A stretch of DNA of 46,408 nt from a virus (taxonomy: Duplodnaviria > Heunggongvirae > Uroviricota > Caudoviricetes): the IMG/VR virus record IMGVR_UViG_2740892219_000006. One strand, 5' to 3'. Made by a program: the position numbers and the translations under genes. The notes beneath the pieces are model-generated. The model had not been told where the DNA came from and made no database searches. It saw only the letters and a list, made by a program, of their open reading frames with translations. This document shows, one piece after another, positions 1 to 46,408 of the stretch (positions are counted from its first letter, which is position 1; every line of letters begins with the position of its first letter).

Positions 1-30
1 GCTTTTAGCAACAATCGCGGTTTAGAAAGT

Positions 31-585
31 ATGCAATATGGTTATGCGAGGGTGTCAACTTTTGACCAGAATTTGGAATTACAACTGGAGGCGCTCAGGA
101 GTTCAGGATGTGACCGGATTTTTGAAGATAAAATATCCGGTGCTAAATCAAAACGACCAGGACTTGATAAGCTACTGAAGGTGTTACGGCCGGGCGATAC
201 GGTTATTGTCTGGAAGCTGGACCGAATGGGGCGTTCTCTGATTCATCTTGTTGATTTACTAAACTATTTTTTATCAAACAACATTGAGTTTATTTCGATT
301 ACGGAAGGGATAAAAATTAGCACTTCAATTGGCCGCTTTGCCTACACGATGCTGAGTGCAGTCGCAGAGATGGAGCGGGAAAATATGATTGAGAGAACGC
401 GTGCAGGATTGGCGGTGGCAAGGGCTAACGGCAGGATAGGAGGACGCCGCTCAAAATTGGCACCAGAGCAATGGGAACAGATCGGAAGGCTTATTGCGAA
501 TGGTGTTTCACGTAAGCGGATAGCGATTATCTTCGATGTTACCTTATCCACGCTTTACCGCAGGTTTCCGGCTGGGAATCATTGA
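31..585 (+). CDS. Serine DNA invertase (Hin/Gin/Cin/Pin family)
   Basis: 184-aa ORF; N-terminal GYARVST catalytic-serine motif and overall resolvase/invertase pattern with C-terminal HTH; size typical of tail-fibre invertases. Confidence 0.9.
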   Translation: MQYGYARVSTFDQNLELQLEALRSSGCDRIFEDKISGAKSKRPGLDKLLKVLRPGDTVIVWKLDRMGRSLIHLVDLLNYFLSNNIEFISITEGIKISTSIGRFAYTMLSAVAEMERENMIERTRAGLAVARANGRIGGRRSKLAPEQWEQIGRLIANGVSRKRIAIIFDVTLSTLYRRFPAGNH

Positions 586-715
586 CTGGAGTTAGGCCAG
601 TAGTATGATGCTCGCAAAACGAGATCCAATTTAGATCCTTTTACTGGTGGATTATCGTTCGATCAGTGAGAGACTTCGTGCATGACCGAAAGTGTTGTGG
701 TAGAGTTCTCTTAAA

Positions 716-730
716 ACCACGTAACGTGGT
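716..730. promoter_or_regulatory. Operator-like palindrome ACCACGTAACGTGGT upstream of the repA leader
   Basis: Perfect 5-N5-5 inverted repeat lying between a possible -35 and a TATGAT -10 (731-736); same motif class as the sites between the divergent repressor and cro-like genes. Confidence 0.45.
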
Positions 731-780
731 TATGATTGTGGGTGTCTGGTTGGAAACTGACCAGATATGGAAACAAAAAG

Positions 781-806
781 CCCGCAGATAAATCTGCGGG
801 CTTCTT
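781..806 (-). terminator. Stem-loop with U-tract on the minus strand; possible terminator of a CopA-like antisense RNA
   Basis: GCCCGCAGA-TAAA-TCTGCGGGC hairpin; on the minus strand it is followed by CTTTTTGTTTCC; lies antisense to the repA leader as in IncFII copy control. Confidence 0.35.
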
Positions 807-897
807 GCGACATCCACGGAAAACCAACAACAATATCCATGGGCGCCTCGACAACTCCCATTATACGTTGGTTTTCCGTGGACGCAAGAGCGAACAT

Positions 898-1746
898 ATG
901 GATAGACCAATGCCGTCTCTACGTTCAGCTTACGTTTGTAATTTGTCGCCGGAGTTCCAGCCTCCAAAGCACCATACGCACAAGCTGCCGCTGGTGTTAT
1001 CTGATGCTTTACAGCGCATTAATGGGCGTGATCTTACGTGTGAGGTTGCGTTCTACGTTAATCAACCGTCAGAGCGGAAGCGCCGGATAAACGAGCATCG
1101 TCGTCGGGCGATTAATGCTGTGATCGCTGCGATTTTGCACCATGTAAACATCATTTCTAAGCGGGTTCTGGTTAGTGCTGAGGCGTTGGCTGATTTTTGC
1201 GGCCTGTCTACCGTATCCGAAGCTGGGAACAAGTCTATAACGCGCTGTACAAGGGCGTTGTCGCAACTGAAAGCGTTAGGTTTTATTGATTATGAACGTC
1301 GCTGGGATCGGGTGAATAAACAGTATTGGCCAGCGAAAATAGAGATTCGTGATCAACTGCTGGAAACCGTTGGTATTACTGAACAAGCATGGAGACGTGC
1401 GGTTAGCCAGAAACTTAATTACTTCAATGCGAAGAATAGCGAACGGCTTAAAAAAGCGATAACGGAGGCTGATTATAAGCGTATTGTTATTCAGGAGCAG
1501 ATGGAGAATGTATGGCGTCAGAGGAAGACGGCCAGAGAGATAAAGGCAAAACAGAAAGCAGCGGAGAGAGCTGCGCGTCTTGTTCGGGAAAAGGGAGAGG
1601 CCGAACTTCGTCATCAAATCACTAGAGAGGTTAGCCAGGAATTTGCTGATGGCATGTATCCTGGAGCTGACCTTGCATATTTACGATCCCTCGTTGAGCA
1701 GCGTTATAACAGGTTAAGAAAGACCTGGAAATCACTCCAACATTAA
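898..1746 (+). CDS. repA: Plasmid replication initiator RepA (IncFII RepA1-like)
   Basis: Translation contains SITRCTRALSQLKALGFIDYE and an HRRRAINAV block, recalled as matching IncFII RepA1 conserved regions; start placed at ATG 898 (about 283 aa) rather than the upstream alternative start of the ORF track. Confidence 0.75.
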   Translation: MDRPMPSLRSAYVCNLSPEFQPPKHHTHKLPLVLSDALQRINGRDLTCEVAFYVNQPSERKRRINEHRRRAINAVIAAILHHVNIISKRVLVSAEALADFCGLSTVSEAGNKSITRCTRALSQLKALGFIDYERRWDRVNKQYWPAKIEIRDQLLETVGITEQAWRRAVSQKLNYFNAKNSERLKKAITEADYKRIVIQEQMENVWRQRKTAREIKAKQKAAERAARLVREKGEAELRHQITREVSQEFADGMYPGADLAYLRSLVEQRYNRLRKTWKSLQH

Positions 1747-1749
1747 CCC

Positions 1750-2000
1750 TCCTGAATGATGAATCCGGTTTTACCGGAGGATTATCTACGTCGCAATAAA
1801 ATATCTGTTCAAAAAACAATCTGAATTAATTTTCTCTAAACCTGAACACAGCAAAAATATCGCCTTTACAGGCATCGGCTAATAAAGTTATCCACAGTTT
1901 TGATATGTATATGCAAATGGTTTTTTATAATAGATGCACTAAACAAATAAATGCAAAATCACTTTCTTTTATTAAGACTTTCTTTATTTAACTTACGCAG
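1750..2000. other. Putative plasmid replication origin: AT-rich tract with consensus DnaA box
   Basis: Strongly AT-rich region immediately downstream of repA; perfect TTATCCACA at 1888-1896. Confidence 0.45.
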
Positions 2001-2389
2001 GCTTTGCCTGTGAATATGTTCGCCCTTGCAGCGAGCTAAAGCTCGCGCCGGTTCGAGTCGCTACGCTCAAATATACCTCCTCCGGCACTTGCCGGAGGCA
2101 TGGAGCAGCCTGATCATCCTTTTCGAAACGGCGCGTTTCGAACTATACAAAATCAATTTATATAAGGCCGAAATAAGGCCTACGGCCGGGCTTTGCAGGA
2201 GGAAGGGGCGAGCCTTATCAATAAACGTCGATAAATACGCACACAGTAGCCATCAGAACGCGATAAAACGTAAGAAACATCATTTCCTATTAGACATAGA
2301 AAACTTATCTTATACGCAATGTAGTAAATTTCTATTGCCACATAGGAAAAGATTTCCTACCATCGTAGATATAATAAATGGAGATGGTT

Positions 2390-2677
2390 ATGGATAAAGA
2401 TACTGTTTTAAAAATGTTGAATCCGGCTTGTTTAAAAAAAGCGGATGAATGGGAATCTCCTACATGTGGAGAAGTTCGGGCAGTTATTGGCCTGACCGGA
2501 ATGAGCGGCTCGCAGTTGGCCAAAAAACTAGGCTTAAAAGATAGTCGCAATGTTCGCAACTGGCAGATGTTAAAGGAGTCCACATCCAGATCCAGCATTC
2601 CGTATGCAGCCTGGGCGCTGCTGTGTTACTTCGCTGGGTTAGGGTTAATCTTCATTGATGACAAAACAGATGTTTGA
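2390..2677 (+). CDS. XRE-family helix-turn-helix DNA-binding protein
   Basis: HTH-like segment LTGMSGSQLAKKLGLKDSRNVRNWQ; GGAG RBS before ATG 2390. Confidence 0.55.
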   Translation: MDKDTVLKMLNPACLKKADEWESPTCGEVRAVIGLTGMSGSQLAKKLGLKDSRNVRNWQMLKESTSRSSIPYAAWALLCYFAGLGLIFIDDKTDV

Positions 2678-2700
2678 AACATGCAAATATGAGGTTTGTT

Positions 2701-2964
2701 ATGGAACTTGTACGCAAAACACGCAAAGAGTTCTTGGACCTGTATCGCATGGGAGCTTTCACTTGTGTTGTGGCTACCCAGGACGAAGTGACAAAAAGCT
2801 GGCGGCTTTTTGCTCTCAATAAAAAAGGGATTGCCGTTTTCATTGAAAAAGCCCGTGGTGGTATCCGCGAATGGGCGGGATTGAATTATGTGGCTGATTT
2901 TTGCGCAGCTATGGGGATTCGTCGCTGGGAAGTCCATATGCCAGGAGTAAAGTCACAAAAATAG
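2701..2964 (+). CDS. Hypothetical protein (87 aa), co-oriented with the upstream HTH gene
   Basis: ORF with TGAGG RBS 7 nt upstream of ATG 2701; no recognised domain. Confidence 0.45.
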   Translation: MELVRKTRKEFLDLYRMGAFTCVVATQDEVTKSWRLFALNKKGIAVFIEKARGGIREWAGLNYVADFCAAMGIRRWEVHMPGVKSQK

Positions 2965-3140
2965 GGCTTTCGCGTCGAAAATGAGGCGAAACTGAAAACG
3001 AGATTTCATTAACAAATAAGCAACATAAAAAACGGTGGAAAACGCCCAGGAAAACATGATCTTTTGAGCGGATTTTTTAGATCCGACAATGAACGGTGAT
3101 CCGGTGGTGCCGATAACGTCCATTATGTTAAATAGCCCCG

Positions 3141-3200
3141 TTTTTCTTGAAATTATAACCTACGGGTTATATAGTTAGTGATATAAACTACAGGTTATAG
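3141..3200. promoter_or_regulatory. Tandem palindromic operators upstream of the toxin-antitoxin operon
   Basis: TATAACCTACGGGTTATA and ATAAACTACAGGTTAT, two related inverted repeats spaced about 40 bp apart just before the toxin start. Confidence 0.5.
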
Positions 3201-3208
3201 GATTGATC

Positions 3209-3556
3209 ATGTGGACGGTACTTTTTAGCCAGCGATTTGACGACTGGCTAAATGAGCAAGAAGACGCTCTTCAGGAAAAGGTTTTGGCTGATTTGAAAAA
3301 TCTACAGGTTTACGGACCTGAGTTACCCAGGCCATATGCCGATACCGTAAAAGGTTCTCGGTACAAAAATATGAAAGAGCTTCGCGTTCAGTTTTCTGGC
3401 CGTCCGATAAGAGCCTTTTATGCGTTCGATCCGATTCGCCGGGCCATCGTTCTTTGTGCAGGAGACAAAAGTAACGATAAGCGGTTTTATAAAAAACTGG
3501 TGCGTATAGCTGAGGATGAGTTTGCAGCACATCTGAACACACTGGAGAGCAAGTAA
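3209..3556 (+). CDS. RelE/ParE-superfamily toxin (HigB/Gp49-like)
   Basis: 115-aa protein with the pattern recalled for HigB-like toxins (RVQFSGRPIRAFYAFD...AIVLCAGDKSNDKRFYKK); toxin-first order followed by an overlapping XRE antitoxin. Confidence 0.75.
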   Translation: MWTVLFSQRFDDWLNEQEDALQEKVLADLKNLQVYGPELPRPYADTVKGSRYKNMKELRVQFSGRPIRAFYAFDPIRRAIVLCAGDKSNDKRFYKKLVRIAEDEFAAHLNTLESK

Positions 3557-3855
3557 TGAGAACATTAGATGAGGTGATTGCCAGCCGTTCACCGGAAAGC
3601 CAGGCGCGAATTAAAGAAATGGCAGATGAGATGATTCTTGAGGTCGGCTTGCAGATGATGCGTGAAGAACTCCAGTTATCACAAAAACAGGTTGCTGAAG
3701 CGATGGGTATAAGCCAGCCAGCAGTAACAAAGCTGGAGCAGCGCGGAAATGATTTAAAGCTGGCGACGTTAAAGCGTTACGTTGAAGCTATGGGAGGCAA
3801 ATTAAGCCTGGATGTTGAGCTTCCCACAGGAAAGCGAGTAGCGTTCCATGTCTAA
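3556..3855 (+). CDS. XRE-family HTH antitoxin (HigA-like)
   Basis: 99-aa protein with HTH LSQKQVAEAMGISQPAVTKLE; start overlaps the toxin stop (TAATG). Confidence 0.75.
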   Translation: MRTLDEVIASRSPESQARIKEMADEMILEVGLQMMREELQLSQKQVAEAMGISQPAVTKLEQRGNDLKLATLKRYVEAMGGKLSLDVELPTGKRVAFHV

Positions 3856-3862
3856 CATAATG

Positions 3863-3890
3863 TAAGGCCCCATTGGGGCCTTACTTATTT
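3863..3890. terminator. Hairpin terminator between convergent genes
   Basis: TAAGGCCCC-ATTG-GGGCCTTA stem-loop followed by a T-rich tract. Confidence 0.55.
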
Positions 3891-4173
3891 ACTTACCATT
3901 TTTGCGGTTTTTTTCGGACTTCATAAGCTGGCTAACGCGCCCTGGTGTGATATTTAACATGCGGCTTACTTCAGCTTGTGATCCTACTTCCTCTACTAGC
4001 GATGCAACATAGCGAGATTTTCCTGAGGAGGTTAATCCATTATATGTTGCTCGTGCGACTTTTCCCTGAGCTTCTCTCATATCAACTAATGCCTGAGCAA
4101 CCTGCTCAAAACCTTTAATTGTTACTTCTGTTAATGCTTGAATAGCATCAATTTCAGATTTTGGTTTAGCCAT
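3889..4173 (-). CDS. Small DNA-binding protein with C-terminal HTH
   Basis: 94 aa from ATG 4173 (GAGG RBS 8 nt upstream); C-terminal SRMLNITPGRVSQLMK resembles an HTH. Confidence 0.45.
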   Translation of the reverse strand: MAKPKSEIDAIQALTEVTIKGFEQVAQALVDMREAQGKVARATYNGLTSSGKSRYVASLVEEVGSQAEVSRMLNITPGRVSQLMKSEKNRKNGK

Positions 4174-4331
4174 TTGGTACCTCAAATTGTTTAAAATGTG
4201 TTAATTACAAAATTCAGCCGATACCATGTTCAATGGTATAGCATTGCTGAAATGTCTTTTTCAAGACCTTGCCAATAAGCTAAACAAAAATGTTTAATGC
4301 TTCGCCTAAAAAAACACCAGTCACTATTGTT

Positions 4332-4440
4332 TATATAATTATAGATTTATATAAAAAGTGCTTTACGGGTGGAAAAAAATTTCCTAAGGTTATACCCGAA
4401 ACCGAGCGATACCCGCCCTGGTTAAACCGGAGATAACCCG
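4332..4440 (+). promoter_or_regulatory. Conserved promoter/leader/RBS cassette, copy A (includes the AT-rich 22-bp motif)
   Basis: About 109 bp nearly identical to 14027-14134 and 21124-21233: AT-rich motif, TTTACG-N17-TAAGGT promoter-like hexamers, conserved leader and GGAG RBS directly before the ATG. Confidence 0.55.
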
Positions 4441-4821
4441 ATGAGCATGATTAAAATCCGCAAAAACGCTTTCCTTAAAATTCAAACTATCCTGGCTGGT
4501 TCTGTTGGCGTGATTTGCCGTTCTTCTTCAAGCCGCATCGATGACGGCTACGATGATGAGTATCGTGTGTCCTCGTGCGATGAGGCTTTAACCTGGCTGA
4601 AGGAGAATCAGGAACGTGCCCAGGTATATCTGGAAACAGAGAACGGCAATCAGATGCTGCGTATTAGCGGTCGTTATGGATTTGAAACTACATTCATGGC
4701 CTATTTTAATCAGGCTTACTTTGACAAGGAGTTGGCCTGGTACACTGATCGCATGAGCAAAAGCGAGCCAGCCCCGATTACACCGCCGAACAATAAACCA
4801 TTTTTATTCCTCGTTAAGTAA
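4441..4821 (+). CDS. Hypothetical protein (126 aa)
   Basis: ORF directly driven by cassette A; no recognised domain. Confidence 0.5.
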   Translation: MSMIKIRKNAFLKIQTILAGSVGVICRSSSSRIDDGYDDEYRVSSCDEALTWLKENQERAQVYLETENGNQMLRISGRYGFETTFMAYFNQAYFDKELAWYTDRMSKSEPAPITPPNNKPFLFLVK

Positions 4822-4884
4822 ACACAATGCGTAAAGTGTCATTTTGACACTTTGCGAGTGTTAATATTGTGCGAGGAGGGTGCT

Positions 4885-5157
4885 ATGACGGGTTATGAAT
4901 TGAAATTATGGCGTCGTGGGATGAACTGGACGCAGGAGCGAGCCGCCGAAGAATTTGGGATATCGTTGGCTACATATAAGCGATATGAGAAGGGGGAGCC
5001 GCCGAGGGTCATTGAGATGGCCATTCGCGTTCTGTCGTTTGACGATATGGTGAAGGATCTTTCACACCTTGATAAAGACGCGATTCTGTTAAGGCTGCAA
5101 ACCCTTGTATGGGAAAAGGTTAAAGTGTCGTCAGAATTGGAACAAGGGATCAAATGA
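4885..5157 (+). CDS. XRE-family HTH protein
   Basis: HTH-like LKLWRRGMNWTQERAAEEFGISLATYKRYE; GAGGAGGG RBS before ATG 4885. Confidence 0.5.
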   Translation: MTGYELKLWRRGMNWTQERAAEEFGISLATYKRYEKGEPPRVIEMAIRVLSFDDMVKDLSHLDKDAILLRLQTLVWEKVKVSSELEQGIK

Positions 5158-5205
5158 TCCTTTACGGATCGTTTTATGGTGGTGTAATGTAAGCGCCAGA
5201 AAGAC

Positions 5206-5231
5206 AAAAACCGCCTTGCCGGGCGGTTTTC
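5206..5231 (+). terminator. Intrinsic terminator-like hairpin
   Basis: AAAACCGCC-TTGCCG-GGCGGTTTT immediately after the 4885-5157 gene. Confidence 0.5.
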
Positions 5232-5924
5232 AGTCTGAAATTTAAATCTTGCTTGGTAGGCTGGATTTAAAAAGACACCTCTTGATTGGGGCGGCTTTCT
5301 TGCGTCTAAAGATAATCAAATCTTTTTGCGCCTGCAACCCCTTTTTTACTGGTGCCCATTTCAGACTCACGCTCGCGTCGTTGTCTTTGCCACTTCGTTG
5401 GGTTCGGTGTTTTTGGGCGAAGTGGCGCGCGGGTATGCGTACAAGGGGAAAGTGTGCTGACGCAAGCCAGGAACAGCGATCTAAACTAAGTCGAGTCTGA
5501 GAAAGGCAGGAGTGCGACAACTCGCCTGTGCTCTATGAGCAGAAGAAGGTATATCAGACGACCAATGGCATGATTGTGGGCCACAGGGCGCACACGGCGG
5601 CGAAGCATTGGAAACGATGTGGAGCTATCTGGTGGCATGAGTTCCGGTACTCGATCTCGAGCTTTTTTTGATGCTTTTGAGAAGGGGCCGGAACTCCGGT
5701 AAAGGGCACCCTGTATGGGGGGAGGGGGGGGTGTGTCTGAAGGGTGGTTATCGGTTATGGTGGAATTATGATGCGTAGAAAAGCGAGTTTGCTGCAAGCT
5801 ATTGGGTCCATTATTTCTTTGTTTCCGGCAGTTGATCATTTTCGTCATATGGCGACGCGTTCCAGTATGGGCTTGGCGCGTGATGCTGACGCTATTCGAA
5901 AGGATTTTCAGAACGTCTCTGGCG

Positions 5925-5962
5925 TTGATAAGAGAGAAAAGAGTAAGGGGCCGTAGCCCCTT
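5925..5962 (-). terminator. Intrinsic terminator downstream of the antirepressor gene (minus strand)
   Basis: AAGGGGC-CGTA-GCCCCTT hairpin followed on the minus strand by CTCTTTTCTCTCTT. Confidence 0.6.
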
Positions 5963-5966
5963 GTAG

Positions 5967-7112
5967 TTATGGTCTGCTTTTCTGTGCCAGCTTATCAGCA
6001 CATGTTTTTATCAGATCCTGTAGTGTCCTGGCTGGCAGGTTTGCATCCAGAACGCTGAGTATGCTGTTGTGATCAGCCTGGTCGACTACTTTGCCTGTCG
6101 GTGGTAGTAGCTTGAGCTGAGGATTCAGGTTTTCGTCAAAGCTGATAAGTGCTCTGGCGTTTCTGAGCAGATCAAGAAGTAAGGCTGATATCACATTTTC
6201 CTGAGTCATTGCTGGCAGATTTAGCGTCGCTTTGGTTTTCCCTGTTGCCTTGTCAAACTCCTTGATTAGTTCCTTCCTGTAGTTCGGTTCCGTTAATAGC
6301 CGATTATGCTCTGTTGCCGCGCGGATAATCGTTTTTTCCTGGTACAGTCGTTTAGCCAGATCGCGCTCGTACTGTGTTTTTAACACGCTGCTGATAGCGT
6401 TAAAGGCTTCAATGTAGGCCAGCTTGATATCCTTCACGCCTGGGCCGTCGATACTTTCCATGAGCAAGGTAAATCCGTCTTTTGTCATGCGATAGATTGT
6501 TATTTCGCGGTCGCTTCCTTCCAGCGGTCGTTGCTCTTTAAAGAAATGACGTGCCGCAGCCGTGCGAGGAATGCGTAGCGCATCGATGGCCATAACGATG
6601 GAATTGTTTGTGGTGCTGAATGCCTGGGCAACATCGGCTGAGGTTGTGAGTGGCTCGTTGTTGCACACCTTAATGTAAAACATCGGTTTGGCGTTGAGCG
6701 TATCGACAACCTCACGAGCATTGTTTGGCGAGACGGTAACGGTCGCGGCCGTTTGCGCGTTCTGGTTGAAGTAGCAGTCTTCCAGCCGTTCGAACACATC
6801 CCACGCTTGGTTAGTTTCAAGCATTTTGGCGTGACGTGCAGCCCCGCGTTCTGTCCAGAGGATGAGGGAGCGGACTTTAGGTGAAACTGGATTTTGTGAG
6901 TAGTTTAAAGCTACCCGCAATTCTTTAAGGTCATTACCAACAACTTTGAAAAAGTGTTTCCCTTCAACGAAACGTACTTTGTTCTCATGATGATTCTGGC
7001 GAATACGCACCGGCTCAGTGCCGTAAAGCTGTGCCAGTAACTCGGTAGTAATGACAGGGATTTGGTTATGCAGGATAGGCTGTAGGGTGTTAACGGTCGG
7101 AAGCGTTTTCAT
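5967..7112 (-). CDS. Phage antirepressor (ORF6N-type N-terminal domain plus Rha-like domain)
   Basis: 381 aa; N-terminal ELLAQLYGTEPVRIRQNHHENKVRFVEGKHFF is recalled as ORF6N/Ant-like; central region ITIYRMTKDGFTLLMESIDGPG..IKLAYIEAFN is recalled as Rha-like. Confidence 0.7.
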   Translation of the reverse strand: MKTLPTVNTLQPILHNQIPVITTELLAQLYGTEPVRIRQNHHENKVRFVEGKHFFKVVGNDLKELRVALNYSQNPVSPKVRSLILWTERGAARHAKMLETNQAWDVFERLEDCYFNQNAQTAATVTVSPNNAREVVDTLNAKPMFYIKVCNNEPLTTSADVAQAFSTTNNSIVMAIDALRIPRTAAARHFFKEQRPLEGSDREITIYRMTKDGFTLLMESIDGPGVKDIKLAYIEAFNAISSVLKTQYERDLAKRLYQEKTIIRAATEHNRLLTEPNYRKELIKEFDKATGKTKATLNLPAMTQENVISALLLDLLRNARALISFDENLNPQLKLLPPTGKVVDQADHNSILSVLDANLPARTLQDLIKTCADKLAQKSRP

Positions 7113-7300
7113 TTTGTACCTCCCATAACTACTTTGGTTACGAGGGAGATTTTTGCGTCAGAAACAGTGTTATCGTTGCTGGCGATGCGCATAGCTTCGC
7201 GCTCGATGATTTCAGCCAGGCGGAATTTATCGGCGTATGAGGCTTTCTTGAGAAGGATCTTTACGAGGTTGACGTAATAGTCATGGGGTAGGTTTGTCAT
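7109..7300 (-). CDS. Small protein (63 aa) translationally coupled to the antirepressor
   Basis: ATG 7300 with GGAGAT RBS; stop overlaps the antirepressor start. Confidence 0.45.
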   Translation of the reverse strand: MTNLPHDYYVNLVKILLKKASYADKFRLAEIIEREAMRIASNDNTVSDAKISLVTKVVMGGTK

Positions 7301-7594
7301 TGTGATATCTCCGATTAAAGGAACTATCACCACCAATGACGCCAATCAATATGGTGGTGAGACGTACAGGGTTGGCGTAACCGGCACAATGACAAACCCG
7401 GCGCGGATTTCTCCGCCCCCGCACGCCCCACCATAATTTGGGTGTAGCAGTGCTTTACGCATAAAAAAACCGCTAACGCGGTATGCGCCATTGTGCAATC
7501 GGGACGCCAATCCCGACCGTAGATTTTGCTACGGCTCGGAAAGTGTCCACCAATGGCGCATTCATGTCAATACGGCGGGATTTTAACAGAGACA

Positions 7595-7609
7595 ACCACA
7601 TAGCGTGGG
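7595..7609. promoter_or_regulatory. Operator-like site ACCACATAGCGTGGG upstream of the antirepressor operon
   Basis: 14/15 match to the ACCAC-N5-GTGGT palindrome. Confidence 0.35.
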
Positions 7610-7680
7610 TTTGAAAAACGGAATTTTCTGCTCATTAAGCGCATGATTTGACCAATCAAATTTGTTTGATACTGAATTTT

Positions 7681-7806
7681 GGGAATCTAATGTGAATGTA
7701 AGGAACCTTAACGTGAGTGTTGGGAACTTAACGTGATTTATTGTTGAAAAAAGTTGCTTTGCATCCAATTTTTTGGATATGATTTGAATGTAGGGAACTT
7801 CATTGT
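7681..7806. promoter_or_regulatory. Direct-repeat array (GGGAAC-TTAACGTGA-like, 3-4 copies) plus palindrome ATCCAATTTTTTGGAT in a putative promoter
   Basis: Repeats at about 7681, 7700, 7720 and 7790; the 16-bp palindrome at 7763-7778 sits between TTGCTT (-35-like) and TATGAT (-10-like). Confidence 0.45.
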
Positions 7807-7869
7807 ATTGGATGTGGTTTCTTTTGAGAATGGAAATTGGTAGTGAATTTAATGCAGAGGAGGTAAAAA

Positions 7870-8442
7870 ATGACTGAACTGTCAAAAAACTCATGTTTTT
7901 CAACAATTCACCTAATGATCATAAAAGAACTTAGGCTAGAAAGAGGTGTGCATCAAGGAGTGCTGGCCCAAGCGGCTGGAAAAACACCAAACGCATGGAC
8001 AAAGATAGAGAACGGGCAGTCTGTATTAACGGTTGATGCTCTTTTTGGTGCTTGCTCTGCCCTTAATATTAGCCCAATGAATTTCATGTTGTTGGTAGAA
8101 AAACTGATTCCCGAATTTAATCGCTGTGGTTACTACTTTTTCCCGGGAACAATCGATCAGGACGAGGATAACCTTTTGCCTCTGATGCTGAGTTACTTCA
8201 ACAGCAAGGGGTTTGAAGCATTGAGAAATAGGCCATTCGAAAGAATTAGCATTAGCTCAATGGGATTCTCATTTGGGGGCGGCTTCCCTGTTACTCCAAC
8301 TGCTGTAATGTATTGTTGCGATGAAGCATATAGACATTGGGTCGATAACGGTGCTGATATGGATAATCGAGATTATCTGGAGTCATCAACAGGTCTTGGA
8401 CGGTTTTTAATGAGTGAAGAAACAAAAAAACCGCCCTATTGA
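7870..8442 (+). CDS. XRE-HTH regulator with C-terminal domain of unknown function
   Basis: 190 aa; N-terminal HTH (LAQAAGKTPNAWTKIENGQ); unrecognised C-terminal about 110 aa; GAGGAGG RBS. Confidence 0.55.
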   Translation: MTELSKNSCFSTIHLMIIKELRLERGVHQGVLAQAAGKTPNAWTKIENGQSVLTVDALFGACSALNISPMNFMLLVEKLIPEFNRCGYYFFPGTIDQDEDNLLPLMLSYFNSKGFEALRNRPFERISISSMGFSFGGGFPVTPTAVMYCCDEAYRHWVDNGADMDNRDYLESSTGLGRFLMSEETKKPPY

Positions 8443-8847
8443 GGACGGTTCTTTCGTGCTGATCGGATTCGCGGTCCTTTCAGCATTACGTTGTTGTATA
8501 AACAACCACGCAAGCACAAGCAGCAAGTTGATTTTACCCAAAAGGTAATAATAGTCCACTATTATGCTTCAAAAAATTGTGGTTCTTGTTGTGTCTGCAA
8601 ACTCACAGATTGTGGGTAGGTTACTGATTTTGTGAAAATAAACTGGTTTTTTCGTTTAATTTATTTCCTATTACTAATCTTAAAATAATCGTAAAATACC
8701 TGTGGACCTTCCCGCCGATTCGCACCCGGGCACCGACTTTAGGGGAGGATTTCCTGTTGCCGTACATGCAAGCACAAGCAGCCGTGCTTGCTCTCGCGTT
8801 GTTTTCGTCGGTGGGGATGCCGTGAAACGGCCTGTAAGGGCCATACA

Positions 8848-8970
8848 ATGAAAAAATACTGTATGTGTATTTTTATCGTTGTTACTGGGGCTTTGTTTAC
8901 GCCACATGGGGAGGGTTGGAAGATTACTGATAACGCTCTGAATGTGACGATAAACATTAGCAGCAAGTAG
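8848..8970 (+). CDS. Possible small hydrophobic peptide (40 aa)
   Basis: MKKYCMCIFIVVTGALFT signal-like N-terminus; immediately followed by a strong terminator; weak RBS. Confidence 0.25.
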   Translation: MKKYCMCIFIVVTGALFTPHGEGWKITDNALNVTINISSK

Positions 8971-8975
8971 CGATT

Positions 8976-8998
8976 AGGCCCCTTCGGGGGCCTTTTTT
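8976..8998 (+). terminator. Rho-independent terminator
   Basis: AGGCCCC-TTCG-GGGGCCT followed by TTTTTT. Confidence 0.7.
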
Positions 8999-9008
8999 AT
9001 GGTTGAAT

Positions 9009-9158
9009 TTAAACGCTGGAGCGCATTAAGCCTTTCAGAACTGCTTCACGTACCCATTCTGGCCTGGTGGATAGCAGGGCAAATAAGCGGCCAGCTTGCA
9101 GCCGTTTGAGGTCTATTAGACGAGTTTTTAGTAACCGTGTATATTGTTGCTCGGACAT
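9009..9158 (-). CDS. Small hypothetical protein (49 aa) downstream of parG
   Basis: ATG 9158 with AAGGGG RBS; no recognised domain. Confidence 0.3.
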   Translation of the reverse strand: MSEQQYTRLLKTRLIDLKRLQAGRLFALLSTRPEWVREAVLKGLMRSSV

Positions 9159-9220
9159 AACAAATTCCCCTTGTTGTGTCGCGACGGCCAACAGTTGGCG
9201 CTGGAGGCCGTCACCTTCTC

Positions 9221-9469
9221 TTACTTCTGGTTGTATTGAGCCTTAAGTAACTCAAAAGATTTTGTCAGCACTTCTTTCAATGACATATCCATTGAGCTGG
9301 CGAACGTTTTGTACTCGCGTTTAAATTCAGGGTCGACGTTAAACGCCATTTGTGCCCCACCTGATTTGGTTCTGGTTGGCGTTTCAGTCGGGTCGAAAAC
9401 CTGCGGTTGTTCGATCGATGGCGGTACGCCTTTGCTGTTCTTCTTTGGTGGTTTTGATGGTGCGGCCAT
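9221..9469 (-). CDS. ParG-like ribbon-helix-helix centromere-binding protein
   Basis: 82 aa directly downstream of parA; basic, probably disordered N-terminus and an RHH-like C-terminus (MAFNVDPEFKREYKTFA...); AGAGGGG RBS. Confidence 0.55.
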   Translation of the reverse strand: MAAPSKPPKKNSKGVPPSIEQPQVFDPTETPTRTKSGGAQMAFNVDPEFKREYKTFASSMDMSLKEVLTKSFELLKAQYNQK

Positions 9470-9482
9470 GTGTATCCCCTCT

Positions 9483-9512
9483 TATATAAATCTATAAAAC
9501 TATAATTATATA
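9483..9512. repeat. AT-rich 22-bp motif copy (TATATAAATCTATA / TATAATTATATA) between parA and parG
   Basis: Member of the dispersed motif family also found at 4331, 10191, 10265, 14019, 15231, 15281, 19977 and 21116. Confidence 0.5.
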
Positions 9513-10166
9513 TTACGCGGCAGTAGTCAGAGCCTCAAGCTGGTTGATAATCCCCTGAATAACGTCGTCTGCCTTTTTGCGTGGCGCAACGTATGAGCAC
9601 TCAATGAGGCTTAAGCCCTTATCCTGAGCTTTGCTCAGAGCTGGCTTGTGGGGAATGTACTTATCGACAACAAAGTATGGCGTATTAGCCAGGTACTCTT
9701 GGGCTTCAATATAGTCAGCTTCGTTTTCAGCCGCGCCGGAAAACACCATGCAAATTTTCTTGATTGGTACACCCTTTTTAACGATGCCGTGAGCTGTGTT
9801 AACGGTGGTTTCCAGGTCATCGGTAGAGAATCTGGTTGGCAAAATAACCATATCCAGAAATTCAGAGAGCTTCGGTACTGATTCAGATGCGTAGGCACCG
9901 CCATCGACGATAACCAAGTCGTATACTTCTGATTCGATGATTTTCTGGACTTGTGATGGTGTGCCGCACGGCTGCGCCGCGATTGCTGGTTCGATATTGT
10001 TGGCCATTCTGCGTTGTACCCAACGCGTTACCGTTCCGTTAAGCACATCCATATCGATCAGGCATACATTCCAGCCAGCCTTTGCATAAGCAACTGCTAA
10101 AGCACGGGCAATTGTTGATTTGGTTACGCCGCCTTTTCCGTTGAAAATACCTACAGAGATAGTCAT
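9513..10166 (-). CDS. parA: ParA-family partition ATPase (small type Ib ParA/ParF-like)
   Basis: Deviant Walker A GKGGVTKST near the N-terminus; about 217 aa; start placed at ATG 10166 (GGAG RBS). Confidence 0.8.
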   Translation of the reverse strand: MTISVGIFNGKGGVTKSTIARALAVAYAKAGWNVCLIDMDVLNGTVTRWVQRRMANNIEPAIAAQPCGTPSQVQKIIESEVYDLVIVDGGAYASESVPKLSEFLDMVILPTRFSTDDLETTVNTAHGIVKKGVPIKKICMVFSGAAENEADYIEAQEYLANTPYFVVDKYIPHKPALSKAQDKGLSLIECSYVAPRKKADDVIQGIINQLEALTTAA

Positions 10167-10190
10167 TTGTCGAGACTCCATGTGTTTGAT

Positions 10191-10294
10191 TATATAATTC
10201 TATAAATCTATATTTATAGAACGAGGTAAGCATAACCAACTTTTTGGCGGATGAAAAGCGTTTTATATAATTATATAAATCTATAATCATATAA
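10191..10294. repeat. Centromere/operator-like AT-rich iterons upstream of parA
   Basis: Two direct copies of TATATAATT-TATAAATCTATA about 70 bp apart (10191-10220 and 10265-10294) in the parA promoter region. Confidence 0.5.
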
Positions 10295-10316
10295 GCGGGC
10301 GTTAGCCCGCTTGCAG

Positions 10317-10691
10317 TCAGAGGTCAGCTATCGTTGATATCAGTTGATTTGCTAGCTGTCGCTGTTTACGTGAGAGGGTTAGAGCAGCTTCTGAGCGGTC
10401 GCTAAGAGGGGTGTTTTCATCGAGAATCATGAGGCATACAGAAATAATAGCTCTGTTATATGCCATCAATGGCTGGCACAGCTTCGATACCGCTGGCACA
10501 TCGTATTGTAAGGCCGTTTTGAGGCAGATTTTTTGTTCTGATGCCAGATGAAGGATAGATTCTATCCAGTCGATATCTTTCTCATTATCAATGATTTGGC
10601 ATAACATACACTCAATCGCTATGTTCAACGCTTGGATTTCGATTCCAGCAGTGATCAGAGTTTCGTTTTTATTGGCTGTATGTAATTCCAT
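10317..10691 (-). CDS. Hypothetical protein (124 aa) downstream of the repressor gene
   Basis: AAGAGG RBS 7 nt upstream of the ATG; no recognised domain. Confidence 0.45.
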   Translation of the reverse strand: MELHTANKNETLITAGIEIQALNIAIECMLCQIIDNEKDIDWIESILHLASEQKICLKTALQYDVPAVSKLCQPLMAYNRAIISVCLMILDENTPLSDRSEAALTLSRKQRQLANQLISTIADL

Positions 10692-10726
10692 GCGTAGCCT
10701 CTTTTATACTTTTACATGTTGTCAAA

Positions 10727-10741
10727 ACCACAAAATGTGGT
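10727..10741. promoter_or_regulatory. Operator-like palindrome ACCACAAAATGTGGT (followed by a T-run)
   Basis: Perfect ACCAC-N5-GTGGT between the repressor gene and the next gene; could also act as a terminator hairpin. Confidence 0.45.
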
Positions 10742-10783
10742 TTTTTTGAGCGTAGAAATGCACGGCTTCCGCCGTGCTGTGTA

Positions 10784-11440
10784 TCATAACCAGTTGACAA
10801 CACTAACTACGCGGCCAAGAACTTTATAACGCTTAAATTCCTCATTATTCAGATGCTTAGTGTTCATTTCAGCATCCCTTTCGGTTGACAGCATAACAGC
10901 ATTGTCACCCGGTATGACTCTACAGTGCCTCAAAACAACCAGGCCATTTCTGTCTTCAAGGGCATAGATCCCCTCATGAATCTCTGTATCGTCTGTATTA
11001 ATCAGGACTTGGGAGCCAGGGGATATTGTTGGTGACATTAACTCATCGTTGCTCTGGAGAACTGACAGAGACGATGGGTTGATGTTCTTGCTTCGTAGAA
11101 TCTCCTGTTCTATCGCCAGCACTGGCTTTTCTCCGGCGTGCGATGCTATGTCATTTTTTATAGCTACAAGCCCAGGAATAACAGGAGCGTTAGTATTCTG
11201 GGGTGGGAACGGGTTATCTGTTAAGCACGCGATATAAGGCGCTGATGCTTTCAGGGCGTGCGCGATTTTCTTGATGGCAGGTATAGATGGTTGTCTTAAT
11301 CCGGCCTCATAGTTCTGCAAGGTGCTTAAGCCTATTCCAGTGACTTGCTGGAGATCTCCGGCAGTCATGCCGGATTGTTTCCGTAGAGTCTGAATGCGCA
11401 GACCTATTTCTTTCTTGATGTTCTCGTCGTTGCTTTTCAT
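10784..11440 (-). CDS. CI-like prophage repressor (N-terminal HTH, C-terminal S24 LexA-type peptidase domain)
   Basis: 218 aa; HTH near the N-terminus (LQQVTGIGLSTLQNYEAG); C-terminal region with lambda CI/LexA-like architecture. Confidence 0.85.
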   Translation of the reverse strand: MKSNDENIKKEIGLRIQTLRKQSGMTAGDLQQVTGIGLSTLQNYEAGLRQPSIPAIKKIAHALKASAPYIACLTDNPFPPQNTNAPVIPGLVAIKNDIASHAGEKPVLAIEQEILRSKNINPSSLSVLQSNDELMSPTISPGSQVLINTDDTEIHEGIYALEDRNGLVVLRHCRVIPGDNAVMLSTERDAEMNTKHLNNEEFKRYKVLGRVVSVVNWL

Positions 11441-11477
11441 GTCTCATCAATCGTGAATGGTGGGTTATTTATACATT

Positions 11478-11595
11478 ACCACATTTAGTGGTTTTCACAT
11501 GGTAAGACGAGAGGTGGACCACAAATAGAAGGTTATTTTTTGTTTTGCTCATTGAAAAACTCACGATATGTGGTTTTAATACCACGTATCGTGGT
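11478..11595. promoter_or_regulatory. Immunity control region: three ACCAC-N5-GTGGT operators with divergent promoters
   Basis: Sites at 11478-11492, 11560-11574 (one mismatch) and 11581-11595; rightward promoter TTGAAA (11552-11557), 17 bp, TTTAAT (11575-11580) overlapped by two operators. Confidence 0.6.
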
Positions 11596-11614
11596 TTTAA
11601 CTGGAGTTCGTTAA

Positions 11615-12109
11615 ATGACCTTTCAGGAGTGGGTTGACGAAAATGGAGGCCAAATTGGTGTTGCCAGAAAGTTTGGCTTTACGTCATCACTGATTGGTGC
11701 CTGGTATCGCTTCGAGAGATTCCCTCGTGCGGATAACCTGACGCTGCTGGTGGCGTATTCGGAAGGCCGGATTAACGTCCAGCAATGGGCGGCAGATTTT
11801 GCCGAACGTCAGCGCCAGCGTAGCGATGGCACATCGGTTCGGCAGAACAAGATCAAAGGGAATCTCCCTGTTAACTGCTTATCAAGGCTGAAAGCGGTTT
11901 TCTCTGAGTTGGGGATGCCTGCGGAGCGTTGCAATCTACGCGGTCCGCGATTCATTGCTCGCTGGAAACACTCACACGTAACCGTTTCAGAGGTTCGTGA
12001 TGCGATTACCGTGCTGGAGCTTAAGAATAAAGATTCCAGCGATATCGAGCTGATTCATAAGGAGATTAGCAACGCCCGGCGTTCAGCACTTGGGAGGCTT
12101 GAGGAATGA
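11615..12109 (+). CDS. Cro-like HTH protein with C-terminal extension
   Basis: First gene of the rightward operon; N-terminal GGQIGVARKFGFTSSLIGAWY resembles a Cro/YdaS-type HTH. Confidence 0.5.
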   Translation: MTFQEWVDENGGQIGVARKFGFTSSLIGAWYRFERFPRADNLTLLVAYSEGRINVQQWAADFAERQRQRSDGTSVRQNKIKGNLPVNCLSRLKAVFSELGMPAERCNLRGPRFIARWKHSHVTVSEVRDAITVLELKNKDSSDIELIHKEISNARRSALGRLEE

Positions 12110-12621
12110 TGATTCTGGCCTTCTTTGGTGATAATCACCAGATTCAATCGAAGGTGGTGCACTACCTTGATCAAACGATTAAAGGATTTGCTATCGATCA
12201 TATTGATAACGATAGCAAACATCTATCTGTAGATCAGAAAATTGGACGTGTGCAGCGACTGGTTGCCAGCCGTAACAGACGTGACACCGTAACAGTAGTC
12301 ACGGGGATAACGGAGGTCATGGAGTACCAGATGTTGCTGCATCGTGGAGCTGTTTTCTGCGTTCTTCCTGGCATTCTGCCAGCAATTCTTGCTCGTGGTT
12401 TTGTCCCTATTGATGAGTCGTTTTTATATGTAACCCCAAGCCGTTCCCTTCTGGATACGGAGGCGAAGCGTCGCATTTATATGATGCCGGACGAGGCATT
12501 TTCTGAATGTTACCGCCGTGAAATGAGGTTGGGTAAACGAGAAGTGTCTGTTGTTCGTGATGGCAGGTTTTTAAGAAGCCGCACGGTGAAAAGCACCAGA
12601 AATGACGGGGGCCATCAATGA
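12106..12621 (+). CDS. Hypothetical protein (171 aa)
   Basis: Start overlaps the upstream stop; no recognised domain. Confidence 0.45.
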   Translation: MMILAFFGDNHQIQSKVVHYLDQTIKGFAIDHIDNDSKHLSVDQKIGRVQRLVASRNRRDTVTVVTGITEVMEYQMLLHRGAVFCVLPGILPAILARGFVPIDESFLYVTPSRSLLDTEAKRRIYMMPDEAFSECYRREMRLGKREVSVVRDGRFLRSRTVKSTRNDGGHQ

Positions 12622-12851
12622 GTAGTTATGTTCGCGGTGCTGCGATGCATTGCCAGAATCCCCAATTCTGGCGCTTTCTGACCAGTAAAACAGGGAAGAA
12701 CATTTCAAACAGTTCTGAGGCCTCTGTGATTCTGCGTGAGTTTTGCGGGATCTCATCCCGTAAAGAGCTGGCAAAGAACTACGCGGCCAGAAGCATGTAT
12801 GTCCAGTTAATCAACGAGTTCAACCTCTTTATCAATGGTAAGGGGCGCTGA
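12618..12851 (+). CDS. Hypothetical protein (77 aa)
   Basis: Translationally coupled ORF in the early operon. Confidence 0.4.
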   Translation: MSSYVRGAAMHCQNPQFWRFLTSKTGKNISNSSEASVILREFCGISSRKELAKNYAARSMYVQLINEFNLFINGKGR

Positions 12852-13255
12852 TGAACGGACGTACGCCAACGAAGAAAGAGAAACTTTATATACAAGCGGT
12901 GCTCACTCACGTGGGTTGCATAGCTTGCATTATTGATGGCCGTGAAATTGAGAATCCAGAGCTGTGGACGGAGCTACATCACGATCCTGATTACGGCAGC
13001 GTTGATGAGAATTGCCACTTCCATAGCTTTGGGTTGTGCGCACCACATCATCGCGGTGTTGTGCCTGGTGGTGGGCGCGTGCCTCCGCATATTGCCGTTC
13101 GTCACCCTCCCCTGAGTAATTGTGCTCGCTTTGTTGAGCGTTATGGCACCGATGAATTTTTGTGTGCGCAGACGTGGGAGCTGTTGCCGCAGTCAGTTAA
13201 AGACGAAATTGGGTTTGATCTTAGTCTTGGTGAAGTACCAGGGGATACCAAATGA
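12851..13255 (+). CDS. Ref-like HNH-type nuclease (recombination enhancement function family)
   Basis: GRTPT...GCIAC...LHH...LC..HH pattern recalled from P1 Ref. Confidence 0.5.
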   Translation: MNGRTPTKKEKLYIQAVLTHVGCIACIIDGREIENPELWTELHHDPDYGSVDENCHFHSFGLCAPHHRGVVPGGGRVPPHIAVRHPPLSNCARFVERYGTDEFLCAQTWELLPQSVKDEIGFDLSLGEVPGDTK

Positions 13256-13584
13256 GATATACCGGCTTTCGCAAACCAGCGACCAGGAAAAGCAAATACG
13301 GCAATAAAAAAACGGTTGTCGATGATATCGCTTTTGATAGCAAAAAAGAGGCTGATTACTACTGCGAACTGAAGCTACTGAGAAAAGCTGGCCGCGTTGT
13401 GACGTTTCTTATGCAGGTGCCTTTTCATCTGCCAGGTGGTGTCGTTTATAAACTTGATTTCATGGTGTTTTATGACGATGGGACGATTGATTGTGTCGAC
13501 ACTAAAGGTGTGCGAACAGACGTCTACATCATGAAGAAAAAGCAGGTAGAGGCGCTTTATCCCGTCACGATACGGGAGATCTGA
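13252..13584 (+). CDS. DUF1064-like protein (putative PD-(D/E)XK-type nuclease / resolvase-like)
   Basis: N-terminal KYGNKKTVVDDIAFDSKKEADYY matches the remembered DUF1064 signature. Confidence 0.45.
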   Translation: MRYTGFRKPATRKSKYGNKKTVVDDIAFDSKKEADYYCELKLLRKAGRVVTFLMQVPFHLPGGVVYKLDFMVFYDDGTIDCVDTKGVRTDVYIMKKKQVEALYPVTIREI

Positions 13585-13587
13585 ACA

Positions 13588-13965
13588 GTGAGACGCGATC
13601 TGGATAGCTTGTTTGAGCTATGGGCGCTGTGGGTGCGCAATGGCTGCAACGCCCGTAGCGGTTTCGCGTCGATGTTAGAAATGATGATGGTTACGCGTTG
13701 CCAGTTTACCGGAGGGGGCGGCGCACCAAATGACTCACTGGAAACCAGTATCGAGGGAGCGGTGACGGCCCTCACGGTAGTTGATGAGACTGCGGCGCTG
13801 GTTGTCCGAATTGAATACGGGGCGTGGGAGATTCGGGGCCTCGACATAAATGCACCGCATATTGATAAAGCCCACGCCCTTTCTCTTAGTCTCAGACAGT
13901 ATCGCCGGAAGCTGGCAAAAGCCAGGGCGTATGTTGTCGACTATTTGAAAAAGCGAAGAGAGTGA
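13588..13965 (+). CDS. Possible Q-like antiterminator (small prophage Q-family)
   Basis: 125 aa; LFELWALWVRNG resembles the LERWGAWA motif recalled for a small Q-like family; GTG start. Confidence 0.35.
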   Translation: MRRDLDSLFELWALWVRNGCNARSGFASMLEMMMVTRCQFTGGGGAPNDSLETSIEGAVTALTVVDETAALVVRIEYGAWEIRGLDINAPHIDKAHALSLSLRQYRRKLAKARAYVVDYLKKRRE

Positions 13966-14026
13966 AAGTGTCATTTTGAGCTGTTTTGATAGTGTGTAGA
14001 CATCGGGAACATCGAAAATCTATAAA

Positions 14027-14134
14027 TATATAATTATAGATTTATATAAAAAGTGCTTTACAGGTGGGAAAAAATTTCCTAAGGTTATACCCGAAACCGA
14101 GCGATACCCGCCCTGGTTAAACCGGAGAAATCTG
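14027..14134 (+). promoter_or_regulatory. Conserved promoter/leader/RBS cassette, copy B
   Basis: Near-identical to 4332-4440; ends at ATG 14135. Confidence 0.55.
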
Positions 14135-15202
14135 ATGAATAAACAAGTAATTATTTCTGACTGGATCAACAACCCTAACAGCCTGTTAAGCACTGATACT
14201 GGCTACCTATTACGCCATGTTAATGGTCGTATGGTCAAAAGCGATGAGCACGAAACCTTTTTCTTTGTTGAAGACGATGGGCGCATCTATGAGGATGGTT
14301 ACTCTTATGAAGCCCAAACAGGTTGTATCCCTGCGGAGCTGGTGGACGTAACAGAAGAGCTGCGCAAAGCATGGCTTGAACAGCAGCAGCGCGGAGATGA
14401 TTACGTAAATACCTATCAGGAACGCCAGAACGCGCGTCTTGCCCGATATATTGCTCGTGCAGAAAAAGCCAGAAAAGAAGGAGCGGTAGCGCATAAGCGA
14501 GCGCATGACCTGTTGGATGTGATCCCGTTAGGCCAGCCGATTTTAGTTGACCATTATAGCGCGAAAGGCCATCGCCGCCGTTTGTCTAAAGCTGATGCGT
14601 TATTCAGAAAAGCGTTTGTTGAATGCGAAAGTAAAGCATCACACTACGAGAGCAAAGCCGCAGGTGTTGGTCGTAATGGAATTTCGTCTGATGATCCTGA
14701 TGCGCTATTTAAGTTGCTTCGTAAGCTGCAAGGCTGCATGAAGTCACACGTCAAAATGAAGGCCGCAAATAAGGCCATTCGCAAATACAAAAAAGACCAA
14801 TTACAGCAGCTTTCTGCATTAATCGATCTCAGGTTTACAGAAAGCGAAGCCAAAGAGTTACTGGCCGGAGATTTCTGTGGGTGCATCGGATTCCCTTCAT
14901 ACGCACTGAGCAACAATAACGCCGCAATCAAACGACTACAGAGCCGTATTAAGGAGCTTGAATCGGTCAAGTCTGTAACAGGAGCACAGCGCGAAGAATA
15001 CGACGGCTTTTCTATGGAGATAGATCCAGAGGATAACCGCATCCTGTTTTATTTCCCTGGCAAACCAGAGGCAAACATTCGTTCGCTGCTTAAATCACGC
15101 GCCTTTAAGTGGAGTCCAACCCGTAATGCATGGGTTCGCAAGATTACTCCAAACGCCCTGGCTGATGCCCGATATCTAAAAGAATCGCTATTGAAAGCCT
15201 GA
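14135..15202 (+). CDS. Conserved hypothetical protein (355 aa; possibly DUF3560-like)
   Basis: Long ORF driven by cassette B; the C-terminal half resembles a remembered plasmid/phage DUF3560 pattern, unverified. Confidence 0.55.
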   Translation: MNKQVIISDWINNPNSLLSTDTGYLLRHVNGRMVKSDEHETFFFVEDDGRIYEDGYSYEAQTGCIPAELVDVTEELRKAWLEQQQRGDDYVNTYQERQNARLARYIARAEKARKEGAVAHKRAHDLLDVIPLGQPILVDHYSAKGHRRRLSKADALFRKAFVECESKASHYESKAAGVGRNGISSDDPDALFKLLRKLQGCMKSHVKMKAANKAIRKYKKDQLQQLSALIDLRFTESEAKELLAGDFCGCIGFPSYALSNNNAAIKRLQSRIKELESVKSVTGAQREEYDGFSMEIDPEDNRILFYFPGKPEANIRSLLKSRAFKWSPTRNAWVRKITPNALADARYLKESLLKA

Positions 15203-15212
15203 CAGTAAGCCT

Positions 15213-15310
15213 ACGGCGGGACGTCTCCCCCCGTATATAGAATTATATATTTATATAAATAACGGCGGGACGTCTCCCGCCGTATATAGAATTATATATT
15301 TATATAAATG
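15213..15310. repeat. Tandem duplication (2 x 49 bp) of a GC hairpin fused to the AT-rich motif
   Basis: ACGGCGGGACGTCTCCCGCCG palindrome followed by TATATAGAATTATATATTTATATAAAT, present twice in tandem; first copy has one stem mismatch. Confidence 0.6.
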
Positions 15311-15328
15311 TATAAGGACGCCTCGACA

Positions 15329-15610
15329 ATGAAACGCAAAATTATTAACCCCCAAGATGTGATTAATTTCCTGACCGATCACCCATGTTCAAAAGTGGAC
15401 GTAATCGCGGAGCACATTGGTGTGTCGCAGAACTCTATGCGTTGCAGACTGAGAAGCATGGTTGCCGAAGGACAGATAACAACCAGGAAAATAAATGGTT
15501 GCCTGTACTACTCCGCTAAACCGGAATTGCCATTTGGCATGAATCCTAACTCCATGTTGTTTAACACCTTATTAGCCAAAGTTAAGCCGTTGAGAGGGGC
15601 TGTGGCATGA
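15329..15610 (+). CDS. Small putative DNA-binding protein
   Basis: 93 aa from ATG 15329; segment VDVIAEHIGVSQNSMRCRLRSMVAEGQI resembles a winged-helix/HTH. Confidence 0.4.
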   Translation: MKRKIINPQDVINFLTDHPCSKVDVIAEHIGVSQNSMRCRLRSMVAEGQITTRKINGCLYYSAKPELPFGMNPNSMLFNTLLAKVKPLRGAVA

Positions 15611-15972
15611 GCATCAAAACCCATACCGGAATAATCATTACCAATGATGGTGAGAAAAGAGTGAAGTTGCGTGAAACGCCGACAACCTGGTGTGTTGGTC
15701 CGAAAGAAACATATCGCAAGGAAGATGGCCGTCGTTGTGGGGCACCACTTTCCCGCCGTCGCCTCCTTTTGAGCACGATAAAACCTATCGGGCAGGTTGA
15801 GCAACCAACGACTCCGGTAACGAAGATTTCAGACAATAGTCTGGCAAACCTGATCGCTGATGCGGACAAGGTGCTGGAGCGAAACACCCCCGTTGCAGAT
15901 GAGGAATGGTGGCAGGATTTCCGAGCTGCAATGCTAGAGCTTCAGGAACGTCGTCGGGAGGAGTTGAAGTGA
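15607..15972 (+). CDS. Hypothetical protein (121 aa)
   Basis: ATG overlaps the upstream stop; no recognised domain. Confidence 0.4.
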   Translation: MSIKTHTGIIITNDGEKRVKLRETPTTWCVGPKETYRKEDGRRCGAPLSRRRLLLSTIKPIGQVEQPTTPVTKISDNSLANLIADADKVLERNTPVADEEWWQDFRAAMLELQERRREELK

Positions 15973-15992
15973 GCAAGGTGAAAGAGCGCGGC

Positions 15993-16598
15993 ATGATTTT
16001 TAATGATGAGATGGTCCGAGCCATCCTCGAAGGCAGGAAGACGCAGACTCGTCGACCTGTAAAAAATGTCAGGGCCGATAACTGCCTGGTTATCAGTAAA
16101 CCGACAAAGAAACGCAATGGTGTCTATACCCACGTTATGGATGCACCTGAGCATGGCTTATGCCCGTTCGGTAACGTTGGTGATCGCATATGGGTACGTG
16201 AGACATTCAACGCTTTTTGGCTGGATGACGATGTTATTCAGGAAATCAAAGATGGTGTCTCTCTGGCTTCTGAACTGTGTGATTACAAGGCTGATTACTC
16301 AGATAGTAGCAAGCCATCTGAGGGCTGGACCCCGTCAATTCACATGCCGAGATGGGCATCGCGAATTTTGCTGGAAATTACCGACGTGCGTGTGGAGCGG
16401 CTGCATGACATGAGCGAGGCAGATGCCAAAGCGGAAGGCGCATCTCCGGCAACGTACAAGATTACGCCGCCGGAAGCTGTTTATCGTGTTGGTTTTGGTG
16501 ATATCTGGCGCGGTATTTACGGGCAAGAGAACTGGCTATCTAACCCGTGGGTATGGGTAATTGAGTTTAAACGTATTCAGGGGGCAAACAGTGAGTAA
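15993..16598 (+). CDS. Hypothetical protein, possibly ASCH-like
   Basis: N-terminus MIFNDEMVRAILEGRKTQTRRPV is common in a prophage protein family; start uncertain (alternative GTG 15969/15978). Confidence 0.4.
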   Translation: MIFNDEMVRAILEGRKTQTRRPVKNVRADNCLVISKPTKKRNGVYTHVMDAPEHGLCPFGNVGDRIWVRETFNAFWLDDDVIQEIKDGVSLASELCDYKADYSDSSKPSEGWTPSIHMPRWASRILLEITDVRVERLHDMSEADAKAEGASPATYKITPPEAVYRVGFGDIWRGIYGQENWLSNPWVWVIEFKRIQGANSE

Positions 16599-16848
16599 TT
16601 CCGCACGGCTACAGCTTGGTTTTTCACCGCTATCAAAAACCATCGTGTTGGCCAAAATGCGCGATTTAGGTGACGGAACAAAACGCCGTGTAGGCAATGA
16701 TCGCGGTCGTGATGTAACCAACGAGGCCGCACAACTCGTTTGGCATCTTGTCATGGCAGAAGGCGGTGAAATCAATTGGGAGCTGGATGATGGTTCTCGC
16801 ATGGTGTTAAGGGCAGAAAAGCAGGGGGCAAACGATGAAAAACCGTAA
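16591..16848 (+). CDS. Hypothetical protein
   Basis: GTG start preceded by AGGGGGCAAAC, the same RBS context as the next gene. Confidence 0.35.
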   Translation: MSNSARLQLGFSPLSKTIVLAKMRDLGDGTKRRVGNDRGRDVTNEAAQLVWHLVMAEGGEINWELDDGSRMVLRAEKQGANDEKP

Positions 16849-17029
16849 AGCAAAGATTCTGTTAGTTCGTAGAAACGCTCCTGGCGTCTGGCAGTGGGTG
16901 AGACTCAGCAACCGACGGATGGGGTTAATGAAACATTACGGGATGATGGATTGTGGTTTTTGCAAAAAGCCCAGCGCGGCGCAAAACCGCTGGAAAAACC
17001 ACTGTTATCTGCGCACTAAAGGAGAGTGA
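16835..17029 (+). CDS. Small Cys-containing hypothetical protein (64 aa)
   Basis: AGGGGGCAAAC RBS before ATG 16835. Confidence 0.4.
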   Translation: MKNRKAKILLVRRNAPGVWQWVRLSNRRMGLMKHYGMMDCGFCKKPSAAQNRWKNHCYLRTKGE

Positions 17030-17030
17030 G

Positions 17031-17546
17031 ATGGCGTTAACACACCGCGAACTCTGTCAGATTGCGTACAAGTTCCTTAAGCGCAACGGGTTCAAGGTTT
17101 GCTTTCATGACCGCTTTATAGCTGTAACCAGTACCGGAGAACAGCCAGATGCTATGGGATTCAGAAATTCAGCATCATGCCTGATAGAGGCAAAGTGTTC
17201 TCGTGCTGACTTGTTGGCAGATAGAAAAAAGCGTTTCCGTAAAAATCCCTCACTTGGCATGGGCGACTGGCGATTCTTTATTAGTGAGCCGGGAATTATT
17301 TCAGTTGAGGATTTACCTCCCGGCTGGGGATTACTTCACGTTGTTAACGGAAGAGTACGGAAAGTACATGGGTGGCCCAAGGGAAATTGCTGTTGGGGTA
17401 ATCCTGACGATAAGCCATTTACTGGAAATAAGCAGGTTGAATGCGATTACATGTTATCTGCATTAAGGCGCATGGAGTTGAGAGGGCACCTTAATGAAAT
17501 ATATGACGGTGTAATTGTTAATAAGAAAGAAGGAAACGCGGCATGA
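17031..17546 (+). CDS. Putative PD-(D/E)XK-family nuclease
   Basis: AAGGAG RBS before ATG 17031; motif PDAMGF...CLIEAKCSRAD is compatible with a D...E.K nuclease core. Confidence 0.4.
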   Translation: MALTHRELCQIAYKFLKRNGFKVCFHDRFIAVTSTGEQPDAMGFRNSASCLIEAKCSRADLLADRKKRFRKNPSLGMGDWRFFISEPGIISVEDLPPGWGLLHVVNGRVRKVHGWPKGNCCWGNPDDKPFTGNKQVECDYMLSALRRMELRGHLNEIYDGVIVNKKEGNAA

Positions 17547-17986
17547 TTACTATTACCAAAGAGCGACTACTGACAATCAAGCAGTGGCGCGAAACATACG
17601 GACCTAGTAGCAACGTTGTACTGCCAGCAGAAGAAGCGGAAGAACTGGCACGAATTGCTCTGGCAGCGCTGGAAGTCGAGCCGGTTGCAGTAAACGACGA
17701 CATGGCTTACGCATTCCATCACGCATTGTCAGATTCATCGCTAGGCGCTGATGAAGTAGAGGAAATTAAGGCCGGTTTGCGTGCTGCCTTTGCCAACGTC
17801 ACTATCCAACCAGAGCCGGTAGTGCCGGATGATGGTCGCGAAAAGTTCGAAGCACTTGTCAGGTTTCATGCGGGTGATAAAGACCATGAAACATTATTGC
17901 TTCGTGCCAACGAAGGGATGAATTACCAGGACCCGAATGTTGATCTGGCGTGGATATTCTGGAAGTCCAGTCGTGAACATATATAA
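17543..17986 (+). CDS. Hypothetical acidic protein (147 aa)
   Basis: Start overlaps the upstream stop; no recognised domain. Confidence 0.45.
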   Translation: MITITKERLLTIKQWRETYGPSSNVVLPAEEAEELARIALAALEVEPVAVNDDMAYAFHHALSDSSLGADEVEEIKAGLRAAFANVTIQPEPVVPDDGREKFEALVRFHAGDKDHETLLLRANEGMNYQDPNVDLAWIFWKSSREHI

Positions 17987-18328
17987 GCTGTAGTGAGAAG
18001 CCATGCGATTACGAGCAGTATTCAGATATTCAGAGCGGATAATGAAGCACATACAACCGAAAACATGGCAGAAACTGGACTCTATGGGAGTTAAGTTGGA
18101 GAAGATTACTCAACTTAAGCAGTGGCATATCGGCGAATATTATGGAAGTCCTGGTCGGGATGTTCGGTTGGTAAAAAGTTGAACATTGCTTTTTTATTGA
18201 TCGATTAACCACGATATGAAGGTTTTTTTATGGGAAAACCTTGTTTTAGGTGGTAACTGGGTGTAGTGTTTCATTTAACGTAGTAAAACTGCGTTAAGCG
18301 ATTACCGCGTAATTTGTTGCTTTATGAA

Positions 18329-18359
18329 GCCCTGCCTTTTTCGGCGGGGCTTTTTTTTT
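18329..18359 (+). terminator. Rho-independent terminator ending the early operon
   Basis: GCCCTGCC-loop-GGCGGGGC hairpin followed by a 9-T run. Confidence 0.7.
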
Positions 18360-18372
18360 AACGAGGATTTCA

Positions 18373-18768
18373 ATGTCAGCAGAACCAATTTCCGGTACGG
18401 CCGTTGCTGCTGGTGGCCTGATGGGTGCCAGCGTTTTTGGTATTGCAACTGGTATTGATTACGGCGTTGTATTCGGGGCATTTGCTGGCGCTGTTTTCTA
18501 TGTTGCTACAGCGGTGAATATTAGCCGTCTCAAGCTGATTGGCTATTTCTTTACATCGTTCATTGTTGGAGTGATTGGAGCGCCGTTAGTTGGCTCATTT
18601 CTTGCCAAATGGACCAGCTACAACGATCGTCCTCTGGATGCGCTTGGTGCGGTTATTGTGGCTGCATTGACCATTAAAATCCTCACGTTCGTAAACAGCC
18701 AGGATCTCGGTAGCATCTTTGGAATGCTTTCCCGCTTACGTGGAGGGGGTTCAAATGGTAAGCAGTGA
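18373..18768 (+). CDS. Holin-like membrane protein
   Basis: 131 aa, several hydrophobic segments, first gene of the lysis cassette. Confidence 0.5.
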   Translation: MSAEPISGTAVAAGGLMGASVFGIATGIDYGVVFGAFAGAVFYVATAVNISRLKLIGYFFTSFIVGVIGAPLVGSFLAKWTSYNDRPLDALGAVIVAALTIKILTFVNSQDLGSIFGMLSRLRGGGSNGKQ

Positions 18769-19051
18769 CCCGTCAGCACTGATTAATGCGGTGCTTTGCA
18801 CAGTAATCGTAATGGCGCTGATGCTTTATCGACGGAAAGACTCCAGGCATCGTCCATTTGTTTCCTTTCTGGCTTATATCTACGTCATTGTATACGCCAA
18901 TGTTCCCTTCCGTTATGTGTTCGGTCTTTATCAAGAATCCCACTGGCTGGTGGTTATTGGAAATCTGATTATCTGCATCGTTGTTCTGTATTTCAGGGGC
19001 AATCTGGCGCGGATAGTTGACGCATTAGGATTTAATCATGACCAAAGATGA
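18755..19051 (+). CDS. Second small membrane protein (holin/antiholin-like)
   Basis: 98 aa from ATG 18755 (GGAGGGGG RBS); two hydrophobic segments. Confidence 0.45.
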   Translation: MVSSDPSALINAVLCTVIVMALMLYRRKDSRHRPFVSFLAYIYVIVYANVPFRYVFGLYQESHWLVVIGNLIICIVVLYFRGNLARIVDALGFNHDQR

Positions 19052-19580
19052 GATTTTTAACAGCATTCTTGGAAAAGAGGGCGGCTATGTGGATCACCCT
19101 GACGACAAGGGAGGCCCAACAAAGTGGGGCATTACTCAGAACACTGCCCGTGCTCATGGATACCGTGGCGATATGCGCGATTTAACCCGCGAACAGGCAC
19201 TAGAAATCCTTGAGGCTGATTACTGGTACGGACCACGCTTTGATCAGGTGGCCGCATTATCCTCTGATATTGCCGCAGAGCTGTGTGATACCGGTGTGAA
19301 TATGGGGCCAACAGTGGCGTCCAAAATGCTTCAACGCTGGCTGAATGTGTTCAATCTGCGTGGGAAGCTGTATCCCGATTTGGATGCAGATGGACGAATC
19401 GGTCCACGTACCATTAATGCGCTGCGTGCTTATCTTGGGAATCGGGGAAAAGACGGCGAACGGGTGATGCTGACGTCGCTGAACTGTACGCAGGGCGAAC
19501 GCTATCTGGAGTTGGCGGAGAAGCGCGAGGCGAATGAGTCGTTTGTCTACGGCTGGATGAAAGAGCGAGTGGTGGTATGA
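19038..19580 (+). CDS. Endolysin (glycoside hydrolase family 108 plus peptidoglycan-binding domain)
   Basis: N-terminal KEGGYVDHPDDKGGPTKWGIT signature recalled for GH108 lysozymes. Confidence 0.8.
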   Translation: MTKDEIFNSILGKEGGYVDHPDDKGGPTKWGITQNTARAHGYRGDMRDLTREQALEILEADYWYGPRFDQVAALSSDIAAELCDTGVNMGPTVASKMLQRWLNVFNLRGKLYPDLDADGRIGPRTINALRAYLGNRGKDGERVMLTSLNCTQGERYLELAEKREANESFVYGWMKERVVV

Positions 19581-19855
19581 CTGGTTTGAAGGCCGTTTTG
19601 TCATTTATTGGCACAATTATATTGGTTGCATTCGGCGCGTTTGGTTTTGGTCGTATGAAGGGGCGAGAAAAGGCCGAAGATGAAGCTGAAAAGCAGCGCA
19701 TTAATGAGAATGCAGCCGCCGTAAAAGCCACTGCGGAGCGGCGTATAGAAGTGACAAAAGAGGTGGGGAATGTACAGCAGAGTGTTAACCATATGGCTGA
19801 TGACGATGTTGATCGCGAGCTGCGGGAGTCGTGGAAGCGTCCCGGTGGTGGTTGA
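19577..19855 (+). CDS. Rz-like inner-membrane spanin
   Basis: 92 aa with N-terminal TM segment and charged coiled-coil region; follows the endolysin. Confidence 0.6.
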   Translation: MTGLKAVLSFIGTIILVAFGAFGFGRMKGREKAEDEAEKQRINENAAAVKATAERRIEVTKEVGNVQQSVNHMADDDVDRELRESWKRPGGG

Positions 19856-19979
19856 TACCGCCTGTGATTGGGTAAAGCCCATCTACCTGACTGATCACGA
19901 CATCGATGTTATGGACCGCCAGACAAAGAAAGATATTCTGGCTCATAACAGGGCATGGGAAATCAACTGCCGAAAGTAA
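19770..19979 (+). CDS. Rz1-like outer-membrane lipoprotein spanin, overlapping Rz in another frame
   Basis: Signal peptide with lipobox LIASC; AGAGGTGGGG RBS; starts inside the Rz reading frame. Confidence 0.55.
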   Translation: MYSRVLTIWLMTMLIASCGSRGSVPVVVDTACDWVKPIYLTDHDIDVMDRQTKKDILAHNRAWEINCRK

Positions 19980-20013
19980 TATATATTTCTATAATTATAT
20001 AAATATATAGTTA
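19977..20013. repeat. AT-rich 22-bp motif copy
   Basis: TCTATAATTATATAAATATATA; same family as the par-region iterons. Confidence 0.45.
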
Positions 20014-20148
20014 CAACATTCTATGCGCTTTTCTCATGAGCGCACGCATCAACCATGTTTGTCTGATATGCCGCCGCGCCCAAAAATCCTGAATTTATTG
20101 GCTGGGATTTTCGTGCGCGGCGCCACACCAGACAAACAGATCAAATAT

Positions 20149-20224
20149 GGCCCCTTAGCTCAGTGGTTAGAGCAGGCGACTCATAATCGCACGGTCATCG
20201 GTTCAAATCCGGTAGGGGCCACCA
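20149..20224 (+). tRNA. tRNA with CAU anticodon (Met or lysidine-dependent Ile2 type), 3-prime CCA encoded
   Basis: Manually folded cloverleaf: 7-bp acceptor GGCCCCT/AGGGGCC, D-stem GCTC/GAGC, anticodon loop CTCATAA, T-stem ATCGG/CCGGT with TTCAAAT loop; the 5-prime half resembles the E. coli Ile2 tRNA from memory. Confidence 0.85.
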
Positions 20225-20532
20225 ATTCACTCTCACACATAAAGATAAGCGCGGTGGAGTTACTTCCTTCGTGCTCATCTTTATGCGTGCCTGGTGCGCA
20301 TTTCGGGCGAACGTGGGGCTAAGTTACAGGCAGGGCCTGTTATCCGCAAAGGGGTAAAAGCTGGAGCGGCGCGGAACTGTAGCCGTGTTACCAAAACAGC
20401 GTTGTCGGGCGATATCCGGCACACAACAGGCAAGGGCATTAATCAGTCTGGTTAGTGCCCTTTTCGTTGTGTTTGCTGTAGAGCTGGCCAGCGTTATGAC
20501 TGCCGGAGATAAGCGCCGGAGGCACAACTAAC

Positions 20533-21120
20533 ATGGAGGCAATTGCATTGTTTAATCTGATTTATGCAGATCCCCCCTGGGAATACAAAGACAAGTGTAA
20601 GGATGGGAATCGTGGAGCTGGTTTTAAGTATCCAACGATGAAAGCTGAGGATATTGCTCGTATTCCTGTCTGGCAGCTTGCTAATCCTGAATCGTGTTTG
20701 TTGGCCATGTGGTGGGTTCCGACTCAGCCAGAAGAAGCGTTGCTGGTGGTGAAAGCATGGGGATTCAGGCTTATGACCATGAAGGGCTTCACATGGAACA
20801 AATGTGGTAGCCGACAACCAGATAAGCTGGTGATGGGGATGGGGCATATGACTCGTGCGAACAGTGAAGATTGCTTGTTTGCGGTAAAAGGCAAACTGCC
20901 GACCCGCCTTGATGCGGGGATCATTCAGTCGTTTACATCGCCTCGTTTGGAGCATTCTCGGAAGCCTGATGTGGTCCGTGACAAGCTGGTAAAGCTGTTA
21001 GGCGATGTTCCTCGTATTGAGCTGTTTGCTCGCGGAGATTTACCTGATGGTTGGCATGGCTGGGGCAACCAGTGCAATGGAGGTATCCAGTTGCATGATG
21101 CTCTCTGGCAAGTGGTATAG
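20533..21120 (+). CDS. MT-A70-family N6-adenine DNA methyltransferase
   Basis: 195 aa with DPPW motif (LIYADPPWEY) near the N-terminus; GGAGG RBS. Confidence 0.8.
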   Translation: MEAIALFNLIYADPPWEYKDKCKDGNRGAGFKYPTMKAEDIARIPVWQLANPESCLLAMWWVPTQPEEALLVVKAWGFRLMTMKGFTWNKCGSRQPDKLVMGMGHMTRANSEDCLFAVKGKLPTRLDAGIIQSFTSPRLEHSRKPDVVRDKLVKLLGDVPRIELFARGDLPDGWHGWGNQCNGGIQLHDALWQVV

Positions 21121-21123
21121 AAT

Positions 21124-21233
21124 TATATAATTATAGATTTATATAAAAAGTGCTTTGCAGGTGGGAAAAAATTTCCTATAGTGGCAACCAGAAACCGAGC
21201 GATAGTCGCCCTGGTTAAACCGGAGATAACCCG
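21124..21233 (+). promoter_or_regulatory. Conserved promoter/leader/RBS cassette, copy C
   Basis: TTTGCA (21154-21159), 17 bp, TATAGT (21177-21182); the leader differs from copies A/B by clustered substitutions creating AACCAG...CTGGTT complementarity. Confidence 0.55.
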
Positions 21234-21494
21234 ATGAAAAGTAGCGATATGGTAGAAGCTCTCGAAATTAACGCAGCAATCGATACTATGATTACTGACC
21301 GTCAGGCAATTGCTGATCGCCAAAAACACCACGTTGATGTACTACAAGAAACTTGGGATCTTGTGCGCTTGGGGCATCAGTATAAAGATGCTGGGAAGGA
21401 CTGGTATCGCTGGGCGAAAGCTACAGCAATTAGACTGTGGGAAAGCACGCAATCTCGGGCAGAAGAGCTGAAAGATAACGGGGTGAGTCTATGA
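21234..21494 (+). CDS. Hypothetical protein (86 aa)
   Basis: Driven by cassette C; no recognised domain. Confidence 0.45.
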   Translation: MKSSDMVEALEINAAIDTMITDRQAIADRQKHHVDVLQETWDLVRLGHQYKDAGKDWYRWAKATAIRLWESTQSRAEELKDNGVSL

Positions 21495-21688
21495 GCTACA
21501 TTCCATTCTCTCGCGCAACGACAGCACAGCGTATCGAGATCATTGCGAACGACATTGAGCGTCTTAATGAAGATGTTAACCAAATGGTTGATACGGGCGA
21601 TTTAACTCTTTGCAAGCTGTTAAAAGTGCAAGCCATGATGCGTGATCTACAGACCAAAGCAAAAATTGTCTCGATACATGCTGAATAA
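21491..21688 (+). CDS. Hypothetical protein (65 aa)
   Basis: Translationally coupled; followed by a terminator. Confidence 0.4.
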   Translation: MSYIPFSRATTAQRIEIIANDIERLNEDVNQMVDTGDLTLCKLLKVQAMMRDLQTKAKIVSIHAE

Positions 21689-21702
21689 TTCGAATCTCTA
21701 AC

Positions 21703-21729
21703 GCCCCTTTACCCATCGGGGCTTTTTTA
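21703..21729 (+). terminator. Intrinsic terminator
   Basis: GCCCC-loop-GGGGC followed by TTTTTT. Confidence 0.55.
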
Positions 21730-21970
21730 TGTGTTCTGTATGGGGTTGCTGGAGGGCTAACTGATGTAGGTGGAAATATGTTTGATGAATTTGACGGTTT
21801 CTGAGCTTGATGCGTGACGACGGCGTTACTCCGGTCGGGTTCCCATGGCGACGTAGTGAGGGAGAGGAAGCGTAAAGCATCACTGAGTTACGGTTGGCGC
21901 CCGATTTAACGCGTAAGCAGCCTGATAATGAGATGGTACACCGCAACCTATAGCGGTAATTAACAACGAG

Positions 21971-21996
21971 CCTCGGCAATTGCCGGGGCTTTTTTA
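21971..21996 (+). terminator. Intrinsic terminator with no ORF upstream (orphan)
   Basis: CCTCGGC-AATT-GCCGGGG followed by CTTTTTT. Confidence 0.6.
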
Positions 21997-22020
21997 CATC
22001 CAGACAAAGGAGAACATGGG

Positions 22021-22320
22021 ATGCCTTCGACAAGCACCAAAAAAGAAATGGCGATTAGTGATGTGCTTTACGCGCTTTCGATTATGTGTGACGGAGCAAT
22101 GATTAGGATGAAAGTCCTCCATGAAGCATACGGAAAAAGTCACGATGAGGCAGCTAAAGAGTGCCTGAATGAGATTGTGGACTTCATTGATAGCCATCGT
22201 TCAATTATATCGCGTCAACCGACAGCGTCGTCCATCACGATTAGCGCACCGGTTATCAATATATCAGTAACTGCGGCATGTAAATCAGCAGCGGAAGATG
22301 ATCGTGCTTATGCCGAGTGA
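22021..22320 (+). CDS. Hypothetical protein (99 aa)
   Basis: AAGGAGA RBS upstream; no recognised domain. Confidence 0.4.
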   Translation: MPSTSTKKEMAISDVLYALSIMCDGAMIRMKVLHEAYGKSHDEAAKECLNEIVDFIDSHRSIISRQPTASSITISAPVINISVTAACKSAAEDDRAYAE

Positions 22321-22510
22321 TTTGTTCTGGTTTCCGCTTCCAATAAGAGATTTGTTGGTATTTCTGGCTGGCGCTTACGTCTGGAGAAAAGCGAAAGACA
22401 CCTCGTTATCTTTGAGGTTTGTCTTAGCTATATCGGTAGGAACCGCGCTGGGGACGGCTTATCTCTTGACATTACTGGAGATATTCATTGAAGAATGGAT
22501 AGTTTCATGA
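22298..22510 (+). CDS. Small membrane protein (70 aa)
   Basis: Two hydrophobic segments; overlaps neighbouring genes. Confidence 0.35.
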   Translation: MIVLMPSDLFWFPLPIRDLLVFLAGAYVWRKAKDTSLSLRFVLAISVGTALGTAYLLTLLEIFIEEWIVS

Positions 22511-22659
22511 ATGGTGTTGGCATTTTTCTGATGGTTGTGGCCGTGTGTTTTTGTATCTCGCTGGTGGTTATTGCTGGTGTCCTGTGGCGCATCTTAGTGG
22601 CGCAGAGAGCTTTTCGGCTTAAGCGGGAGCAAATGCGCCTTGATTTCTATCGAAAGTAA
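22507..22659 (+). CDS. Small single-pass membrane protein (50 aa)
   Basis: ATGA start/stop overlap with the upstream gene; hydrophobic N-terminus; followed by a terminator. Confidence 0.35.
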   Translation: MNGVGIFLMVVAVCFCISLVVIAGVLWRILVAQRAFRLKREQMRLDFYRK

Positions 22660-22667
22660 CTCTTACA

Positions 22668-22697
22668 GCTTCGCGGTGTCGCGGGGCTTTTTATTTT
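22668..22697 (+). terminator. Intrinsic terminator
   Basis: GCTTCGCG-GTGT-CGCGGGGC followed by TTTTTATTTT. Confidence 0.55.
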
Positions 22698-22708
22698 CAG
22701 GTGATGTT

Positions 22709-23119
22709 ATGGAAAAGAAAGAAGATAAACCGATTGCCATTGGTGCAGAGTCTGTTCCGTTTAAGTTTGAATTATCCCAACTGGTAACAATGCGTATCAG
22801 TGACGAATGGGGAGAAGTTCAAGCCCGTGCTCAGTATGCAAATGGCGAAAACCAGTATCTGATTCACTATCAGGCGGCTGATGGCCGTGCTACCACAGAG
22901 TGGTTCGGTGAGTCGATGCTGATTGCGATGGAAGATGATCGTTATCCTGGCTGCCCTGTTTTTGCCTGTGTTGATTTGCCAGAAGGCGCGGTACTTGAAG
23001 ACGACAAAGAAGAATGCTCGTCTGATGGCGAACTTGTCATTACTGGAATCGTTGATGGTAAGCCGGAATACTCTCGTATTGAGGTAAATAACGGCTGCCT
23101 CCGTTTGATCCCTGCGTAA
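22709..23119 (+). CDS. Hypothetical protein (136 aa)
   Basis: AGGTGA RBS before ATG 22709; no recognised domain. Confidence 0.4.
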   Translation: MEKKEDKPIAIGAESVPFKFELSQLVTMRISDEWGEVQARAQYANGENQYLIHYQAADGRATTEWFGESMLIAMEDDRYPGCPVFACVDLPEGAVLEDDKEECSSDGELVITGIVDGKPEYSRIEVNNGCLRLIPA

Positions 23120-23353
23120 CGCATTACAGCAGCTCTTGTGCCTATCAGGGGCTGCGATAATGCGCAAACCAAAGCTGCCTCATTAACCCCAGCTCGCTGT
23201 GGAGTTAATGCTGGTGGCTTTTTTATTACTGGAAGGTGGGCGACCGCCGTCAGTTGCGACCTGACGACAGTCATTCATACCCACAGGGTGCCGTGGATAC
23301 AAACCGAGGCCCACTTGCTTGCACAAGCGAGGGGATTTTAGCGGATAAACGGC

Positions 23354-23977
23354 ATGACAAAACATCTTAATGTGGTTTCTTTACCACTTTCTGTGTTGAT
23401 TGGTTATGAAAAGAACGCTCGCACACACTCCGTGGAGCAGGTAGATCAGATTGTTGCCAGCATACAGGAGTACGGATGGACTAATCCGATCCTGATAGAC
23501 GAGAACAACGTTGTAATTGCTGGTCATGGTCGAATTGCTGCGGCCACTCAGTTGGGGATGGATGATGTTCCCTGCGTTGTTCTGGCTGGGCTAACGGAGA
23601 ATCAGAAGAAGGCATATCGTCTGGCCGACAACCGTATTCCGCTGAATGCTGGTTGGGATGAAGAGTTGTTAAGCGCGGAGCTTGCAGATCTTGCGGCCGA
23701 TGATTTTGCTCTGGACTCAATTGGTTTTACTCAGCGCGAACTGGATAACTTATTGAGTGCGGCAGTCTACGATGACACAGAGGGTATGGATATCCCATTT
23801 GAGAAGGATGAGGCCAAATCAGGCGTAAAAGTTCAGTACCTGTCATTTGGAGGTCATAAAATCCCGGCAACGGATGAGGAAGCGGATCGTTTTGACTGCG
23901 CGGTGTCTCGTTATGTTGATGATAATGGCAGCTATATCGGATTTGTATCCGCATTGCTGGCTGGGGAGGTGTGCTGA
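23354..23977 (+). CDS. ParB-like nuclease domain protein (paralog 1)
   Basis: ParB N-domain-like NPILIDENNVVIAGHGRIAAA; clearly paralogous to the 26644-27234 product. Confidence 0.7.
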   Translation: MTKHLNVVSLPLSVLIGYEKNARTHSVEQVDQIVASIQEYGWTNPILIDENNVVIAGHGRIAAATQLGMDDVPCVVLAGLTENQKKAYRLADNRIPLNAGWDEELLSAELADLAADDFALDSIGFTQRELDNLLSAAVYDDTEGMDIPFEKDEAKSGVKVQYLSFGGHKIPATDEEADRFDCAVSRYVDDNGSYIGFVSALLAGEVC

Positions 23978-25350
23978 TGCTTCACCTCAATTACGACATA
24001 ACGCACCTACGCGGCGCGGAATATAACCCGCGTTTTATCGGTGAGGATGATCTTGCGAGGCTGGCGGAAAGCGTCAGGGAGCTGGGGCTTGTGAAGCCAT
24101 TGATAGTGCGCGGCGATTTGCTGGTGGCGGGACACCAAAGGACGAAGGCGCTACGTAAATTGGGAATAACGCGTGCTGCGGTGTATGTGTTGCCCTGTGA
24201 AACGACGGTATACGACGAAGTACGGTTTAACCAACTGCATAACGGAACGGATTTTGATAGCGGAGATGAGCGTTGCAGGGTGTCAGGTCTGGAAGATAAG
24301 CATGGTTTTGTTCAGGTATCGGCAAGCCAGATCTCAGGCAATATGCGCGCGAAAATGGCATATGTTCGAAAGAACATAGCGGAACTGGTTATCAAGTATG
24401 GTCCGTGGGGTGGTTGTGTTGCTACTCAGTCTGGTGAGGTTATTCACTGTGCTCAGTATGCATTAGCAGCGAAAATGACGCGCACACCGCTAACGGTGTT
24501 TGTGATCCCTGATGTTGAGAAGGAAAAATACCAAAGTTATCTGAATAAAACTTATGGTGTATTTGAGTATTCTCATCTGGAGAAAACAACATACATCCAG
24601 ACGTATGCGCAGCTTATGCGGTTGCGTAATGGTGGCAGCCTGAAATCAAATCTGTATGAGTCGTTGATCCTCCCGATCATTGCCAAGACGCCAAGAGGAA
24701 TTGATTTTGGTTCGGGGCAGGGAGACTACGCGCGAATGCTCAGGGCAAAGGGATATAACCTGCATGATCTCGAGCTTTTCCGCCGTAAGGGCGCTGGAAA
24801 CACTCTGGATAGGGCCGCAACAAACCGGATGATTGATACGCTGGTGGACGACTTAAAAACGCGAGGGCGTTACGACTACGTGATTTGCGATAGCGTTTTG
24901 AACTCGGTCGATAGTGTCGAGGCTGAATGGTCCGTTCTGACGGTTCTAAAAGGCCTGTGTAAAGCTGGTGGGTCAATATTCTTTTCTGGTCGTAGCCGTG
25001 GAGAGCTGGAAACAGTCCTGAAGCAAACACAAGCGGCGAGTTCCAAAAGCCGGCTTTATTTTATTGATCATAACGGTTTTACCGCGTTGTACCGGAAGGG
25101 GCACTGGTTTTACCAGAAGTTTCACTCTGATGATGAAGTGAAGCAGTTGTGTCGTGTACATGGTTTCAGGATTAAGCGGTCAATATTCAACTGTAAGAGC
25201 TGGTATTTGCACGTCATTAACGATGATTCCCTTAGTTGGGCGAGTCTGGAGAAAGCTGTTCGTTTTGAGTTTGAGTTGCCGTTGCCTGGTGGTTCAACAA
25301 TCGGACGATCTGATGATGTGCTGGCGGCTTTCCGGCCGTTGATTAAGTAG
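23974..25350 (+). CDS. Fusion protein: ParB-like N-terminal domain plus class I SAM-dependent methyltransferase-like domain
   Basis: N-terminus LIVRGDLLVAGHQRTKAL (ParB-like); C-terminal half with GIDFGSGQGDYARML (motif I), DYVICDSVL and LKGLCKAGGSIFFS; no DPPY/NPPY amino-methylase motif seen. Confidence 0.6.
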   Translation: MMLHLNYDITHLRGAEYNPRFIGEDDLARLAESVRELGLVKPLIVRGDLLVAGHQRTKALRKLGITRAAVYVLPCETTVYDEVRFNQLHNGTDFDSGDERCRVSGLEDKHGFVQVSASQISGNMRAKMAYVRKNIAELVIKYGPWGGCVATQSGEVIHCAQYALAAKMTRTPLTVFVIPDVEKEKYQSYLNKTYGVFEYSHLEKTTYIQTYAQLMRLRNGGSLKSNLYESLILPIIAKTPRGIDFGSGQGDYARMLRAKGYNLHDLELFRRKGAGNTLDRAATNRMIDTLVDDLKTRGRYDYVICDSVLNSVDSVEAEWSVLTVLKGLCKAGGSIFFSGRSRGELETVLKQTQAASSKSRLYFIDHNGFTALYRKGHWFYQKFHSDDEVKQLCRVHGFRIKRSIFNCKSWYLHVINDDSLSWASLEKAVRFEFELPLPGGSTIGRSDDVLAAFRPLIK

Positions 25351-25366
25351 TGTGTAGGAGGCGCTG

Positions 25367-26086
25367 GTGGCTGACAGAATTGAGATAAAGATGGATTTTT
25401 CTTCTCAGGATATTCAACGACAACTCCAGCGCCTTGAAGAACGCGAATTGCCGTTCGCAATGGCGCTTGCGGCAACCAGAACGGCAAAGGCTTCTCAGGC
25501 TGCGATTAAGAATGAAATTAATCGGGTATTTGACAGGCCCACGCCGTGGATTCAGAACTCTACTTACGTTTTGGCCGCAAAGAAGAGTGATCCTACAGCC
25601 ATTGTGTATGCTCGTGAATGGGGAGGAACGCCAGCCCCTGTAACGTTGACTCCGCAAATCGAAGGTGGCCAACGACAGTACAAACGCTCAGAAGGGGCGC
25701 TAAGGGCTGGTGGATATTTGCCTAACGGCTGGCAGCTTGCTCCTGGTCCCGGCGCAAAGCTGGACAAATACGGGAATATTTCGCGGGGGCAATTACAGCA
25801 GGTCTTATCTGGCCTAAGAGTTCAGCGAGATGCGCATCAAAATCGCCGTCAGGGCAAGCCTACGGAGTTTTTTGTTGTTCGACCTGGTACAAGTAACCCG
25901 CTTCAACCAGGCGTCTGGCAGCGCGTTGGGCGGCGTCCTACGTTGATCCTTACGTTTATCCAGCAACCTAACTATTCGCAGCGTCTTGATTGGCATGGCG
26001 TGGCGCTGCGTGCTGGTGAGGATGCGTTTGCTGATGAAGTCACAAAGGCTATTGATGACATTCTTTCTAAGACCTTCTCTCGTTAA
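25367..26086 (+). CDS. Hypothetical protein (239 aa, Gly/Pro/Gln-rich centre)
   Basis: GTG start 6 nt after AGGAG; no recognised domain. Confidence 0.45.
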   Translation: MADRIEIKMDFSSQDIQRQLQRLEERELPFAMALAATRTAKASQAAIKNEINRVFDRPTPWIQNSTYVLAAKKSDPTAIVYAREWGGTPAPVTLTPQIEGGQRQYKRSEGALRAGGYLPNGWQLAPGPGAKLDKYGNISRGQLQQVLSGLRVQRDAHQNRRQGKPTEFFVVRPGTSNPLQPGVWQRVGRRPTLILTFIQQPNYSQRLDWHGVALRAGEDAFADEVTKAIDDILSKTFSR

Positions 26087-26643
26087 TCATCGTGTGGTTG
26101 ATGGTGTTGTTATGCAGAGTGTATTCACTGTGTTCTGTAGCGTCGCTCGCTGGCTGTCTGTGGGGGAGCACGAGCATCGTTTCATCGTCCGGCAGAATTG
26201 GGTCCTTCTGGCCAAAAGCGTTGGATGCGGGTCATTCGAACCCCGATGTTCGGCTAGCTAAACGTGAAAAAAGTTAGGTTAAAAGTTGCGGTAAAAGAAA
26301 TTTACTCATCTCATTGAAAAATATCGGGAAAATGTGATTTTTTGCTGTATTTGTGCTGGTAAAAAGAAAGTAGAAAATTTTCTTTTAGATCATCAAGATA
26401 CGTTCAGATCTTTAACCAATGTGATGTTGTTCTGATAAAAATCGTTATAAATCATGCAAATACATCCAATCTTTTAACTAAAACACCATCGCAAGATCCT
26501 TTTTACTTATAAAAACTTAATAAAATCAGATAATTATGCTGGTTTGTGTGATTTTTTATGAGTAAAAAGATCGTCATTTTTCTCTTTTAGTATCAATAAG
26601 TTAAACAGTTTTCTTTAACCTGTTGTGTTATGGCGGTTAAAAA

Positions 26644-27234
26644 ATGGCTCTAAAAATCGAATACTTACCAGTCGGTAAGCTGCTCAGATATGCCAAAAAT
26701 TCACGGACTCATTCAGATGAGCAAGTTGAACAGTTGGTGAACAGTATCCGTGAGTTCGGTTTCACTAATCCTGTGCTGATCGATGAAAAGAATGAACTGA
26801 TTGCGGGGCATGGGCGGCTTGCAGCAGCCGAAATTCTGGAAATGGATAAAGTTCCGGCGATTCGGTTGAGTAACCTTTCTGAAAAACAGAAGAAGGCGTA
26901 CAGGATTGCAGATAACAAGCTGGCCTTAAATGCTGGCTGGGATATGCAGCTTCTGGCCGAAGAAGTCAAAGAGTTAATGGATGATGATTTTGATATTGAT
27001 CTGCTTGGGTTTAATGATGCAGAGCTTGACGAAATGTTAAGCGATGAACAGCCGCAGGAAGAAGACGATAATTCTTCCCCTGTTGTTCAAATTAAGTACC
27101 TGGCTATTGATAAAGAACGTATTCCCGCGACGGATATGGAAATTGCATTGTTGCTGGATGTTTATCGTCAGTACCACGACGCGCATGAAACGCATGAGGG
27201 ATTTGTTCAGTATCTTGCTAATGGTTGCAAGTAA
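26644..27234 (+). CDS. ParB-like nuclease domain protein (paralog 2), immediately upstream of terminase
   Basis: NPVLIDEKNELIAGHGRLAAA; high similarity to paralog 1 over the first ~110 residues. Confidence 0.7.
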   Translation: MALKIEYLPVGKLLRYAKNSRTHSDEQVEQLVNSIREFGFTNPVLIDEKNELIAGHGRLAAAEILEMDKVPAIRLSNLSEKQKKAYRIADNKLALNAGWDMQLLAEEVKELMDDDFDIDLLGFNDAELDEMLSDEQPQEEDDNSSPVVQIKYLAIDKERIPATDMEIALLLDVYRQYHDAHETHEGFVQYLANGCK

Positions 27235-27785
27235 TGGCCATCGTCAGTAAGTCAGAGTTTGCCCGCCGGAAAGGTATTTCTCCGGCAATGGTTACGAAGC
27301 TTTGTCGTTCCGGTCGCATTCCAGTGCTGAAAAGCGGCAAGCTGGATTTTGATAAAGCTAGTGCGGCTTATGAAGCGAGCCGACAGGTTGGTCGTGAGGT
27401 ATCTGCTGAAAACGGAAAAAGAGGGCATGGGATATCTTCGGAACAACCAGAGTTACCCGCTGATGATGCCGGATTAGCTGGTGGTACTTCCGGTGTTGCG
27501 GTGCAATTCAACAAGGCTAAGACTGCAGAAAAAATTTATCAGGCAAAGCTGAAACGCCTTGAATTTGAAGAAAAGGAAGGCTCTCTCATCGCTAAAGATG
27601 CGGTCAGGGATGATGCATTTCTGGCAGCTAATGAATTGCGTAGCCGCTTATTTAGTATTGCTCCAAGAGCAGCTCCCCGTTGTGAAGGCAAAACAGCCAG
27701 GGAGATCGAACGCATTATTGAAGACGAGATTAATTTTGCGCTTCAGGCGCTCCAGGAATCCCGATTTATTAAGCAGGAAGAATAA
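27234..27785 (+). CDS. Terminase small subunit (Nu1-like, N-terminal DNA-binding domain)
   Basis: 183 aa directly upstream of the large terminase; start overlaps the upstream stop. Confidence 0.6.
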   Translation: MAIVSKSEFARRKGISPAMVTKLCRSGRIPVLKSGKLDFDKASAAYEASRQVGREVSAENGKRGHGISSEQPELPADDAGLAGGTSGVAVQFNKAKTAEKIYQAKLKRLEFEEKEGSLIAKDAVRDDAFLAANELRSRLFSIAPRAAPRCEGKTAREIERIIEDEINFALQALQESRFIKQEE

Positions 27786-27790
27786 ACCTC

Positions 27791-29647
27791 ATGGGCGAAA
27801 CAGTATGGAGCACCGCTTTTTTCCGTGCGCTTCGCCCTAAATCACGGCTAACTGTTTCCGAATGGGCTGATAAGTATCGTCATGTAGCGCCGGGAACGTC
27901 TCCAGAGCCAGGGCCGTGGCGTACAAGCCGAGTGCCATATTTGCGTGAACCAATGGATGTTATTGGTGACGCTGATACAGAAACAGTAGTGATGCAATGT
28001 AGCTCGCAAATTGGTAAATCCGAATTACAGCTAAATGTTATGGGTTACTTTGCAGATCAGGAGCCATCTCCTCAGTTGATGATTTATCCAACGGTAGAGG
28101 CGGCTGAGGCTTTTTCAAAAGAGCGTATTGATCCGACGTTCAAATATTCCCCTGGTTTGAAACACAAGCTGCATGAAGGGAAAGAGGGGCGCGGTGCAGC
28201 CAAAAAGTCCAGCACGACTATACGTATGAAGCATTACGCTGGTGGATATATAGCACTTGTTGGTGCTAATTCCCCAGCAGGTCTTGCATCTAGGCCAATT
28301 CGAATACTGTTAGCTGATGAGATTGATCGTTACGGTGTGACGCAGGAGGGCGACCCACTAAAACTAGGTATTCAGCGTACTACCAACTTTCATAATCGTA
28401 AGAAAGTTTTTGTTTCTACTCCTGTTTTGGAGGAAACGAGCAAAATCCACAAGTGGTTTAAGCTCTCCGATCAGCGTTACTACCATGTTCCTTGCCCATG
28501 TTGTGGCACCATGCAGGTGATGAAATGGTCGCAAGTCAGATGGGATAAGAGCGATTCAGGTGAGGCGTTACCGGAAACGGCCAGATATGAGTGCTGTGAG
28601 TGCGGCGGGATTATGCGCGGATCTGGTAAACCAGACGTTGATTGGTTGGCGAAGGGGGTATGGATAGCTGAACATACTGGAGTTAAAGGTATTGTTGGTT
28701 TTCATATTAACAGTCTTTACTCCCCGTGGGTTGCATTGTCAGAGCTGGTTGAAGAATTTACGGAAGCAACCAGAAACCGCGATAAAAATGGATTAATGGA
28801 GTTTATTAACCTTAAGCTGGGTGAGCCATGGAAAGAGGATGCTAAAGACGATATCGATCCTGAATACTTGTTGCAACGCAGAATAAGGTTTGAAGAGTTT
28901 TTACCAGATGATGTTTTATTGTTAAGTGCTGGTGTTGACGTACAGGACACGTATTTAGTTTGTGAATTGGTCGGTTGGGGAAAAGGTAAGGAGTCATGGG
29001 GGATAGAATATAAAATATTCCCAGGTGATCCCGCACAAGATGTTGTCTGGAAACAACTTGATGAATACTTACTCCGTAGCTGGTCATTCCGTGACGGTCG
29101 AAAATTACAGATTTCTTCCGTTTGTATTGACTCTGGTGGGCATTTTACGACAGAGGTATATCGCTTTACTAAGCCGAGAGAATCAAGGCGAATATACTCT
29201 ATCAGGGGGCGTGGTGGGGTAGGTTTACCATTTATAGGAAAGCCAAGTAATAATAACCGTGTGGGTGCTATGTTGTTTAATTTGGGGGTTGATGATGGTA
29301 AAGGGACCATCATGGCAAGAATTAAACTACATGATCCTGGTCCTGGTTATATGCATTTCCCATTAGATTCTGACAGAGGATATGATACCGAATACTTTAA
29401 AGGATTATTATCAGAGAAAAAAATATTTGAATATAAAAATGGGCAGACAAAAGAAAAGTGGGTGAAAGTCTACGAGCGTAACGAGCCTCTTGATTGCCGT
29501 AACTATGCAACTGCCGCGATGGAAATTCTGAACCCTAATTTTAACTGGCTTGCCGAACAGGAAATGCGAGGTAATGTGTATGTGCAGAACTCGTCAGGTA
29601 TACGTAGAAGACGCCGTAGAGTTATAAGTAAAGGCGTAACCATATAG
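27791..29647 (+). CDS. Terminase large subunit (lambda GpA family)
   Basis: 618 aa; GpA-like N-terminal ATPase region (IRILLADEIDRYG); gene order as in lambda. Confidence 0.85.
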   Translation: MGETVWSTAFFRALRPKSRLTVSEWADKYRHVAPGTSPEPGPWRTSRVPYLREPMDVIGDADTETVVMQCSSQIGKSELQLNVMGYFADQEPSPQLMIYPTVEAAEAFSKERIDPTFKYSPGLKHKLHEGKEGRGAAKKSSTTIRMKHYAGGYIALVGANSPAGLASRPIRILLADEIDRYGVTQEGDPLKLGIQRTTNFHNRKKVFVSTPVLEETSKIHKWFKLSDQRYYHVPCPCCGTMQVMKWSQVRWDKSDSGEALPETARYECCECGGIMRGSGKPDVDWLAKGVWIAEHTGVKGIVGFHINSLYSPWVALSELVEEFTEATRNRDKNGLMEFINLKLGEPWKEDAKDDIDPEYLLQRRIRFEEFLPDDVLLLSAGVDVQDTYLVCELVGWGKGKESWGIEYKIFPGDPAQDVVWKQLDEYLLRSWSFRDGRKLQISSVCIDSGGHFTTEVYRFTKPRESRRIYSIRGRGGVGLPFIGKPSNNNRVGAMLFNLGVDDGKGTIMARIKLHDPGPGYMHFPLDSDRGYDTEYFKGLLSEKKIFEYKNGQTKEKWVKVYERNEPLDCRNYATAAMEILNPNFNWLAEQEMRGNVYVQNSSGIRRRRRRVISKGVTI

Positions 29648-29658
29648 AGGAAATATAA

Positions 29659-29898
29659 ATGAACAATGAAGCATTTTCTCTGACTGAAGCCAGAGAGATG
29701 TTATCTGTCTGGCGGGAAGCATATCGCGCTATTGCTATTGGCGGTCAGTCATATAAATTTGGTACGCGGCAGTTAACTCGTGCGGATTTATCAGAAGTCA
29801 GAAAAGAGATGGATTACTGGCGTAATGAAGTAGAAAGATTATCAGCAGGTATACGCCGAGGCCCACGAATTAAACGAGTGGTGATAAGAGATTTATGA
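29659..29898 (+). CDS. Head-tail joining protein (gpW-like)
   Basis: 79-aa ORF between terminase and portal, lambda W position. Confidence 0.55.
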   Translation: MNNEAFSLTEAREMLSVWREAYRAIAIGGQSYKFGTRQLTRADLSEVRKEMDYWRNEVERLSAGIRRGPRIKRVVIRDL

Positions 29899-31469
29899 AT
29901 ATTCTTGATCGAGTTATTGCGCCGTTTTCACCTCAGAGGGCATTAAATCGAGCTTTGGCAAGAAAACGGTTAGAAGCACTTGAAGGTATTAATAACCTTG
30001 GATATTCACGTCATGGTGCAAGCACTCATAAAAAATCATTAAGGGGTTGGTTTAGTAAAGCTGGTTCTCCTGATGATGATATTGTTAAAAATATAGATAA
30101 ATTGCGTGAGCGTTCTCGTGATCTCTTCATGGGAAACCCGCTATCTGTTGGCGCAATAAAAACTATCAGGACAAACGTTGTTGGTTCCGGTTTAAAACTA
30201 AATGCGAACATTGATGCCGATTTCTTGGGGATGACGCAGGAAGAAGCGCGAGCATGGGAAAAGCATGTTGAGCGTGAGTTTAGATTATGGGCTGATTCTC
30301 CAAATTGTGATGCATCAAGAATGTGTACTTTTGGACAATTGCAATCATTGGTCCAAATATCTGCGTTAACATCTGGCGATATATTTGCTGCGCTACCAGT
30401 TATTAAGCGTAAGGGTGTTATATATGATTTGTGCGTCTATTTAATTGAAGGTGATCGTGTTTGCAATCCAGAGGATCGTTTTATACCAAATCTTTACGGT
30501 GGCGTAGAGGTTGGTGAATTTAGCGAGCCTGTGGCGTACTGGGTTGCAAAACATCACCCAGCCGGGACTTCTGGTTTTGTAACCCGCAAGTGGGAACGTA
30601 TTCCCGCATATGGGAGTAAAACAGGAAGAAGAAATATTCTGCATGTCATGCAGGATTTTGAAAGGCCTGGGCAACGCCGTGGCGTTCCTGTCCTTGCTCC
30701 TGTAATTGAAGCATTGAAGCAGTTAGGACGATACACCGATGCTGAATTGGTTGCTGCGGTTGTGTCAGGGATGTTTACTGTCTTTATTAAAACAGACGCT
30801 CCTGATGGACCAGTCGGTGAATCGGGTATCCCTCAGTACGAGCAGATCGATAACCATGATGATAACACCCAAGAAATGGGGAATGGCTCCATAGTAAGTT
30901 TGGGTGAAGGTGAGTCGATAGATACAGCAAATCCCGGGCGACCAAATACGGCATTTGATGGTTTTGTTGTCGCCATATGCCGTCAAATTGGGGCTGCTTT
31001 AGAACTCCCTTACGAACTCTTGGTAAAGCATTTTACAGCAAGTTATAGCGCAAGCAGGGCCGCATTACTTGAAGCCTGGAAAATGTTCCGTATGCGACGT
31101 GACTGGATGGTTCAGTCATTTTGCCAACCGATCTATGAGGAATGGTTGGCCGAAGCCGTTGCTAAAGGTCGTGTTATTGCCCCTGGTTTTTTTTATGGGC
31201 CTGAATATCGCGCTGCATGGAGTGGCGCTCAATGGTATGGCCCATCACAAGGCCAATTAGATCCCCTTAAAGAAGTCAAAGCTGCAAAACTGCGTGTTGA
31301 GGAAACATTCTCTACCCGTGAAAAGGAAGCGGCTGAAATGTCAGGTCTTAACTGGGAAGAAACCGCACAAATTTGTGGCAGAGAAGAGAATGCTCGCCGT
31401 GAGTTGGGGCTGATTACGCCTCCTGTTTCTGAGGTAAATGAACAAAATATGGAGACAGATGATGCCTAA
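29895..31469 (+). CDS. Portal protein (lambda gpB family)
   Basis: 524 aa in the position and size of a lambda-family portal. Confidence 0.85.
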   Translation: MNILDRVIAPFSPQRALNRALARKRLEALEGINNLGYSRHGASTHKKSLRGWFSKAGSPDDDIVKNIDKLRERSRDLFMGNPLSVGAIKTIRTNVVGSGLKLNANIDADFLGMTQEEARAWEKHVEREFRLWADSPNCDASRMCTFGQLQSLVQISALTSGDIFAALPVIKRKGVIYDLCVYLIEGDRVCNPEDRFIPNLYGGVEVGEFSEPVAYWVAKHHPAGTSGFVTRKWERIPAYGSKTGRRNILHVMQDFERPGQRRGVPVLAPVIEALKQLGRYTDAELVAAVVSGMFTVFIKTDAPDGPVGESGIPQYEQIDNHDDNTQEMGNGSIVSLGEGESIDTANPGRPNTAFDGFVVAICRQIGAALELPYELLVKHFTASYSASRAALLEAWKMFRMRRDWMVQSFCQPIYEEWLAEAVAKGRVIAPGFFYGPEYRAAWSGAQWYGPSQGQLDPLKEVKAAKLRVEETFSTREKEAAEMSGLNWEETAQICGREENARRELGLITPPVSEVNEQNMETDDA

Positions 31470-32526
31470 TTGGTGGGAAATAAAAAATAGCACGGGTGAA
31501 GATGACTCTCCGGCTGAACTTTTAATCTACGGATATATTGGCGAATTTGATGAGGTTTCTTCTTCTGACATAGTTAATAAATTAAAGGATATATCATCAA
31601 ATGCTATCAACGTAAAAATTAATAGTTATGGTGGTTCTGTTTTTACTGCTCAAGCTATTCTTTCTTCATTAAAACGTCATAAGGCTAATATTACTGTTTA
31701 TATTGATGGTATTGCTGCATCGGCTGCAACCATTATTGCAATGGCAGGTGATAAAGTTGTTATCCCATCTAATGCTATGATGATGATCCATAATCCGTGG
31801 ACATTTGCTGCTGGTGATGCGGATGAACTACGTGATATTGCTGAGATGATGGATAAGATACGAGATAGTATTTTATCTGCATATAAGGAGAAAACAGGGC
31901 TTTCTGAGGATAAATTAATTGAACTAATGGATCAGGAAACATGGCTAAATGCAGAAGAGGCTGTAGAGCTTGGATTTGCTGACGAAGTTGAAAAACCAAT
32001 GCGCTTATCCGCTTCTATAAAGGAAGGGATGCTTTCGCTCAATGGAATAACTTTTGAAGCATCAAGGTTTTCAAAATTACCTGATTCGCTCGCAAAGTTG
32101 CCACAAAATAAAAATGAATTATCTACTGAATTAAATGAACAAAATGAGGACGATGTTGTGACTCTTGATGAATTAAAAAATAAACATCCAGAATTATACA
32201 ATCAGGTTTTTAATGCTGGTAAAGACGAGGGCGTTAAATCAGAACGCGAGCGCATTGAAACAATCGAGAATAGCGTAATTCCAGGTCATGACGACTTGGT
32301 TAAGAATGCAAAATTTAAAACGGGAATTTCTGCGGCTGAACTTGCTTTGGAAATTATGAATGCAGAGCGAGCGCGTAACAAAAACTTTCTTAATCAACGG
32401 CAAGAAGACGCAAATGAGGTGAATGATTCAGTTGATGTTAATCAACCAGAAAACAACGGCGATAAACAAGCTGAAGTAGTAAAAAATGTTATTGGGTCAG
32501 TATTTAAAAACCGCGATAAAAATTAA
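31462..32526 (+). CDS. Head maturation protease (ClpP/S49-like) with C-terminal scaffold region
   Basis: ClpP/SppA-like core (NSYGGSVFTAQAI...IDGIAASAATIIAMAGDK); start uncertain (31438, 31462 or 31465). Confidence 0.8.
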   Translation: MPNWWEIKNSTGEDDSPAELLIYGYIGEFDEVSSSDIVNKLKDISSNAINVKINSYGGSVFTAQAILSSLKRHKANITVYIDGIAASAATIIAMAGDKVVIPSNAMMMIHNPWTFAAGDADELRDIAEMMDKIRDSILSAYKEKTGLSEDKLIELMDQETWLNAEEAVELGFADEVEKPMRLSASIKEGMLSLNGITFEASRFSKLPDSLAKLPQNKNELSTELNEQNEDDVVTLDELKNKHPELYNQVFNAGKDEGVKSERERIETIENSVIPGHDDLVKNAKFKTGISAAELALEIMNAERARNKNFLNQRQEDANEVNDSVDVNQPENNGDKQAEVVKNVIGSVFKNRDKN

Positions 32527-32535
32527 GGTGAGTTT

Positions 32536-32919
32536 ATGCGAGAGTCTTTTTCATTTGAACCAGATAATCTGATTATTTCTGGTGGTATGCCAGCAATTAC
32601 AACAAGTATTAAACTTGCCAGCGGTAAAGTAAATCGAGGTGAGTTGCTTGCTTTTGTCAGTATTGATCAGACAACAAATGTTGTCACTGTGGCACCAATA
32701 AATCTCTCTGGTGAGGGGGTGGCAAAAGAACCATATTGTATCGCTCAACATAGTATTGATGCGACTGATTCAGCGCAAGTTGGAACAGCATGGCTGACCG
32801 GAATGTTCAATGCACATGCGGTTATCCTTCCTGAATCAGCAAAGATTGCCGATGTATATCTGGCTTGCCGGAAGGTTGGGATATTCCTTAATACCGCACA
32901 ACAAAATCCATCTGCATAA
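32536..32919 (+). CDS. Head decoration protein (gpD-like)
   Basis: 127-aa ORF between protease and major capsid, lambda D position. Confidence 0.6.
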   Translation: MRESFSFEPDNLIISGGMPAITTSIKLASGKVNRGELLAFVSIDQTTNVVTVAPINLSGEGVAKEPYCIAQHSIDATDSAQVGTAWLTGMFNAHAVILPESAKIADVYLACRKVGIFLNTAQQNPSA

Positions 32920-32939
32920 TATAAAGAGGTCGTATTTTT

Positions 32940-33983
32940 ATGCCGAATATTGATATTTTTGAACGACGTACAATGCTTGAGCCTGTTATTCAGAATTTCA
33001 AGGCTCGTCGTTTTCTTCTTCGTACCTTTTTTCCTGGTGTTCAGACCTTTAATACAAAGAAAGTTGATCTGGATTTTGTTCGCGGTGGCCGTACTATGGC
33101 TCCGTTTGTTGGTAAAGGTTTTGGGTCAAAAACCGTTGAGCGACGCGGCTTTGTAACGAGAACTCTGGAGCCACCACTTGTTGCACCTGATTTGGTAACA
33201 ACAGCCGAGCTGCTTTTAAACAGGCTTCCGGGTGAGAATATTTACAACGCAAAATCGCCAGCAGAACGAGCCGCCGAGCAATTAGGTAAAGATTTGCTTG
33301 AGCTTGATGAAATGGTTAACCGCCGTGAAGAATGGATGTGTGCACAAGTCTTGTTTACGGGGCAGGTTGATATTGTTGGTGAAGGAGTGGATGACACAGT
33401 TTATTTTTGGCCTGAAGAGGAAGGAGATAAACCATATCTTGAACTGACAGGTGATGATTTATGGAGTGCAGCAAAATCTGATCCGTTGGTCAATGTTCGC
33501 AACTGGAAACGTCGGGTATCACTAACTTCAGGTTTTACACCTCGTGTTGCCGTAATGGGCGCAAAAGTTGTTGATGCCTTCGTTAAAAATGAAGCAGTAA
33601 CTAAATATCTTGATAATCGCCGAAAAGAGCTTGGGTATATTGAGCCTAAGGAGTTAGAAGAAGGCGTAACTCATTATGGCAATCTTGAAGGTGTCGATTT
33701 TTATGGTTACGACGAACTTATTCGCAATGATAAAACAGGAAAACCAGAACCATTAGTACCGGAAGATAAGATCCTCTTTGGCTCTCCTGGTCGAGGAACG
33801 ATGCTGTATGGTGCTGTAGAGCTTGTAGATGACGCCGAAAAGACTCTAACGATTGTTGAGTCGCCACGAGTTCCAGACACCTGGGTAACTCGTAAGCCGG
33901 CTGGCCGTTATGTTGCCATGAAGTCATCTCCACTGCCTAATCCAGGTGTGGCTGATGCCTATCTGGTGGCTAAGGTGGTTTAA
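32940..33983 (+). CDS. Major capsid protein (lambda gpE family)
   Basis: 347 aa; C-terminal region aligns by eye with lambda E (VPDTWVTRKP...). Confidence 0.85.
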   Translation: MPNIDIFERRTMLEPVIQNFKARRFLLRTFFPGVQTFNTKKVDLDFVRGGRTMAPFVGKGFGSKTVERRGFVTRTLEPPLVAPDLVTTAELLLNRLPGENIYNAKSPAERAAEQLGKDLLELDEMVNRREEWMCAQVLFTGQVDIVGEGVDDTVYFWPEEEGDKPYLELTGDDLWSAAKSDPLVNVRNWKRRVSLTSGFTPRVAVMGAKVVDAFVKNEAVTKYLDNRRKELGYIEPKELEEGVTHYGNLEGVDFYGYDELIRNDKTGKPEPLVPEDKILFGSPGRGTMLYGAVELVDDAEKTLTIVESPRVPDTWVTRKPAGRYVAMKSSPLPNPGVADAYLVAKVV

Positions 33984-34376
33984 ATGGCCAGACTGATTAA
34001 AAATATTGATACGATAAGCCACGGCTCGCTAAAAGCGGGCCGTTTGCTTAATGGGCTAATGGATAACTCCAGAATTGCTGAACTGATTGCGTCAGGACAT
34101 GCTATTGCCACCGAAGAGGATGGGGATTTGGCATCGGCCGGGGGCTATGATGCTGCTAAGTTAGCTTTTGAGCATGGATACGCATCTGCTGTTAATGATG
34201 CTGTGGACGCGGGGTTGATTACGCGAACGGAGGCGGGTAGCTGTGTATTCGAGGTTGAGTTTGAGGATGATGGCGGCAATGAGGAAACGGTTGCTGATGA
34301 TTCATCTGAATCTGTAGCTACTTCTGATACCAGTAATGCGAAAAAATCAACGCAAAAAAAAGGTAATAAGAAGTAA
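33984..34376 (+). CDS. Hypothetical head-associated protein (FI-like position, acidic C-terminus)
   Basis: Position after the capsid gene; no recognised domain. Confidence 0.4.
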   Translation: MARLIKNIDTISHGSLKAGRLLNGLMDNSRIAELIASGHAIATEEDGDLASAGGYDAAKLAFEHGYASAVNDAVDAGLITRTEAGSCVFEVEFEDDGGNEETVADDSSESVATSDTSNAKKSTQKKGNKK

Positions 34377-34720
34377 TGAACTCCTTCAAAGAGGTTATAG
34401 CGCAAGATATTTCTGCAATATTCCTCAATGAAAAAGAGTTTGCCGATACATATAACATAGACGGCAAGGATATCCTTGCCGTTATTGATACAGACCTTAT
34501 TCATGAGCGGAATAAACGCTCATATGCTGAGTTTGCAGAGGGAATAAATCAGGGGCAAATAATATTATTTGTTTCAAGAAAAGATTTTCCTGTTCTCCCA
34601 GTCAAAGACCAGTCAATGAAAATCAACGGTAAAAATTATATTGTTGATGAAGTATCAGATAATGTTGGTGTATTGGAAATAACTCTCACTGTTAATACTA
34701 ACAGAGGAATGCCGATTTGA
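34376..34720 (+). CDS. Putative head completion / head-tail connector protein
   Basis: 114-aa ORF, synteny only. Confidence 0.4.
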   Translation: MNSFKEVIAQDISAIFLNEKEFADTYNIDGKDILAVIDTDLIHERNKRSYAEFAEGINQGQIILFVSRKDFPVLPVKDQSMKINGKNYIVDEVSDNVGVLEITLTVNTNRGMPI

Positions 34721-35202
34721 TTAATCTTTTGATAGATGCAATAAAAAATCGGTTGGAACATGAGGTTTTCCATGATTTATTAGTGCAGGGGCCTCCTTAT
34801 GATGAAACAGACAGCGATATTAAATTGTTTGTTCCAACAATATTTAAAGGGTACTTGCCTCCTAAATCACAACCATCTCCAGATAAACCGCCAGAATTTC
34901 CTCATGTGATTATCAGGCCCACGGAAGGAGGAATGCAGCCTGAAACGGATGAAGTTAAGGTTAAGTTTCTTCTAGGTGGTTTTTGTGAGGACCATACTGG
35001 ATATGAATGGGTAATGGCTCTTCTTGAAAGGATGATGTTTCATTTTCAGGAGAAGCCTTTACTTGAAGAGAAATTTCTTTTTCAGGGCGATATCAGATGG
35101 CGAATGTTTGATGATCAACCGTATCCATATTGGATAACGGAAGCAACTGGAACGTGGCTAGTATTAAAGCCTCAGAATATTCAGTCTCAGGAGTTTATCT
35201 AA
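34717..35202 (+). CDS. Putative tail completion / neck protein
   Basis: 161-aa ORF, synteny only; TTG start. Confidence 0.4.
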   Translation: MINLLIDAIKNRLEHEVFHDLLVQGPPYDETDSDIKLFVPTIFKGYLPPKSQPSPDKPPEFPHVIIRPTEGGMQPETDEVKVKFLLGGFCEDHTGYEWVMALLERMMFHFQEKPLLEEKFLFQGDIRWRMFDDQPYPYWITEATGTWLVLKPQNIQSQEFI

Positions 35203-35493
35203 ATGGCTAATAAGAAAAGTAGTAAAGAAGATATAGAAAAGAAGGAAGATGTTGCTCAAACATTTGTATATATAGGACCAACAATTCCTCAACTCTCAAT
35301 TTTGAAGCATAAACTATTTAAGAATGGCTTATCTCCAGAGTGTAAAAAATTAATATCACATATTCCTGGTGCAAAGTGTTTGTTTGTGGCAACCAGTGAT
35401 TTTGCAGATGCAGAGAAAAGACTTTCTGATAAAACCAGTGTCGAGTATGTAATGTACTCTAGAGTTTCTTCTTCTATCATGGAGATTAAATAA
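35203..35493 (+). CDS. Hypothetical protein (96 aa)
   Basis: ORF immediately before the sheath gene. Confidence 0.4.
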   Translation: MANKKSSKEDIEKKEDVAQTFVYIGPTIPQLSILKHKLFKNGLSPECKKLISHIPGAKCLFVATSDFADAEKRLSDKTSVEYVMYSRVSSSIMEIK

Positions 35494-36956
35494 TGGGATA
35501 TCGCCACGGTATTTATATATCTGAGCTGGCTACATCTATAACTCCTCCAGTGCAAGTTAGTGCTGGGTTGATTGTCGCATTTGGTACGGCTCCTGTTAAT
35601 CAGTTAGAAGATCCAGCCTCAGCGGTAAATAAACCTATCATTGCTTATACATACGCAGAGGCCGTATCTAAAATAGGATATAGCACAAACTTCGAGAAAT
35701 ATACTTTAAGCGAAGTAATTAAAGTCGCATTTGGAATATATGGTGTTGCGCCAGTTGTATTTATCAATGTGCTTGATCCAGCAAAGCATAAGAAAGACGT
35801 TACTGATGAGTTAGTAAAACTTTCTGGCGGGAAAGGTACGCTCTCTAACGATGGTGTCTTATATAAATCTGTTGTTGTGAAAAAAGCAGATGGTGATTCG
35901 CCTGGGTTAACGGTTGATACCGATTATGTGCTGGCGCTGGATGATAATGGCTATACGGTCATTACAGCTATTAGCGGAGGAAAAATTACCGAAAAAGACG
36001 CTACTCTTAAGGTTAGTTATACGCATCTTGATCCCGGTGCCGTAACTAAAAATGACATTATCGGTGGTGTGGATTCAAACACTAAAGCCAATACAGGGCT
36101 TGAGTTACTGTCAGATGTGTATCCCCGCTTCAAGTTAGTTCCTGGACAAGTGATTGCACCTGGATTTAGTTCTGATAGTGAAGTTGGTCAGCTAATGGCG
36201 GCTAAAGCCGCGCTGATTAGTGAATTGTTCAAAGCAGAAGCTATAACGGATGCGCCGACCGATAAATCTACTATCAGTGATTACTCGGCTGTTCCTGAAT
36301 GGAAACAGAACAATAATCACATGGCCGCTAACCAGACAGTGTGCTGGCCGATGGTGAAACTTGGTGACAATATTTACCATCACTCAACCCATTTAGCGGC
36401 CGCAACATGCTTGCTGGATAGTCAGTATGGTGATATTCCATCACGTTCTCCGTCAAATATAAAACTACAGATGGACGGTGCTGTACGTAAAGATGGCAGT
36501 GAAGTATGGCTTAACATTAGCCAGGCAAACTACTTAAATGGGCAGGGGATTGTAACAAGCCTTAATTTTGATGGTTGGAAATCATGGGGAAACCGTAATG
36601 CTATTTATCCAACATCTACAGACCCCAAAGACGCATTTCGTGTTTGCCGACGTATGTTTAACTGGGTGGGTAATACGTTAATTCTTTCGCATTGGTCAAA
36701 AATAGACAATCCTGCAAACCGTCGATTAATTGAATCGATTGTTACAAGTGCGAATATTTGGCTTAACGGCCTCACAGGTAATCAGGATATTGCAGGTGGT
36801 GTTGTTACCTTTGATCAGTCTGAAAACACGATTACGTCATTGATGGACGGGATTGTTAAATTCCATGTAAAAATGACACCATTCTCACCTGCCAGAGATA
36901 TAGAGTTCGTCATGGAATATAATCCTGATTATCTGCTGAACTTGTTTTCTGAATAA
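35493..36956 (+). CDS. Contractile tail sheath protein
   Basis: 487 aa, in the position and size expected for a myovirus tail sheath. Confidence 0.85.
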   Translation: MGYRHGIYISELATSITPPVQVSAGLIVAFGTAPVNQLEDPASAVNKPIIAYTYAEAVSKIGYSTNFEKYTLSEVIKVAFGIYGVAPVVFINVLDPAKHKKDVTDELVKLSGGKGTLSNDGVLYKSVVVKKADGDSPGLTVDTDYVLALDDNGYTVITAISGGKITEKDATLKVSYTHLDPGAVTKNDIIGGVDSNTKANTGLELLSDVYPRFKLVPGQVIAPGFSSDSEVGQLMAAKAALISELFKAEAITDAPTDKSTISDYSAVPEWKQNNNHMAANQTVCWPMVKLGDNIYHHSTHLAAATCLLDSQYGDIPSRSPSNIKLQMDGAVRKDGSEVWLNISQANYLNGQGIVTSLNFDGWKSWGNRNAIYPTSTDPKDAFRVCRRMFNWVGNTLILSHWSKIDNPANRRLIESIVTSANIWLNGLTGNQDIAGGVVTFDQSENTITSLMDGIVKFHVKMTPFSPARDIEFVMEYNPDYLLNLFSE

Positions 36957-36972
36957 ATGATAGGAGGTTGCT

Positions 36973-37494
36973 TTGAGCAATCAAATTCCTGAGAGACTTA
37001 TTAACTTTACAGTATACGGTGAGGGAAACCGTATTATCGGTGTTGCTGACGCAAAGCTGCCATCAATCGAGATGATGACAGAGACAGTTAGTGGAGCAGG
37101 TATTGCTGGAGAGCTTGAGAGCGGAACGCTGGGGCATTTCAAACCAATGACCGTCTCTCTTAAATGGCGAACCCTAACCTCTGCTGGTACAAAATTATTT
37201 CTATCCTCATCGCATCAGGTAGATTTTCGTGGTAGCCAGCAGGTTTATGATGCCGGAACAGGAAAATATAAAACGGTTCCCATTCGGGCTTCAATGAAGC
37301 TAAACCCTAAAAAACTGGATTTAGGTTCGCTACAGGTGGCAAAGGCTACTGATTCAGAGAATGAATTTGAAGTTCTCTATATCAAATTATTTATTGATGG
37401 AAAAGAAGTCCTGGAAATTGATAAATTGAACTTTATTTGTATCTTCGATGGTGAAGATATATTAAAAAGCGTTCGTGATGATTTAGGTTTATAA
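36973..37494 (+). CDS. Tail tube protein
   Basis: 173 aa following the sheath; TTG start after AGGAGG. Confidence 0.8.
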   Translation: MSNQIPERLINFTVYGEGNRIIGVADAKLPSIEMMTETVSGAGIAGELESGTLGHFKPMTVSLKWRTLTSAGTKLFLSSSHQVDFRGSQQVYDAGTGKYKTVPIRASMKLNPKKLDLGSLQVAKATDSENEFEVLYIKLFIDGKEVLEIDKLNFICIFDGEDILKSVRDDLGL

Positions 37495-37503
37495 GGTGAC
37501 AAA

Positions 37504-37785
37504 ATGGAAACCGTTAAATTAAGTAAAGAGTATCGTTTTGAAGACTTCGAGCCGGTGACTGAACTCAACCTTGATTTAGACAACCTAAAAGGCAGCGATA
37601 TTTTAGAAGTATCGGACTTACTGCAATCTCAAGGGCATGTTACAGTTCAAACATCACTTGATCATAAAGTCCACGTTGCTCTGGCTGCTCGCTGTATTGG
37701 CCGTCCGATAGAGTATCTGAATGGATTGCCAGCGAAAGACTTTGTTAAAGTTTGCCAAAAGGTACAGAATTTTTTGCTCTCGTAG
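37504..37785 (+). CDS. Tail assembly chaperone (short form)
   Basis: 93-aa ORF upstream of the tape measure gene. Confidence 0.65.
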   Translation: METVKLSKEYRFEDFEPVTELNLDLDNLKGSDILEVSDLLQSQGHVTVQTSLDHKVHVALAARCIGRPIEYLNGLPAKDFVKVCQKVQNFLLS

Positions 37786-37934
37786 GTTTTGATGAGCAAA
37801 AACCTATTGATAAGCAAATAATGAGGGCCGCGAGTTCTCTATCTCAATCATCTCAATCAACACCTATATCCTACTGGCTTTCTCTTCGGTTGAGGCGAAT
37901 TGTCGCATGGATTGATGTGTTTAATGAGGATTAA
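37504..37934 (+). CDS. Tail assembly chaperone, -1 frameshift extended product
   Basis: Slippery heptamer T TTT TTG at 37770-37776 in the zero frame; the -1 frame stays open to 37934. Confidence 0.6.
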
Positions 37935-37939
37935 TACTA

Positions 37940-40732
37940 ATGGCCAGCAATAAGAACTTTAAGCTGGCTTTTGAAATTGGCGGCAAAGTTGCCGCCTCTC
38001 TCCCCAAAAGTTTTACTACAGCTAATCAGGCTGTTGCTAAATTAAATGCCGAGCTTGCTGGATTAACGAAAGAACATGGGGAAATTCAAAAGCTACAATC
38101 TGTAAAAGTAAAGGTTGGACAGACTGCCCTCGAATATCATAAAGCTGCCGCTCGCGTTGAAGAGTTACAGAAGCAAATAAAAAACACGGCCAATCCAACC
38201 AGAGCGATGCTTCGTGACTTTGAGAAGGCAAAAACACATTCATCGAATTTACGAGCATCACTACGTTCTCAGCGTGAAGAACTGGCCGCTTTAAAGTCTG
38301 CCTATCAGGGAGCTGATACATCTGCCAGAGCTTTGGCTTCAAGAGAGAAAGAACTTAAAGCCAGCATTGATCGTAATCGTGAGGCTCAGGCCCGTAGCGT
38401 TGAGCAGGTTAACCGCTACAGAACGGCTTTGGCTTTAGCCAGAGCAAATGTTCAGCAAGTGAAAAAACAGCAGGAGGAACTTAACCGGGCATTAGAAAAA
38501 CAACGTATTGATAAAATTAACAGCTATAAAAATGCGTTGGCTGAAGCACGGAAAAATGTTCTTGCAGTAAAACGTGCTCAGGAGGAGTTAAACCGCGCGT
38601 TGGAAAGGCAGCGTGAATTGAAGCGAGAGCATCTTGGTGAGGCAAAGAGTCAACTTGTAAGGTCAGGATTACAAACTGGTGCTGTAGCGGCTGGTGCATT
38701 TGCTGCTGCTAACAATGCAGCAAATTTCAATCGTGAAAACAAAATGATTGGTCTTACGGCAGATATGAAGCCGGAAGAAGTTCAGGCGATGGGGCAGGCG
38801 ATGCTTGTTACCGGAACGGCTACCAACCAGTTTGCATCTGATATTCAGGCCGCTCAGGGTTTTCTCGTCGCTGCTGGGCAGGATTATAAAGAGGCTCAGG
38901 CGAATCTACTAACTATTGGGCGAACAGCTACAGCTACTGGCTCTGATATCCTCGATGTCTCGAAAGCATCATTTACATTAAGTGACTCATTGAAGATTGA
39001 TCCATCTCAAATGAAGTCTGCAATGGGGATTCTGGTTCAGGCAGGGAAAGAGGGAAACTTTGAATTTAAAGATATGGCCAAAAATCTTCCTGTGCTTGGT
39101 GCCCAGTTCCAGGCATTAAAAATGGGAGGTAAAGAAGCCGCCGCGACGATGGGGGCTGCTTTGCAGATAGCTCGCAAAGGTGCTGCAACTTCGGATGAGG
39201 CTGCTAATAATATGAACAACTTTTTGGCGAAAATACTTTCCCCTGAAACGCTAAAAAAAGCAAAGAAAAATTTCGGTGTAGATTTATATAAAATTGTCAC
39301 AACAGCGCAGAAAAAAGGGAAGAATCCATTCGAAGCTGCAATGCATTCTGTCATGAAAATGACTAAGAACGGAGATCAGAAGTTACTTGGTGAGCTATTT
39401 GGCGATATGCAGGTTCAGAACTTTGTTCGTCCGATGATTCAAAACTGGAAGGAATACCAGAGAATCAAAGCAACATCTCTTGGTGCTGGAAGTGCTGTTA
39501 TTGACCGCGATTTTGCCAACATAACGAAAGACAATGCGGAGCGATTGAAACAATTACGTATTCAGGCTAGCAATGCATCATTAAGTTTTGGTCAGGCCTT
39601 GCAACCTGCTTTGAATGCCGCGCTTAGTGTTTTGGTTCCGCTGATTACAAAAATTAGTGAATTTGTAGCTAACAACCCCAATTTTGTGTCTCAGATTGTG
39701 ATGGCGGCAGGTGCGTTTCTAACCATGAAAAGTGTGGTTATAGCGTGTAGGGTAGCTATGCTGGCTTTATCTGTAGCGACAAAGCTAACACCCTTCGGGT
39801 GGATTCAGATGGCTATATCTGCGCTGGTTGCCGCAGGAATATTGCTCTATCAGAACTGGGATAAGATCAGAGATTATGCTGTCAGAGTTTGGCCTTCTGT
39901 TAAGGAATATACAGTTAAATCGTTTGAAGCTATAAAAAACTTTATCTTAAACTTTGATCTCAATGGATGGATTATATCTATGTTTGGTAAAGCATGGGAT
40001 TATCTTTCCAACATAAACTGGAGTTCGGCAGGAGTAAGAATTTACAGTACATTAATTAGTGCTTTTAAATGGATGTCTCCGCTTCCGTTCTTAATTAAAG
40101 CATTTAAACTTACAACAAATTACCTTTCTGGTATTAATTGGAGCGAAACAGGAAAGAAAATCATAGATACACTGGTATCTGTTTTTATGCGTTTTTCACC
40201 AGTTGGACTCTTTATAAGAGCATTCCAATCTGTAACGGCTTATTTGTCTGGAATAAACTGGAGTGAGTCAGGCGCAAAAATAATTGAGACGTTAATCACT
40301 GGGATAAAATCAAAAGCAAATGCTTTAATTAATGAAGTGAAAGGCGTTTTTTCTTCTGTACGTGAGTATTTACCGTTCTCTGATGCGAAAAAAGGTCCAT
40401 TCTCACAGCTAACAAAGTCAGGTAGTGCAATAATGACTACTCTGGCATCTGGTGTTAGCAGAAATAACAGCTTACAGAATGCAATCGCAACCCAGTTCGG
40501 GCAATCAAATTTATCACCTCACGGGATCTCTGCTGCCGGGAGTTATGGACCTCGCCAGAACGTTAACGCAGTGACTGGTGGGATAACCTATTCGCCTGTA
40601 ATCAATCTTCCGGCTGGCTCACCAAAGGAAACTGAGGCGGCAGCTAAAAGAGCATTAGATGCGGGATATTCTGATTTTGAGAAGAAATTGAGTGCTCATA
40701 TGTTCCAACAACGGAGATTAAGTTTTGGATGA
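37940..40732 (+). CDS. Tail tape measure protein
   Basis: 930 aa; coiled-coil N-terminus with internal repeats, hydrophobic centre, repeated NWS..G blocks. Confidence 0.85.
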   Translation: MASNKNFKLAFEIGGKVAASLPKSFTTANQAVAKLNAELAGLTKEHGEIQKLQSVKVKVGQTALEYHKAAARVEELQKQIKNTANPTRAMLRDFEKAKTHSSNLRASLRSQREELAALKSAYQGADTSARALASREKELKASIDRNREAQARSVEQVNRYRTALALARANVQQVKKQQEELNRALEKQRIDKINSYKNALAEARKNVLAVKRAQEELNRALERQRELKREHLGEAKSQLVRSGLQTGAVAAGAFAAANNAANFNRENKMIGLTADMKPEEVQAMGQAMLVTGTATNQFASDIQAAQGFLVAAGQDYKEAQANLLTIGRTATATGSDILDVSKASFTLSDSLKIDPSQMKSAMGILVQAGKEGNFEFKDMAKNLPVLGAQFQALKMGGKEAAATMGAALQIARKGAATSDEAANNMNNFLAKILSPETLKKAKKNFGVDLYKIVTTAQKKGKNPFEAAMHSVMKMTKNGDQKLLGELFGDMQVQNFVRPMIQNWKEYQRIKATSLGAGSAVIDRDFANITKDNAERLKQLRIQASNASLSFGQALQPALNAALSVLVPLITKISEFVANNPNFVSQIVMAAGAFLTMKSVVIACRVAMLALSVATKLTPFGWIQMAISALVAAGILLYQNWDKIRDYAVRVWPSVKEYTVKSFEAIKNFILNFDLNGWIISMFGKAWDYLSNINWSSAGVRIYSTLISAFKWMSPLPFLIKAFKLTTNYLSGINWSETGKKIIDTLVSVFMRFSPVGLFIRAFQSVTAYLSGINWSESGAKIIETLITGIKSKANALINEVKGVFSSVREYLPFSDAKKGPFSQLTKSGSAIMTTLASGVSRNNSLQNAIATQFGQSNLSPHGISAAGSYGPRQNVNAVTGGITYSPVINLPAGSPKETEAAAKRALDAGYSDFEKKLSAHMFQQRRLSFG

Positions 40733-40943
40733 TTATAGAACGGTTCAAGGGGACTCATGGGATAGCATCGCGTTAAAGTTGTATGGTAATGAGTACCTGT
40801 CTTATCTTCTTATTGATGCTAATACTGAGCACCGCTTTACGGTGCTTTTTTCTGCGGGAATTATTCTTAAAGTTCCTGATGCTCCGGTTATGCCAATATC
40901 AGTAAACAATTTGCCTCCGTGGAGACGCAATAGTGTTACGTAA
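40725..40943 (+). CDS. Tail protein X-like (LysM-like)
   Basis: 72 aa; YRTVQGDSWDSIALKLYG resembles a LysM/gpX motif; TTG start. Confidence 0.55.
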   Translation: MDDYRTVQGDSWDSIALKLYGNEYLSYLLIDANTEHRFTVLFSAGIILKVPDAPVMPISVNNLPPWRRNSVT

Positions 40944-41934
40944 AACGCTTTTTGATGTTATATATCAGAATGTAAATATTACCGCTCATATGTCACCTGA
41001 TGTTTTGTCAATGTCTTATACAGATAATGAAGATGGTCAGGTCGATGATATTTCTATCATATTAAAAAATGATGATGGGAAATGGTCTGGAGACTGGACA
41101 CCTAAAAAGGGTGATTTTATTGATTTGAGCTTTAAGCCTATAAATCAAATCGTTCTTGAGTGCGGGAAATTCCAGGTAGATGGCATAACTTGCTCTGGAC
41201 CACCTTCTGTTGTTGAGGTGACTGCTGTTTCTGTTCCTGTTTCATCAGGCATTAGACGAGATTTAAAAAGTAATGCATGGGAGAAAACAACTCTTAAAGA
41301 TATAGCAACTTCTATAGCTAAATTAGCTAACCTTGAGCTGTTGTTTCTTATTGATGGTGATAGTAATCCATATTATGCGCGTGAAGATCAAATGGAGGAA
41401 AGCGATTTAAAATTTCTCCATCGACTTTGCCAGGACGAAGGGTTGTCGTTAAAGGTCACTGATAGCCAATTAATAATATTTGCTCAAGAGATGTTTGAGC
41501 AAAAAGATCCTATCGCTACGCTTACGTTAGGTATTGATGAGATAATCAGATATAGCTTTAGCACACAATCTACTGATTTATATAAAAGTTGCACATGCAA
41601 ATATCGCGTACCTAAAAAAAGAAAGTCGCTTTCGTATACTTGGGTAGATCCATCCGTAGAAGAAGGGTCGAATCTTAAGATAAGAAAACTGGTAGCTAAT
41701 TTAGATGAAGCAAAACGTAAGGCAAAGGCTGCTTTGCGGCTTAAAAATAGATATCAAAATACCGGATCTTTAGTATTGGTTGGAGACACCAGATTGGTAG
41801 CTGGTGTAACTATAAATCTGGACGGATTCGGTTCATTTTCTGGAAAATATCTTATATCGAAAGCTGTGCATTCAATTGGGGCTAGTGGTTATACCACCTC
41901 GATTGATGTCCGAAGAGTAATTAATGGGTATTAA
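40933..41934 (+). CDS. Tail/baseplate hub protein (late control gene D family)
   Basis: 333-aa gpD-like protein; GTG start after GGAGACG. Confidence 0.8.
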   Translation: MLRKTLFDVIYQNVNITAHMSPDVLSMSYTDNEDGQVDDISIILKNDDGKWSGDWTPKKGDFIDLSFKPINQIVLECGKFQVDGITCSGPPSVVEVTAVSVPVSSGIRRDLKSNAWEKTTLKDIATSIAKLANLELLFLIDGDSNPYYAREDQMEESDLKFLHRLCQDEGLSLKVTDSQLIIFAQEMFEQKDPIATLTLGIDEIIRYSFSTQSTDLYKSCTCKYRVPKKRKSLSYTWVDPSVEEGSNLKIRKLVANLDEAKRKAKAALRLKNRYQNTGSLVLVGDTRLVAGVTINLDGFGSFSGKYLISKAVHSIGASGYTTSIDVRRVINGY

Positions 41935-41936
41935 TT

Positions 41937-42557
41937 ATGAATGATTTAGAAACATTATTACGTCAGACTATAAGAGTTGGCGTTGTTTCTGATATTGATG
42001 ATGGTGATGTTACAGCAAGAGTTACTTTCGATGATCAGGATAACGTCACTTCGGCAAAGTTATCAGTTATTGTGAAAAATACAGATAAGAATGCTGATTA
42101 CTGGATGCCAGATATTGGTGAGCAAGTTTTGTGTATCTTTCATCCCGCAGGGCCGCAACAAGGTTTTATTCTTGGTAGTTTTTATGATGAAACACAGAAG
42201 CCGCCATCTAATACTGTTAATAAACGCGTCATTAGATTTAATAACGGAACTCGTATTGAGATAGACAGAGAATCTAATTTACTCCTTGTTGATGCTGTCG
42301 GAGATGTAACCGTTAAGGCTACAGGAACCGTAACTATTGATGCTCCAGAAACCATCATTACCGGAAATGCTACAGTTGAAGGATTACTAACCTTCAAAGG
42401 TGGAATGAAAGGATCTTCTGCTGGAGGTGTTGCAGCTACAATTTCTGGGAATGTTAAGGTTGTTGGTGGTGATATAGATGTTGATGGGATTAAATCTAAA
42501 GGCCACCATCACACAGCTCAGGGGGAATACGCTTCGACAACGGAGGCTCAGGCATGA
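41937..42557 (+). CDS. Baseplate spike protein (gpV family)
   Basis: N-terminal RVGVVSDIDD...ARVTF pattern and size typical of gpV. Confidence 0.75.
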   Translation: MNDLETLLRQTIRVGVVSDIDDGDVTARVTFDDQDNVTSAKLSVIVKNTDKNADYWMPDIGEQVLCIFHPAGPQQGFILGSFYDETQKPPSNTVNKRVIRFNNGTRIEIDRESNLLLVDAVGDVTVKATGTVTIDAPETIITGNATVEGLLTFKGGMKGSSAGGVAATISGNVKVVGGDIDVDGIKSKGHHHTAQGEYASTTEAQA

Positions 42558-43021
42558 TTGTGGGTATGCTTGGTACAATGCCTTTTGTTGCCTCATCAAT
42601 AGTAGTGAATACGTTCAACAATTTTAAAAGGACGTCAAAGCGTCGTGTAGCGCGCCATGATGTTATTGGGCTTAAACCTGTTCTGGAGGATATAGGTCCA
42701 GATCTGGATGAAGTTAGTTTTAATATGCGGTTGGATACAACACTTGGCATTGTTCCATTGGCTGCGCTTTCATTACTTAGGACAATGCAATCAATTCAGG
42801 AAGTAAATCCTGTTGTAATTGGTATTCAGTATTTTGGTAATTTTATAATTACAGATATAGAGGAATCATGGACTTATTTCGGTCCAACTGGGAATCCGCG
42901 AGTGATTATCGTCGGCATTAAATTACAGGAAGTCGGACAGACCTCTCTGAAAGAAGCATTAGTTGATATTGCTGGCAATATAGAGTCAAAAACTAGAAGT
43001 GCGTTAGGTAAATTATTATGA
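42554..43021 (+). CDS. Tail protein, gpU-like
   Basis: 155 aa; pattern RHDVIGLKPVLEDIGPDLDEVSFNMRLD resembles remembered gpU proteins. Confidence 0.45.
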   Translation: MIVGMLGTMPFVASSIVVNTFNNFKRTSKRRVARHDVIGLKPVLEDIGPDLDEVSFNMRLDTTLGIVPLAALSLLRTMQSIQEVNPVVIGIQYFGNFIITDIEESWTYFGPTGNPRVIIVGIKLQEVGQTSLKEALVDIAGNIESKTRSALGKLL

Positions 43022-43338
43022 ATAATACGTTTACCATATCATCACCTTCTTACTCGATTGATTGGTCGCCCAAAACAGTTGTAGAAGAAGTTTTGCAAAA
43101 TGTCTCTACTATTATTAATACTCAGATTGGCACTGTACCATATGCCAGAAAATTAGGAGTTAATTCAAGTCTTGTTGATAGCCCCAGTCCAATTTTTATT
43201 GCTACAGCAACACGAGAAATAATTCAAAAAATTAGTGAGTTTGAGCCTAGAGCGATTATCCATTCTGTTACTTTTGAAAGAACGGACGTTTCTGATGGTT
43301 TTATTAGGCCAAAACTTGTGATAGGAGTTAGAGAATGA
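43018..43338 (+). CDS. Baseplate wedge protein (gpW / gp25 lysozyme-like family)
   Basis: 106-aa protein of typical size and position. Confidence 0.7.
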   Translation: MNNTFTISSPSYSIDWSPKTVVEEVLQNVSTIINTQIGTVPYARKLGVNSSLVDSPSPIFIATATREIIQKISEFEPRAIIHSVTFERTDVSDGFIRPKLVIGVRE

Positions 43339-44459
43339 CGTTGCCGCGTGGTGGTTTGCCAGATATTACTTTCGCAGATTCTAACCCGACTGATATAACA
43401 ACTCGTTCAATCAGGGCTTTTGAGAGTATAACAGGTGAAACATTAGCACCTGCTGATCCACGTAGATTATTCATCTTATCATTGTGTGAGATTATTATAC
43501 AGCAAAGAAAAGCTATCGATTTTTCTGCAAAACAAAACCTTCTTACATATGGTGAAGGTGAATATCTCGACCATATAGGCTATCTGACGGATACGCCTAG
43601 GCTGGAAGCTCAATCTGCCTTGACTACATTTGAGTTTAATCTGTCAACAAAATTATCGGGGATATATACAATACCTTCTGGCACTCAAGTTTCAACTGGA
43701 AATGGTGTTATTTTCCAAACAGATGTTTTGTTGGAAATACCTGCTGGGAAAACAGTTGGTACAGTCTCAGGATATGCTGTTATACCTGGTTTATCGGGGA
43801 ATGGCTTTTTACCAGGGCAAATAAATGAGTTGGTGACTCCGTTGCCGTATGTTTCCAGCGTAAGGAATCTAACAACATCTAATTCTGGTGCTGATACAGA
43901 GTCAGATGATAATTATGCTGAAAGAATAAAACTGTCGCCGGAAAAACTGTCTACAGCAGGGCCGGAGGATTCTTATAAATATTGGACAAGAACAGCCAAT
44001 CAGAATATAAAAGATGTGAATGTATATACACCATCGCCCGGAACTGTAGAAATCCGTTCTTTGTTAGAGAACGGAGATATACCTTCTGATGAACTATTGG
44101 AGCAGATAAATAGCGTTCTCTCTGCAACTAATATTCGACCATTCACAGATAAAGTTCTTGTTAAGAAACCAGAGAGCATTGAATACGATATAATAATTAA
44201 ATACTGGATTAACTCATCGGACAAAAACAGAACAACATTAATTCAAAGTGAGGTTGAGAAAGCTATTGATGAGTATAAACAATGGCAACGTTCGGTTATG
44301 GGAAGAGATATAAATCCAGATGAAATTATTCAACGTTTAAAAAATGCCGGGGCTAAAAGATTAGAAATATCAAGTCCTGTATTTACTGTGGTTGGAGAGA
44401 CGCAGGTCGCCAGAGAGAGAAATGTAAATTGCCAGTATGCGGGGTTAGAGGATGGCTGA
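43335..44459 (+). CDS. Baseplate protein J family
   Basis: 374 aa following the gpW-like gene. Confidence 0.8.
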   Translation: MTLPRGGLPDITFADSNPTDITTRSIRAFESITGETLAPADPRRLFILSLCEIIIQQRKAIDFSAKQNLLTYGEGEYLDHIGYLTDTPRLEAQSALTTFEFNLSTKLSGIYTIPSGTQVSTGNGVIFQTDVLLEIPAGKTVGTVSGYAVIPGLSGNGFLPGQINELVTPLPYVSSVRNLTTSNSGADTESDDNYAERIKLSPEKLSTAGPEDSYKYWTRTANQNIKDVNVYTPSPGTVEIRSLLENGDIPSDELLEQINSVLSATNIRPFTDKVLVKKPESIEYDIIIKYWINSSDKNRTTLIQSEVEKAIDEYKQWQRSVMGRDINPDEIIQRLKNAGAKRLEISSPVFTVVGETQVARERNVNCQYAGLEDG

Positions 44460-45033
44460 TATCTTTAATGTTAGCTTGTTGGATGTTTTACCTCCTAACT
44501 TAGCTAGAGATCCCAACGTGATAGCTATGTCGAAAGCTATCGATGATGAACTACAAGCAATTAACAATTTAATATATAAGACAGAAATATATAGCGTTGT
44601 TGATAACCTGGACTCAGTTGTTCTCGATCATTTAGCCTGGCAATGGAATGCTGATACATGGAGGGATAGTTGGCCTGTATCGTTAAAGCGTTCTGTTTTT
44701 AAATCAATAATACGAACAAAGCGAATAAAGGGTACAAGGGCAGCGGTTGAAGATGTAGTAAATAGCTTGGGTGGAGAGGTAAACATAACAGAATGGTTTG
44801 AAACATCACCACCTGGCGAACCATATACAGCCTCAATTGTTGCTTCGATTAACTCTTTTGATGGTGCCGTTCCTTCGAAAGAGATGTTGGAAGATACGTT
44901 AAGAAGTATCAAGAGCGCAAAGTCGGCAAGAACATTATTTACATTTTCGCAAGCTGCCAATGTTTCTGGTGGTGTTGGTATTGTTGGTGCTTGTCAGCCG
45001 GTGTCCTATGTACGATTAATTGGCGAGTGCTAA
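44452..45033 (+). CDS. Tail protein I family
   Basis: 193 aa; N-terminal LLDVLPPNLARDPNVIAM motif. Confidence 0.7.
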   Translation: MADIFNVSLLDVLPPNLARDPNVIAMSKAIDDELQAINNLIYKTEIYSVVDNLDSVVLDHLAWQWNADTWRDSWPVSLKRSVFKSIIRTKRIKGTRAAVEDVVNSLGGEVNITEWFETSPPGEPYTASIVASINSFDGAVPSKEMLEDTLRSIKSAKSARTLFTFSQAANVSGGVGIVGACQPVSYVRLIGEC

Positions 45034-45063
45034 TTCGCAATTTGTTAATTCAAGGAATTAAGC

Positions 45064-46408
45064 GTGAGTAAATTATTATTTACGATGACTGACGCCGGGC
45101 GTCAGGAGTTGGTTAATGCCAACAAAACAGGAACAAATAAAGTTGAGATTGTTTCTGTTGGTTTAGGTAGTAGATATTATGTCACGTCAACCTCACAAAC
45201 AAATATAACAGACGAAATAAAACGACTTACCACAATAGGTGGCAAAGTTGTTTCCCCTGATACAATTCATGTAACGGCGAAGGATGATAGTAAAGATGAG
45301 TATGTTGTCCATACAATAGGATTGTATACAAATAAGGGAACGTTGTTTGCTGTATACTCGCAAGAACAAGCAATAATAAATAAAGCATCATCTACTATTG
45401 CTTTAATATCAAGTGACATAGCAATTAAGACTCTTGATACTAAAAATATTACATTTGGTGATATTGAGTTTATTAATCCTCCCGCGACCGAAACTGTTGT
45501 TGGGGTTGCAAGATTTGCTAATGAACAAGAAATTGATGCAGGTACAGATGATTCCCTTGCTGTTTCAGCAAAGCGGCTTAAGCAAGCCATTGTGAAACAT
45601 GAGCAATCACGTAATCATCCTGATGCAACTTTAACCTCAAAAGGCTTTGTTCAACTTAGCAGCGCCACCAATAGCACGTCTGAAACGCTTGCTGCGACGC
45701 CTAAGGCTGTTAAGGCAGCATATGACCTGGCTAACGCTAAATACACCGCACAGGACGCTACCACGGCGCGAAAAGGGATTGTTCAGCTTAGTAGCGCAAC
45801 TAACAGCGATTCTGAGACGCTGGCAGCAACGCCAAAGGCGGTAAAGGCTGCATATGACCTTGCTAACGCTAAATACACCGCACAGGACGCTACCACGGCG
45901 CGAAAAGGGATTGTTCAACTCAGTAGCGCCACCAACAGCACGTCTGAAACACTGGCCGCGACATCGAAAGCTGTAAAGGTGGTAATGGATGAAACGAACA
46001 AGAAAGCGCCCCTGAACAGTCCGGCGCTGACCGGAACACCAACAACACCAACTGCGCCAAAAGGTACTAACAATACTCAGATCGCAAGCACGGCTTATGT
46101 TATGGCTGCGATCGCTGCCCTCGTGGACTCGTCGCCTGACGCACTGAATACGCTGAACGAGCTGGCTGCGGCGTTGGGCAACGACCCGAATTTTGCGACC
46201 ACCATGACTAACGCGCTTGCGGGTAAGCAACCGAAAGATGCCACCCTGACGGCGCTGGCCGGGCTTGCTACTGCGGCAGACAGGTTTCCGTATTTTACGG
46301 GGAATGATGTCGCCAGCCTGGCAACTCTGACAAAAGTCGGGCGGGATATTCTTGCGAAATCGACCGTTGCCGCCGTTATCGAATACCTCGGTTTACAGGA
46401 AACGGTAA
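45064..46408 (+). CDS. Tail fibre protein (P2 gpH / Mu S-like), 3-prime partial: ORF runs off the window
   Basis: GTG start after AAGGA; the sequence closely resembles P2 gpH as recalled, including Phage_fiber_2-type repeats and the C-terminal AVIEYLGLQETV segment; no stop before the window end. Confidence 0.85.
   Translation, partial: MSKLLFTMTDAGRQELVNANKTGTNKVEIVSVGLGSRYYVTSTSQTNITDEIKRLTTIGGKVVSPDTIHVTAKDDSKDEYVVHTIGLYTNKGTLFAVYSQEQAIINKASSTIALISSDIAIKTLDTKNITFGDIEFINPPATETVVGVARFANEQEIDAGTDDSLAVSAKRLKQAIVKHEQSRNHPDATLTSKGFVQLSSATNSTSETLAATPKAVKAAYDLANAKYTAQDATTARKGIVQLSSATNSDSETLAATPKAVKAAYDLANAKYTAQDATTARKGIVQLSSATNSTSETLAATSKAVKVVMDETNKKAPLNSPALTGTPTTPTAPKGTNNTQIASTAYVMAAIAALVDSSPDALNTLNELAAALGNDPNFATTMTNALAGKQPKDATLTALAGLATAADRFPYFTGNDVASLATLTKVGRDILAKSTVAAVIEYLGLQETV
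45640..46000 (+). repeat. Tandem 132-bp coding repeats (about 2.6 copies) inside the tail fibre gene
   Basis: Repeated block encoding KG(F/I)VQLSSATNS.SETLAATPKAVKAAYDLANAKYTAQDATTAR. Confidence 0.85.
46376..46401. other. gix/cix-like invertase recombination site inside the tail fibre gene
   Basis: TTATCGAATACC-TC-GGTTTACAGGAA, close to the Mu gix site as recalled (TTATCCAAAACCTCGGTTTACAGGAA). Confidence 0.6.

Follow-up and report, generated by a model that had tools for sequence, protein, structure and literature searches.

Switching of the tail fibre end by a DNA invertase, as a means of changing host range, has been described for Mu, P1, e14 and P2-like prophages (PMC3575834, PMC4272514, PMC6799933), and tail fibre inversion regions are already on record for other phage-plasmids and prophages (PMC6799933, PMC4272514). 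Invertases of this kind have a catalytic serine near residue 9–10; the role of Ser9 is given in PMC3575834. Three residues of Hin, Q151, R154 and L155, have been reported as unique to Fis-dependent invertases, and residue 47 of Hin is a lysine in all 15 invertases that were aligned (PMC3798978). For hin, the distance from enhancer to site is approximately 100 bp (PMC3798978). That the Mu enhancer lies within gin is stated by Kahmann et al. 1985 in their title (cited in PMC3798978).

Herein, we describe a tail fibre locus in a 46,408-nucleotide stretch of viral DNA (Caudoviricetes; IMG/VR record IMGVR_UViG_2740892219_000006), which is referred to in its entirety as the window. Positions 46376–46401 are very probably the fibre-side crossover site of a host-range switch of the Mu G-segment type, carried by an E. 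coli phage-plasmid of approximately 49 kb, and the window is without the segment that would flip. The carrier encodes an IncFII-type RepA, a ParA homologue and a toxin-antitoxin pair, and plasmid matches to the window were present in 114 of 5,426 complete E. coli genomes. A place for it in the pSLy3 group of phage-plasmids was rejected, as pSLy3 belongs to the SSU5 supergroup (PMC7969092). We found no paper on the family of 48-kb phage-plasmids to which the window belongs, or on the vB_YpM phages that are part of it. The features of the locus are collected in Table 1.

Table 1. Coordinates of the features of the fibre-switch locus in the window
Feature	Position	Strand	Basis or remark
Invertase leader, containing the pseudo-site 5–30	1..30	+	Aligns to the leader of Mu gin rather than to gixR
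Gin-family serine DNA invertase, 184 aa, catalytic Ser9	31..585	+	Resolvase and HTH_7
Candidate Fis-dependent recombinational enhancer, 5' end of the invertase gene	52..115	+	Homology to Mu gin, sequence only
Constant N-terminal part of the tail fibre, 435 codons to the crossover point	45085..46389	+	ORF translation, Pfam Phage_fiber_2
26-bp crossover site (gixL equivalent), inside the tail fibre gene	46376..46401	+	Mu gix match 24/26
Outer half-site	46376..46387	+	Remains with the constant fibre part
Inner half-site	46390..46401	+	Part of the segment that inverts
Initial 19 bp of the invertible segment, GGTTTACAGGAAACGGTAA, forming the inner repeat arm	46390..46408	+	Repeat arms in relatives, context of the window end

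A crossover site inside the tail fibre gene

The tail fibre ORF opens at 45085 and runs for 441 codons and one base before it is cut by the window end. Three Phage_fiber_2 repeats were identified in it (Pfam, E 1.5e-61), and in the relatives of the window the same ORF extends to a fibre of 682–792 aa. A gix-like 26-bp site had been reported in its last codons, and this report held when the Mu site itself was used as a query. The sequence of Mu gix, TTATCCAAAACCTCGGTTTACAGGAA, was verified on NC_000929, where each of the two annotated boundaries of the G segment has a copy, the two being inverted relative to each other, one per strand. We ran this query across the window, allowing up to 3 mismatches, with 100 dinucleotide-preserving shuffles serving as the control. 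The sole place recovered was 46376–46401, where the plus strand reads TTATCGAATACCTCGGTTTACAGGAA and differs from Mu gix by 2 mismatches; none of the shuffles (0/100) gave a match at the same threshold.

The site is an imperfect palindrome of 26 bp with an asymmetric 2-bp core, TC, which is the form of the Gin, Hin, Cin and Pin sites. The core dinucleotide occupies 46388–46389, in codon 435 of the ORF, and the site as a whole covers the codons V-I-E-Y-L-G-L-Q-E. The window ends in ...GCCGCCGTTATCGAATACCTCGGTTTACAGGAAACGGTAA.

The invertible segment in relatives of the window

When the end of the window is joined to its start, the fibre frame reads ...LGLQETVSF* and stops two codons on, as had been noted from the sequence beforehand. 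To that observation had been attached the proposal that the invertible segment is missing from the window, and comparison with relatives supported it. When a 7-kb query was made by joining the last 3.5 kb of the window to its first 3.5 kb, 33 plasmid records gave matches that covered at least 80% of the query length. The best of them, E. fergusonii pRHB23-C01_4 (99.4% identity), is a 48,686-bp circle collinear with the window, and at the window junction a single piece of 3099 bp is skipped. The window ends also matched the Yersinia phages vB_YpM_39, 41 and 44 (OR545053-5) at 96–99% identity, with 3074–3131 bp between end and start in these circular genomes. Taken as a whole, the window is collinear, at 97–99% identity, with these three phages and with complete circular phage-plasmids of 48–49 kb. 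In every complete relative, this gap was 2973–3131 bp and held alternative fibre ends and chaperones.

The order of the segment in these relatives is a variable fibre end, a chaperone, an opposite-strand chaperone and an opposite-strand variable fibre end, followed by the invertase gene. This Mu-like layout was found in 3 phages and in more than 20 plasmids or contigs. In the complete relatives, both chaperones of the segment are Caudo_TAP proteins (175 aa and 177 aa). Members of the phage-plasmid family have different variable fibre ends. Between vB_YpM_41 and vB_YpM_44, the two fibre alternatives were seen to have recombined homologously at their inverted 3' ends.

The left site in the relatives flanks the invertible segment and is identical to that of the window or one base off. 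The right site is inverted and reads TTCGCAAAAACCTCGGTTT(A/G)CAGGAA as its reverse complement, with the core TC. It ends exactly 34 bp before the equivalent of window base 1 in 26 of the 26 relatives scanned; the partner therefore lies wholly outside the window. Within the window, no second inverted site was found, the best other match having 9 mismatches. In six relatives scanned for sites with up to 8 mismatches, each locus held only two, and a multi-site system of the Min or shufflon-like kind was rejected on this count. A third site is present on one metagenome contig (L047).

Judging from the relatives, the replicon from which the window derives would have a segment, a partner site and two orientations of its own. 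Leftwards of base 1, it would be expected to carry TTGCCTCTGTGTCGTCTGAACGATATTTTTT(T/C)CC and then a site reading TTCCTG(C/T)AAACCGAGGTTTTTGCGAA. At the other end, base 46408 would continue in two alternative ways, ...GGTAAA-CAGGGC... or ...GGTAAA-TCAGGC....

Both orientations among assemblies of one strain

Four independent complete assemblies of ATCC 25922 (Seattle 1946) carry a plasmid of this family, whose invertase is 98.9% identical to that of the window. In CP009073 and CP149501, a fibre gene of 2388 nt is followed by the chaperone WP_000972173, while in CP032086 and CP158444 a fibre gene of 2451 nt is followed by the chaperone WP_000972103. The two pairs of records differ by a clean inversion of 3071 bp at 99.97% identity, and the flanks are collinear. 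Since the assemblies, split two and two, present the segment in both orientations, the switch is active in a near-identical relative, and the flipping that had been presumed for this locus by analogy with Mu and P1 was thus observed in its family. Another full inversion separates pCREC-544_3 from pRHB16-C19_3 (98.2% identity).

The ATCC 25922 records also locate the exchange. One pair of records has G at position 20 of the left site and A at position 20 of the right site; in the other pair these two bases are exchanged, while positions 1–10 are fixed. Position 20 swaps and positions 1–10 stay; therefore, the crossover took place within positions 11–19, about the central TC, which is also its place in Mu. 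Three variants of the inner half-site (ACAGGAA, GCAGGAA and ACGAGAA) occur on either side of the segment among contigs that encode exactly the invertase of the window.

The invertase and its candidate enhancer

The ORF that starts at base 31 contains a Resolvase domain (E 3.4e-44) and an HTH_7 domain (E 2.9e-13). Its closest solved structure is Mu Gin (3uj3; 210 bits, E 1.6e-61, 55% identity), the match to gamma-delta resolvase being weaker (109 bits, E 1.6e-30), and its Ser9 aligns with Ser9 of Gin. The Gin/Hin-like invertase recognised at the window start in the preliminary description is thus placed in the Gin family. A simple scan for a sigma-70-like promoter upstream of the gene, in the window and in pRHB23-C01_4, returned none.

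Residues that contact Fis, in helix 1 of the DNA-binding domain, are kept: the equivalents of Hin Q151, R154 and L155 are the Q, R and L in the stretch EQIGRL of the window invertase, which aligns with EQAGRL of Gin. For these comparisons, the residue numbers of Hin were carried over to the window invertase through what we take to be the Hin sequence. The basic patch of helix B (Hin K47, R48 and K51) is not complete in the window invertase. Its helix B reads L-D46-K-L-L-K where Gin has L-K-R-A-L-K, so that the first basic residue is an aspartate and the other two are lysines. This aspartate is shared by SJ46 Pin and by the ATCC 25922 plasmid invertase. Because the latter has Asp46 and still inverts, Asp46 is a clade-specific variant and not a defect, with no sign of lost function. 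Contacts with the enhancer may nevertheless differ. It is conceivable, although we regard it as unlikely, that the clade with Asp for Lys, namely the phage-plasmid family and SJ46, engages the Fis-bound enhancer unlike Gin, Hin and Cin, which might alter its enhancer dependence or switching rate, and that homologous recombination between the inverted fibre 3' ends could in addition allow four fibre-chaperone pairings instead of two.

Two 15-mers of the form G-N13-C were found near the start of the invertase gene, GTGTCAACTTTTGAC at 52–66 and GTTCAGGATGTGACC at 101–115, with centres 49 bp apart. At the homologous codons, Mu gin has GTATCAACAAATGAC and GTGCAGGATGTGAAC with an equal 49-bp spacing (coding positions 22–36 and 71–85). 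In the Gin, Hin and Cin systems, an enhancer with two Fis sites acts in cis from the 5' end of the invertase gene; its precise position inside Mu gin is presumed here. In the window replicon, approximately 105 bp would separate the first 15-mer from the right-site centre, a distance similar to that in hin. Where the window invertase and Mu Gin share an amino acid, the same codon is used at 15 of 26 positions in codons 1–45 and at 21 of 73 positions elsewhere (Fisher p = 0.009). This excess of synonymous conservation fits a second constraint on codons 1–45, and the region 52–115 would accordingly be a plausible Fis-bound enhancer by its homology to gin.

A model for the switch

The following course of events is proposed for the locus. 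Dimers of the invertase would bind the site at 46376–46401 and its inverted partner, whose expected place is 64 bp before the start codon of the invertase gene. With both sites occupied, the dimers would then synapse on the Fis-bound enhancer that is predicted at the 5' end of the invertase gene (approximately 52–115). Ser9 would cut both duplexes at the central TC, presumably at 46388–46389, and one pair of subunits would turn by 180 degrees before the strands are religated. As a result, the segment of approximately 3.1 kb would flip, fusing the fibre N-terminus of 435 codons to either of two C-terminal receptor-binding parts. Each alternative fibre end would be followed by its own assembly chaperone, and the exchange of receptor-binding parts would be expected to change the host range.

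Origin of the window edges

The window boundary had been placed at the junction of the invertible segment. This is correct for the right edge, which lies 7 bp beyond the site and within 1 bp of the inner end of a perfect inverted repeat, and 1 bp short of the point at which the two alternative fibre sequences diverge in the relatives. It is not correct for the left edge, which lies 34 bp outside the segment and is preceded by a T6-7/C2-3 run that varies among relatives. Altogether, the window is the whole replicon minus the segment, the partner site and the 34-bp spacer. Its edge is most likely a short-read assembly break at an invertible repeat that was present in both orientations. If both orientations were in the sample, the assembly graph would branch where the alternative fibre sequences diverge.

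The window could also be read as a true molecule, namely a defective form of the phage-plasmid in which the segment is gone and a truncated fibre gene and an orphan site remain. The rest of the replicon is indeed all in the window, and the family does include members that have another fibre region and no invertase (their matches start from window base 554; shorter gaps, of 2.3 kb, also occur). However, site-specific deletion would leave one hybrid site and the 34-bp spacer, while the window has the full left site followed by 7 bp and neither the spacer nor the right site. Site-specific deletion was rejected as the origin of the missing segment, since the join of end to start is not a hybrid-site product, and a genuine deletion is unlikely because this join keeps a complete left site and has no spacer. 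Moreover, the joined frame stops after 2 codons, which would leave a fibre without its receptor-binding end and a phage without the chaperone; the right edge falls within 1 bp of the place where an assembly graph branches; and other draft contigs break at the same place. We therefore hold a true defective molecule to be improbable, and the window edge is most likely the product of an assembly break.

Contigs of relatives were also irregular at this locus. Two draft-genome contigs (L056 and L057) stop 40–56 bp from the left site, one contig opens with a folded-back copy of the right flank, and in another the segment is joined to a second, unrelated invertase. The longest contigs with the exact window invertase fall into two size classes, 2–5 kb and 20–50 kb. 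There are thus signs that assemblers commonly fail at the switch locus. The left edge of the window is off the repeat, 34 bp outside the partner site, a position not accounted for by a simple break of the graph at this repeat.

The practical value of the locus lies in annotation and assembly, where it cautions against treating the fibre gene of such contigs as complete. Contigs like the window carry a truncated fibre gene in which the receptor-binding part is lost, and host-range prediction from them would be wrong unless the segment of approximately 3.1 kb is recovered.

Sequences that resemble crossover sites

The preliminary description had also pointed to a degenerate half-site at positions 9–30, and this part of it did not stand: the resemblance is at chance level. 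The 26-mer at 5–30 (TTAGCAACAATCGCGGTTTAGAAAGT), which includes CGGTTTAGAAAG at 18–29, might be thought of as a degenerate partner or as a secondary invertase site, for instance for autoregulation or for deletion of the segment. It lies directly before the invertase start codon and equals the right site of the family at 17 of 26 positions; its agreement with Mu gix is 16 of 26. However, four places in the window match the right site equally well (9 mismatches), and the central dinucleotide of 5–30 is GC, not TC. The stretch aligns with the leader of Mu gin, which is no gix site, and the homologous leader of SJ46 lacks the CGGTTTA core, having CTGGTGATAAAG where the window has CGGTTTAGAAAG. Furthermore, the true partner is found 34 bp further upstream in every relative. 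A role for 5–30 as a site is accordingly very improbable.

The site at 46376–46401 is itself insufficient, taken alone, as evidence of a switch, because gene H of P2 has the same sequence, bar 1 mismatch, without a partner site or an invertase. Likewise, for about half of the 28 viral contigs with an identical 69-mer, the stretch retrieved contained no inverted partner. It is therefore the adjacent invertase and the relatives that make the case for function. That the 26 bp are here a mere conserved fibre coding module (...IEYLGLQE...), widely exchanged and not a recombination site, as P2 and the partnerless contigs could suggest, is hardly credible for an element that encodes an invertase, beside the position of the partner site in all relatives, and given that the ATCC 25922 plasmid, whose left site is at most one base off, has its breakpoints inside the 26-mer at positions 11–19.

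Comparison with known systems

The crossover site of the window, with its partner and segment as seen in relatives, corresponds closely to the G segment of Mu. The site agrees at 24 of 26 bases, has the same core TC and lies at the same junction between constant and variable fibre parts; the identity continues through the following 7 bases of the segment (ACGGTAA). In the relatives of the window, the segment is approximately 3 kb long, as in Mu, and is arranged likewise, with a fibre end and chaperone followed by a second chaperone and fibre end in opposite orientation. The invertase gene is located just outside the right site, at 54 bp in Mu and 64 bp here, and the enhancer-like 15-mers are at homologous positions of the two invertase genes. 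On the other hand, identity between the window invertase and Gin is only 55%, and Asp takes the place of Lys46 of Gin. The constant part of the fibre comprises 435 codons, compared with approximately 170 in Mu (where a constant region of 509 bp is annotated). The carriers also differ, Mu being a transposing phage and the carrier of the window a phage that replicates as a plasmid with an IncFII-type RepA.

Outside the family of the window, the closest phage invertase and leader are those of Salmonella phage SJ46, which has a C segment of the P1 family (Cin/Pin). DNA identity is 89.6% over window positions 1–539, and the proteins are 88% identical. In SJ46, too, a 34-bp spacer separates the right site from the base equivalent to the window start; SJ46 has Asp46 and is also a phage-plasmid. 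In contrast to the window, its sites have a central TT (CCTTGG) and other inner halves, and its P1-like genome of 103 kb has unrelated head and tail genes.

P2 resembles the window in the fibre gene. The 3' part of the constant fibre region is 88% identical in gene H, which contains the 26-bp sequence with 1 mismatch, but P2 is without a partner site, an invertase and an alternative fibre end. The site in P2 is a non-functional relic of module exchange.

The phages vB_YpM_39, 41 and 44 and the E. coli and E. fergusonii phage-plasmids of approximately 48 kb, including pRHB23-C01_4 and the ATCC 25922 plasmid, belong to the same element family as the window and are collinear with it genome-wide. 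They are 96–99% identical to it at both window ends, and their invertases are 98–100% identical; unlike the window, they have the segment of 3.0–3.1 kb and the right site. The locus is of the Gin, Hin, Cin and Pin kind and works like the G segment of Mu, save on three points: the segment and partner site lie outside the window, the enhancer is a candidate from its sequence, and one residue of helix B is different. The biology of the switch is that of the textbook, and the finding is, in this respect, an ordinary one.

Replication and immunity

The gene for an IncFII-type RepA lies near the start of the window, with a promoter-like site upstream of it (Table). In the relative L004, a hairpin resembling a terminator lies at 7379-7400 (minus strand), which corresponds to about window positions 780-801. 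The arrangement suggests that an antisense RNA controls copy number, and hence that the element is a phage-plasmid and not a prophage that integrates. The layout at 5967-7535 (C4, isrK and the ORF6N/Rha antirepressor-like gene) is that of a P1-type immI immunity region.

Table. Features located in the window, with strand and basis
Feature	Window position	Strand	Basis	Remark
Promoter-like site	582-609			Upstream of the IncFII-type RepA gene
IncFII-type RepA gene	898-1746		Pfam IncFII_repA, E 4.9e-43	
ORF6N/Rha antirepressor-like gene	5967-7112	-		C4 and isrK RNAs just upstream
C4 antisense RNA	7350-7438	-	Rfam	
isrK RNA	7463-7535	-	Rfam	
ryfA RNA	8702-8998	+	Rfam	
tRNA	20149-20221	+	Rfam	
Phage_fiber_2 repeat	45637-45940			Three tandem copies, ~44 residues each, within the constant fibre part

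Variation of the fibre region and the invertible segment among relatives

The matched fibre region measures 2009 nt in the window versus 2045 nt in the Yersinia phages. When the Yersinia phages vB_YpM_41 (L001) and vB_YpM_44 (L002) were compared, the inversion was limited to the middle of the segment, namely the two chaperone genes at segment coordinates 833-2037, while the fibre ends on both sides remained collinear. The breakpoints of this chaperone inversion fall within a 216-nt inverted repeat of 95% identity, located at the 3' ends of both fibre alternatives. The arrangement suggests either homologous recombination, which would re-pair fibres with chaperones, or an assembly artefact.

Part of the plasmid family to which the window belongs (matches H95-H100) is without the invertase gene, and similarity to the window begins at base 554. 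In the invertase-less plasmid members (H95-H100; H43-H55), only about 2.3 kb separates the equivalents of the window end and the window start, an interval apparently holding one fibre end and one chaperone. Draft and metagenome contigs show three irregularities at the locus: two different invertase genes flank the segment in L054 (2188-6555); draft contig L056 begins with a fold-back, its left outer half-site being of the right type (57-82); and metagenome contig L047 has an additional site at 5376-5401, 83 bp upstream of the position that corresponds to the window start. All three are probably mis-joins at the inverted repeats.

Comparison with known invertases and with phage P2

Codon 46 of the invertase (window 166-168) encodes Asp in place of the lysine found in Gin, Hin and Cin; the Asp is common to the Pin of SJ46 and every family member examined. 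Lysine at the Hin K47 position was reported to be invariant among 15 invertases, and in Hin K47 is a helix-B contact to enhancer DNA (PMC3798978).

Gene H of phage P2 contains the 26-bp crossover sequence with one mismatch relative to the window (L059, 3106-3131), accompanied in P2 by neither a partner site nor an invertase. This crossover sequence of gene H is a relic of fibre-module exchange.
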